Source: Guillardia theta CCMP2712
Taxonomy: Eukaryota > Protista > Cryptophyta
Direction: 5' to 3'
Assembly (NCBI RefSeq): GCF_000315625.1
Contig: NW_005434632.1
Location: 33,901 to 97,900 of the forward strand
DNA length: 64,000 nt
The first letter of the stretch is position 1. The number at the start of each line of letters is the position of its first letter. A program made the position numbers and the translations under genes. Below the pieces are notes generated by a model, which saw only the letters and a program-made list of their open reading frames with translations, had not been told where the DNA came from and ran no database searches. Positions 1 through 64,000 of this stretch are shown here, one piece after another.

Positions 1-422
1 AAAGGGCAGCCGCCGACAAGGAGCCCGGGCGCTGCCCGGGGGTCCGCCAGGGGCAGCGGACGGAGGGAGGCTGGACACAGGAACACGGTACCGCTCGGAG
101 CGTCCGCTGCCCCAGGCGGATAATGGGATTTTACTCCGGGTATCGCGTCTAAGGGATTTTCTTCCTCCTGCATGCTCCTGCTGCTTGTTGCTTGATTGCC
201 TGACCCTTAGGCTGCTTGTCTGCGCGGCTTCGCGCTTGGGCTGGCGGTGCCGCGTCTGGGTGCCAGCAGTGCTGGTTCATTTCGGGCTTGTGTTTTGTGT
301 GTGATTGTGCAGCTTCTCGCTGTGGACTGTGTGCCAGGAGGTTTAGCTTGTTCCTGCTTCAATTGTTTTGCTTGAGGCGCTTTTTACCTTCTGCCAGTAA
401 ATCCTATACCTTACTTTAGGTA

Positions 423-1270
423 TTTTTTTTTTTTTTAAAAGGTATAGGATCGCCCTTCACCTTGCGGCCATGAGGATGGGAGGGTACCTGCCGTCGAGAA
501 CGAGGATCCCCCACTGTATCGATGACGCTCTGAAGACCAGCTTCGTTCAGCATCGACCGAATCGTACGAGTAAGGTTGTCATGCGCCGTGGGAAGCTTGA
601 GAGGATCGGCGTTTGCAGGTCTGGAGATGATGTGCAGCAACGGAGGGATCGAGCTCGCGCTGACATCCATCACATTCCGTCGGACACTGGCAGATCGGCA
701 TGCCGCAGTGCCGCCATGGAGATCACTTTTCAGCAGTCGAGCATCTGAGCATAGCGGTGCGGGAAGGCCTTGAGGGGTAGTAGCTCGAGACTCGCATCGG
801 AGAGTGGCTCAGGTCTCGCTCAGGAAAATCAGCAAAGATGGTAGACTGCAAGACCCTATCCTGCGACTTGAGCGAGTATGTCCTGCGGCTGTGCACGTTC
901 TCATACGCCGGTCTCCTGGGTGGCATCACCGGCCGAGACACCGTGACCCTACTGATGATTCACAAGCGATCGGACACGGATCGGACTCGGTGGCAACGTC
1001 CGAGACACCCTCCCTCAATCGGATCATAATGATAGAAGATAGAGGATGTGCCACAAAAAAAAACTCGGCCGACCCACACTGAGCCCACTGACTCGCGGCG
1101 GCCGAGCCGGCCCGGCCCGTCGCGGCGGCACGGTAGTAACCTCCGACATAAATGCAGAAAGGCTTGAAGCATGAAAAGGTAGCACCTTCGTCAGCAAATC
1201 GCCAGGGTGATAAGACGTATGAATCTTCTCCGGGAAGAGCTCATCCTTCTCCACCAGAGTCCACAGCAAT
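423..1270 (-). mobile_element. Degenerate non-LTR retrotransposon fragment (RLE/CRE-like clade) with A-tail
   Basis: Minus-strand translation around 560-710 gives CGMPICQCPTECDGCQRELDPSVAAHHLQTC and, after a frameshift, AHDNLTRTIRSML. This matches the CCHC knuckle + RHD-like motif of RLE-type LINEs. T14 at 423-436 is a minus-strand poly(A). Stops and frameshifts are present. Confidence 0.5.
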
Positions 1271-1502
1271 CATGGCCCGGTACGGTAGGCAACACGGTCA
1301 CCGTGGCTCAGTGAGTGGTGTCGGATGTCGACTGTATCGAGCACACTCGGCACTGCGGCATTGACCAGTCGATTCCGGGCCCGGGCCACCGTGACTGCGT
1401 CGGTGAGAGTTTGTAGAAGATCGCGCTAGCTGAGCAATCGGTCCCGAGACCGTGACGGTTCCTAGGATCGGTCAGCAACCGGACCCGCCCCAGAGCTGAG
1501 TC

Positions 1503-1540
1503 CAACGGAAAATAACGGACGATAAACGGCCAGGCCGTTG
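1503..1540. promoter_or_regulatory. Cluster of four AACGG/CCGTT (MYB/MSA-like) motifs
   Basis: caacgg 1503, taacgg 1513, aaacgg 1524, ccgttg 1535. Similar clusters lie at 35076-35110, 52051-52165 and 60294-60334, each upstream of a gene start. Confidence 0.4.
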
Positions 1541-2176
1541 CCGAGATGCAAGCATTGAAGGAAGCGCGAGGAAGGGAGAAGAAGGGAGAAGAGCAGAAGA
1601 CGCTGTCTACAGGGCAAGGAAGAGAGTCAGGCTCTTAGATAGGAGAGCATGCCCGAGAGCAAGGAATGCGAACAGCTTGACAATAAGGAAGGATAGCATG
1701 ACACGTGAAAGAGGTGTGGAAGGGTTGGATAAGATGGTAAGGTTGTGAGACCGGATGGTTCTGAGTGTTTGGACGGGTAGGAAGAATGACGAGATGTGAT
1801 GAGGGCACCCAATGAGTCGAGATGACTGAAGGTAAAATACGGAAGGATGGGTAGGATGGGTGAAGTCAAGACTGGAAAACAACGGATAGCACCCATGTTG
1901 CGCTGCTCCTGATTCATCCCCAGCCTCCACATCTTCTCTTCTTGTCGAGGCTTGACAATGCTAGGACTTCTCTGCGCCTGAGTCTGTAGGCTCTAATGGA
2001 TTACTAGAGCATGCTAGCTCCAACATCAGATGTTGCCATGCCTTACCTGACCGTGACTTGATGATCGCTGACTCTTCGACCTCCTTGACCTGTTCTCGCA
2101 CAGAAGCAGAGGAAGAGGATGATGCAGCTCGGCTGCTGTGAGAGAAGTCCGACGTGGCCATGACCAGCACGAGGGG

Positions 2177-3587
2177 ATGACGGCGGAAACGAACATGAAG
2201 GAGGCAAAAGGAAGGGCCTCCTCCTCAAGATCCAAGAGCCAGCGTGAGAGCTCGCGACAGCAGACGGGGCAGGCAGTGCAAGAGAGGAAGGAGAGCGGAA
2301 GGCACAGCAAGGCTGTGATGTTCTCCCTCTCTCCTCGCACGCTCGATCAGACGGTCAAGGGAGCGCCTGCGGTGTTCAAATGCGCGCAGGAAGTGGATCT
2401 GGGGCGCTACGACCGAGGGAAGCTGGGCATGTCGGTGCCGGGGGGTTGGGATCAAGACCCCAAGCACAGGACGAGGACAGAGCTGCTGGAGGCCCGCAGG
2501 AAGTCCAAGATCCCTGACCCGACGTTCGACCTGGATGGCGATGGCATCGTGTCTCGTGAAGAGTACATCCTCTCAGTCAAGTACGATAAAGACCGTGACG
2601 GTAAACTGTGTACACCTGAACGAGATGCGGCGCTACGGTAAGGAGAAGCAGTAGCCTGCAGAGCATAGGAAGGTGTTGTGAGTCGGGATTGAGATAGCGA
2701 GCGGGGGCTGGGAGGAAGGGAGCGGGGAGTGAGAACACGAAGAGAGTGAGGTGACGAAGCACAAGGGAGGTGAGATGTAGAAGGGGAGGGAAGGTGGCGT
2801 CGGCGGTGTAGGATCGGTTGAATGGAAGAGGAGGAGGAGAAGTAGCTAGCAGGACATCTTATGATGGCGCAGGGCACTGAAAGACAATCATCCTCTCACC
2901 AAGTTCACGAGTACAAGACCCAAAACTGTTCCAGTGAAACCTGATGGCGAGGTTTTTATCTCCATCTCCATCTCCATCTCCATCTCCGTCCATCTGTCCA
3001 TCTGCCCCCTCCACGTCTTTGCCTCTCCTCATTTCCCCTGCTTTATTCCTTCTTTTCTCACTGGGCAAATGGATGAGGCTGCGGGGCAGGGGCAGCCGGA
3101 GCGACCGAAGACGAGGACGGAGTTGATGCAGAAGCGCAAGGAGGAGAATCTGCATCACAATCAGAGAGGGTGAGCGAGGAGCGAAGACTTGCAGCAGCTA
3201 AATGGTTGCAGGTATGAGCAATACGAAGACGCCGTCTCAAAGGTCCGATCGAGTTTGATCCTCGCGATATGCTTTTCGTTGTGGTCAAACTTGGCGTCTT
3301 CTTCCTCCTTATTCTCGTCATTGTCCTGATCTCTCACGATAGCTCGTGCCTCTGTGGAAGAGCTCTGAGGAGTACAAGAAGTGTCAGGTACACAGCATGA
3401 TGGAGATTGGGATTGAGACGATGACAATGATGGCACTCACGACAAGGCTGATGATATTTATGGTGGTGGTGGTGATGATTTTGATGATGATATTCATGTT
3501 GTTGCTGTTGGTGGTTGTGGAAGTGATGATGATGGAGATGTCAATGATGACGATGGAGATGGTGATGATGATGATGACGACGACGAC

Positions 3588-3620
<33 letters not shown>

Positions 3621-4900
3621 ATGATGATGATGGTAATGATGATGATGATGATGATTTGGACCATCGTGAAAGAGATTACAAAGGGAGGCTCTGAATGTCT
3701 GGCTACAGGAAAAGTACGAGGAGACTAAACCGCCGAAGAAGACTCGGTTTCTTTTCACTTCCCTCTTCTTCCTTTTCTGTCTCTGTTTCTCTCTTCCTCT
3801 TGCTGCTGCTCTTCTTGGCTGCGGCGTGTGATTGTTATGCCTGCAGGTCGCATGAGATTGAAAAACTGAGACAAACTTCTAGGATACTTTGCGGTCTTCA
3901 CACTCCTATCGTCCTGCTACTCTCTCCCATCTTGTCCCCCCCCCCTCCTCTGTTCTCGTCTCGTCTCCTCACCTTCCGTTCCTTTGGCAGATCTCAATGC
4001 CACCACCACGTGCCTTAATCCTGATCGCAATGCTCTCGACCCCGTCGCGCACATCTCAGGACAAGTGGAGTATGAGGATCCCGCAAGCTTCACCTTCATG
4101 GGCTACAAGGAAGCGCCGAAGTTCAAGACGAGGAGCAGGTCCTCCTCTCCCTCCTCCTCCTCTCCTCTCCTCCTCCTCTCCTCTCCTCTCCTCTCCTCCT
4201 CTCTTCTCCTCCTCTCTTCTCCTCCTCTCTCCTCTCTCCTCCTCCCCTCCCTCATCTTCACGCTCCTTCCTCTCTTCGTTGACCTCCCTCAACTTCCTTC
4301 AGCCTGCAAGAGTTCCGCTCCAGCCGCCTGCTAAACGAGCTAGACAAGACGGTCAAGCAGACAGCGAAGAACTTCAAAAGCATGAGGAAGAGGTATCGCC
4401 TACACATCCTACCAGTCTCTCTCCTCCCTCCTCCTCTTGCTGCAGCTGGACTGTCTGTCCGTCACTCGTCCGCTTGCACGTGCTCAAGGTCAGGCAGGTT
4501 GGAGGACCGGGAGGACGCGCTCTTCCTCAAGGCACAGATCGCCCTCGCGGACCCGAACAATCGAGTTCGATCAGACCTCAAGCTCAACGCAAAGGAGAGC
4601 AACATGAGGCAACTCATGGGGTAAACACGCTCCCTCACTCTCCTTCCCCTCCTCCCCTTCCCCTCCCCCTCCTTCCCCTCCTCCCTTTCGCTTCCCCTCC
4701 TCCCCCTCCTCCCTTTCGCTTCCCCTCCTTCCCCTCCTCCCTTTCGCTTGCTCTTCTCCTCTCATTTTCTCTTGCATCTCATATTCTTGACTCGTCTTCT
4801 CATTTTCTTGTCTCTTTTAATTTTTTTTTCTGTTTGTAGCTCTGGGAGAAGGAGAAGGAGCCCCCAAACAATGCTGCTCGAGCCGCGACCCCTAACAGGT

Positions 4901-4941
<41 letters not shown>

Positions 4942-5855
4942 ATCCTCGTCCTCGTCCTCGTCCTCGTCCTCGATTCTCCTTACTTGTTTCTCGCAGTCGC
5001 ATACCGTTCTGGACCCTGAGAGCCGGGTATCAGGTTCTACTTCTCTTCCCTTGTCTTGTCTTGCCTTTCTGCTTTCTTGTTTTCTTGTCTTGTCTTGTCT
5101 TGTCTTGTCTTGTCTTGTCTTGTCTTGTCTTGTCTTGTCTTCCCTTGTCTTCCCTTCTCCTCTCCTCACAACCTTGCAGGAGGCTCCTCTGATTTCTTCA
5201 GCGCTGGAGCTCCGCGAGTCGAAGAAATGGTTCAAGAAAGTCCCCGAGCCCTTCTTCGTCTCCTCGCCTCCAGCTGGGACAGGCGAAGTCTTCGACCCCT
5301 ACAACAGGACGAGGACACGCGAGACGGCTGGGCGGGAGGGTCTCACGGACAAGGTCACCTCCTCCCCAGCTGTGGAGGTGGAGAGGACAGAGCAGACGTA
5401 TCGTCCTCGTCCTGCCGCCAAGTCAGAGATACGCAACCCAGACGGCGGGGGAGGAGGCGCCGCCCAACTACCTGACCGAGGAAGCCATTTCCTCCGCCCA
5501 CCAGCGGCTCATGGACGTTCCTCTCTACTCCTCCTTCGCGCCTGACTTCGTCTACCGCCCTCGTCCTCTCCCTCCCAGCCGGTCTCGTCATGCTAGCCGG
5601 CAGAGCTCCCCTGCCTTGCGCGCTCACCCTGAGGCCTTGGCGAGCCAGCAGGAGGAGGAGGCAAGCAGAGGGAGGGGAGCGCTACAGCCTCCTCCCAGGA
5701 TGCAGAGTATCCTTGTGTCGCCTAAGAGAGCTGGAGACGCTGCTGTGGCTGACCGACGAGGGTCTGTGGGGAGTTCGCGTCCTCGAGCCTCCCCTGCCTT
5801 CCGCTCTCTCCTCGATCGCGGTACTCAAATCCGAAGCAGCGGATTTGTGGGCTGA
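2177..5855 (+). CDS. Multi-exon EF-hand-containing protein, uncharacterised
   Basis: Paired EF-hand loops FDLDGDGIVSREE and YDKDRDGKLCTPE in ORF 2138-2641. GT-AG introns are filled with microsatellites. The last exon ends QIRSSGFVG* at 5855. The start is uncertain. Confidence 0.65.
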
Positions 5856-6021
5856 CCTAGAGAAGCCGCGGTGACACGTATGTGCGGGTAGAGGAGGAGG
5901 AGGAGGAGGAGGATGAGGATTAGTAGTACAAGTAGTAAGAGGAGGAGGAGGAGGCGGAGGCGCTTTTTGACTCTCAAACACAAACAGTAAAACTTATTGT
6001 ATCTCTCCCAGCCTTGCTTTC

Positions 6022-6884
6022 TCACCAGATGTCCACCTGGCGTTTAGCTGAGATATGCATGGGCGTGTCTTGAGGAATCATAAAGGCCGAGTGAAACTCC
6101 GGGATGTTTCTGCTCTCATTATCAACTCCCTGCTCCCCCCCCTCCTCCTTCGCTTCGCTTCCCTCCCTCCTCCCTTCGCCTCCAGCCCTCTCCTTTTCTT
6201 CCTTCAATCTCTACCTACACTCCCTTGTCTCTTCCTTCAATCTCTACCTACACTCCCTTGTCTCTTCCTTCAATCTCTACATACACTCCCTTGTCTCTTC
6301 CTTCAATCTCTACCTACACTCCCTTGTCTCTTCCTTCAATCTCTACCTACACTCCCTTGTCTCTTCCTTCAATCTCTACCTACACTCCCTTGTCTCTTCC
6401 TTCAATCTCTACCTACACTCCCTTGTCTCTTCCTTCAATCTCTATCTACACTCCCTTGTCTCTTCCTTCAATCTCTATCTACACTCCCTTGTCTCTTCCT
6501 TCAATCTCTACCTACACTCCCTTGTCTCTTCCTTCAATCTCTACCTACACTCCCTTGTCTCTTCCTTCAATCTCTATCTACACTCCCTTGTCTCTTCCTT
6601 CAATCTCTACCTACACTCCCTTGTCTCTTCCTTCAATCTCTATCTACACTCCCTTGCCTCTTCCTTCAATCTCTATCTACACTCCCTTGTCTCTTCCTTC
6701 AATCTCTATCTACACTCCCTTGTCTCTTCCTCATAACCCAAGTCTGCTTCTCTCCGCTTACCCGAGTGGTCCGTTGACACGAAACTCATTGGGTCCATGA
6801 GGATCTAGAGTAACAAGCTAGGAGCAAACCAATCAGGAACGATGATGATGATGATGGTGATGATGGTGGTGGTGGTGGTGGTGG

Positions 6885-6930
<46 letters not shown>

Positions 6931-9173
6931 GATGATGATGATGGTCATGATGATGACGGTGGTAACGATGATGATGATGATGATGATGTGCCATCACCTG
7001 GAGTTCTCTCTCCTTCTCGATGTTTTGTGCCCAGACTTTAGCCCAGGACAGGAAGAATCGCTGTCAAGAGTGTCAAACGTGCACGGACAGCTTGAGCTGC
7101 AGACCTGCTGGGCTGTGAGCCCTCCGACGCGAGTCTTGGGGTCTTGGGGAGTGAGGCCACGGGCTTTGAGGAGGGAACAAAGAGCCCTGCCAGCGTTTTA
7201 CAATCACGAAGAAACAAATGAACAAGAGCACAAAGACAAAAGGAATGTGAGTACGAGTATGAGTTCGACTCCAACGAGAAGGATGTGTTGGGAATAGAGT
7301 TGTTGTGGGCAGTATTGGTAAAAGCAGTAGAAGTAGAAGTGGGAGTACAAGTAGTAGTAGTGGTAGGAGGAGTAGTAGAAGCAATTGGAATAGGAGCAGT
7401 CAGAGCAAGAGGATGTGATGGTGGTATGCAGTCGACTTGCCGGTAAGCTAGCTTGAGCCCTCCGAGGTCTGCGATGTTCTCCCCGCACGTGAGCTTTCCC
7501 TTGAGCGGCTGACCGTGCACCTTGAAGGCTTCTGCTTGCTGCACCATCACCTCCACTCGCTTCTCGTACTCCTTCCCGTCCTCCTCGCTCCACCAATCCA
7601 CCATGTTGCCTGTATGGTCGTACTTCCTGCCCTGAGCCACGTGGTCAGCGGGAGGTGAGGCAGCAAGAATGGCGGTGAGGGGAGAAAAGGGCGAGAGAGC
7701 CTCGAGGAAAGGAGGAGAAGCCAAGAAGGTGGAGGGGTGGGGGCAAGAAAGGAGGCAAGGAGGGATCGGAAGGAGGTAGGGGAGGGGGGTACGATGGGAA
7801 GGAGGGAGGGGGGGTACGATGGGAAGGAGGTAGGGGGGTTACGATGGGAAGGAGGGAGGGGGGGTACGATGGGAAGGAGGGAGGGGGGTTACGATGGGAA
7901 GGAGGGAGGGGGGTTACGATGGGAAGGAGGGAGGGGTTGGATTGGACATATCAAGGAGGGAACCTGATCGTCGAACCCGTGGGTCATCTCATGTCCTACA
8001 ACAGCGCCCATGGCGCCGTAGTTGATCGCCTCGTCGACGTTGGGGCTGAAGAAGGGAGGCTGGAGGATGGCGGCAGGGAACACAATCTCGTTCATCGAGG
8101 GATGATAGTACGCGTTGATGGTTTGCGGTGTCATGTACCTGACCAGCCTCTTCACTTCACTGCCTCCACAACCCGCACCCCCCCCCCCCCTCTTCCTCCT
8201 CCTGCATCGTTATCCCCTGCACCCTTGCGCTTGCTGACCTCACGCTCTCACCATCGCGATCGGTCGGTCGGCGCATTGGTGTAGGAGAGCATGCGCTTGA
8301 AGTGAAACTCGTGGCCCTGCAGCACGTTCTCAAAGTGCTGGCCCCGCACCACCACGAGCGGCGAGTAGTCGATCCACTTGTCGGGGTAGCCGATCTTCAC
8401 TCCGAACTTGGACATCTTGAGTAACGCGCTCTTCCTCGTCTCCTCCGACATCCACGTCACTTCCGTCAGCCGCTCCCGCAGCGCCTCCCGCACTCGCTCC
8501 ACCACCTCCAGCGCCGTCTGCTTCGACTCCTCCTGGAAGTACTTGGCCACGTACAGCTGACCCAGAGCCTCCCCAAGCACGGACTCCAGCACGGCCATGG
8601 CTCGCTTCCACCTAGGCTTCTGCTCTTTAGTGCCCTTGAGCTTCTTCTCGAAGAACTCGAAATGCTCGTCGACGAAGACGCGCGGCAGGTCGAAGGCGGC
8701 GAAGCAGTGGAGCACGTGCCACTTGAAGTAGACGCTTAGCCTGCTCGCTCCTTCCTCCTTCACCAGCTGGCAGATCTTCACCACTGCCTCCAGCGTCGGC
8801 ACGTTGATCTCCCCCAGCTGATCCACTGGCTTGCCGATGAGCGCGAAGAACCTGTCCAGTCGGAGGCCTCCGCTCCCCCCGTCTTGGTCGATCCTCTTCT
8901 GTAGCTCCTCCACTGACATCTTGTTGTACGTCTTCTCCGGATCCCGGCGATCCGTTCGTGTCATGTGGAAGCCAGCGATCTTCTGCTCGATCTCCAAGAC
9001 AATCTTAGCAGCCTCCTCAGGGTTCACGGACGAGTCGTCGAGGAGAGAAAACATCTTGGTCACGTGCTCTTTGTACATGTCTCGCTTGTCCTGCTTGTCC
9101 TCGTCGAAGTAGTAGTCTCGATCAGGAAGTCCAAGCCCAGCCTGCAGATGCAAATCGTCAGCTCCTGCTGTTG

Positions 9174-9212
<39 letters not shown>

Positions 9213-9902
9213 ATTTCTCTCTCACCTGGTCAAGCTGTCCGATGCTCCACTCGCTGTTCTTCTTGTCTGGGCTCTCGTAGAAGGACAGAGGCGTCGAGTC
9301 AACTCCGGATAGGGTCAGCTTGGCGACAGCTGCGGTGATGTCTTCCTTCACTTTGTGCTCCGAGACAGCATCGAGGAGGGACTTAAGCGGCTCCGTCCCT
9401 CTCCTCTCGATCGCCTCCTCGTCCATACAGCTCGCCCAGAAGTCAGCGACTTTCTTCTCCGTTCCCACACAGCCTTCCTTGGTCTCGAGCTCGTTCACCA
9501 TCTCCTTCAGCCGCTGCTGGTTCCTCTCATGCAAGATCGTGAAGCAGTTCCAGCTTGGGTACTGCACAGGAGGTCACAACCCCTTCAACTGTTCTATGCT
9601 CCTCCATCGGTGTAATTATCCTCAGCAACTCCCCCCCCCCACCCCCAACCCTTCCCTCCTTCCCTTTCCTTGCTCCGCGTTACCTCAGGAGGAATCGGGT
9701 TGTTCTTTCTCCAGCCTCCGATGGCGAAGTTGTAGAAATTCTCATGGGGCGGAACGAACTCATCGAAGTCGGAGGCGTCGATACCTTCCGTAGTCTGCTT
9801 GCTATCAATGCAGGGGCCGCACGCGATTGCGAAGGAGCCCTCGATCCCCGACCAGGGGTTGTTGCAGCAGGGACACTTGGTGAAAGTTCCAGGCCTCTCC
9901 AT
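6022..9902 (-). CDS. M13 family zinc metalloendopeptidase (PepO/neprilysin-like), about 9 exons
   Basis: Motifs [60 protein letters not shown] and terminal VDIW* (stop 6022-6024). Confidence 0.92.
6197..6731. repeat. 33-bp minisatellite, about 16 copies, in the last intron of the M13 gene
   Basis: Unit tcttccttcaatctctacctacactcccttgtc repeated head-to-tail with a C/T variant and no spacers. Confidence 0.95.
7790..7935. repeat. About 24-29-bp G-rich tandem repeat in an M13 intron
   Basis: acgatgggaaggagggaggggggt-like unit, about 6 copies. Confidence 0.85.
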
Positions 9903-11342
9903 CCTCAGCCGCGCCTGAGTCGCACAACCCTCATATCAACGAGGCCTCGAGAGGAGCCGCCATCTCACACGTCACGCATGTTCGAAAAAACAAAGACATG
10001 ACAGGAAGGCAGAGACAACGAGGGGACAAGAAGGAGAGAACAAGGAGGAGAGACAGAAGGAGAGGACAAGAAGGAGAGGACAAGAAGGAGAGGACAACAT
10101 CGAAAGCAACCCCACAGGAATGTTTCGCATGGGATTGGATGGGAGGGTCACCTGAGGAGCTGGAGTAGGGAAGTTTGAGCTGACAGGCACAACAAACAAC
10201 AAGAGGACTAGGGAAACAAGAGAGCCAAACTGATGCGACATGCCAAGAGAGCACATCTGCACATCAGACGAACCTGTTGAACACGACATGTCAGAAGCTA
10301 CACAAGCTAAGGGCAAGTAAGAGAGATCAAACCAATGCCAACGTGCTCATCTTAATCTCTACACCGAATATGTTTTGCTTTCGTTTGTCACTCACTTTGA
10401 CAAGTAGGAACCTTCTCAATCAGCCCTTTCGCTGTCTGTTTCTACTCTCTTAAGTTACGTTTCCTCTCCCTGCGGTTTCAACCTCGATGGACTCTGTTCT
10501 CCCCTCCCCTCTCTCCTATCCTCGGCTTACTGATCTGTTCTGATCTGTTCTGATCTGTTCTGATCTGTTCTGATCTGATCTGTTCTCATCTGTTCCCTCC
10601 CTCCCTCCCTCTCTTGCTCCCCTTTGCCTCGCTGCATGTTGCTTGCTCTATTGATTGCGTCATTGTCGATGCCCACCCACCCATACTGTTCTCTTTCCTC
10701 CCCCGCTACCCCCTAGACTACCACCCCCTCTAAATCCTCATCATCACCCACCTATTTGTAAGCGACTCATAGACCCTGCATTGATCACCCACCCCCACTT
10801 CCTGCAGAAATCCTCTTCGTTTCCCCACCCCTACCTATGCATTACCTGCTTCTTCGCACCACCCCTATAGTTTATATCGGGTGCAATGTTCAAGTTCATG
10901 GCTGCGCTGAACAGCGAAAAGTCGCCAAGCAGCTACAACAGGTCAGAGTGGTGAAGAGGAAGAGGAAGAGGGAGAGGGAGAGGGAGAGGGAGAGGGAGAG
11001 GGAGAGGGAGAGGGAGAGGGAGAGGGAGAGGGAGAGGAAGAGGGAGAGGAAGCTGCTGCTTGTTGCTGCTCGTCCGAGGAAACTTTCGGGGAAGGAATTG
11101 AGCAGCGCGGAGAGATGGGAGGGAATCGTGTGCGTATTCTTATCTCAAACGCTTGGCAGCATGATCAAGGCGGCTTGTTCAGCTGATCCCGGCACGTCTC
11201 AACCCGGCGACCCCGAGCTCTGGTGCAGAGACGCTTGAAGAAAGTGGAAGAGAAACAGAAAAAGCTTTAACCTCCTCATAACCTCAGCAGTATACGTCCT
11301 CCCCTCCTCTTATGTACACCCCAACTATCCTCCGAGCTACTC

Positions 11343-14300
11343 TTACACGTAGCTTGTCCGTCCTCCTCGTCCATCCCCTCGCTCCTCATCCGGCAAGGGC
11401 TCGTGCTCCTGCCATCCTGCCCGCACTGTCACTGGACGAGGGCAGAGAGCGCGAGGCCTCACCACATGCTTGGCGACACCAGCGCAGGTTCGCCTGCACG
11501 TCACTAGCGACCCTCATCCCCACCCTGACGCAAAGGAGAGAGACGAGAAGCAGGACGACAAGGTGAGAAAGAAGGAGAAGAGCAGCAACCGCACCTTGGA
11601 AGAAGGACACCAAGAATGTAGTCGGACCTTGAGAGCGCCACGGATAGGATGAGATAGAAGACAACGAGCTAACGAGGTTGTCAGACCCTCAGTCCTTTCC
11701 ATCCCCGTGCCTTCATGCATCGCTTACCAGAGCTAGAGCAACAAGGTGGACAAACACGTTGATTGTTGGGTATCCCAGCTCTCCTCCTCCTCCCCCCATC
11801 TGCGAACTTGTGAGCGACACTCTAGCACGCAGCTCTCACCTGGTTGGCCACAAAGCAGTCGAGCGCGTACGCATAGGGCGAGAGAGAGCGGAGGAGAGGA
11901 AGGGGGAAGGGAAGGTCAACAGGAGCTAACGGATACCCGGCAACGAGGAGGAAAAGGAGGAGGAGAAATCCGGCAGCCCAACTGAGGAGCAACGGAGAAG
12001 AAGAGAGATGCGCACTAGCCTTGATGCTCCTCTCACTCCCTGAAACAACAATCTGTACCAAGCGCGTTGTCAGTTGTGCCCAGGAAATGGAAGCTGATCG
12101 ATAGTGAAGATGAAGATGTCGTTGTGAGGGAGATGATGGTTATCACAGGAGAGATAGAATGCCTGAAAGCAGATGGGGAGAATGCCGATGGCCCAGGCGG
12201 AGGCGACGGTGAGGAGGAGGAAAGAGAGGAGGGCGCCAACTTCTTGCTTGAAGCTTGCTGTGAGATAAACGCTGAGGGCCATGCAGGCTGAGCTCAGGCC
12301 CATCTACATCGCGTTGGCATCCGTCAGAAGCATCCGCAAGAGACCATAAGGTGAAGGAAGCAGAGGAAGCAGGGGATGGAAGAGAAGAAGGAAGAGGGAG
12401 GGCGAGAAGAGAAACGAGAGGGCTGAGACCTTGACAAAGAGCTCTCCGGAACAGACGAAGAGTGAGTGAGCAAGCAGCGTCATCCTTCCAGCACACACAT
12501 CCAACCACAACATCCTCTTCTCGAGCGCTGTTCGCCTCCTCACGCTGTCCAACCTGCGGGGGCTTAGCTTGAAACTTCTCCATGTCCCTCGCATGTCACG
12601 TGAAGCAGAGGAGGAGGATGGTGAAGAGCCCGAGACGCTCCTGCATGCCAACGGCGACAGTTTCATCTAGGAGAGTGAGATGGCGCAGCAGCAGGGAGGG
12701 AGAGGCACCGGGAAGGCGAGAGAAGACCAGACCAAGAAGCATCCCGAGAAAGAGCGGGGCAACCTGCCGGGATATGAGCAGTGGCGTGTGCACGACGGGA
12801 TGGAGGGCGGGATGATGGTTGTGGAGGAGAAGAGGGGAGGAGGAGGAGGAGGAGGAAGGGGGAAGTAGTCGACCACATAGCGATGGATTGCTAGCGAATC
12901 TCTGGCGATCAGCTTCCACTGTCTGCCTGTCAGTCTCGAATCTTCCTTACTCATGTCACCTCCATCTCGAGCATGGCAGAGATCCATCGCAGGTCTGCTC
13001 GGTCTGAGCTGGGCAGGCCATCTCGTCCAATCAAAGCAGGAAGAGGAGACTTGCCGCTGCGGACCTTGACAGCAACTTTAGCTGGGAAAGACTCTCATGC
13101 AAGCTCGGGCAGACCTCGAGAGCTTTGCGGCGAGCAGAGCGATAGGAGTCGGAGTCTGCGTTCATGACAAGGTACTTGTCGACCTGCAGGGATGTAGGTG
13201 AGAAACGCTCAGGAGCTCGATGGGCTCCAACTTGGTTGGAAGGGAGCATGAAGATTCCATGACTGAGCATGTCAGACGTAGAGAATTCGGCGAGCAGTGC
13301 GAGAGAGGAGCCGCTCAATCCGGAGAAGTGCTTCCTGTCCAGCGAGTTTGCGGTGAACCAGGTGCTGAAGGAGGAGGCGGGGCCTTGATAGATGGTCTTG
13401 CCGTCCTTGGACTGCAGGCAGAGGATCAGTCGCCTCCGCACAAGCCGACGGGGAGCACAAACCAGCACAAAGATGTCAGAGAAGAGGCTCAGGCAGCCTG
13501 GAGGGACTTGAGGGACTGCCATGATCACGGCGTAGGCATGGGAGGTGCTGGAGACAAGGTTAGAGGAGCGGGAGCAAGAGTAGCGGAGGACCTGAGGCGA
13601 GACATGGCCTCGAGAAAGACAACAGACTGCCACCACTCACTGTCAGTGTGATCATATCAGGAAGGATGAGACACCTGAGAAGGGGAGAGCTGGCAGGTAG
13701 GATTGTTCAGCAGAAGCATTCCTGCACATCCGATGATCTCGCGGGCGACTCGAAGAATCCTCTTGTTCGCCTGCCATCTTCATCAGACCAAAGGCTGGCA
13801 GCTCTTTCTGCAGGGATAACCGGGGAGAGGTCACAGTAGCGCGTGTTGTTGACCTCTGCTATCCCCAACATGTCGAGCACCTGATCTGCCATCCCAGACT
13901 AGCACAGGTGTCAGAGCTAGCTCACATTCCCAGCTAGCTGGGGACCTGCTCCGCAGTACTGAGAAAAGTGACTCGGACTTGAATGGTGTATAATAGGATC
14001 TCCAAGCTGGTCAGCTGCTCAGGCATGACGTCTGCCGCCTCCAAGTCGACGTATGCGACTACTCTAGGATCAACGTCCTAAGGTGAAGATCAGCAGGAGC
14101 TGGCACGGGAGAAGGAGCAGTCAATCATCACAGTGGGTTCCTGGCCATTCCAGGTCACTGTTCCTCCCACAAACGTCCCAGTGTGCACAGCGTTGTATGC
14201 TAAAGTGCGATGGCCGTCAAAGTGGGCACCGGGAGCCAAGGACGTATACCTGAAGAAGCAGCACAGGGGTAGATACTCCTCAGCCCATTCATGAGCGGGA

Positions 14301-14757
14301 CCGTCAAGCTAGATGGCCCGATGAACGTGGCAACCTGAGGCATGGATCATCGGTCAGCAAACAACCCCCCGAAACCTTGTTGACCTCCCCAGACTTGACG
14401 CAGCCCGTGACTGGTCCCACCAGTCTCACCCTATCTGAACCTGATGGTCACGAGCAGTTCAGCACTTAGACACTAGCAAACAAGTGTGACCATCTCTGTG
14501 AAGTACTTCGAGATCTTCGAAGGAGATGGCGAACTCAGCTCTGTTGAGAGCTTTCTCCAAGTGGCCGTCCATGTCGAAGCAGGTGTATTGAAATGTTTTA
14601 GCAGGATAAGGTTCTTCAAGCAGCCATCTTGCAAGAAGAAGAATAAGTACAAGGAAGCTGAGGATTCATTCACATTCAGCTCTCCTTCTGCTCTTTCTCC
14701 TCTCCCTCGCACTACTACTCTCACCTCCTCGTTATCGTCCTGGATTTCTTCCAACAT
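11343..14757 (-). CDS. ABCG/White-like half transporter with degenerate nucleotide-binding domain (many exons)
   Basis: Spliced translation gives AISFEDL, GPVTGCVKSGE|VATFIGPSSLTVPLMN (Walker A position), VAYVDLEAADVMPEQLTSLEILLY (Q-loop region), VIMAVPQ...LFSDIFVL...DGKTIYQGP (H-loop region), then an ABC2-type membrane segment MQERLGLFTILL. Both ends are approximate. Confidence 0.6.
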
Positions 14758-14822
14758 CCTATTTCCGAGCAAAAGTAACCGTTCTGTAACGTTTCGACAA
14801 CTGGGAGTGAGATGATGAAATA

Positions 14823-15204
14823 GGCCCGTTTCCCGCCGGCTCCCAGATTCCAGATTCCAGATTTTTTCATACAAATATAAGTCAAATTCTTTTTTTTCTA
14901 CTCCAAATGTTTTGGAGAACTCAACTATAAGTCATTTTAATTTGAGAATGAAACGATGCGGTTGACTTTCCCAGATTTTGCTTTTCGAATGGGCAGGCAC
15001 TATATGGAAATATACTATTAGCTCAATCGAGAAAAATTGTTAGAAGGTAGGGAGGGTACGCTGGGAGCATCAAATATGAACAGGCAGTGGACCCACCCCC
15101 TGTCAGTATGTATTGAAAGCACCGGTGAATATTTCGGGGTAAATTTCAAATTAGTTTGAATAAAGTCAAAAATCTGGAATCTGGGAGCCGGCGGGAAACG
15201 GGCC
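14823..15204. mobile_element. PIF/Harbinger (Tourist-like) MITE, 382 bp
   Basis: TIR ggcccgtttcccgccggctcccagattccagatt at 14823, with its reverse complement ending at 15204. 3-bp TSD ATA at 14820-14822 and 15205-15207. AT-rich non-coding interior. Confidence 0.88.
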
Positions 15205-15483
15205 ATAGCTTTTCATCCCCGATCACCCACTGACCGTACTCCACTAGTACATCGCCTCTGAGTCTCCCACGGCCATGACGACTGCCAGGCTCTAAGGAGA
15301 CAACTGTGACTTGCAAGGAAATGAGCGCTAAACAAAATCAGGTTTGGATGAACACCCGGAGTCTGGTGGTGATATAGCTGTTCATTGCATCGCACAAGTA
15401 TAATAACCTATGACTCTATCAACACTATCTATGAACAAGGTCCCATGTCATTTATACACACTGACGCCATTCGGGACAAGGAG

Positions 15484-15903
15484 TCAAGGAGCGCTCTTGC
15501 ATCGGGCTCTATCTCCTTCCATCACAAAGTTCCCCGCACGGTCGATGGATGGGCCAAGCCCTGACCCGGCCCTCTTGACCGCCCCAAGAAGCCCTCCTTC
15601 CTCCAGCCTCCCCCCCTGGTCGATCGCTGGCCGCCTGATGCTCCCAAGACTGCACATCATGCACGTGACGCAGCTCGGCGATCGGCAGGCGACCTGCTGC
15701 TCCTCGAAGTCCTCCAGCTGCCGGGCGTACATCCGAGAGGGAAGAAGAGAGAGGCTGCTGCAGTGTAGGAGACGGTGGGGGCGGGGGGGTGAAGGCTGAT
15801 GGTCTGCAGAGACACCAGCAAGCAAGCTGAGAGGCTTGGGAGCAGCGCGGGGAGACGCGTGGACGGACAGGCGGCGGAGGGAGCGCGAGCATCGGTGCCA
15901 CAT
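15484..15903 (-). CDS. Small Cys-containing protein, copy A (139 aa), putative mitochondrial presequence
   Basis: ATG 15903 MWHRCSRSLRRLSV...GLGPSIDRAGNF...KSAP*. It is preceded by a TATA-like box and a CT-rich leader. A diverged paralog at 19846-20277 conserves this frame. Confidence 0.6.
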   Translation of the reverse strand: MWHRCSRSLRRLSVHASPRAAPKPLSLLAGVSADHQPSPPRPHRLLHCSSLSLLPSRMYARQLEDFEEQQVACRSPSCVTCMMCSLGSIRRPAIDQGGRLEEGGLLGAVKRAGSGLGPSIDRAGNFVMEGDRARCKSAP

Positions 15904-17101
15904 CTTGTCAGTCGTGGTCATGCAGGAGATCAACACAGGAGGAGGAGGAAGAGGGGCTGGGAGAGAGGGTGGGAAGGGGTGTGGGAGAGAGGGTGGGAGG
16001 GGCAGATAGGAAAGAGCGAGGTAACTGAGATAGAGAGTGAGCTGGGCTTGAGCGTCAAGGTGAAGAGCGATGAAGGCACTGAAGGGCGGAGCAGATCGGA
16101 TGGTGCAGTGGGTAAAGGGGCTGAGGAGTTTATAGGCGGAGACTCGTTTGTTTTACTACAGGATCGTGTACTGGAAACCGTGATCTGCTTATTACTTTCC
16201 TCCTCTTTCTGGTTCCAACCGCTGAGCTTCCAGGAGCAGTTGCTATCTTAACGGCTCTAATTCTCGAAGAGCCATGCGAGAGGATGTGCTTTTGAGGAGC
16301 ATGACAGGAACATCTCGCGACGGTTGGGAAGGTTTTTACTCCGTGTCGACTCCGAAGACTCTGAGAGATCGGTTCTGCCAATGGCACGCCTCGCCATCGA
16401 CCATCACTGATCATGTCTCCAAGTCTGCCGTGCAGTGCCGCTGCAATGCCCAGCATGCGTTCCATGATTGGTTTCTCCTCGTAGTACCCCGGGTGACCCG
16501 GCAAGTCTCAGCAGCTGACTCTGTGAGTCAGGCTCTCGGTCTCCCGGCGAGGCCCGCTCGCCCGGCCCCTTCCCTGAGTGACTCTGTTGACCGTACTCGA
16601 TATCAGGCTTCAGTCACCGGGCGACTCGGCGACTCGGACTGAGCCTCAGGCTGAACATCACGCCGCGCGGACCGATCCGATGATCATCGGCGGCGGCGGA
16701 TCGAGTCAAGGCGGCGGCCCGGGCCGGACCGCCGGGCCAACCCGGGGGGTACACTGACCGTGACAGGCCGCGGCGATGGAACGCATGCTGGGCATTGCAG
16801 CGGCACTGCACGGCAGACTTGGAGACATGATCAGTGATGGTCGATGGCGAGGCGTGCCAGTGAGGCCGAACTGCCAGGCATCAAAAGCCAGAGGACGGCC
16901 TAATTGGCAGAACTGATCTCTTCGGAGTCGACACTTAATCCTCAAAAGCACATCCTCTCGCATGGCTCTTCGAGAATTAGAGCCGTTAAGATAGCAACTG
17001 CTCCTGGAAGTTGAGCGGTTGGAACCAGAAAGAGGAGGAAAGTAATAAGCAGATCACGGTTTCCAGTACACGATCCTGTAGTAAAACAAACGAGTCTCCG
17101 C

Positions 17102-17108
17102 CTATAAA
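17102..17108 (+). promoter_or_regulatory. TATA-like box of the duplicated small gene (mirror copy near 16129-16135 on minus)
   Basis: ctataaa followed by about 200 bp of CT-rich leader that runs into the ATG in the uninterrupted copy A. Confidence 0.4.
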
Positions 17109-17899
17109 CTCCTCAGCCCCTTTACCCACTGCACCATCCGATCTGCTCCGCCCTTCAGTGCCTTCATCGCTCTTCACCTTGACGCTCAAGCCCAGCTCAC
17201 TCTCTATCTCAGTTACCTCGCTCTTTCCTATCTGCCCCTCCCACCCTCTCTCCCACACCCCTTCCCACCCTCTCTCCCAGCCCCTCTTCCTCCTCCTCCT
17301 GTGTTGATCTCCTGCATCATTGAATATCCTCTGTGAGGAGATACTACCGATACGAAGGGGGTAGGGTGGTGGAGGGGGGAACTTCTGTACCAGGAAACCT
17401 CTCTTTTGTACCAATATGTTTTCATACAGTACAATCTATACTACCATGTATGTGATGGGTAAAACTAAAATTGCAGTACCTCTAAAACCAAGGCGGGGGA
17501 AGGGTTCCACGCCAGAGAAATTCAAATCACCCCACCCCGCTTTTGTCCAGTCTCTCTACCCCCCCTTTGATCGGTGAAAACAGGGGGTACTCCGTAGTCA
17601 ACAGGGAGTGTATATACGGACCCCATGTGAACCCCCAAAAAAGTAGAAAAAAAAAGACCAGATTTGCTAGGGGCTGCATATGGGTTTGTGAACGGCATGG
17701 CCGCTTGCCGGCCAGCGGAAGCCTTCCGTGGCAGCCTGGGACTTCAGATCGTAATCAGCCCCCGAGTACCGTAGTACGCTGTCACTCGCCGGGGCCATTC
17801 GGCGTTATCACCCAGGCCCGGGCCGGGGCCTCGGATCCGAATGATGGTATCTTAGGATCGTAGGAGCGATGGTATCTTGCCTCCCATGTCAAGGTTTCC

Positions 17900-17919
17900 T
17901 TAGGGTTTAGGGTTTAGGG
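17900..17919 (+). repeat. Interstitial telomere-like tract TTAGGG(TTTAGGG)2
   Basis: ttagggtttagggtttaggg directly before the Ulp1 ORF. Confidence 0.7.
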
Positions 17920-17920
17920 C

Positions 17921-19450
17921 GTGGTGGAATCAAGCAGAACGAGACAAGAAGGTGAGAAAAAGAATGACAAAAAAAATCCAAAAAACAGAACAATACAAAC
18001 ATTCGACTTGATAGGGGAGATCCCCTGGAGTCTACGGGAAAACAATAGAGAGTACGGAGCAGCGGCGCTGCTCAACTCAGGAGAAGATGGATTTCTCTCT
18101 GAGGACGTTATGGAGGCATTAATCGTTGAGGTAAACCGCAATTTAGAACCAGCGGAAGACAGATTTCAAATAGCATGGCCCCAAGGCACGAGGTATGCCA
18201 ACGAGCAAACTAGAAACCAATTTGGGCTGCAGAGAGGGACCATTGTTCTCCCGAGAATAGTAGCGGGTTTGAGAGATCAGGAGGGAAGGGCACGGAGAGC
18301 AAAACGACTGCTAGCCGGGGCAGCTCAACCATTCTTATTCCCTTGCGTAGAGAACGGCAATCATTGGATTCTAATCGTGGCAGATGTTAACACAAAAAGA
18401 ATACACATCGTCGACTCGCTTAGCACGGCCCTTGAGAGAGACCTGGGGACAGTCAGAAGCCAAAGGGAGGCACAGTTTCAATTGGGGGGCGCACAGCGAA
18501 TGGACCTAGCATCACTCATGGCGACGATTATCACCGAGGCAATTAGCGATCAACAAGAACACTGTGACGACACGGCATGGAGGGCATGTGTGTCAACTGG
18601 GCTGCAACAAACAGACGGCTACAATTGTGGAATTTTCGTTTTGCTGCATCTGCTGCTGATCGCAAAGACACGAAGGAAAACACAACAACAAGATATCTTC
18701 AACACAGGGAGGCAACAAGGCGTCCCCCCCCATCAGCAATGGCTCATGCGAACAAGACATCTGCTGCTGGATGGGCTCTGGGGGGGGGGTATGGAACATG
18801 TGCACACGCGAGAAACAATACAACGCATCTGCAGAGCTCTACAGCACGCGCAAGATTCAGGTTACAAGGAATGGCAAGTTGCAGAGCTCACCATGGAACG
18901 TATACCTAACCGGATGGAAAGGCGAGAAGACGGCCAAGAACGCGCAGGCGATCTACAGGCGACCCAGGCATCTGAAGATGCACGGCTACAGGAGAGATTG
19001 GAAGACGAGCCAGTGACCACGACTGACAAGATGTGGCACCGATGCTCGCGCTCCCTCCGCCGCCTGTCCGTCCACGCGTCTCCCCGCGCTGCTCCCAAGC
19101 CTCTCAGCTTGCTTGCTGGTGTCTCTGCAGACCATCAGCCTTCACCCCCCCGCCCCCACCGTCTCCTACACTGCAGCAGCCTCTCTCTTCTTCCCTCTCG
19201 GATGTACGCCCGGCAGCTGGAGGACTTCGAGGAGCAGCAGGTCGCCTGCCGATCGCCGAGCTGCGTCACGTGCATGATGTGCAGTCTTGGGAGCATCAGG
19301 CGGCCAGCGATCGACCAGGGGGGGAGGCTGGAGGAAGGAGGGCTTCTTGGGGCGGTCAAGAGGGCCGGGTCAGGGCTTGGCCCATCCATCGACCGTGCGG
19401 GGAACTTTGTGATGGAAGGAGATAGAGCCCGATGCAAGAGCGCTCCTTGA
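17921..19450 (+). CDS. Ulp1/C48 SUMO-protease domain fused in frame to small Cys-protein copy B
   Basis: C48 triad motifs NHWILIVAD, IVDSL and QQTDGYNCG. The frame continues into MWHRC... (ATG 19031), identical to copy A. The ORF opens with GTG; the first ATG is near 18110. Confidence 0.7.
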   Translation: MVESSRTRQEGEKKNDKKNPKNRTIQTFDLIGEIPWSLRENNREYGAAALLNSGEDGFLSEDVMEALIVEVNRNLEPAEDRFQIAWPQGTRYANEQTRNQFGLQRGTIVLPRIVAGLRDQEGRARRAKRLLAGAAQPFLFPCVENGNHWILIVADVNTKRIHIVDSLSTALERDLGTVRSQREAQFQLGGAQRMDLASLMATIITEAISDQQEHCDDTAWRACVSTGLQQTDGYNCGIFVLLHLLLIAKTRRKTQQQDIFNTGRQQGVPPHQQWLMRTRHLLLDGLWGGGMEHVHTRETIQRICRALQHAQDSGYKEWQVAELTMERIPNRMERREDGQERAGDLQATQASEDARLQERLEDEPVTTTDKMWHRCSRSLRRLSVHASPRAAPKPLSLLAGVSADHQPSPPRPHRLLHCSSLSLLPSRMYARQLEDFEEQQVACRSPSCVTCMMCSLGSIRRPAIDQGGRLEEGGLLGAVKRAGSGLGPSIDRAGNFVMEGDRARCKSAP

Positions 19451-19845
19451 CTCCTTGTCCCGAATGGCGTCAGTGTGTATAAATGACATGGGACCTTGTT
19501 CATAGATAGTGTTGATAGAGTCATAGGTTATTATACTTGTGCGATGCAATGAACAGCTATATCACCACCAGACTCCGGGTGTTCATCCAAACCTGATTTT
19601 GTTTAGCGCTCATTTCCTTGCAAGTCACAGTTGTCTTGTTAGCCGCTCCTTAGCGCCTGGCAGTCGTCATGGCCGTGGGAGATGTATGGGTCATCGGGAA
19701 TGTTCTTCGGCATCAAGTTGAGGTGCCGAGTAGTTGCGGTGCAACATTTGTTGAGGAGAGCTATCCGATGCCCATATCAAGTTGAATTGAGGGGTTTACA
19801 TGAGGCATTGGCAGCAGGCTACATTGCCAGGTTGTATAAACACTT

Positions 19846-20277
19846 TTAATGTACAGATGTCGTAAAGTTACCCTCCCTGTCTATGGAGGGACCGAGTCCA
19901 TGGGCTGCTTTCATCATTACGCCGAGAGCCCCTTCGTTGGAAACGTTTCCAGCAGAGTCGATGGAAGGTTGGGATAGAACGCCTATGGTGCTTGTACTGC
20001 ACGAGATACAGCCAGTGCATTTGCAGCGAACTCGTTCCTCGTTGAATTCCCGTTGCTGTCTGGCATGCAGACTGGCGTGGCCGCCACAGAAACTTGAGGT
20101 TTGCAAGCTAGAAAACAGTTTGGGCGTCGCAGTGCAGCTTCCTCTCCGGCAGGACGTCGGGATGCTGGGCTGGTGCTTGGCCTTCCAGGATCCGCGAGGA
20201 GACCCACAAGTGCTTGAAAGGCGGAGAGATCGAAGTTGTGAGAGGATCAGGAGCTCAGAGCTACGACGGCAGAGCAT
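19846..20277 (-). CDS. Small Cys-containing protein, diverged paralog (143 aa)
   Basis: Shares ARQ..F.E..V.CxxxxCxxC...P.ID..G...G.LG...GLGPSIDR.GNF with copies A and B despite strong nucleotide divergence. Confidence 0.65.
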   Translation of the reverse strand: MLCRRSSELLILSQLRSLRLSSTCGSPRGSWKAKHQPSIPTSCRRGSCTATPKLFSSLQTSSFCGGHASLHARQQREFNEERVRCKCTGCISCSTSTIGVLSQPSIDSAGNVSNEGALGVMMKAAHGLGPSIDREGNFTTSVH

Positions 20278-20871
20278 TGTCGACTGGGTGTGAGAGGAGT
20301 TGAGAGAAGGAGGGATGGATGGAGCAGGGAAGGGCTGGAGGATAAGAGGAAACAGAGGAGGACGGAGAGGCGAGAGAAATTAATAAAGGGGGAGACCCGG
20401 AGATATGATAAGGAGTCGTTTCACTTACAGAGGTCTCAGAATTGTCAGCAGTTGTTCACGGCTTTTTTTCTATGTAAGACCAGATGCACAAATCCAAACC
20501 GAAGTACACGAAAAAGAGTCTTTTCATCTCCTCCAGGTGTTAAGAGAACACCTGGCCGTGCGGCTTGAAATCATGAGCTAATGGCTGGCGAAGCACCTCC
20601 AGGCTAATAGAAGCAGCTGCCTGCATCCATCGGTTAGAAACAATCTGAGGCAAGCTCGATTCTAGCGCCTTCTTTTCATCATGACAATCAATGACTGACT
20701 GGCATAATCTATGAAACCACATGTTTTCGATAGCCGCCCCGTCCAATCCCAACGGGCACCTCTCAATGTACTCCGAAGTAAAAAACTGCCACGAACCGAG
20801 ATTCAATCGAACTAGCGCGATGACCCGGTGATGCTGGAATGACAGTCAACTCTGCGACTCTCATCAACTCA

Positions 20872-20986
20872 GCGTAACGTGCATCACGTCATCATGTGCC
20901 GTCTTGGGAGCATCAGGCGGCCAGCGATCGACCAGGGGGGGAGGCTGGAGGAAGGAGGGCTTCTTGGGGCGGTCAAGAGGGCCGGG
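20872..20986 (+). pseudogene. Fragment of the small Cys-protein gene
   Basis: Near-identical to about 19262-19369 (LGSIRRPAIDQGGRLEEGGLLGAVKRAG) and truncated at both ends. Confidence 0.8.
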
Positions 20987-21039
20987 AAGGGACCACAGCT
21001 GTGCATTGCAGGAGCAGGAGCGGCTCTTGATGGCTTCGT

Positions 21040-24000
21040 TTACAAACTCTGTCTATTAAACAAATGGTTTTTCCTTAGCCTGTGATGACCTTTGACTGCA
21101 TACCGATGGCTCTCGTCCCTGGCGAACCTCAACAGCAGCATCCCTGGCCTGTCTGAATCGAGTTCAAGAGGAGGGAGGGAGGGAGAAAGATACAGCTCCT
21201 CCTTCTTCTTTGCCAGCGCCACCAGCCTGCCAGCAAGATGCGTCATCGATATCTTCTGTAGCCCTTTAAGTGCAGCTGATAGCTGCCCTGCACCGCCGTC
21301 GACGAGGATGATGTCGGGGATGTCTTGTTCGTCAGCATCAGCGAACCTTCTGCTGATCACTTCCTCCATGGCTGCAAAGTCGTTCACCCCTTGCACGCTC
21401 GTGATCTTGTACACGCGATACAAGTGTCTCTCTGGCATCCCATCCACCAGTACGATTCTCGAGGCTACCGTAGCTGTGCCCTGGCAGTGGGAGATATCGA
21501 AGGCTTCGATCCTCGAGGGCTTCCTCCCAAGGCCCAGGAACTCTGCCATGTCACCGCCGGCTATTGATCGACTGTCCTGCATCTCGATGAACTTTGCTTC
21601 CGCCTCTGCGTTTGCGATGGCGAGCTCGATCGCCTTCTTGTCTTCCTTGGCGTGCTTGCCTCGAGTCTTCAACGAGCGGAGGGCGACCGGCTGGTCGAAG
21701 TTTGCCTGCAGCATACCTCTGACGGCTTCAGGGTTCGGCAGCGCCACCTGTATCAACATCAGGCGACGTGGGCAGAGGAGAAGAAGAGTGGACCTGAGTG
21801 AGCAGAACTTGTGGGAATTCGTCGCGCGGCGTGAAGGTGTAGTGCTCCTTGATCGCCTCCTCTAGCGCCAGGGCGAGAGCTTCTTCTCCGTGCTCCTTGT
21901 CCTCTAGCTTGGGGATGTCGAGCTTCAGCAAGGTTCTTCCCTTCACCATCCCGTTTCTGAGCTGCAGCAGCAGAGCGACACAGCTGGCATGAGAGGATGA
22001 GGAGGGTCGCGGAGACGCTACGGCCGTGATGGCAGCGACGTCTGTCGGAGGCGCGTGCGCGTCCCAGTCGAGGAACTCAAGCTCCTTCCTCACCGGATTC
22101 ATCGCGACAAGTTTTCTGACGTCGGCAGCTGCCGCCAGCTTCCCCTGCTCCTCGAGCTTCTCCGCAACCTCCAGGCCCCGCCCCTCTAGCACATCCAGGC
22201 ACTCAAGGACGAGCTCTTGGTACTCCTGCCTGCTCATAGTCTTGCCGTACATGACCTGAAAGCGAGACCGTCGCAGGCGGAAAGCGGCTTCGAGAAGGGC
22301 GAGAGTGGAGCGGAGGAGGGAGGAGTCAGTGTAAGGGCCGAAGTACCTGGCGCCGATAAGCGATTGCTGCTTGCGGGTGGTAGAGAAGAGACGGGGAAGC
22401 TCCTCGCCGAGGGTCAGGCAGATGAAGGGATAGAACTTGTCGTCTCGTAGCAGGACGTTGTAGGGAGGCTGCAGCTCTTTGATCAGTCGCGCCTCCAGCA
22501 GGAGGGCGTCTCGCTCTCCTCCAGGAGTCAGGATATACTCCACACTCCTCGCATGCTTCAGCATCGCCTCGATCCTCGGCGACAGGCCCCGCCCTCTGCC
22601 GGTGCTCGACCGCAAGTAAGACCTCACTCTCGTCTTCAGCCTCTTTGCCTTGCCCACGTATAAAGTGCGCAGTTGAGGTTGGAGGGAGGAGGAGGAGGAG
22701 GAGGAGGAGGAGGAGGAGGAGGAGGAGGAGGAGGAGGAGGAGGAGGAGGAGGAGGAGGAGATTTCTCCCTTAAACATGTAGACTCCCGGTAGGTTTGGGA
22801 ACGCATCCACCAGTGCCCTCAACCTCTCCAAGTTTTGCATCCGCTCGGTCGCCTCCTTTGTCGATATTTCTGCTGGGAAAAAACTTGAGAGAGAGGAGGA
22901 GGAGGAGAAATCGGAAAGACTGCTGTCCTCCTCCGTGAAGAACTCATTGGCAGAAGCCGCCGCGTCCTCCTCCCTGTCTTCTTCTCTAGGTTGCTGAGAT
23001 TCTTTCTTCCCTTCCTTGGGGATCTTTGAGCGAAACTCTCGCAGTGACTCGCGCTCGAGCTCGAAGAGAGACCGCATTTCCCTCCTGCTGACGCTGACAG
23101 GGCGCAGGCTGTGCTTCTCGTTATACAGCTGCTGCATTCTCCTCCTCCTGTACGTCTCCTCTATGCACTCCCTCATCGCTGCTGTCTCACGGTCGGCAAA
23201 GAAGATCGCCTTTCCCCTCTCATTCCTCGCCGCCCTCCCGATGATCTGGATCAGCGCACGGCAGGAGCGGAGAAAGCCCTCCTTGTCCGCGTCCAGCACT
23301 AGCACCAGCGACACCTGAGGCAAGTCGATCCCCTCCCGCAGCAGGTTCACCCCCACCACCGCGTCCAGCCCGCCCGACTGTAGCTCCTGCAGGACTTCAG
23401 CTCGCTCAACCGTGTTGAGACCTGAGTGGATGTAGCTGCAGGAACGTCAGACATGCACATCGCTGCTTGTCCTTCTCCTCGCCCCCTCTGCCCTTTTCGT
23501 TCCCCCTGTCCTCTTCTTGCCCACCATCTTCTCCCCCCCTCTCTCACTCTTTCCGCCCTCCCTGTAGCCCCGCATTCACCTCGCGTTCACATTGTTGTCG
23601 CAGAGCCATGCCGCCACGTCCTCTGCGTTTCGCTTTGTGAAGGCCATCAGCAGTACTTTGTCGCCATGCTCCTTGCGGGCTTGAATCTGAAAGCGGCAGA
23701 TCACTCAGAAGGAAACGATCGAAGCAGAGCCAGATAGAGAGGAGCGAGAAGGAGGCGATGGAAGGAAATGAGAAGAGAGCAAGGGGGAGGATGATGCAAC
23801 CTCTTCGAGCATGACGTTGAGCTGATTCTTGGTTGGTTTCACTTCGATCTCTGGGTCTAGAATTCCAGTTGGACGAATGACCATCTCCACAACACCGTTG
23901 TCCTGCTGCTGCTCCTGCTGCTGCTCGTATTCCCACACTTCACTCCCTTCTGAGACACCAGCCAACGTTTCCTCCTTGGCCCCTGGAGTAGCGCTGACGA

Positions 24001-25868
24001 ATAGGGTAGCTCCTATCTTGGACCAGAACTCCTCCTCTCGCAGAGGCCGGTTGTCTAGCGCGCTGGGCAGGCGGAACCCGTGCTTGATCAACGTTTCCTT
24101 GCGCGACCTGTCGGCGTTGTACATGCCGCGCAGCTGTGGGAGAGACACGTGACTCTCGTCGACGACGAGGAGCCAGTCCTTGCCCCCCTCGCCCCTCGTG
24201 AAGTACTCCAGCAGCGTCTCAGGAGCGTCCCCGGGATCCCGGAAGGAGAGGTGGCGGCTGTAGTTCTCGACACCAGAACATACGCCAGACTCTCGCAGGT
24301 GGACCAGATCCTCTTTGGTGCGCATCTCGATCCTGCTGGCTGCGTCCAGCTGCCCCTCAGTTCGGAGGACTCGGACGTGCTCCTCGAGCTCCTGCTCGAT
24401 GTTGAGGCACGCGGCCTCCATGAGCGACTTGGGCATGACATGGTGACGGGCAGGGTAGATGTTGATGCAGGAGAGGCTCTCCTCGCTGCCGCTCATGTCG
24501 CTTGTGCTTATTTCGACCAGAACGGCGTCGGAGAGCTGCAGGCGGATGGGACGGACCTCGTAAGGGGGCCAGAGCAAGACGTCCGAGGAGAAGGGGGAGT
24601 GGGACACGCGGAAGCAGCCTCTCTCCAGCTCCTCTGCCGGGCTCTCACACTCAGTGTAGAGAATCTCCTTGAGGAGCCGGCAGGCTCTCTCGATCGAGAG
24701 CTCATCGCCCACGTTCACCGTCAGCCTCGCCTTGAGATAATTTGCGGGAAGGCCGAGGCCGTAGATGCAGGAGACGGTCGAGACCACCACCACGTCCTCT
24801 CGCTCGAAGAGAGACTTGGTCGCTCGATGCCGCAGGGCGTCAAGCTCGTCGTTGATGCTCGTGGTCTTGGAGATGTAGGTGTCCGAGGAGGGCATGTAGG
24901 CTTCAGGCTGCGGAGCCCTTCAACACATCCACCAGAGGAGACAAGAGGAGACAAGAGCAACAGGAGGAGAGAGGAAGAGAAGATGGAAGCGGGGGAGATG
25001 TCAATGCACAAAGGAGAGGGGAGAGAGGGAAAAGGTAATCGACCTGGTAATAGTTGTAGTACGAGACGAAAAGCTCAACGGCATTCCTTGGGAAGTAGCT
25101 CTTGATCTCCCGAGCCAGCTGGGCAGCGAGGGTCTTGTTATGGCAGAGGATCAGAGTTCTCTTGCCATACGCTGCGATGATCTGCGCCATGGTGAAAGTC
25201 TTGCCTGTCCCTGTGGCTCCACGAAGGACCGTGTACTGGCATCCCTTCCGAAGGCGATCGAGAATCTTCTTGACAGCCTGTGGCTGATCCCCCGTGGGTG
25301 AGAAGGGAGCGTCGATCTCAAACTTGCTGCAGGAGTCGTCGGAGCTCGCGGGACCTCCGTTGCTGTGCCAAGCTTGATCCATAGTCTCCGACAGCGCCAG
25401 GTCATCCACCAGCATGTCGATACCTGGCATGCTCTCCGAGAGCGGGATCTGCTCCCTGCCCTGCTGCACATGTCCTTGCGTTTCGAGGTCATTCTCAAGG
25501 CTCATGCGCGACGCCCATCGCCTCTCTCCTGTCACGACCCATCCCCTGCTCCCTGATGGCCTCCAGCTTCGGGGAATAGCTCTGCGAACCCCCGTGAAGC
25601 TTGACGGCTGACGCACCTGCTTGTCATGGGTCACCAACTCGCACCTCCTGGAGAGGATAAACATGACCGAGTTCAGCCAGAGCTTTTGTCGAGCTACAAA
25701 AGCTGTCTTGTGAAGCGCATTCATTGGGCTTGATCGAGGAGGCAGCTCAAGGTAGGAGGACGCTCTCTGAGTGAGAGGTGCAAAAGAGGCCACTAGCATG
25801 TCGTGGCTGATCCCAAGAAGCAGCAAGAAACCTCCTCGACATACTGCCGGCATACCTGTCATCACCAT
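21040..25868 (-). CDS. uvrB-uvrC: UvrB-UvrC fusion excinuclease with N-terminal signal + transit-peptide-like leader (5 exons, about 1462 aa)
   Basis: Exons 25868-25044, 24907-23801, 23686-23580, 23435-21794 and 21747-21040 have GT-AG borders in compatible phases. UvrB motifs: [69 protein letters not shown]. UvrC motifs: [44 protein letters not shown]. Confidence 0.93.
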
Positions 25869-26497
25869 GTTGTAAGCAAGTTGACGTCCGATTGCAGAGA
25901 GATAGGAGGAGGAGAGCTTGAATGGCCACAGAAGATGAGCGATGGAGTTCTCGTACCTGACGAGCTTCAGACCCTCTGTCTCATTCCTCTCCTCTCCTCC
26001 TCCTCCTCCTCTCCCACAAACTTTCTGCCTCGACCCGTCGGCATGCCAAGGCACTTTGCACGTCAAGCAAGGTCACCGGGTAACTAAACTTTCAGGTCCG
26101 CCTCAGGGAGACACAGCGACAACTGTGAGTGGGGCGGGCCGGCAATGTGAGTTAAGTAATAAGTTTACTCAAGAGCATGACTGCTCTGATTGTACCAAAT
26201 TTTACTTAACTCGGAAAATCCCGTGTAGTAAATGAACAAAATCTGGTCGAGTGCGTAGTAAAATTGATCTCTTGCAACCTAAAACATTATTGTAGCCCCC
26301 AGTGACAGGATGAGTCATGTCTCGGTCAGAAGGACCCCCTTGTTTGTACTATATCGCAGGGGTGAGTACTGGAAAGCAAAAGTTTCAGTGACCGGCACAA
26401 TTCGAAACGATGTAAAATCGCACCGCTTATGTCATGCGCTGAAACGTAACCCAACGGCAGGCTATAACGTCGCCTTGACCTGCTCGTCCTCGTCCTC

Positions 26498-26989
26498 GTG
26501 CTTGACCTCGTTGTCGCACTCGCCTCATCCGTCCTTGGGCAACCTCCTCCTCTCGAGCCCTCGCCTTATCCGTCCTTGGACAGCCTCCTCCTCTCAAGCC
26601 CTCGCGTGCCTTGGAGCGCCTCAATGTGCAAGAGCGTAGACATCTCACTTGTGGCGAGACAGGCGAAGAAGCTCACAATCACGGACGTGTACTTCCTCTC
26701 CGAACTCTCCAAGTTGCAAGCCGATGGAACCACAGCTCCGCATCATTGGGAGATTCTTCCAGCTCGCACCAAAGTTGCCCAGCGTGAAAGACACCTCTTG
26801 CACCAAACGAGTGCAAGCGATGATGAGCTGCACGACGAAGGCATGGAGCCTTTTCTGAAGCGTGAAGAAACCTCAAGAAGGTTTCTCGATGATGACAGAC
26901 CAACGGATTTCACCATCCATCAGCTCATTCAAAAGTTTGGTTCGGATGCTGGACTTGTGTTTACAGATGCCGCGCATCTTGTTTTGTAA
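26498..26989 (+). CDS. Hypothetical protein (probable last exon of a gene divergent from uvrBC)
   Basis: 163-codon open frame with coding-like composition and no recognised motif. Confidence 0.3.
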   Translation: MLDLVVALASSVLGQPPPLEPSPYPSLDSLLLSSPRVPWSASMCKSVDISLVARQAKKLTITDVYFLSELSKLQADGTTAPHHWEILPARTKVAQRERHLLHQTSASDDELHDEGMEPFLKREETSRRFLDDDRPTDFTIHQLIQKFGSDAGLVFTDAAHLVL

Positions 26990-28353
26990 AATGTCAACGA
27001 GGGCGATGGCTTCTCTGTACAAATACTTGTATTTTCTGTAACAATGAAGAGAATATTTCATTGATGACTGGATCGCCTGAGGGGCTGCACTACTTGCAGA
27101 GCATGCGATTGCAAGTACTCGCAATATCAAGTAGTAGAAACAAGTACCTGTTTCTGTGGTATCTTCACGGTAATTAACAATTTATTCGAACACCAATGTT
27201 TTAATGATTTGGCAAAAAATGCCATAAATTGTCATGTCATAATCTCTGTCCTCGTCAATTCTGTAAACATTATGCAAGAATTCATGGTCATTATCTAAAT
27301 CGTTATGGTTTTACCACAACGACAACTTACACCTATGGCCCCGTTACCATCGAAATCATATCATAATGAACATGCGATTCAATCAGCAGTCATTTCATTA
27401 ACCCCATCTTCGCAAAGTAGAGATCGAAAGTGAGAGAGCACGTGTCAGCAAATCAACATGTCAATCATAATCATCCTTACCTGTATCATCATCACCGCCT
27501 TTACTATCATCATTGTCACCATTACCACCCCGATCCTCAATGTTATCATCCATCTTCTTCATTTACACCATCTCGATAATAAAATAAGAAATCATCTTAC
27601 TACCGCCATCTTTTAGTAAAGTCTTAATCATATTTGCATGAAATTGCAATGCTGTCAAAAGAATGATGATGAATATGGCACGACAAACATGATTATGGCA
27701 ATGAACATTACGATCGAAGTTGTACTTGACCAGCAGAGACAGCAGCAGCAGCAGCAGCATGATCACGAGGTTTTAAGATTTCTCCCTCCTAGCAAACCAT
27801 TTCAATTGAGCTCAGGCTGCACCAATCCTCTCTTCTCCCACCTTCCCCCAGTATCTTCTCTTTCATCCTTGCTTCATCCATTCACTCTCACCTCCTTTCC
27901 TATCCCTTCCTCTCTCCTCCCTTCCTCGCTCTTCTCCACAGCCTCCTCTCCCTCCCTCCTGCTTACTAATTTAACTCCTTCGTCTCCGAATCTGTTGTAT
28001 CAATATATCTACACCCGTCCTTCTGACCGTAAACCACCCCTCTATTTTTACTGCCATTACCTTACCAAGGCAGTTACCAAGGACCCTTTCTGAGGGCTTT
28101 GGCCACCAACAGTTTCTTTTTATTTTACTTAAGAGAATGCACTATTAGATTAGAGAAATAATTTACTGCCTTTGTATTTTTCTTATTTGGATGACGAGGG
28201 GAACTTGATTCAAAAAAGGTCACACGCACTAGAGGGCAAGGAACGAACGCGAAGGGGAGGGAGAGGTAGAAGGAGGAGCGACGAGAAGGAGAGGCTACAG
28301 GAAGAGCCAGGTGCCAGGAGAACAGGAAGGGGACACAAAGACAAGAGCGCTAT

Positions 28354-29328
28354 ATGCCGCAGGAAGGAGTGACAGCCTTTCAGAATGCGCACGATCATCC
28401 GCTAGTTATGGGTTGGAGAGCAAAGAAAGGCAGAGAGAGTAACTGGTCAAAGACAAGAGATTGTATCGTGTCGAGATTAACCAAAGGCATGGCAAAAGCT
28501 GCGGCCTGCGAGCAGATTCAGGCAGGGAGTATGAAAGATTTCATGCCCGCCATCATGGCTGTACATCATATGAAGCGAGAAGAAGAGTATCTGGTGGTGT
28601 GTGTAATGGAGGACGAGGGACTGGTAGCAGCAATCAACCATCGCTTCCATGACGCCTCCTCCATGGGGCTCCTACTTGACGGGTATGGGGTCAACCCGCA
28701 GCTTGTGCCGGCAGACATCATGAAGCTTCCTCCTCTTCCGCTTCCAACACCAATGGTGAAGACAAGAAGAGAATGTCTGCGTATCTCGCATGAAGAGCTC
28801 AAGAGCGCGAGGGAGCTGACGGGTCTGCATACTCGGAACGAGGTCGCCATGCTCCTGAGCGCCCTCCTTGTTGGGACGTGCATGCCAACAGCCCGCATCA
28901 TGGTGCTCCACACCCTGAAACCTCGCAGGGAGCGCGAGGCAGCAGGGGGAGACTTCTCCTGCCTCTCCCAGCCGCTCCAGGTCTCTTCGTCATGGTCCAT
29001 CAGTGAAGCCGCTAAGACGGTGCGGGAACATCTCAGTCGGCTTCGAGCAGGCAGCCAGACTCTCGTGGAGAGAGAAGCAGCCATGGCAGCGGCCCAGCAG
29101 GACAAGGATGCCCAGTCGCCGCTGCTGATCTTCGACACGTGGATCGGGTCCGGCATGGCCTCACCAGCCGGCCTTGACGTGCGAGTGTACGAGGACCTCC
29201 TGGACTCCTTTGCCTTTGTGGTGCGGGAGTACATCATCGCGTACGAGGAAGAGGAGGACTTGTTGCTGCAATTCTACGGTGAGTTTGCGAGCTTGTCAGA
29301 TGAAGTTGTCGATCGCATTCTCAAGTGA
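28354..29328 (+). CDS. Putative CoA-dependent acyltransferase-fold protein (BAHD/condensation-like HxxxD)
   Basis: Intronless 324-aa ORF with LVAAINHRFHDASSMGLLL, an HxxxD motif in the usual strand-helix context. Confidence 0.5.
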   Translation: MPQEGVTAFQNAHDHPLVMGWRAKKGRESNWSKTRDCIVSRLTKGMAKAAACEQIQAGSMKDFMPAIMAVHHMKREEEYLVVCVMEDEGLVAAINHRFHDASSMGLLLDGYGVNPQLVPADIMKLPPLPLPTPMVKTRRECLRISHEELKSARELTGLHTRNEVAMLLSALLVGTCMPTARIMVLHTLKPRREREAAGGDFSCLSQPLQVSSSWSISEAAKTVREHLSRLRAGSQTLVEREAAMAAAQQDKDAQSPLLIFDTWIGSGMASPAGLDVRVYEDLLDSFAFVVREYIIAYEEEEDLLLQFYGEFASLSDEVVDRILK

Positions 29329-29441
29329 GTTCTCGCTGCTCTTCTCTTGCTGCACCACCAGGAGATCAACTGAATTTGCCAGCTCGGAGCATGTGGACAA
29401 GTTGGGGTTGTAGCACATTAATAGATACAACTGCATGCGAT

Positions 29442-30032
29442 TTACTCTTTCAGCATTCCTGCATGCTCCCCTGCGATCGTCTCATCGTGCCATTCTTCCT
29501 TCGCTGTAACATCTTCTCCTATCAACATTCCTGCTTCATTCTCCTCCTCTGCTCTGCTCTCTACCTGCGCAGCTACTTCTGTCTCTGCGGACCCTTGCTG
29601 CCCCTCCTCCTCCCCATCTGCATTGACCGTTTCCTCGACACCACCCACATCTGTCACATCCTCCTGCTCTCCCTCGCGCTTGACCTCAACACTTGAACCT
29701 CCCTCCTCCTCCTCCTGCGCCTTCCTGGCCCCATCCGCCGCCTCCGCCTCCGCCTCCTCCTGCTCCTCCTCCTGCGCCTTCCTGGCCCCATCCGCCGCCT
29801 CCGCCTCCGCCTGCTCCTGCTCCTGCTCCTCCTCCTGCGCCTTCCTCGCCCCATCCGCCTCCTCCGCACCCTCCATGACTCGCTTCTCCTTGTCACGAGG
29901 ATCCGCCGGAACCTCCCGTTCCTCCCGGTAGTGCCCATGCTCTTCCTGCTTGGACGTGAATTGCGTCTCCTCCCCATCCCGGTCAGCCGCCTCCTCCTCC
30001 TGGCTCAGCTCTTCTTGATGAGCATCTTCCTT

Positions 30033-30070
<38 letters not shown>

Positions 30071-33000
30071 CCGTTGATGTTACTTTCCCTTCATCTTCAG
30101 CACCTTCAGCAGCTGTCTCCCTCTCGTCCTCCCCATGCGCCTCCTGCTTCTGCAGCCCCTCCTCGTTGTCTTGGTCTTGCTGCTGCGTCTCCTCCTGACC
30201 AGGCTGACCTGCATTCTCGTCGCCTCCTCCATGATGAGCATGTTCTGCTGCTGTTGCTGCCTCGTAGGATGTATCGATCGTTGAAGGCGCGAGAGGTTGA
30301 GACTCCTGCTCCGCCTTCTGTACATTCTCCTCCTCTTTCTCCCTTTCCTCCGCTTTCTCCTCCTCGCCCACCTCTGCGGCCATTTCTTCCGCTTCTTCCT
30401 CCTCGTCTCTCTTCTCCTCGTTGGAGTGAGCCATCGAGTATTGTTCCTCCTCCTCGTTTACTCCCTCCTCTTCTTCTTTCACATCTCCTTGTGGCATTTG
30501 AGCCGCCACCTGATCTTCTCGGCCGGCCTCTGCCGAGTCCCCTCCCTCCCCGACCTCAATTGACGCCACCCGCTCCTCCTGCTCCAGCTCCTCCACCTCG
30601 TGCTTCTCCAACTCGTGCTCCCCAACCTCTTGCTCCTCCAACTCCTTGACTGCATCCTCCAACTGCTCTGCTGTTGCTGCCTGCGACTCTTGCTCGATTT
30701 GAATTGTCCCGGGGCTTCCTTTTCCCTGGACCTCAACCACAGGAGCTTCGTTCCCTTGCTGTTCTGACTCCTCCACTACCTCCTCCTTGGCTTCCGGCTT
30801 CTCCTCCCCCCCCCTTGGTACTTCATCCTCCCCTCCTTCTCCTGTCTGCACACGAGCTGCTTCCTCCTCCTCCTTCTCCTCCTCGTTCTCTTCTTCCTCG
30901 CCCTCGCCTTCACGTGCCTCCTCCTCATTGGCGATCTCAGCTGCACCTCCATGTCGCACCGCAGTCGCTTCTTCTGGATTCTTCTCGTCAGCCTCCACTG
31001 CAGTCGGTGCATGCTCCGTCTGCTCTGGTAGCGCTTGAGAAGCTTCTTCCTCCTTCTCAGCATCATGGTGGGCTGCTCTTCTCCCCTCCTCCCCCAGCTG
31101 TTCTCCAACCACTGCAACCTCATCCTCGGGCTGTTGCAGTGACTCAACTCGACGCTCCTCCTCCTGCTCTCCACGCCCGGCTTGCTCCTTGTGCTCACGC
31201 TCCTGTTGGGGTTGCTCCTCCTCCTGTCCTTGCTCACGAAGTTCGGCGGTTTCAACGTCATGCTCTGCATTCTGATCTCCTTGGCCTCCTGCCCGTCCAG
31301 CGCCACCTTCTACTTCATCGTCCCTCTTCCCCCCCGCCTCCTTCCCGTCCCCTTCAACGGGCATTAGTTCCCTCCCATCCTCCTCCTCCGCAGCCCTCGG
31401 CTCCTCCGCCGGGAGCATCCCCCCCTCTTCCTCCTCCTTCTCCTGCTCCATCGAGCGCTCGATGCTGGTCTGGTGGACAGGGTCTGGACTGAGGGCGTCG
31501 GATGGGTCAAGCTGGACCTCAGCTCCTCCGGTGCTCGGGCGCCAGTTGGGATCTGCAGCCAAGGTGAGCAAGAGAGGCCGCAAAACTTCCTCACGTGACC
31601 TGCTTGCTGGACAGGCGGACCAGAGGTGAGGAGAGAAGCCTGCTGCTGCTGCTGCTGCTGCTGCTACAGGAGAGTGAGGCAAGCACACACAAAGGATGAC
31701 TGCGATGCTACCTGCTCCTCCTCCTGCCGCTTCCCCTCCTTGATCTTGTTCTCATGCTTCTTGTCATCCACCCGGACCTTGTCTCTCACTTGTTTGCCTC
31801 CCGTCTCCTCAGAGCTCTGATATGCTCCGTTCCTGATATCCATCGCCATCTCGATCGCAGCTTTGACTCCGGCAGGCAGCTCACCACCTCCTTGCTGCTC
31901 GTAGGAGTGGAGGATGCGCTGCATGTCCTGCTCACTCAGGGGCGGGTGAAGGGCCTCCATAGCAGAGGCGCTCCTCCTCTTGGAGGCGATAACTGCGTTT
32001 CCGGGGAGGAAGGGAGATCTTTCTAGCAGAGACTTGGCGCCCTTGCTCTTACCAATCACCTTCACAGCCGATCTCTTACCTCCCTCAGTCTCAGCCTCCC
32101 CTTCCTCCTCTTCAGCTTTCTGCTGCTTCTTCGCTCGCACGATTTTCTCCCTGGCCTTCTTGCTCGCAGCGTTGGCGATCTCCTTCTCCTTCCTCTTGCT
32201 CCGGTCGGGCTTGGGTATGGGGTTGAGGTTTTGCAAGAACGCTTCCTCGCCCTCCAGCACCGCCAGGGCAAAGCTGGCGTCAGACAGCTCGTTGAGCTCT
32301 GAGTAGTTCTGGGAGATCCGTCAGGAAAGGGAGGGAGGAAGGGAGAAGGTTGAAGCAGGGGGAGGAGGGGGAGGAGGGGAAGAAGGGGGGGTTCAAAGAA
32401 GGGGGGGGGGGGTGGGGGGGGGAAGAGGAGAGAGGAGAGAGGAGAGAGGAGAGAGGGCTGCGTTCCAGTGCAAGGGCAGGAGGGAAGTCGTCACCTTGCT
32501 CGTGACGAAGTCTAGCGGTGGAGGGCTGGGGGCAAGCTGGAGGGGCTGAACTCGTTCCTCCACCTTCTTTGTGAACTGACCCGAGGAGACAGAGGACACA
32601 AAGTTCTCAGCCAACCGCGTGCTCCTCCTCAGCGCCTTGCTCAGCCGCGAGTTCCCCGCGTAGGTGTATCCTGCCAGCCGCACAGGGCGGGTCCCTTCAT
32701 CCACTGGAGGCACCAGCCGCGGACGGCGTTTCCTCTCCTCCCCAAGGCCTCCACCCATCACCACCTGGTTGAGGTTCGTGCGGCCATGGGCAGCAGGAGC
32801 GCTCCTGTCATGCTCGCCCTTCTTCATGGAGGCCTGCGAAACTTCCGCGCTTCTCTCCTCGTGCACTCCCATGGCAGTTGTCTTGCCCGACAGCACAGAG
32901 TCCCTTCCTCCCCTCTGGATCGGGCTGATCGAGTGCGGACGTCTGTCCTGCAGCTGCAGAGCAGGGCGAGTGAGTGGAGAAGGAGGAGGAGGGGCAGTCA

Positions 33001-34926
33001 CCTGACTAAAGGAAGAGGCTTCATGGCCGACAAGGGAGGAGGAGGTCTGGTTGGAGAAGCTGGCAGGGAAGCGATCCATGAGTAGAGAGGAAGGCATCTG
33101 CACCAGCAAGGTCATCTAGAGCCTCCCACCTTGCTCCTTGCTCGGCCACCTTCTCAACGATGGGGAGGACAGGGGAGTGATACTCGGTGAAGATGAGGAA
33201 GCATTGATCGCAGACGGCCATGCGGGAGTAGAGGAAGAGAGGGTCCTGCAGAAGCATCAGACGCTGCTGGGCCGCTGCTAGGGGCTTTCACCTTCTTGAG
33301 GATGGCGTAGTTGGAAGGGGTCAAGTTAGGATGCAGCTTCTTGAAGACTAGGGGAACAGGTTCCATCCCTTCCTCCGTCGGCGATGTCACCCTGCACTGT
33401 CTGCTCAGCGAGCGGGAATCCTGATCCCCCCACCATCACCTCTCCTCGGGGCTAGACGATTCTTGCTCAGCCGCTGGGACAAAATGGTCGTTGAGGTCAA
33501 ACTTGACCTCCTCGTCCATCCACGGCAATCTCTCTGTCGGGACTGTGAGAACGAGGAGGAGGGAGGAGAGAGAGGAGGATGAGGACAGGGTGAGGGCGAG
33601 CTACAGCCCATGATGACGCAAGTGGCCAAGAGATTTGACCTGCTTCCGAGGGAGCGTCTCCTTTCCTCTGCTCGTAGAACTCGATGACCATCTTGTACGT
33701 GACTTCACATCTCCTGCTCTTGTCAACAACCTGGCGGAAAGTCATCTGCCGTCTCCTCCTCCTCCTCCTCCTCCTCCTCCTCCTCCTCACTTCTTCCACC
33801 CCCCCCCGCACGCATAAATCAAGAACTTGAACTTGTCCTCACCTTAGCGCAACGGTCGCCGTTGACGAGCAGACAGGGTCCGCAGACAAACTCTCGTTTC
33901 TTCCCATGGCCGCTGCCTCGTGACGGGACGTCTCCTCGCGGCCCAAGAAACCTCTTGATGTACTCGGGAACGGAAAGGTCCTGTAGGAAGATAACAGTGA
34001 GCAGGTTGTTGAGAAGGATAAGGGGGAGGAAGAGGACAAGGAGATTGGGGATGAGGAGAAGGAGCGATAGGTCACCGAGTGGATATCGAGCGGTGTCCTA
34101 TCTCGCAGAGTGTACGCCAGCAGGTCGTCTGGTGACAATCGCATGCTGCTACACCACAGAAACCAAACGCGGTTGTTCTCATCCACCTGAAGAAGAAGGT
34201 ATAGGGTAAGGACGAGAGGAAGGGGAGAGACGAGGCAACCTTGAAGTGCAGGACCATCCTGGAGATGTGCGAGGCTTGCCCTTGCGCGTTGAGGTGAGAG
34301 GAGCAGTGAGTTACGATGCTCTCGCAGATCCGTTGGATCTGAGATCCGAGCATGGTGTCGGTAACAGTCAAAGTATTTGAATAGTGCTCGTCGCCCTCGA
34401 ACGTTACAACCCGGTTGTGCAAATTGTGCTTCCTGTCAGACAGCTCGATCTTGTTGGTTCTCCTCTCGACATGGAACACATTCGGAGACCAGATGGCTCG
34501 ATACAGAGCGTTGCTTCCTCCCTTACTGTCCACAAACCGCTGAAGTATGCCATTGTTCTCTTTGTCGTAGTTGTAGAGAAACTCCCTCAGACCGTCATAG
34601 TCGAAGTGCTCGATGGTTGTCTTGCATCCAGTCACGCTGTTGACGCTGCAGATGTAGTATGCAACGATCTCACAGCTCGAGTGTCCGGGCTTGCTGCTCA
34701 GAGCTTCTTCTACCTTGATGTTGCCCAGGTTGCTTTTGTTCTTCATCTTGATGCCGGCAGCTGGATCCCTGGAGGTGAAATACCAGTAGGCTGGCTGCCT
34801 GTACTTGTACACAATGGTGTCTGGAATGTTGACAAGAGGACACGACTTCTTGGCATGGTTCTTGCTCCAGAGGTAGTGGAACAGTCCGGTGACGCACCCG
34901 TCTCCTCCTAACTCAAACCCCTCCAT
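29442..34926 (-). CDS. Large uncharacterised protein: globular N-terminal domain plus long Glu-rich C-terminus
   Basis: ATG 34926 MEGFELGGDG...YLWSK...IPDTIVY...PAYWYF...NGILQRFV. Several GT-AG introns follow. The terminal exon is acidic, with AEAADGARKAQEEEQE repeats. The linkage of the exons is inferred. Confidence 0.6.
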
Positions 34927-35114
34927 CTCTCTTTCCCTACCTCGCTCAGAACTTGTCAAACTCAGGTGAGCACTGGCTTGTCTGGATGCTAACGACTATC
35001 TTCTCCTACTGAGCTCTTCCTCCTTCTTCATCCTCCCACCGTCACCGCTCCCGCTCCCAACCGCATGAAAGCTTTCCGTTAGTTTCTTCCGTTATCGCAA
35101 AATGTAACGGCCAA

Positions 35115-35625
35115 CGAGGGCTGAGTGGCCGCCGGGTGCCAACCTCCGACTCGGTGATCGGACCCGGCCCGGGCCGCCATAGTCACTCCCCGGGCCGCCC
35201 GGCCTCAGCGGGGGAACTGTATAATCAACCGGCCTTATTACCACTGAGGCCCAAGCGGCAGGGTGAGCCCACCGGGGGCCGGCCCCGTAACGCCGCCGCC
35301 GCCACTCCGCCGGCCGCGGGCGGAGTGACTCAGTGACTCGGGCGCCGCGGGCCGAGCCCGCCGGTGACTGCGGCCGCGGGGGCGGGCTACCGTTCAAAGC
35401 TGCAGTGCCGGGGGCCCCCGGGCCCCGCCTCACGGCCGTACAGACGCACTGCGGCCGCCCCGACCCCCCCCGGGCCCGGCCCGCCGTCAGCCTCGGCACA
35501 GTGACACACGCGGGGCCGGCCGCCCGGCCGGGCGCCGGGCGGCAGGCCGGGGCCTGATCGGACTCCGACTCGGGGCTCGGACCGCCGGGCCGAAGCGGGC
35601 CTCCGGCGGCGCGCCCGCGCGTGAC
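35115..35625. other. GC-rich patchwork sequence block, non-coding
   Basis: Mosaic of GACTC, GGCCCGG, GTGAC and GATCGG words. The same texture occurs at 1075-1140, 1270-1500, 16480-16775 and 17695-17860. Confidence 0.6.
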
Positions 35626-35959
35626 TTTACTCAACTTAAAGTTAAGTTAAAAATCAGTACGAGGACACTGTGACACTAGTGAGCAGCTACGAGTCGCGGT
35701 AGTGACCAATGCAGTTTACCGTCACTTTGGGGGTAGTGGGGTACTGAAACATGGTGAACCAGGGGTACTATAAGGGATGACGAATGCCGAAAGATAGAAG
35801 AAGACACTGCGGCAGTGCGAGCAAGAGGAGCGAGAGGAAGGGAAACAAGAGACGCTAGCAGCAACCTGACCCCACAACACCCTCACTCTCTCCTCCTCAT
35901 CCACCATACACGTTTTCTTGTCTTGTCGTGTCCTAGCCTACCTCGCTCGTTCTCAGTTC

Positions 35960-38250
35960 ATCGATGCTCACCGGTGTTATAGACTTCAGTCAAGCATCTT
36001 TGTGGCTGCAACATGTTGGCTCTGAGCTGACTCAACATGGTCAGGATGGGGTGCAAGTGGTCGTCCAACTCAGAATTCCACGAGTATCCGGAGGACTTGG
36101 AGATAGATCCGATAGAGGAGCACTTGCATCTCAAGACCTGGAAGGACCCGGCCAACAGACTTCGAATCCACAAGTCCGAGCATGCGCAAGCTGCGAGCAG
36201 CACGTTGGACAAGGTGAGATCTTGAATTGAAGTTCCGATCGTTGACAAGCTGCTCATCACAGAGTCGCTTCTTGGAAACGTTCTTGAACGATGACACAAG
36301 TCATAAGCCTCCCCCAGCAACCCGCGACGAGCAAGCGCACAACGAGCACAAGAATGTTCCAAGAGAAGACGCCAACCCTGACGGGCCCATCTCGACTCAG
36401 ACCGTGAAGCCCGACGACGCTGACAAGATATACCTGAATCAGGTGTTGAGGACCAGAAGTCACCGTCGACCTTACATCGTCATATGCAGGATTCCCGTCG
36501 AAAGGCATACTTGCGGTCGCTGGACCCGGAGTGATGCATGCATGCGCAGAGATGAGCGATGGTGACGTGCTGGGCAGGTGCTGGCTAGAGTTGGTGAAGC
36601 AAGGATACTTCCAGAAAGCAGAAGACCTGATCAGCGAGGCATCGGAATTGGTCCCGGGGCTCCTGCTGTGGTCTTGGCTCGTTGACGCCTTGCCAGGAGC
36701 TGAAGGAGAACGACGAGTCGTTGAGATATGGGAGATTTGTTCACTCCCTGGGGGCGATCTACGACTACAGGAGCAATATCGACGTGACTGGCCAACAGCA
36801 GTACCTCTCACTCAAGTCTGCCAAGGTACATCTTGCGATGAGAGACGCCATGTTGAGAGCGTTTCTAGTATGCTCAACGCGCTTCCATGGTGTTTCGCCA
36901 GCTGCTCGCCAGCGTCACATCTGAGTCCATGCGGTTCCGTAGCCTTGACGTCCGACTCGATGTCTGACGGGGACGTGAGGCAGAGCGCGGCTAGAAGACT
37001 ATCTCGCCTCGTCGCTGCTCATGCAAGGCAAGAGCCTGTGCAACACGTCCTTGGACGGAGACATTGAGGTGAGACATGCTGCACTCGAGCTCTCGCTCAC
37101 CCCCATGCAGGACTTGACCTGCGCAGACGCCTTCACGATGGTGTTGCGGCTGCTGATCCAGCGCATTGAGAGGTTGACATAAGCTGCAGGCTGAGCAGTC
37201 GATAAAAGAAGCCAAGGACCTTAGGAAGAAGCTCCAGCACAAGCAGCTGCCTGAGGCGATCATGGCCGGTAGACGAGGCTGCATCTCAGTCTTGCCTTTG
37301 ACTTGTCCTTACAGTCGGCTATGTGCACTACTGCAGAGCTGGATGTATACTAAGCGGCAAGTCTAAGCATGACAGGACGGTAGGACGATTCAAACTATAT
37401 GTACTTGTTCTCAGTGATAGGATGGTTCAAACTACATGTACGTGTGCTCAGTGACCTTTGATGGCAGGTCGCTCAATTAGAAGCGGAATACTTGAATGCG
37501 CTGGAGAGCTATCAAGAGTCGCTGGATCATTATCTAATGGGGTAGGATACGCCTGCTCGTGATGCGAGGCTGACATGCGAGGGTCTAGAGCAGGTGAGGA
37601 GCACACAGATTCAATCAGAATGCGATGCAACATCGCGCTAGTCTACAACGTTATGAGCCGAATCCCTTGCGAGAAGAGGTGAGGCGATCTGAAATCGACA
37701 TGGTTGTTGATCGTATACAACAGCCTTGAATACCTTGAAGAAGCAGAGAAGCAATATTGCAAGGTGCTCGCACTTCAGGTATCTCGCTGATAGTCATGTC
37801 GGGTGAAGCCTTGTGATCTCGCTTGCTGTGCAGGAATCTTTGTTCGGAAGAAGACACCAGCGAACTCAAAGGATCCAACAAGATCTCAAGGGCGTGCGAG
37901 AGAGATTGAGCAAACTGTACCTTCTCCTCGCTCTGTGATCCGAGCATGATGGCCTGACAGGAGGTCGGAGAGAGATCCCGGTCCTGTGAATCCACATAGC
38001 ACTGAGAGCGGGAGCCATCAAGACTCGGATAGCCTGCTGGAGGAGGTGAAATGCTCCTGCATCTCTCCTCCTCCTATTCCTTCTGAAACCTCTGCGCGAG
38101 CAGTTCCTGCTGGCTCGTCGGTTAGAGCGATCTATAGAGAAGCAGGTGCAAGCACGCTGATGACTGAGACGTGCTCACAACTAGTCAGGCGGCTTGTCCG
38201 TCAGCTCCTGGAAGCCTCTGATCGACTGCTGTACAAACATGTGTTGTGAT
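35960..38250 (+). CDS. Probable multi-exon helical-repeat (TPR-like) protein
   Basis: Fragments LVKQGYFQKAEDLISEA, FVHSLGAIYDYR and RCNIALVYNVM separated by short introns. The structure was not resolved. Confidence 0.3.
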
Positions 38251-38325
38251 CGACTGCTGTACAAACATGTGTTGTGATCGACTGCTGTACAAACATGTGT
38301 TGTGATCGACTGCTGTACAAACATT
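38219..38325. repeat. 28-bp tandem repeat, about 4 copies
   Basis: tgatcgactgctgtacaaacatgtgttg head-to-tail. Confidence 0.92.
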
Positions 38326-38700
38326 TGTCTTGACTCTACCCGGGAGATCTGAGAGAGTCGTCAACTTAAATGAATGAATTGAAGCATTGCCCTCATCCCC
38401 CAATTACCCCACCCCAGGCTACCACCCTACCAACCCCTTCCTCTAAATCTCATGCTGCAAGTACCCCTCCTCCCCTCCTCACCCTATCTTGACGGCAACC
38501 GCATGCCACAGTGACGCGAGGAGGGCGACGTCCCCTCCTCCCCAATCATCTTCGAGGAGCATTTCCCATGCTCCGACGCTTTCGGAGATCACAACTTGCT
38601 TCCCTGCTCTCTGCTCGTCAAGACATACTCCCCTCATGAACCTCCACCTCGAAGAGCTTTCCACTTGGCCAATATGTGAAGAGAACAAAGAGCTGACTGC

Positions 38701-41700
38701 ATGAAAACAACATTCGATATGACTGCTCTTTCACAATGGTTGCATTATCACGTTCTTCTCGTACAATTGTTGTTTGCATGCGTGGAGTGCATAAACTTTA
38801 CACTTCAATCCGGGCACGGCAGCATCGTGTATTCTGGACTGTATCAGATCAAACCGTTGAATTTGAGTTTGGTCCCGCGAGGAGCTTACACTTCTTCTGC
38901 TTCACTGGATGCATGCTTAAAAGATAAGACTGGATGTCTTCAGCTAAAGATTGCGAGCGAGAAGTCATCTACAATTTTTGTAGTTCCAACCGTCTATAGC
39001 GCTGTTGCCGCAACAAGCACAGCATGTCTGAGCACGGCAGATTCAATCACATTGTTCGACAAGTACAATATCACACCTTGCGACGTTGATTGCCGAACGC
39101 AGCCAGCATTCATCCTCGCAATGATGCAGAAGTTTGCTGGAATCGCCGAGTACAACAATGTCTTTACCAGCAATGCGTTTCCATCGGCATACTGCACCTT
39201 GCTGCCATCTTACACGTCTGTCTGGACGCCGATCGACACGGCCACTTCCATGATCGCCTCTCTCTCGTTTGTGGAGATGGATTTGCAGTGCAGCAAGAAT
39301 CTCAACCGCGTCAACGTTGGCTGCGACGTGCTCACATTTCAGGTCTACACTCAGGAGTTTGCGAGCCCAATTCCGTTTGCTCTGACGAGCTATGTGTCGA
39401 TCACTGACCCCAACTTGCCTCCTGTCTTGAGCGGCAACATCGGACTCCAAGATCTCCCGATAGGATACGAGGCCGCTCTCAGTCCCCTCTCCATGCAGGA
39501 CCCTGAGGCGGACTTCGTGACTCTCACCGTCCTGACCTCTGGCCTCGCTAGGATCTCCGACGTCTATGACCCGCCTCCAGCTGACCCCCTGCTCTACTCC
39601 ATTCCTAAGTTTGTTCCTCAGTTCCTGGTCGGAGCCTTCAACCAGTCTCTCCCTCACATCGTCTTGAACGTCACGCAAGCGCAGGCCAACCGAGCTCTTG
39701 CCGCCATGCACTTCCAGTCCCACCAGCTCGGTACGGAGTACCTGTATGTCGCTATCAACGATCAAGGACGCTCAGGCTTCCCGCTCATCGATCCGACTCT
39801 CACGAGCGCTCTCAACTTCTTGCTGGTCGTGAAGCCTCTGCTTGTCCCTCCAGTCGTTGAGATCCGCAACACCGACGAGTCCTGGAGGTTCCCCTGGAGG
39901 CCTGGAGTCAGCTACCTCAAGAACGGAGCTGCCAGCACCATCGGCGATGACTTCTTCCCCTGCGGAGGGGACACGGTGGCTGGCGACGTCAGGTTCTCCA
40001 ACAATGGCACAGGAGGCACCTCCTCGCAGATCGGATGGTACGGGCAGCTTCCTGCCGGCGATGGCAGCTCAGCGCAGCTCAAGCGCGACTGCCAGCGACA
40101 TCCTGACACGTTCTGGTCGCCGGCTGGGAAAGCCATGTACCTGACGCTGGACGAGGGGGGGAAGGGGCGAGTGTTTCTGCAGCTCAACGCCAGCTCCTCC
40201 CCCTGCAACGAAACCAACCTCTGGAAAGTGACTATCGCCATCCAGAACGCGAACTACTCCCGAACAAACATCCCCGAAGCCAATGTTACAGGATATCACA
40301 TGGACTGGTTTGAATGCCGTGCAGGAAGATGGTTCTGTGACGTTCGGAACCCTTACATGACGCTCAACAACGAGACCGGGTCTGTCGGACGGTTGACGTT
40401 CCATTATGATCAGCAGCACCGACACCTGGGGACGGGAGTGAAGGACTACAGAATGACCTTCACTGGGACCCATCAAGACGTCTTGGACTCCATCAATAAC
40501 ATCACCGTCGTCTTCCCTTGGCTGGATGAAACCTACGATGGTTCTGATAGAGTTCCTGCCGTCAGCTTCCAGTGCCCGTCTTCCATCTGTGGTATGATGC
40601 AGTTAGCAGAGATGTAGGAGTGGAAGGTGGACGTTGAGATGGGGATCGAGAAGGAGGTGGAGGTGAAGATTGAGATTATCCCAGTAGAGGTGGTTGTCGT
40701 AACGGTGGTGGTAACGCTGCGATCAGGTTCTTCTGCTGGATCTGGTTACACACAGAAATCTCCGTGGCCGTTTCAGTCTTGGCCGAGGTAGGAGGAAGGC
40801 GATGGGGGCGGAGGAGGGACTGAAGAGCTCACAGGACGGGAAGGACCTTGTATGGCAGTAACATCCTTCGGGTGCGCATCGAGGATGTCCCTGCCCTGCA
40901 CGACTACATCCAGGAGACCAACGTCATGTGGCTCCCCCAGGGCTTGTATCGCCTCGAGAGGGTGGACACCCTAGCAGTCGCCCAGCAGATCTGCGATGCG
41001 GACCTGACGTGCGCGGGCTTCCAGTACTTGATTCCTGACGTCATTGCGGGAGTCATCGAGCAGCGTCAGATCCCTTCCGTGGGCCTCGGGCAGTACTCCG
41101 GCCTTCCATGGGCTGAGCCCTACGAGCCCTTTCAGCCGGCCCTGGGCTTCTCCGATAGACCTCCCGCCAACTGGGGGCTCGGAAACTCGAACTGGGACGG
41201 GCTCGACGTGCTCAAGCAGATCGACTGGCTTTCTGCCAGCCCCTCCACGCTCCCCAACGCCTACTTCTACCGGGGTGACTTCCCGCGCGTGCCCATCGAG
41301 CCCTACAGGTACAATGGCTTAGCGTACAGCAAGCGGGTCAAGACCTCGAGGTGCCTGGGGCCCTTCCCGCACACGGAGGTGCTGCTGGACGTGCGAGTCC
41401 TCACCGAGCCTCTCAACCAGCCCCCCCTCCTCACCACCCAGAAGCAGGCCTGGAAGATACAGAAGGCGTACCAGTTCCGACTCGGAGGGCTGTCGCTCTA
41501 CGACTCGGACGCCATGTGGTCCGGGGGTCTGATGGAAGTGACCTTCTCGGCGACCCGGGGCGCCTTCACCAACCTCAACGCCAACCAGCTCAGCTACCTC
41601 AACGGCACCGGAACTCAAGACGCCTTGTTCCAACGTTTCCTCTGCTCTTACCGAGCTTGTCAGAACGCGATTCAGAACATCTACTACCTGGTGAGTTGAC

Positions 41701-44700
41701 CGAGTTGTCGCTTCTTCTGACTTGATCTTCTCAGAGCGCGGACACCTTCGGTTCCGACACCATCACCTTGCGGGTCAACGACCGGGGCAACTCCGGAGAG
41801 CTCGGGGCCTTGACGGCGGCCATCAGCATCTCGTTGACGCTCGTGGCGGGGCCGTACAATGTCCCTCCCTTCATTATCCTCCCGGGCTCGTCGACCTACT
41901 CGGTCTTCCCCGGGAAGAGGGTCTACATCAAGGGGATCAAGGTAGGCGACGTCGACCTCAACAAGCCCAGGTGGGACAAGGTGCAGGCGCAGGGCTACAT
42001 GACGGCGACGTTGAGCATTGGCAAGGGCTTCTTCGACCTCACGAGGGTTCGAAGTTACGGACAGAGGAGCCTCCTCCTCGGTACCCCCGACGGATCTCCA
42101 GATCCAGACTGCCCATGTCCCCAGCAGGGGTCCTGCCCCTGCAACAAGTGCACGCTGACCAACTACTGCAAGATCTCGGGCCTCCTGCCGGACGTTCAGT
42201 GGGCCCTGGAGGAAGTGACGGTCTTCTTCGGTCTAGAGAACGTTGACATCAGCAGCGTCGTGCAGACTTTGCTCACACTGACCGTCAACGACAACTGCAA
42301 CACCGGGTTCTCCGACGACTCGGGGGTGCAGAAACCCTGCCTGACCGCCTCAGCCTCCATCACAATCGAGATTCTTCCTCGCCCGCAGAAGGAGGTCGAC
42401 TACTACACCTCGCCTGTGATCGGAGTGGATCAAACCATGGGCTACATCCAGTCATGGCAAAGTGGGCAGGTCGTCCTGGCAGAGAACGCCTCCTCCGTTG
42501 ACAACACCTACAACGGCCTCCAGCTCACCATAGTCGCCGGCAGTGCAGCTGTAAGCTCTCCCTGCCCCCCCTCCTTGTGCTTGTCTGAAGAGACTGGCAG
42601 GGGCTGTCAGCCACCATCTCCTCCTACGTCGGTTCAACTCGCACCGCTAGCATCGGGATGCTGAGTCAAGTCCCCGACAACACCAGCATGTATTCCATCA
42701 ACTGCGGGACCGAGCAGCTGCCGTGCAAGTGAGGGAGCAGGGTGAGGGTGAGGTGCAGCAGCCGCTGACGACTGGCAGCTCATTGCGTCAAGTGCTGGTA
42801 GAAGCGAGTCAGAACGGGCGGATCTTTGCCTTGCCCGGTACTTACTCGGGAGAGGTGAGAGCGGGGAGCCTGTCACGACAAGTGCTGACGAGCTGCAGCT
42901 CAACTACGGCCTTGACTTCAGTCAGAAGACTCTTTCCCTCACGAGCACCGAGGGCCCCAACAACACCATCATCGACTGTGGCGGGCAAGGGCCTGTCGGC
43001 ATCTTCACTCCGTCCAGCGACATCCTGGTGGCTATCCAAGGCTTCACCATCCAAGGATGCGCCGCTCAGGTACCGCCAGGTCGCGGTTGTGCCGTCTGCG
43101 ATGACGAGGAGCAGGACGGAGGAGCTCTTGTGTTCCGTCGGGTCATCCCAGATCGAGTTGGGTCCGTCAATGCTCAAGGAGCCGTCGGAGGCTGCTCGCT
43201 AGCTCTCCTTCCTTCCAGTCCCACCGGGCAGTGCAAGTACCTCCTCCTCCCGCACTTCCTCGTGGTCTTACCTGCTCTTCAGGATGAGTCCTGTGCTCAC
43301 CGACTGCTGGTTCCGCTCCCACCAGGCCTCTCAGTTCGGCGGATCCTTGTACATGAAGGATGGACGCGCCTTGTTCGTGCGGTGTAACTTCACCGACAAC
43401 ACTGCCAGCTCCGGTGGTGACCTGCGTGTTGCAGGAGACAAGGTTGTGCTGACGCGTGGGCGACAGGAGGAGCTGTGTACTCTAGAGGAGGAGAAGCTCA
43501 CTTTCAGAGCTGCCGCTTCGAGAGGAATACAGCCCAGCTGAACGGGGGAGCAGTGACGCTCAACGGAGGACAACTGAGCTTTCGATCGTGCGTCTTCTCG
43601 GGAAACGTGGCGATCAACAAGTAGTTGAGGAGAGGAGGAGAGAGGCGGAAGAAGAGGGGGGGATAGAAGTGTATCTCTGAGATGCTTGGCAGCGGAGGAG
43701 CGGTCGCGCTGTATAGCGGCAAGTTGGATCTTATCGATACTATCTTCGAAAACAACCGAGCTGGAGGCTTCGACGGTGAGAGGAGGAGGAGGAGGATGAG
43801 GAGGAGGAGGAGGAAGGATGCTGAGGGTTTGTAGGAGCACTACATGACAAGAGTGGGACCACGTTCATTAAGAATGTCACGTACAACAATGACACCAATG
43901 GAGTCAGAGGCCTCGAGCTGTTCAACATCGTAAGATAAAGGATGATGATGATGATGATGATGATGGTGATGATGGTTGATGGTGGCGACAGTGATACCAA
44001 CGATGATACTAATGGATGACGTGGATGCGGATGCGGATGTGGATGTGGATGTTGATGTGGGTGTAGATTCTCGACATTTGACTTTTAACTGTCAATCAGG
44101 TTCCCCGTAACCCACTGCAAGGTGGAAGGTAGCAACACTCCCAGCACTTCTCATTTTCCTCTCGTCTCGTCTCGTCTCGTCTCGTCTCGTCTCGTCTCGT
44201 CTCGTCTCGTCTCGTCTCGTCTCATCTCGTCTCGTCTCATCTCGTCTCATCTCGTCTCATCTCGTCTCGTCTCCTCTCGTCTCGTCTCGTCTCGTCTCCT
44301 CTCCTGTTATTCTTTCTCTCGTATGCCATCATGGAATTTGTAAATCAACCGAAACTTTGGAAACTTCATCCGCACAAACATTGTAAACTTAAGGCAATAA
44401 ATACCCCACCCTAGAATATAGCGCATGTTTACTATAAGAAACAGGGGTACATAAAGTTTAGACTCCATAGAAACTTCCCCCGGATCCAAACTTTGCATGC
44501 CGGGCAAAGTTTGGATCCGTAGCATGGACCAATGCTGCGAATGCGGGGCATCGGGGAAGATCGAGGGATGGGCGGCAGATCACGCGGAGGTGAAGAGAAT
44601 GCGACGATCATGCGAGGAGAAGTTGCTGCCCATGATGTCTGCGACATGTCCTCCTCCTCCTGTTCCTCCTGTTCCTCCTGTTCCTCCTGTTCCTCCTGTT

Positions 44701-45185
44701 CCTCCTCTTCCTCCTCTTCCTGCTCCTCCTACTCCTACTCCTACTCCTACTCCTACTCCTGCTCCTGCTCCTGCTCCTGCTCCTGACGTGTGATCCCCGT
44801 TGTTGTACCCTTGTTTCGTCGTGACGCTGCAAAAGACGAGCTCGACCGCCGCCGCTGTCGCTGCATCAAGTTCGCTGATCCATCTGCAGGTCTGCCAAGA
44901 GAAGGAAGTTGACTGCCCGTGCAGGCATGCAGTGCCTGTGCCAGCCATGCCGCTGAGCCCTGACATGACAGGATATACGGATGCTCCGAGAGAATGGCCA
45001 GGAAGAAGGTGAGAGGAGCGGGAGGAGCGGGAGGAGCGGGATGGAGGGGGAGGGCATGGAGGGATCATGTGACGGCATTGTCGACCGTCTTGTCAGATTC
45101 TCTCGCATCTTCCTTACTGCAAGGCAGCTGGTGTCAAGTGCTGCTTCGCAAGGTCCCAACAGGATCCCTGCTCCCCACCAGCTGA
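38701..45185 (+). CDS. Large secreted/surface protein with cadherin-like domains and beta-helix (GGA / FxxN) repeats
   Basis: N-terminal hydrophobic stretch. Repeated module ends INDQGRSG, VNDRGNSG and VNDNCNTG. Later exons give CNFTDNTASSGG, FERNTAQLNGGAV and FSGNVA. The 3' end is approximate. Confidence 0.65.
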
Positions 45186-47500
45186 TTTGACAGGCAGGCC
45201 GACGGGGAACACGCGGACTCTGTTCAAGGCCAAGCACTCGTTTGTGGAGGTTCCTATGCTGTTGCTGCTCTCCGTTGCCTCAGGCTCGATCAGTTTGACT
45301 GGAAGCAACACTCGCTCAAGGTCACAGAGACCGACGACGACAAGGTCAGGGTCGAGGAGGGGGAGAAAGTCGTTGCTGACGCTGATGGCTGCAGCAATGC
45401 TGCACGGGAGTCCTGCGCAGATGCGACTTGGGAATGCACATGAGTTTCTGTCACGCAGGTCTTCAAAGACGTGTGTGTGTGCGTTGCAAAACCTAACACG
45501 TCCATCTACAGATACAGGGATGTTAGCTAACGTACTCCTGCTTTCCATACAATGCTCCCGCTCACTCCTGTGCTCAGCGTTGTCCTTATGCCTCGCATCA
45601 AGAAGATCCGAAGGAGGAGGAGGAGGAGGCGGAGGTGCGCTCGCGTTCTCCTCCCCTTCATCCTCATGCGCCTTCAGACTTTGAGCTCAGCCAGGAAGTG
45701 TAACCCTGCTTCACCTCTCTACCCTCCGGTTCAAAATCTCCCAGTGTTCAAAGACCTTGAGCTCAAAAGATTGCGACAGGAGAATGTAAAGAGATTTCAA
45801 GTCAACTACTCGCCAAAGTCAAGGTCAACCCAGAGATGTTGAGGGCGACGCTGCTGATGCTTCTGTTGTCTCTTCTGATGTTACATGTCTGTTCTCACGC
45901 CTTTGTTGACATCTGACTCGTCGGTAGAGTGAATCTCCCAAGGCTTCGAGGAGTTGTCAACAGGTTAGATCGGTCAAAGTCACCCAACGGATCTTGCGAA
46001 GAAAGCTCTTCCGACCCTCCTCCTCCATGCGGGTACCTCAGCATCATCCCTTTCAGCTGCCAATGTCTGAGGCGAGTCTTTTCCCTCCAGCTACACGCGG
46101 AATCTTATTCGCCCTCGATTCCCCTGCACGAGGGCCATGGGTATGAGATCTGGAGCAAACTTGTCCATGATCTTCAGCAACGTTGACATCCTCCCCAAAA
46201 TCTTGTCGCTCGTTTCTGCTGAGGTGACAGCTCTCTGCATCTGCTGCCGTCCGATGACCGATGCGCTTGTCGTGTGCAGACTGTCAGGATTTTGTCGTGC
46301 ACGAACAAGCTGCTCAAAGAAGGTTTCTTCCTCCACCCTCTCGTTTCCTGAGACCCTCGTCAGGTTGTAGTGATCCCTCACTCAGTCACTGTACCCTCCT
46401 CTCGGTCCTGACCTGGAGGCCTCTCGTAGCACAGCAGCCTGGTAACTGAGTTTTCCTTCCTGCAATCAATCCGCCCTGTCAACCTCTCACTCGTCTCCTC
46501 TTCGTTGTCGTTCTCTTGTCATCCTGACTGGCTCATCGGGTAACCAGCGGCAGAGCATGGGGAAGGTTCGTCCAACAAGGGAGAGAAGCTAGAAGTCTAT
46601 GGATGGGTGGAGAGCATCGACTGGATTCCACAGCAGCAGCAGGTGACTAGAAGTTGCTCTCTCCTCTTTTGCCTTCACTATGATGACTTCCTTCATCTCC
46701 CCCTCTTCCTCCTCTCCCCCCTATCCTCACAGATTCTTCTCTCACCCTTCTCAGGTTCCACTCGTAGCATGGGAATTCAGCATGAACGCGGTAACATGAC
46801 CGTTCTTGCTTCTTCTTTCCTCAACCCTTCCAAGTGCCTCGGCGCCCACACCACCGTCTGCTCCAAGTCTCAACAAGTTCGAAGTCTTCAGGTCTCAATT
46901 CTCAACTCTCGCCTCCCCCATCATCCAGCAGCCGCAGGACGCGGAGGCGGCAGCTCGCAGGCTCAGTCTCATCCTCAACCCAGTGAGTCTCGGCACACAG
47001 CGCCGAGTGTCGCTCAACCTGCTGCCAGAAGCGAGGAAGAAGCGCGGCAGAAAGCAGTGCTGGGGAGCAGGAGAGGTCAGCGATGGAGGCCATGTCTCCA
47101 GCTGAGATGTCGTCGAGGTGGTTCAGGTCAGCGCTAAGATCAGGCGGCAGTCGCTGACATGGCACATAGAGCGGTGATGGACGAAGATATCAGCGTCATG
47201 GAGGTAGAGGACGGGTTGACGCTGACAGATGGACGCTGACAGTCTCGCAAGGACTGTCTGCGGCAGGGCTGGCATGTCGATAGCAAGAACAAGGCCGGAT
47301 ACACGGGGATGGTGCGATGGCTAGAGGGCGGAGTGAAGGTGTCTGAGCTGACCGCAGGGGCTCGCAGTGGAGAGGTCGAGGAAGAAGGCATGCGACTTCT
47401 TGCGCAAGGTTGACGAGCTTGTTGGTTATCAAGACTGACAACAGTCCAGCATGGTGCAACTAACGTGACACCTTGACAAGCTATCTCTGTTCCTTTCTGT

Positions 47501-47994
47501 TCACTTTCCCACTCCCGCTGTTTCTCTCAAATACCTTTGTCCTTCTGTTCAATTCCTCCACTTCTCTCACAACCTGCCTGCTAAAGTACATGCAGCCTTC
47601 TTTCAGTAGTCTACCTCGCAGATCTCCTCTCCCTTGGGCTTCGGCTTGCTGTCGCACTCCTGCATCGCCGTCGCTCCTTCGGATTCTCCTGCGCTCATAT
47701 CATCCTCCTCCTCCGCAGAAAAGGAGACGCGCTACCTGCCGGCTTGCCGCCTTCCGACTTGTCTGCTGCACTGGCGTCCTTGACAAGCGCCAGTGGGGTG
47801 ATGGCAGTCAAGGCAACAAGAACCTGCCTGCGATGAAGGGAAGCCGACGAGCTCGCAGACATGCTGATAGAGGTCGAGCATGGCGATCGGGCCGATCTCA
47901 AGCTCAGGCCAACATTCCCCACCTGCACGAAGGCCTCGCACGCAGTCGTCGCAGACAGAAGAAGCAACAGAGCACGAGAGCCTGTAGGAAACAT
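47501..47994 (-). CDS. Small putative thylakoid-lumen protein (signal + transit + twin-arginine peptide)
   Basis: ALLLLLSATTACEA-F, a Ser/Arg-rich transit segment, then RRQVLVALTAITPLALVKDASA. Three further short exons end AGVGK* (splicing inferred). Confidence 0.6.
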
Positions 47995-48335
47995 TTCTTC
48001 CTGCCGCATCATCGTCATGGCGTCGCAAATGGTGCCACAAAACACAAGTAGCTTGTTCCCTACAGTGTCATCGTTTCTTCATGACAACTATTATATGCTA
48101 CATCATCCTCATCTGCGACAGCATCGTAGCCATCATCGAACTATATGCAGTATCTGCCGAGCCATTTCTCAAAATTATGGCCACACTGTGATATATCGCA
48201 CGAAACATAGTCATGTAACATTGCGGAAATCATCATAAAACACATCCTTAACAAGAGCATCCTCCTCCTCCTCCCCCTCCTGCTCCTCCTCCTCCCCCTC
48301 CTGCCCCTCCTGCTCCTCCTGCTCCTCCTCCTGCT

Positions 48336-48424
<89 letters not shown>

Positions 48425-48426
48425 AT

Positions 48427-48473
<47 letters not shown>

Positions 48474-50192
48474 CTTCTGCATTTTCTCATCAGCGAACAT
48501 TTCTGCATGTCTGCCCCAACTTCCTTGAGTCTAGAGTCTATCGCGTCAGAAAATAACTTTCTTACTAATGAATCCGCCTCAGGATAAATCATACCATCAA
48601 AAGAAGGCATTGAAAAAACATCTATGAATGAATCAGCGTATGTTATCAGCTGTCCTGCGAGCATCGTTGGGCGATTGCGCCGGCCTGCCTCAGGCATCCC
48701 AAGAGTCGTTGGAGGCAGAGGGGGTAGGGGTCTATCATGTGCCGGGTACAATCATACAAATATCCCCAAATGTGCACCGGTAGGATGCTAACCCCTAGTA
48801 GGATGCTGTGGAAAATGCAGGGAGGTGGCGTTACAGTAGCAGGATGGGGAGCATGCGGGGCGGCTGTGGTCTTGTTGGTCATGCTGATGGTGAGGGAGGA
48901 TGGAACCCTTCCTCGCTCCCTTCACAGCAAACTAGCACAGCGAACATATGGTCTGCTGGAGGAAGTGAACATCGAGGAGTTGAACAAGTGCGATGAAGGT
49001 GATGCATCGAGTGTCTCCTTGGTTCACTCATGGCTGATGATGAAACCGTTGGTTTGTCGTCTTGATGGCGTGCTGCATGTTTCTTGCTTGCTGATCAGAT
49101 CCCAGACATCATAGCACATTGAATGTTCTTTGAAGCTGATTTGGACATATGGCGCAGATAAAGATTCGGATCTTTCGTGCGAAGATGAACGAAGACCAGA
49201 AGTTGCCGGGTTTGAGAAGTAAATGAGCTTGTCGCACAAAGGGCAATTTCTGAAAGGCTTGGCGCAGGTACACAAAAGAATGGACTATACCTCGTGGGCT
49301 AGGATATTATCACGTTTCTCCTGAACCTAATACCGATAGCATCAGGTCAACTTCGATGACGTTGAGCAGAGGCTCGCTGAGCTTTACTTGCAGCTCCGTG
49401 GGAAGGAGTAAGCGACCTGCTCATAACGCTGTTGGGTGGCAGTGGGGACAGACGGCCCCAACTCCTCCTTTCAAGGTAAGGGTTTGAACCGCTCTATGAG
49501 ATTTATCGTAGATTGATGTTTTGACCAGAACGTTCGAGACGGGGAGGATTCAATCCCACAGGGCATCGGGTACTACAGGGGGGATTCTGTGAACGAGCAG
49601 AGAACCATTCCTCATGCTGTCCTTCCCGAGGCAAGAGCTGAGCGCTCCCCTTCAGTGTCCTACCCTGATGATGCTGGTATCAGGCAAAGGAGGAAGAGGA
49701 CATCATTCCTCAGGGGCTCAACTACTACAAGGGCGCGACGGATGAGTATGATCAAGACTACTTGCGCGATCCGACCTACTTCGACCAGGTCAGAATCCGC
49801 ATGATGTGTGATATGAGCTGTAGCAGCGGCTGACTGGTCGTGAAGGCTTACCGATTAGCCTATCCCAAACTTCCCGACCAAGACAACAGGTAAGAAGTTT
49901 TACTTGCATAAGTTGTGCTGGAATGCTGAACTCTATGTAGGGCTAAGTTTTTTGACGATGAAGTCGCTTGTACTGCGTCAGGAGAACCACTTCGATGTTG
50001 AAAGCAAAGGTTGACAAAACGAAAATTGTACATTGCACTGTAAGGATAAATTTGATCGTGAAAGAACCATCTATGAGTAAGGGCTGGTTTCCTGCTACAA
50101 CTCTGCTTGATGCGATGCATTGCATGAGAGCTAGAAGACACCCAGCAGCCATTCAAGTCCGGGATTTTCTTTTAATATGAGAAGGAGATGGT

Positions 50193-52028
50193 CTAAGAGA
50201 GTCTTGCAGCTCTAACGTACAAAGAATCTACCACCTTGGACATGTTCTCGATGGTTTCTAGACCGGTTTCGAGCGTGGCATTGTCTGGCAGATCCTCATA
50301 GGCTATCAATGCACCTGAGCCCTGATCCAAAATTCCGTTGAATTTCTTGTCTAAGATCATTTGTGAAAGAGTTGTTTCCACAGTTTCCACAGGCAGCTTG
50401 ATCAAGTCTGCAACGTGTGCAATCTGAACTTGAGAAAACGGCTCGATCAATCTTGAAAGATTCTGTTCTAGGAGCGTATTGTACAGATTGTCTAAATGAA
50501 ATTTGGTAACAGGGTCCTCCCTCAATTCCTCGGTATACAATTCCTGCACAAGGCATCAAAAACCTTAAGCAAAAAGCTCGAGCTGTAAACCTGCGTATCG
50601 ATGAGCTTGGCTAGGGAGCGCTCCTTATATGCAACCGCAATCGCGCGCATCGCTTCCAATTCCTAATGGATTACGTTAGACCGAAATGTGGCGTTGGGGG
50701 ATGAATACCTTGCTTGAGCCATTCTTCAAAGCGTATTTTGAGTCGATCAGGCCAGTAACTTCGTCAGACTGGGTGTACATTATTTCCCACGTCAAAGAGG
50801 AGGGGGGGAGCATGATACCGCATTCGTCATAATCTTACAAAGCAGCATATGCTTCAATGATTTGACAAAACGAGGATCTTCCTGAGACTGAAAAGCTTCC
50901 ATAGCTTCGAAGAAGTAAGAATATGCTGTCTTGTAGTCCTGTTCAATAAATTAGTTTTCTGTTAAATCCTACTTAGGGTCCTCCCTCACCTTCTCTTCTG
51001 CATGCAAGGTTCCAGCTTGGGTATCAATTTGAGCCTGTTGGAAACAATAAATCCCCGCAAGCAGCGAGACCTGGTCGTCACCTGTAGCAGTGGAGGACAG
51101 TAGATCGAGTTTGCTGCAGTGCGCGCAGAGGTCAAAGCAGCCTTGCTTTTAGGAAGATTTCTGAGCTGGTGATGTGTTCTACTCTCAACAAGGTGGATCT
51201 GCAGGATTTGGTCAATCAAGTTGAATAGAAATGAGGTAATTCACACACACCTCAACAAGAAGTGGCTTGTCATCCAGCTTCTTCACCTCCCTCAACAGCT
51301 CATCGACAAGTTGCAGCGCTTTTGTGTAATCCTTGGTCTCAAAATACCTGAGTTGAAGGTGAGAACCAAGTTCATCGACAAAACAAATGGCAGCACATGC
51401 TGGCAAGACGAGTCTGTATGCGATGCCTCAAGAACGTACGCTTTTCTTGCTTGCACCATTCGATCGTATCAAGACAAAGTTGCAGCTGAACTCCTTCCGA
51501 GCCAGGAATCTTGGCCATGACATCAATGAGGGTACGGACTGATTATTATGGTTGTCAGAGCACATGGTTGGAGCCCTCAAGGTTTCTACCTATCTTGGCA
51601 GTCTTGGCTTTCGGAATGTTGTTGAAGAAAGGTCTAACGTCGATCATCAGCTTCTGGATATCAGCCACTCTCCTGACAACGGTATGTAAGCACAAGATCC
51701 ATAAAGGAATTGTTTCGAAGGACCGCTGGTCAGCATACAAATCTCCAAGTCTGCATATTGCTTGCTCTTTGGTCTTGTTAAATTCTTCATCCTCCATATC
51801 TGAATGAAAGGTAAGAACAGCCCGCGAGACGCTATAAGGCTAAAGGATCATGCATGCACTAAAACCACCAACACAAGAGTGAAGGCATGACAATACATCA
51901 GACACTGGAGGAGAAGAGGAGAGACGAGAACCTTGTGCTATGATACTCTTGTACTCCTTCTCAGCCTCCTGTGGCTTCAGCTGGTGCATCACGCGAGCGC
52001 GCTTGAGCGCTTCTATCGCCTCATCCAT
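50193..52028 (-). CDS. RPN6: 26S proteasome non-ATPase regulatory subunit RPN6/PSMD11
   Basis: [45 protein letters not shown], and the PCI domain [14 protein letters not shown]...[17 protein letters not shown]. Confidence 0.95.
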
Positions 52029-52050
52029 GGCTTGCCACCTGTCCTCCTCA

Positions 52051-52165
52051 CCGTTACATTTCAACTATACGTCGTTACGTCCGCAAATTTGACAAGTGTG
52101 ACCGTTACAATGATGAGAATATAACGGACCGGAGTCCTTACTTCTAGTCGTTACAAAAATCGTTA
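52051..52165. promoter_or_regulatory. Six (C/T)CGTTA / TAACGG motifs immediately upstream of RPN6
   Basis: Motifs at 52051, 52072, 52102, 52122, 52148 and 52160. Confidence 0.45.
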
Positions 52166-53457
52166 CGATTCATAAGGCAGTGCGAGAAGAGGCCGCAGGC
52201 ATTCACGTGAAGTTTCGAGGGGTGGAGGGTACTTGATGGGGGTAGGGGTGGAGGGCTCATGAGCAGGGTAAGGTGGGTGGGACTTCAAATGCCTGGTGCT
52301 CTGAGGGTGGGGGTAATGTGTAATGCCATGGGTGGGTGGCCTGTGGAGTCGAGGGCGGGTAGAGGGAGTAAGAGATGAGGTAGGACAGTTTTAGTAGAGG
52401 TGCCACTTATAAAAGATGAGAGGTGGAGGCCATACCTGCAAAAGACCCAAGGTGATCGCAGGCATTCTTGGTAGGACCGGGGGGTGGGTAGTATGGCCCA
52501 TACGGGCCAAATGAGCATTGGGTGGGTAGTGTGAATAAAAGGACACAGTGGACTTTTGTAGGGGTAGGTGATGTCAACGGGTAGGGTAGATCTTGGAATT
52601 CGAGGTGGTGGGTGAGGGTCCTTGTGTGGGGGTGAAGGGGGTAGTGGCTGAGATGTGCAAGATAGATCCATGAAAGTCAGTAGGGGTGGGTAGGTGCTGA
52701 TAGGGGGTGATCTGGTGGGGTGGGTAGGAGTCTGCAAGGAGCAGGACGCATGGAAGGAGAGGAAGGCGGGGTCGCATGCAGGGGGCGGGAGAGGGAGGGA
52801 GGAGGGGGAGGAGGGGGGCTGAAGAGGAGGGCGACAGAGGGTTGACAACACCATGAAACAGATGTGTTCCAGGCAGATAGGTGTCAACTGATCCAGCACA
52901 GAGGCCAAACTAGCAAGTTCTTTCCGTGCATCAGTATGTTTAGTTGGATTTAGAGGATATCAGATATCTTGATTTGGCATCCACAGTCAAACAGAAAGCT
53001 GGGTAGCTTCGAATGAATCTCTGCTGCTTTCTTTGTTATGCACTGGAGGATTTCATATTGTCTGTTGAGATCTCGCTCGATGATGTTGCCAAATTTATTG
53101 ACATTGATGGAATGCATGCCGGATAGCTGATGTGGGCTGTAAACGCATTGCTGACTAAGCCAGATAGCGATAGAAATACAACATGGACATTGGTTGATGC
53201 ATGCTCTGGTCTGAGATCTGACATTGTTTTTCGATAGTTATTGCGACTGGTCGCACGAACCCATTGGACCGGGCGTACTGAGAAAAGATTATGAAATACT
53301 GATCTGAGGAGAGGGGGCTGTGATGAAATTGATGAGAAATAGCGCCATGCTGATAAAGCTCTTCTTCCTGATTCTCTGCATTGCCCGGGTATTGCCATCG
53401 ACATTCGCCGGCTCAGGTACTGTGAGAGATAGTGGCTGAGTAACTTGGTGCTGAGAC

Positions 53458-55246
<1,789 letters not shown>

Positions 55247-55308
55247 GAGAGCGTTTGCAACATAACAACAACAAACTTGGAGAAAGAATAAACATAAAGA
55301 GACGAAGA

Positions 55309-58300
55309 CTAGGCAGCGGGCTCTGCCAACGACGAAGGATGAACGGGTTTCTTCAGGAAGAGCATCGCCCAACCTTGGAACCTGTTGTAACGTTAGCTGC
55401 TACTGCTCGGGGAGGACTGGGAGGACGAGGAGATACCAGCAGAGCGCTGACATGGCGTAGCAGCCCGTACGATACTCCCCGAAATGTTCGCGGGAGACCC
55501 CGAGGAAGAGAGGGCCGAGCGACATGCCCAGCATCTCGCACGTGCGCGAGATCCCAGTGATCTCACCGAGATGCTCTCTGAGCAGAGAATGAGGATGAGA
55601 ACAAACGGGAGGAAGGAGGCAGCGGAGGGGGAGGAGGGAAAGGAGGGGGAGCTAGAAGAGGAGGACAGGAAAGGGACATGGGAAAGGAGAGAGCAGAGAG
55701 AGCAATGCTGACATGTACCTGCCATAGTAGTTTGCCCATACCGTCTGTTTCACACTCTGTCGGGTACCGCCGACGCATCCTCGGATGATGCCGAAGAGGA
55801 TAGCGGTGGAGGGGCTGCTGATCTCGGTCGAGATGTAGGTGGAGAGGGCAAGGCAGAAGGAGGAGAAGGCGAGGATGTACCTGCAGGCAGAAAATGAGGC
55901 GATGTGATGCTGGGGGAGCACGTGGCAAGCGAGGAAAGGAAGCAGGTGAGCAGGTGAGAAGAAAGCAGGCAAATTCATCAACAGGGAGGATACAAGAGGA
56001 AGAAAGAGGAGGATTCAACGACTGTTCGAATCATCCCCTTTCCTCCTTGTCTGTGCTGAGTAGGGCAGGGCACCTGATCTCAACGCCATAGTCGATCATC
56101 CACCCCGAGGCTGTTCCAACGAGCACCGCGAGGATGAAGTGAGGGATGTACACGCACTGAGCCAGATTGATCTGCTTCAGCTTCGCGTCCCCGACTGCCG
56201 ACAGCAGCGTCAAATGGAGAGGAGAGGAAGGGAAAAGAAGAGGGGCGGGAGGATGGAGAGTTTGGAGAGGAACAAGGAGTTCATCGTAAGAAGCAGTGGG
56301 GGACATTGTGGAGGAAGGAGATGTGGGAGAGGAGGACGTGAAAGTGGAGAAAAGGGTTGGACCTGTATCCATGACGATGTCAAGGAGGAAAAGAGTAGTT
56401 GTTGGGCCAACAATGCAATAGAATACATTGTTGGTAAGTAAAAGCCAGAACGAAGAAGTTTGCATCGCCTGCATCACAGAATGAGGGAGGGCAGACCAGT
56501 GGAGAGGAGAGAGGGAAGAGGAGGGGAAGAGGAGGAGGCAGAAGAAGCAGCATGCTGGTGACGGAGGGTACATGGAAGAACCTCAGAGCAAGAGAAAGAA
56601 GGGGATGACGATGCTTCCTGCTTCTCCGGTTTAGGCTCCTTGCTGCGGTCACTTGATGCTTCGACCTGCGAGGAGGAAGAAAGTTGTCATGTGAGGGACC
56701 CGCGAGGAGGAACAGCAGCTGGATAGGAGGGGAAGCGAAGAGGGAAGAAACGAGTATAGCGAGAACTTGGAGAAGAGGAGGAGGATGGGGAGGAAGTGGA
56801 GAATTAAACAAATAGAAACGAGTGACAAGTATACAAGAACACGAGGAGAATTCAAGGGAGGATTGGAGTAGAAACAGACGGAGAAGAGGAAGACAAGGAG
56901 GAGGAGGCGGTGAGCAGCTGGGCTGACCTGCTTGCCGTCCAAAAGGCTCTCGTACTCGATGCCTGTACTCTCCACCCACTTGCCGTCAGGCTTCATCCCG
57001 ATCTCTTCCGGCGTGTTGATGGCGAAGATGAAGATCCAGGACATGGCGACGAAGCAGACGGCGACGGAGAGATGGGAGGTGGCCCGCCAGTCGTCCAGGT
57101 TCTGCACGATCTGAACGAGCACGAGATCCTGGAGGCAGACGTAGAAAATCTGCGGAGCCATAAGGAGAGGGAGGAGGCGAGAAAGAGGTAGGAGGAGAGA
57201 AGAAGGTTGACGGAGGTGGAGCGAAGGGATATGAAAGGAGGAGGAGATAGATGAATGAGAAGGAGGAGGAAGAGGAGGAGGAGAAGGCAGGCAGGGAGGC
57301 AGAGAGGGATCAAGGAGCACGACGAGCACGAGGACAAGGACGTGGACAAGGAGCGAGGAGGAGGAGGAGGAGGAGGAGGATGATGATGACAAACCTGACG
57401 GATGGAGGAAACTCTGCCTCGCTGCTTGAGGAACCAATGGTTGATGAGCACATTCCCAGCTGTATCTATCCCTGCCTGCAGCACCCTGATACCGAAGATT
57501 GCCAAAACCATGATGGCCATCCGCAGGGGAGGAAAGAAAATCTTGCAGGAAAGCATGTCAGGAGAGAAGGATGGAGCAGCAAGAGGAGGCGGGGGATGAG
57601 CAGAAGAAGATTCCGGAAGAGATGTCAAGTGAGGTAGAGGGGGGTCGGAGGAGGAAGGATAGGGGGAATAGAAGGGGGAGGAGGAGGAGTAGGCAGTAGT
57701 GGTGATAGTGGTGGTAGTGAAGGAGGAGGAGGAGGTCGACACCTCCTGCGCAATGATGGGAGCATAGAAAGGACCGCAGATGAAGAGCAGCATGACGACG
57801 AGCGAATGTCTGCCAAACTCATGAGAACTTCCTCCACCCTCCCGCCTCCCGCCCGGTCTTACTTGGGCCCCCACTTGTCCACGTTCTTGCCTATGTAGGG
57901 CTGAAAGAAAGCTCCGCACAAGTTCCCAACCGAGAAGAGAGCAGACAGAGTGGTGCGGGTGAGATTGAGCGAGATCCGCCAGCCGGGGAAGGAGAAGGCC
58001 AAGACCTGATCCCCTCCGTCAAGCAGCTTTTCTCTCCAGCCTCCTTGCCTCTCGCCACCCACACACCGTCGTCCAACTCCTTATTACTTCTCCTTCCCAT
58101 CTCCATCCTCCTCCTCCTCCTCCCTTCTAGTTTGCTCCCTGTCGATTCCTACCTCCTTCTCCTTTCGACTGCGCCTCCTCCCTCCTCACCTTCGGAATCC
58201 CAAACGCTGCCGCGCTGCTCGCAACGAGAGAAGAGATGACGGCGATGTACTGTGGTTCGACGCAGCAGTACCAGGCCTAACAAGCAGAATGAGAGGAGAA

Positions 58301-58469
58301 GAGAGATCAGGAATGAGGGGTGAAAGTTGAACTTTGACAGTTGTGAGTTGAGAATGTTGAAAGCGATGCCGTCAGAGTTCTCTTCTCCTTCCGTCACCTT
58401 CATGCTGTCTTTCATACTCTCCTTCTTGCTCCGGATGACCTGATGGTGCTGCTCTGCATTTCCCGCCAT
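55309..58469 (-). CDS. Major facilitator superfamily transporter (many exons)
   Basis: Motif A-like IGKNVDKWGP and SGWMIDYG, plus INHWFLKQRG, WANYYGR|EHLGEITG and multiple transmembrane segments. Confidence 0.78.
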
Positions 58470-59649
58470 CTGCTCAGCGGGTCACCATCGTCAGATGCTA
58501 TCCGCAGAACTCACCTGATAGGAGCGAACGTGATGACTGGAATCATACTCTGCAGACAAAACCGTCATAAACGTCATATGGATGTTCGCTCTTCACGTTC
58601 ATCTCCCACAACTCAAAACAACCAGAGCACCAAATCACGAAAGGAGAAGCACCAAGAGGGAGGGAGAGGGAGGAAGAGGGACAGAGAGGGAGAGGAAGGG
58701 GAGGGGAGAGGGAGAGGAAGGGGAGAGGGGAAGGGAGACAAGCGGACGGGAGAAGGAGTTCTAATCTGCAACGACCTGAGACTTGAGGTGAGAGCGGCTG
58801 GTGGGCGTCAGCCTGGAAGGCGCCGAAGGTCTGATAGTTCTCTGGTTCTGTGTGGATCACAACCGTGTGCTTTGCTGAGCTCATGGCGAGGACGTTGGGA
58901 CAGGAACAACTAAGACGTGACCCTCGTCCTCCAGTTCCGTGCGCTACAACATCGCTGCTTCACTGCGAACTAAATGTCATCATGCCTGGCCTGGTACAAC
59001 GGGAAAATGCATCAAGACTATCAGAAACGTTACCAACACTTTGTTCTCTCACCAGGACAGCTTCTCCATTCACTCCACACGTCCATCACCGCGTCATCGC
59101 AAGGGCATGGTGGACTTCAAAGAGGTTTCAGTGACGGATACAAACTGTTGGACCCTTCACCCAGCCAACATCTACATCATCTCACTTATCTCATCTCAAC
59201 CGGCTACAATAATTCCTCCTCTACCCTTCCACGTTGATCATATCATCCTTCGCAGCACGTTTTCAGCTTGGAAGATGATGTATTTTCCACTCGCCACGCA
59301 TCGTCATCCTGACATCTTTCCTGACACATCCATCGGTCCTTCCCAAAACATGCTATCTGATGGTGATTGCTAATCTTTTCTTGTATCTCAAGCTTGTGCA
59401 ACTCCCTTCACTCGATATCATCGCCTCATTCAAATGCTCATTCGTATTCGAATATAAAGTTCCACTATCTACCTCCAACCTGCTTGGCATAGCCAAATTC
59501 AGCCCACTTCGTACATGTCACTCACTACCCAATCAGAGCTCTCAGTTGTGATCATTCCATGTTGTATCTCCGATACCTCTGTTTGAAACGACAACATAAA
59601 ATATCTGTTCCCAACTTCAAAGATGACGATCGGTCAAGTACCACCTTAA

Positions 59650-59778
<129 letters not shown>

Positions 59779-60360
59779 TGACCTCCTCCTCCTCCTCTCC
59801 TCTCCTCTCCTCCTCGCCATGGAACTTTTCGCTGCATGCTTTCATCATCATATCCCACTAACTTTCACCCCACCTACCCTAAAATGAATCCTTCTCAACA
59901 CCCCTAACATTTCACACGCACCCGTCATATTTCCATGTATTAGCAATAGAAGGGTACAAGTACTCTACTCCCTGATATTTACCCTCATTTGACATATGAG
60001 TAATTTGCTCTTGGAGCCATAAGTTACCTATGAGATACCCCTACCCCATCATTTGTATCATGACCCCTATGGTCGCCTATCTTCCGATCACTACCCCAAG
60101 GTTATTCTACCTAATTCGGTGAATCGAGGACCCCACCCCACCATTTTATCACCCCACCCCTCCATTTAATCACCCCACACCTTCCGATTCCTCATTTCTT
60201 CATATCATAGTACCCCTCCCCTGATAGAATTGAGATATCAACCACCACCACCCTACTAGGAAAAAAACCGTCCAAAAACTGCCTTGGTCCTTGTAACGGT
60301 CTGTTGCGACAGTTTCATTCGGAACCATCAACGGCCGTGCACCATTGCACCGCAGGAATC

Positions 60361-62519
60361 ATGACGAGAGGAAGGGAGGGAGGAGGGAGGAGGGAGGAGG
60401 GTGAGTTGGAGGAGGGGAAGATCGAGAGCTGAAGATCGAAAGTAAGATGCAGTAGAGGAATGAGACTTCAGGGTTCAGGAAGAGAATGAGAGCATGCAAG
60501 GATGATGTTGTTGTCGTTGAGTTGAGGACGGGAGTTGTTCTCATGCTCCGTAACTGTTCTATTCTTATCTTTCAGCAGGATGGTGATGCAACGTGCCGTC
60601 CGAGAAGCGCGGGCGAGGATCGAACAGAACCGATTCGGGGAGAGTGAAGCTCTGGAACAGAAGGTGAAATCTATGACACGACATTTCCTTAAGACTGCGG
60701 AGAAGGAGCCGAAGCTCAAGTCGAGGCCATCATGGGGTAATGTCATGAAGAAGACTAGCGACCCGGTGTTCATGGCGCCAGGATGGATCAAGGAGAGCGT
60801 TGTGATCGAGTCCATGGCAGCGCGGATCTTCTCGCTGCAGACACGTTTGGAGAACGAGCAGAGGAAATCAGAGCGGCTGATGAATTTACAAACCATGGTG
60901 GGCGACCCAAAAGAGCACTCTTTCAAGCCGAAGAAGCAATCCGTTGCGAGCTATGCAAGCGATAGGAGGAATGCCTTCAACACGTCACAAGCCTTCTTTC
61001 AAGCTTGGAAGACCGTCTGCCTGCAGAGTAAACTGAAGAGCAAGGAGGATCAGATCGGGGAGGCGTCAAGGTAGTTGATAGTACTCTTCTGTCTTGCTTC
61101 TGACGTGCACAAGGCGGGCAAAGAAGTTCGAAGAAGATTGTTACTGGTAAGGAAGAGCAAGGCTAATTGTGCTCGCGGGTTGTGTGGATGAGGGAGTGAG
61201 AAAGAGGAAGGGAAGTAGTCAGTGCAGTGAAATTGGAAGCATGAGGGAGAGAGAGAGGGAGGAGAAGAAGGAGAGAGAGAGAGAGGAGAAGGAAAAGAGG
61301 GAGGGAGAGAGGGAGGAAAAGAGGAGGAGCTGAGCTAGCTGTGGCTGACTTGCCGTTTCAGGTTTGACTTCACCGACAAGTGGGCCAACAAGATTGACTC
61401 GATCCTGAGGACACAGCGAGGAGGCGTGAGGACTGCAGGGGGTGAAGAGACGGCGAAGAGTCATGGAGCTGCGCGGCAGGAGCAGGAGCTGATGATGTTC
61501 GACGAGGGGGGGGAGAGGACGAGAGGACGAGAGCAGTACATGTGGTCGTGGCTGAAAGAAGCTCCTGTCCTCTCGCTGCCTATCAAGCTTCCGGACAGCA
61601 TCGTTGTAAGGACTGCGAACCCAACTCACGAATTCTGCCGGGTAAGGACGATGCTGATCTATCTGCAATCGGAGGTCGTGAAAGGTGCCCTGCTGACTGC
61701 TCCTTCCTTGTTGCCTCAGGGGTTCACGTTTGTGGTTCGGGCAGACAGTCACTCCGTCATTCTTACAGGTTCGTTGACTGGATCTCGCTGTACACTGAAG
61801 GCTCAGTCATAGAGCTCAAGTTGGCCTCCTCCTCCTCCTCCTCCTTCTCCTTCTCTGCATCCCAGCGTTCCAAGATTATGATCAAGGCGTCCAAGGTCTA
61901 CACTCACCCCCATTGTCTTGAGAACCTCAATGGGATACTGAGCAGGTTTCTCCGGCGGACAATTCAACCCCTTCCTCCCTGTCATCTTTCTCTCCCTTGA
62001 GGTGGGCCTTTCGTGGATGGAGTTGCCGACGAGACGCTGACGAGTGCAGCAGCATAGACGCTAGCAGCTGCCTGCCAGCGTTCAACCTCCTTGACGACGA
62101 GCCCAGTTACGGCTCCATCCTTATCAGACAAGGCGTCAAGATCCCTGCTCGCTCGCAGAGGTAGTAGAGGACGAGATTTGTCTGTCTGTCTGTCTGTCTG
62201 TCTGACTGACTGTATGTATGTATGTATGTTGTCAATTGTGAGGCTGATGTTGCCAAGAAGTCAACATTTTTCTGGTGGTGAATGGTGGTGTAGGACGATA
62301 TTCGTTGGATCGAGCTCCGGTTGTTTTGCTGTTCGTGGGAACAAGAAACCATGGGAGGTGGTGGACAGAGACGCGAAGGGATTTGTCGACATTCTCCCGG
62401 GCAAGGCAATAGATGTCGATGAATCGAAGGCGATCAAGGTATACCGAGTTACTTGACATCATATTCGCTCACGTGCGCTTGCATTGTGCCTTTCTTTCTT
62501 CTCCTGCAGCTGGGTATGA
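60361..62519 (+). CDS. Uncharacterised multi-exon protein, distant relative of the 29442-34926 gene
   Basis: Coiled-coil-like N-terminus, then YMWSW...LPDSIVV...P, NGILSRFL and FSGGEW. Both ends are approximate. Confidence 0.5.
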
Positions 62520-62595
62520 GAGAGAAAGTCGTATGTTTCTGCGGGGAGCTTGTCTTCAAGTTCGACGTGTCGTCATGAGTGTTGTACATTGCCTC

Positions 62596-64000
62596 TTAAA
62601 GGTTCAGACTTCTCCTCTCGAACCCCTTCCAGCATTCCTTCTCATCATCGTCCACGGCCTTCCTTCACAGAGGCAACATCTCTCACCTTGTACTGGGTGT
62701 CGCGGAAGGGGCAGGACATGGCTTGAGGGGTTGGCTTGAGGATCTGCGACATCAAGTCATCGTCTCATCGTTGCGCGTCTCCTCAAACTCACCGCAGACG
62801 TCTCGAACATGAACGCAAGGCCATCCTCGAACTTGACCGGCGACATCTCGGCCTCTGCGTCATGCGGGGGTTCAGAGCTCGCTGACACGCCTGCAAGCGC
62901 GACCTTCCGCCCTCTCCGTCGTCTCTCTGTCCGGTCCATGGGCTGACATGCAGCAGTGCAGGGAGGCTCCTCCCGCGCTGAAGCCAACCTTCGCGTCATA
63001 CTTGCCCGAAATCTGATGCAATCAGGGCAATCAAAGGACGGGAACTGAACCACAACATTCGAGTCACCATGCCCATGAACTCTGACATGTAGTTCCTGTG
63101 GAAGTACGGAGGTCGGAACGTATCCTCTGCCACCATCCACCTTGGGGGGAAAATCACAAAGTCCACAGCAGACTCTCCCGCTGTCTCCGATGGGCAAGAC
63201 AAGACCGTGAAGATGGAAGGGTCTGCGGACTTGTCAGTTGATGCCGATGTCTCTGCACTCCGGTTCCGTTGCCTGGATGATCGTAGGAGACAGTGTTCAT
63301 CGTGCAGAAGGTTGTGAGGTTGTACCTGCAAGAGATCTGGTGAGACGAAGGGGACGCAGCGTTCAGGCTTCTCTAGACAAGATCTCACTTGAACGGGAGG
63401 TAGTTGCCGTGCCATGCAACGACGTTGAATGGGCTGTGGTGACTGATCTTCTTAACTTCAAGCAGACGCTCGTGTCATCATTTCAATGATGCGCATTCGA
63501 CAGATCTTACAGAGCTTCCCGCAGAACTTGTTGTATATCTTCACGTCTCCTTGCACTTCCTCGAAGCTGGCCGTTGGGTACTGCAGGAAGCAAATCACTT
63601 GGGGATAGCAACAGTCAATTCTGACTTGCCTCGAAGTCTCTGGCGTTTGCCAGCCCGTTGGATCCGATGGGTCCAAGGTCAGGAAGGCAGAAGTGACCTT
63701 GAAAACTCTCCAGCATGTATCCCCTGGCACTGTCCTGCTGCTCCACTCGGAAGACGATCCCCCGAGGGATGACGCAGATCTCATCTGAAAAGGAGGAAGG
63801 GACAGGGCAGGGAGGGAGGGAGAGAGAAACGAGGGAGGCAGGGAGGCAGGGAGGCAGGGAGGCAGGGAGGCAGGGAGGCAGGGAGGCAGGGAGGCAGGGA
63901 GGCAGGGAGGCAAGGAGGCAGGGAGGAAAGCAGCAAGTCACAAGAGCAGAAGACACGAAAAAGAAGGAACTTGCTTTGCTCGACATCAAGCTGTCCAAAC
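62596..64000 (-). CDS. HGD: Homogentisate 1,2-dioxygenase (3' part; continues beyond the window)
   Basis: [71 protein letters not shown]. Confidence 0.95.

Follow-up and report, generated by a model that had tools for sequence, protein, structure and literature searches.

In bacterial nucleotide excision repair (NER) UvrB is normally loaded at lesions by UvrA, and the HhH tail of UvrC contributes to 5' incision. Organelles seem to be devoid of NER according to reviews and recent papers (including PMC6981420 and PMC11228841), and a 2024 paper states that "all eukaryotes lack UvrABC genes" (PMC11228841). Flowering plants encode no UvrA, UvrB or UvrC (PMC6981420), the plant "uvrB/C" gene AT2G03390 has a UVR motif only and is neither UvrB nor UvrC (PMC4824065), and the list of a 2006 survey of the GIY-YIG superfamily contains no eukaryotic UvrC (PMC1564403). 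The plant organellar TRCF/Mfd and AT2G03390 resemble the gene described below, as they are also nuclear, derived from bacterial repair genes and targeted to organelles (in our case by prediction). Natural UvrC variants devoid of C-terminal modules are likewise represented by the Cho/UvrC-like nucleases (PMC1564403); however, in Cho the Cys segment is present and the 5' nuclease absent, whereas the fusion reported here has lost the former and kept both nucleases.

The window, i.e. the whole analysed stretch of 64,000 nucleotides of Guillardia theta CCMP2712 DNA, carries on its minus strand (21040-25868 in the preliminary description) a complete UvrB that reads on without a stop into the GIY-YIG and RNase H-like endonuclease domains of UvrC. 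The B/C junction lies within a single exon (23435-21794) with a single open frame and is crossed by one contig, in agreement with the earlier claim that it is not a gene-model artefact. Transcript-derived contigs of runs X4, X5 and X7, which come from three different studies, have joints at all four predicted GT-AG introns (24908-25043, 23687-23800 and 23436-23579, all within the UvrB part, and the 46-nt intron 21748-21793, now intron 6), which upholds the nuclear residence that had been deduced from them. The same contigs revealed two extra GT-AG introns, raising the total to six: intron 1 of 101 nt (25856-25956; joint 25852/25954, cut +3) and intron 2 of 51 nt (25617-25667; joint 25614/25666, cut +2). 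Since the originally proposed ATG 25868 sits inside intron 1, the coding start was assigned to ATG 25853; intron 2 is in frame and takes 17 residues out of the first model. With the two extra introns and the moved start, the corrected gene comprises seven exons and six introns and encodes 1440 amino acids, with no stop across the 1440 codons as far as the stop codon at 21040-21042. In the spliced mRNA an in-frame TGA is placed five codons upstream of ATG 25853, and the 5' UTR exon (minimum extent 25957-26051 from contig pieces, record 5 of X5 reaching 26051) holds only a short uORF of 25 codons (ATG 26044 to a stop at about 25967).

Instead of the split UvrB and UvrC mRNAs considered in the preliminary description as the opposing case, record 2 of X4 (2733 nt) runs unbroken from the 5' UTR across the UvrB part and the linker up to 22769, in the first GIY-YIG strand, and record 1 of the same run covers 22674 to 21049. 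The intervening (TCC)n run (22675-22768; 94 nt), encoding about 28 Ser residues, was spanned by no contig of X4, X5 or X7, because the contig-matching method skipped repeats there. This run is in frame and stop-free, and it falls in the hairpin loop between the GIY and YIG strands (pLDDT <50, residues 229-251 of the exon product); such a poly-Ser insert is specific to the lineage of the Guillardia protein. A Ulp1-protease gene adjoins the fusion gene, whose neighbours are eukaryotic. The gene is thus nuclear and transcribed as a fused mRNA.

The UvrB helicase part (residues ~160-775; 23084-25325) was identified by Pfam and PDB matches, TIGR00631 matches within its own genome, per-domain identity and a fold match. 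The references used were TIGR00631 with PF04851, PF17757, PF27431, PF00271, PF12344 and PF02151 for UvrB, and TIGR00194 for UvrC; the Pfam families matched by the whole protein were PF04851, PF17757, PF00271, PF12344 and PF08459. All the UvrB motifs reported at the outset are present: Walker A GATGTGKT (residue 195), the beta-hairpin YYNYYQPEAY (residue 248), DESH (residue 503) and GRAARN (motif VI, residue 724). SF2 motifs I (GxTGxGKT), II (DESH) and VI are invariant when aligned with bacterial UvrB, and the hairpin, with the 11 residues of its second part, retains the conserved aromatics of the consensus YYDYYQPEAY...SINDEIDxLRH. Sequence matches in the PDB cover UvrB residues 474-650 and, in the same open frame, the GIY-YIG domain of UvrC. 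Between the two parts lies an acidic, Ser-rich linker (22874-23023), which is predicted to be disordered (pLDDT <50, residues 138-187 of the exon product).

Within the UvrC part, the GIY-YIG domain (22430-22861) superimposes on 1ycz with a TM score of 0.88 and an rmsd of 1.9 A. GVY is kept, the alignment with 1ycz and 1yd6 retains YVGKA, RVRSY, LLEA and YNV, and the catalytic Tyr, Tyr, Arg, Glu and Asn are present. It is followed by a middle region (21794-22426; pLDDT 84-97), in which the alignment and weak EndoV fold matches point to three elements: helices that lack the bacterial Cys segment, a short remnant resembling UVR, and a further RNase H/EndoV-like fold that is not catalytic. The RNase H-like endonuclease domain, responsible for 5' incision (21094-21543; PF08459, 145.5 bits), shares EAFDISH, VDGGAGQ and RDESHRY with the bacterial enzymes, contains NDF, and has the Asp, Asp and His residues that were sought in it. 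Judging from these alignments, the catalytic residues of both the UvrB and UvrC halves are kept.

Other parts of the bacterial proteins are missing or altered. The UvrA-binding domain 2 of UvrB scored only slightly above the cut-off (PF17757, 23.8 vs 22.9 bits), its FFGDE motif is replaced, and its identity to the bacterial consensus is 35% in the Guillardia protein and 26% on average in the fusion family, compared with 53-62% for the other domains. PF02151 (UVR) gave no match at E up to 10 in the post-helicase/linker segment or in the UvrC part, although a short helical UVR remnant aligns in the latter (none does so in several relatives). Neither PF02151 nor an HhH family was found in any of the listed fusion relatives, whereas the bacterial UvrBs compared all carry PF02151 and PF17757. 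All seven aligned fusions have a gap in place of the Cys block C..RPCL..GRC..PC, which takes up ~20 residues in five bacterial UvrCs. The (HhH)2 tail is absent from the Guillardia protein, which ends about 17 residues past the endonuclease domain, and from the six other aligned fusions, whereas the bacterial UvrCs run ~60 residues further. The Chromera fusion has an unrelated C-terminal extension. At the sequence level, the sampled family members therefore have a strongly degraded domain 2 and are devoid of the UVR docking domains, the UvrC Cys segment and the HhH tail. Compared with bacterial UvrABC, the fusion has a complete UvrB core (motifs I, II and VI, the beta-hairpin, and domains 1a, 1b and 3), which is 49-52% identical to cyanobacterial UvrB, and both UvrC nuclease domains; in contrast to it, these form a single chain encoded by a nuclear, intron-bearing gene with a predicted bipartite plastid presequence.

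A search of the genome for UvrA, UvrD and Mfd, as suggested in the preliminary description, had a mixed outcome. In the 87.1-Mb, 669-contig assembly, where a missing match does not prove absence, the UvrA models PF17760 and PF17755 found no match and TIGR00630 gave only generic ABC matches of 27-32 bits. As a control, the same six-frame method detected UvrB exons at 1e-107 and strongly recovered split UvrB, UvrC and Mfd genes. The genome does contain a UvrD-UvrB fusion gene, which adjoins a gene for the C-terminal half of UvrC, as well as an Mfd-like gene with an RNA-polymerase-interacting domain. The enzyme had initially been proposed to work either with or without UvrA; the lack of a detectable UvrA and the degraded UvrA-binding domain favour the latter option.

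Proteins imported into the stroma of complex red plastids are marked by a signal peptide and, at position +1 behind it, Phe or Trp; periplastidial proteins are devoid of the +1 aromatic residue, and mitochondrial proteins of the signal peptide. The start codon at ATG 25853 opens a signal-peptide-like segment of 23 residues (25785-25853), for which a heuristic predicts cleavage before FAP (LVAS|FAPL), with a small residue at -1 and Phe at +1. A transit-peptide-like presequence follows, beginning with this Phe and split by intron 2 (25326-25784); the 87 residues after the Phe site include 14 K/R, 5 D/E and 17 S/T. The hydrophobic LVAS-FAP stretch noted previously is therefore retained in the corrected model, while the previous start codon and 17 residues of the leader proved to be intronic, and the N-terminal extension before the UvrB homology measures ~160 rather than ~180 amino acids. 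Reading of the sequence and the crude heuristic both assign to this N-terminus the features of an ASAFAP-type bipartite signal, for which the criteria were a signal peptide, a small residue at -1, one of Phe, Trp, Tyr and Leu at +1, and a basic, hydroxylated transit-like stretch after it. Comparable cleavage sites were predicted in Cyclotella (SALA|F), Thalassiosira (VSA|F), Amphora (ATA|F), Seminavis (AAA|F), Nitzschia (VVA|F), Chromera (SYA|F) and Mayamaea (VRA|F), next to VAS|F of the Guillardia protein. A crude test for a signal peptide plus an aromatic residue was positive for 32 of 72 N-termini, compared with 10.7 for shuffled sequences; the N-termini of the green (Pycnococcus) and red (Rhodosorus) members are ambiguous and not diagnostic. 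Every named source of the family belongs to a lineage with plastids. We infer import of the protein into the plastid stroma.

The fusion had been described in this alga. Its existence was confirmed, but it is not special to Guillardia theta: the order UvrB, GIY-YIG, UvrC endonuclease recurs in over 100 relatives of full length, and proteins of ~950-1400 amino acids matching both halves ranked top in a phmmer search of 1.84 billion representatives. The named sources comprise diatoms, the bolidophyte Triparma, Chromera velia, Rhodosorus marinus, Pycnococcus provasolii and MMETSP transcripts marked complete; one relative is a single ORF of 1401 amino acids amid eukaryotic genes. The proteins of Chromera velia (A0A0G4F0M2), Seminavis robusta, Cyclotella cryptica, Nitzschia inconspicua, Rhodosorus marinus and Pycnococcus provasolii resemble that of Guillardia in domain order, losses, clade and presequences. 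Identity in the junction region between the Guillardia protein and the named members is 36-48%, and its nearest relatives are the metagenome protein P0291 (61%) and an MMETSP transcript. Databases label the fusion proteins automatically as "excinuclease ABC subunit B" (Pycnococcus XRB01906.1 as "exonuclease uvrABC"), and our literature search found no paper describing any member of the family. In the UvrB tree, the 22 fusions included, that of Guillardia among them, fall on one side of a branch with an SH-aLRT of 100. In this tree, a quick search with long eukaryotic branches, the family is not nested inside cyanobacteria, and eukaryotes are split from all bacteria with an SH-aLRT of 93. The best 11 of 600 tblastn-confirmed prokaryotic matches of the UvrB part are all cyanobacterial (49-51% identity, compared with at most 47% for the remaining prokaryotic matches). 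The fusion is an old, widespread algal family.

We consider it somewhat probable (roughly 60%), on the strength of sequence data, that the protein is a stromal, UvrA-independent, single-chain excision nuclease, with import, dual incision and the tether included in this estimate. In the plastid stroma, the UvrB part would clamp damaged plastid DNA by its beta-hairpin, and the tethered UvrC part would then make an incision to either side of the lesion. The covalent link would substitute for the UVR-UVR coiled coil that recruits bacterial UvrC. Loading onto DNA would proceed without UvrA, perhaps (more speculatively) at transcription or replication bubbles, or via an Mfd-like factor or the UvrD-UvrB paralogue. 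A broader and more tentative proposal is that red and green algae and the descendants with red secondary plastids share a bacterial-type, UvrA-independent plastid NER built from fused modules, namely UvrB-UvrC, the UvrD-UvrB paralogue together with the UvrC C-half next to it and, perhaps, an Mfd-like loader. On this proposal, the system probably came from the cyanobacterial endosymbiont and disappeared afterwards in land plants.

Without UvrA, HhH and the other missing parts, the fusion may act on other substrates. A plastid-targeted helicase-nuclease that is specific for structures in plastid DNA (forks, flaps, bubbles or R-loops) and serves, for example, replication, recombination or the breakdown of damaged copies would accord with the undetected UvrA, the degraded domain 2 and the loss of the Cys segment, UVR and HhH, as well as with the UvrD-UvrB fusion beside the UvrC C-half gene; moreover, bacterial UvrBC is able to cut certain junction and bubble substrates without UvrA. 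Such a function seems unlikely, as the damage-verifying hairpin and both nuclease active sites, which dual incision would need, have persisted throughout a very old family, and the helicase and hairpin regions remain 53-62% identical to the bacterial consensus. The protein might also reside elsewhere, in the mitochondrion, in both organelles or in the cryptophyte periplastidial space with its nucleomorph genome. The targeting call was made by eye and with a crude heuristic, two N-termini are ambiguous, and plant TRCF has been reported to be dual-targeted (PMC11228841); nevertheless, members from cryptophytes, diatoms and chromerids repeatedly show the signal peptide with Phe or Trp at +1, and every named source bears plastids, which makes another compartment a rather improbable choice.

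An ordinary UvrA missed by the assembly or the searches would turn the fusion into part of a canonical UvrABC system. The assembly consists of 669 contigs and PF17757 still exceeds its cut-off; yet three independent UvrA models detected nothing past generic ABC proteins where UvrB, UvrC and Mfd were recovered by the same method, and the degradation of domain 2 and of both UVR domains extends across the family, so that we regard this as quite improbable. Least probable by far is an artefact (bacterial contamination, merged adjacent genes or a decaying pseudogene). The poly-Ser repeat is bridged by no contig, and the exon matches to TIGR00631 and TIGR00194 are below the whole-protein cut-offs, but six GT-AG introns are removed in RNA-derived contigs of independent origin, the stop-free junction lies in one exon and one contig, the neighbours are eukaryotic, and the same architecture recurs in transcriptome and single-ORF orthologues. 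As far as sequence data allow, these observations rule it out.

The Guillardia gene and its more than 100 algal orthologues contradict the published statement that all eukaryotes lack UvrABC genes. The hosts of these orthologues are ecologically dominant algae, among them diatoms, bolidophytes, cryptophytes and chromerids, along with one red and one green alga. How bulky lesions are removed from plastid genomes under high light and UV is an old question that can now be tested, as diatoms are transformable, and presequence-GFP fusions, knock-outs and plastid XR-seq are routine. Nature has also run an experiment in the design of repair enzymes here: with a tether in place of UVR-UVR docking and a decayed UvrA interface, the fusion could show how UvrB is loaded and UvrC positioned without their usual partners. 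If the broader proposal of a shared, UvrA-independent plastid NER holds, algae would supply the first documented case of a canonical-type excision repair system in an organelle, and with it a natural demonstration that UvrA is dispensable for UvrB-UvrC function.

The analysis revealed that the UvrB-UvrC coding region is a single gene on the minus strand (21040-26051). ORF and Pfam analysis resolved it into a series of four pieces on that strand: (i) the N-terminal end of a helicase, carrying GATGTGKT and YYNYYQ, (ii) the UvrB interaction domain with DESH, (iii) a 543-codon open frame in which Helicase_C and the UvrB family domain are followed by a GIY-YIG-like segment, and (iv) the UvrC RNase H endonuclease domain (PF08459, 145 bits). 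When the exon 23434-21794 was searched against PDB sequences, its first 165 residues matched residues 474-650 of UvrB, and its residues 257-335 matched the UvrC GIY-YIG domains 1yd6 and 1ycz. The junction between the two halves therefore lies inside one uninterrupted frame, as claimed in the preliminary description.

Contigs labelled "RNA?", from sequencing runs of three different studies (X4, X5 and X7), were compared with positions 20700-26300. They skip six segments of the gene cleanly, with GT..AG ends, and so come from spliced RNA. The four introns predicted earlier (24908-25043, 23687-23800, 23436-23579 and 21748-21793) are all skipped, together with two further ones on the minus strand, namely 25617-25667 (51 nt, in frame, whose removal takes out 17 residues) and 25856-25956 (101 nt). 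The latter contains the ATG at 25868 originally proposed as the start codon; the first in-frame ATG of the spliced mRNA is at 25853, with an in-frame TGA five codons upstream. The corrected fusion protein has 1440 residues, with Walker A at position 195, the hairpin at 248, DESH at 503 and motif VI at 724, followed in the UvrC part by GIY (875), YIG (916), EAFDISH (1286), DGGAGQ (1354) and RDESH (1415). The 5' UTR exon contains a single uORF of 25 codons (25967-26044, minus strand; MPTGRGRKFVGEEEEEERRGMRQRV).

One X4 contig (record 2, 2733 nt) covers the 5' UTR, the whole of UvrB and the linker without a break and reaches GVYMF of the GIY-YIG domain, while another (record 1) extends from just past a (TCC)n run to the stop codon. 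The sole gap between them is this 94-nt repeat, which was skipped in contig placement and is flanked by similar depth on either side. Another X4 joint (22907/23902, two contigs) skips 994 nt with non-canonical AA..GT ends and only 21 nt on its shorter side, and was rejected as probably an assembly artefact in low-complexity GAG/TCC-rich sequence. The raw RNA run X21 was uninformative on the fusion gene, since only 25 of its reads were placed, all at 20700-21073 (plus strand, just downstream of the stop). In six of eight X21 reads CT replaces AA at 20952-20953, and the transcript contigs likewise stop or change at position 20940; a neighbouring transcript or a difference between strains could account for this.

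Two artefacts, contamination by bacterial DNA and the merging of two genes in the model, are rejected by the six spliced introns, by the continuity of the junction within one exon and one contig, and by the eukaryotic neighbours. A Ulp1 protease (Peptidase_C48) domain in a 509-codon frame on the plus strand (window positions 17921-19450) is evidence of the eukaryotic nuclear context of the region.

The catalytic parts of both proteins are conserved. The UvrB part is 50-52% identical over exon 4 to cyanobacterial and other bacterial UvrBs, and all the helicase and hairpin motifs are kept. The UvrC part retains the GIY-YIG catalytic residues (equivalent to Y29, K32, R39, E76 and N88 in the T. 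maritima numbering) and, in the C-terminal nuclease, the Asp/Asp/His motifs. AlphaFold modelling of the exon-6 product, for which 22 family sequences were supplied, predicted with confidence domain 3 of UvrB (rmsd about 2 A to 1t5l), the GIY-YIG fold (TM 0.88 to 1ycz) and the UvrC middle region; linker residues 138-187 and a poly-Ser loop appeared disordered. The serines of this loop (about 28), which connects the GIY strand with the YIG strand, are encoded by the pure (TCC)n run (22675-22768, minus strand). The nearest relative, a metagenome protein (P0291, 61% identity), has a long insert of its own at this position, different from the poly-Ser run, and other members of the family have none.

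Other parts are missing or degraded. An alignment of seven fusion proteins with five bacterial UvrCs revealed that the Cys block of approximately 20 residues and the C-terminal (HhH)2 tail are absent from all seven fusions (the G. theta protein stops about 17 residues past the endonuclease domain), and that no more than a short vestige of the UvrC UVR hairpin persists in them. No UVR domain was found in the linker after the UvrB part or in the UvrC middle region at E values of up to 10, and neither PF02151 nor an HhH family was present in any of the listed fusion relatives, whereas all the bacterial UvrBs listed carry both PF02151 and PF17757. In domain 2, through which bacterial UvrB binds UvrA, identity to the bacterial consensus averages 26% across the fusions (35% in the G. 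theta protein), compared with 53-62% for the other domains; the corresponding values for bacterial UvrBs against their own consensus are 61.5% and 71-77%.

Stromal import in complex red plastids is marked by a signal peptide with an aromatic residue right after it (the ASAFAP motif; the +1 Phe rule of cryptophytes). The plastid-type leader claimed earlier is kept in the corrected N-terminus, in which 23 residues precede the predicted cleavage site (LVAS|FAP) and the segment beyond it is basic and hydroxyl-rich (14 K/R, 5 D/E and 17 S/T in 87 residues). The same layout recurs in the N-termini of orthologues, with predicted cleavage in Cyclotella (SALA|FST), Thalassiosira (VSA|FSA), Amphora (ATA|FSV), Seminavis (AAA|FVV), Nitzschia (VVA|FSL), Mayamaea (VRA|FRA) and Chromera (SYA|FLP), and with Trp at +1 in Epithemia and Pseudo-nitzschia. 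A crude script requiring a hydrophobic core, then small-x-small, then F/W/Y/L was positive for 32 of 72 complete N-termini, whereas shuffled N-termini gave 10.7 positives and internal segments 8.

An exhaustive phmmer search with the junction exon returned as top matches proteins of approximately 950-1400 residues covering both halves, and word-indexed searches identified over 100 full-length proteins whose Pfam domains stand in the same order. Their sources include diatoms (Seminavis, Cyclotella, Cylindrotheca, Nitzschia, Pseudo-nitzschia, Thalassiosira, Epithemia, Amphora and Mayamaea), the bolidophyte Triparma, Chromera velia, the red alga Rhodosorus marinus and the green alga Pycnococcus provasolii, along with several MMETSP transcripts flagged as complete. 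All the named sources belong to plastid-bearing lineages, which fits stromal import. One of the relatives has its coding sequence in a single ORF of 1401 codons, and the genes on either side encode a protein kinase, a ubiquitin hydrolase, a MINDY deubiquitinase and a mitochondrial carrier. An ESM Atlas search with one fusion relative matched solely bacterial UvrB clusters (0.86).

In a quick IQ-TREE analysis of 76 UvrB parts, all 22 fusions fell on one side of a branch with an SH-aLRT of 100, which suggests that the fusion arose in a single event. Of 600 prokaryotic matches to the UvrB part confirmed by tblastn, the eleven best were all cyanobacterial (49-51% identity; 47% or less for the others). 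However, the tree sets all eukaryotic sequences apart from every bacterium sampled (SH-aLRT 93), and nesting within cyanobacteria was not seen; a cyanobacterial, endosymbiotic origin is therefore likely. P0305, a UvrB assigned to a Gemmatimonadaceae MAG, clustered with Gloeobacter within the cyanobacterial clade (SH-aLRT 99), and may represent a mis-binned contig or gene transfer.

The G. theta assembly (87.1 Mb, 669 contigs) was searched in six frames with HMMs. No UvrA was detected in the assembly, with zero matches to PF17760 and PF17755 and just 27-32-bit ABC matches to TIGR00630. The window locus was the only one above the threshold for UvrC, and a second UvrB copy was located in contig C33.

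HMM and Pfam analysis identified the latter as a UvrD-UvrB fusion on the minus strand (G000:C33:302878-307587; L019 5879-9909 and L020 2-2587). One 862-codon frame encodes a complete UvrD/PcrA-type helicase (PF00580, 180 bits; PF13361, 212 bits; AGPGSGKT ... VHASKGLEF ... YVACTRAR) and continues with no stop into the UvrB N-terminus (GATGTGKTF ... YYDYYRPEAY). This UvrB paralogue is devoid of the UVR domain, and its domain 2 is degraded and contains insertions. Roughly 2 kb upstream, likewise on the minus strand (L020 4501-6750; G000:C33:309500-311750) are exon-like pieces of the UvrC RNase H endonuclease (RIIEGYDISH, VLIDGGRGQ, RDEAHAFAVYHHR) with HhH-like motifs among them (LIEKFGSIEALG), which escaped the whole-genome TIGR00194 search. 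These pieces could either form a separate gene or belong to a triple fusion. A 66% identical relative (P0303; NCBI genome and metagenomes) has the same UvrD-then-UvrB order and the same UvrC pieces upstream; in its stretch (L107), the upstream ORFs gave zero Pfam matches, and the UvrC C-half pieces were revealed by tblastn.

The Mfd/TRCF-like gene, identified by HMM on contig C15 (G000:C15:544816-546433; L104 1498-3642; minus strand), encodes a CarD_TRCF RNA-polymerase-interacting domain and a translocase module (DEAD, Helicase_C). It matches only positions 292-813 of the TIGR00580 model and shows no UvrA-binding (UvrB-homology) module; its main exon displays no UvrB-interaction domain.

A eukaryotic UvrB-UvrC fusion was not described in the full-text literature searched, the coverage of which leaves out most subscription journals, and earlier notice by specialists is possible. 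A 2006 survey of GIY-YIG proteins contains no eukaryotic UvrC among its entries (PMC1564403), a 2020 review regards NER as seemingly absent in organelles and UvrA, UvrB and UvrC as not encoded by flowering plants (PMC6981420), and a 2024 paper in Genetics states that UvrABC genes are missing from all eukaryotes (PMC11228841). The plant "uvrB/C" of plastid studies in Geraniaceae is a UVR-motif protein only (PMC4824065). The fusion is unmentioned in the main text of an ochrophyte plastid proteome paper. The fusion sequences themselves are already public, automatically named "excinuclease ABC subunit B".

The gene is thus transcribed as one chain in which the catalytic parts of UvrB and UvrC are intact, a plastid-type presequence is present and the parts for non-covalent docking have been lost, in a genome that shows no UvrA. 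The main rival to a role in repair is that the fusion enzyme now cuts DNA structures instead of lesions. In the most likely reading, it would be imported into the stroma, where the UvrB module would bind and verify damage with its hairpin, and the tethered UvrC module would cut 3' with the GIY-YIG domain and 5' with the RNase H-like domain; the UVR-UVR coiled coil would be replaced by the flexible linker. More speculatively, loading without UvrA might take place where transcription or replication opens the DNA into bubbles, or the Mfd-like factor or the UvrD-UvrB protein might bring it about, and the excised oligomer may afterwards be freed by a UvrD-type helicase.
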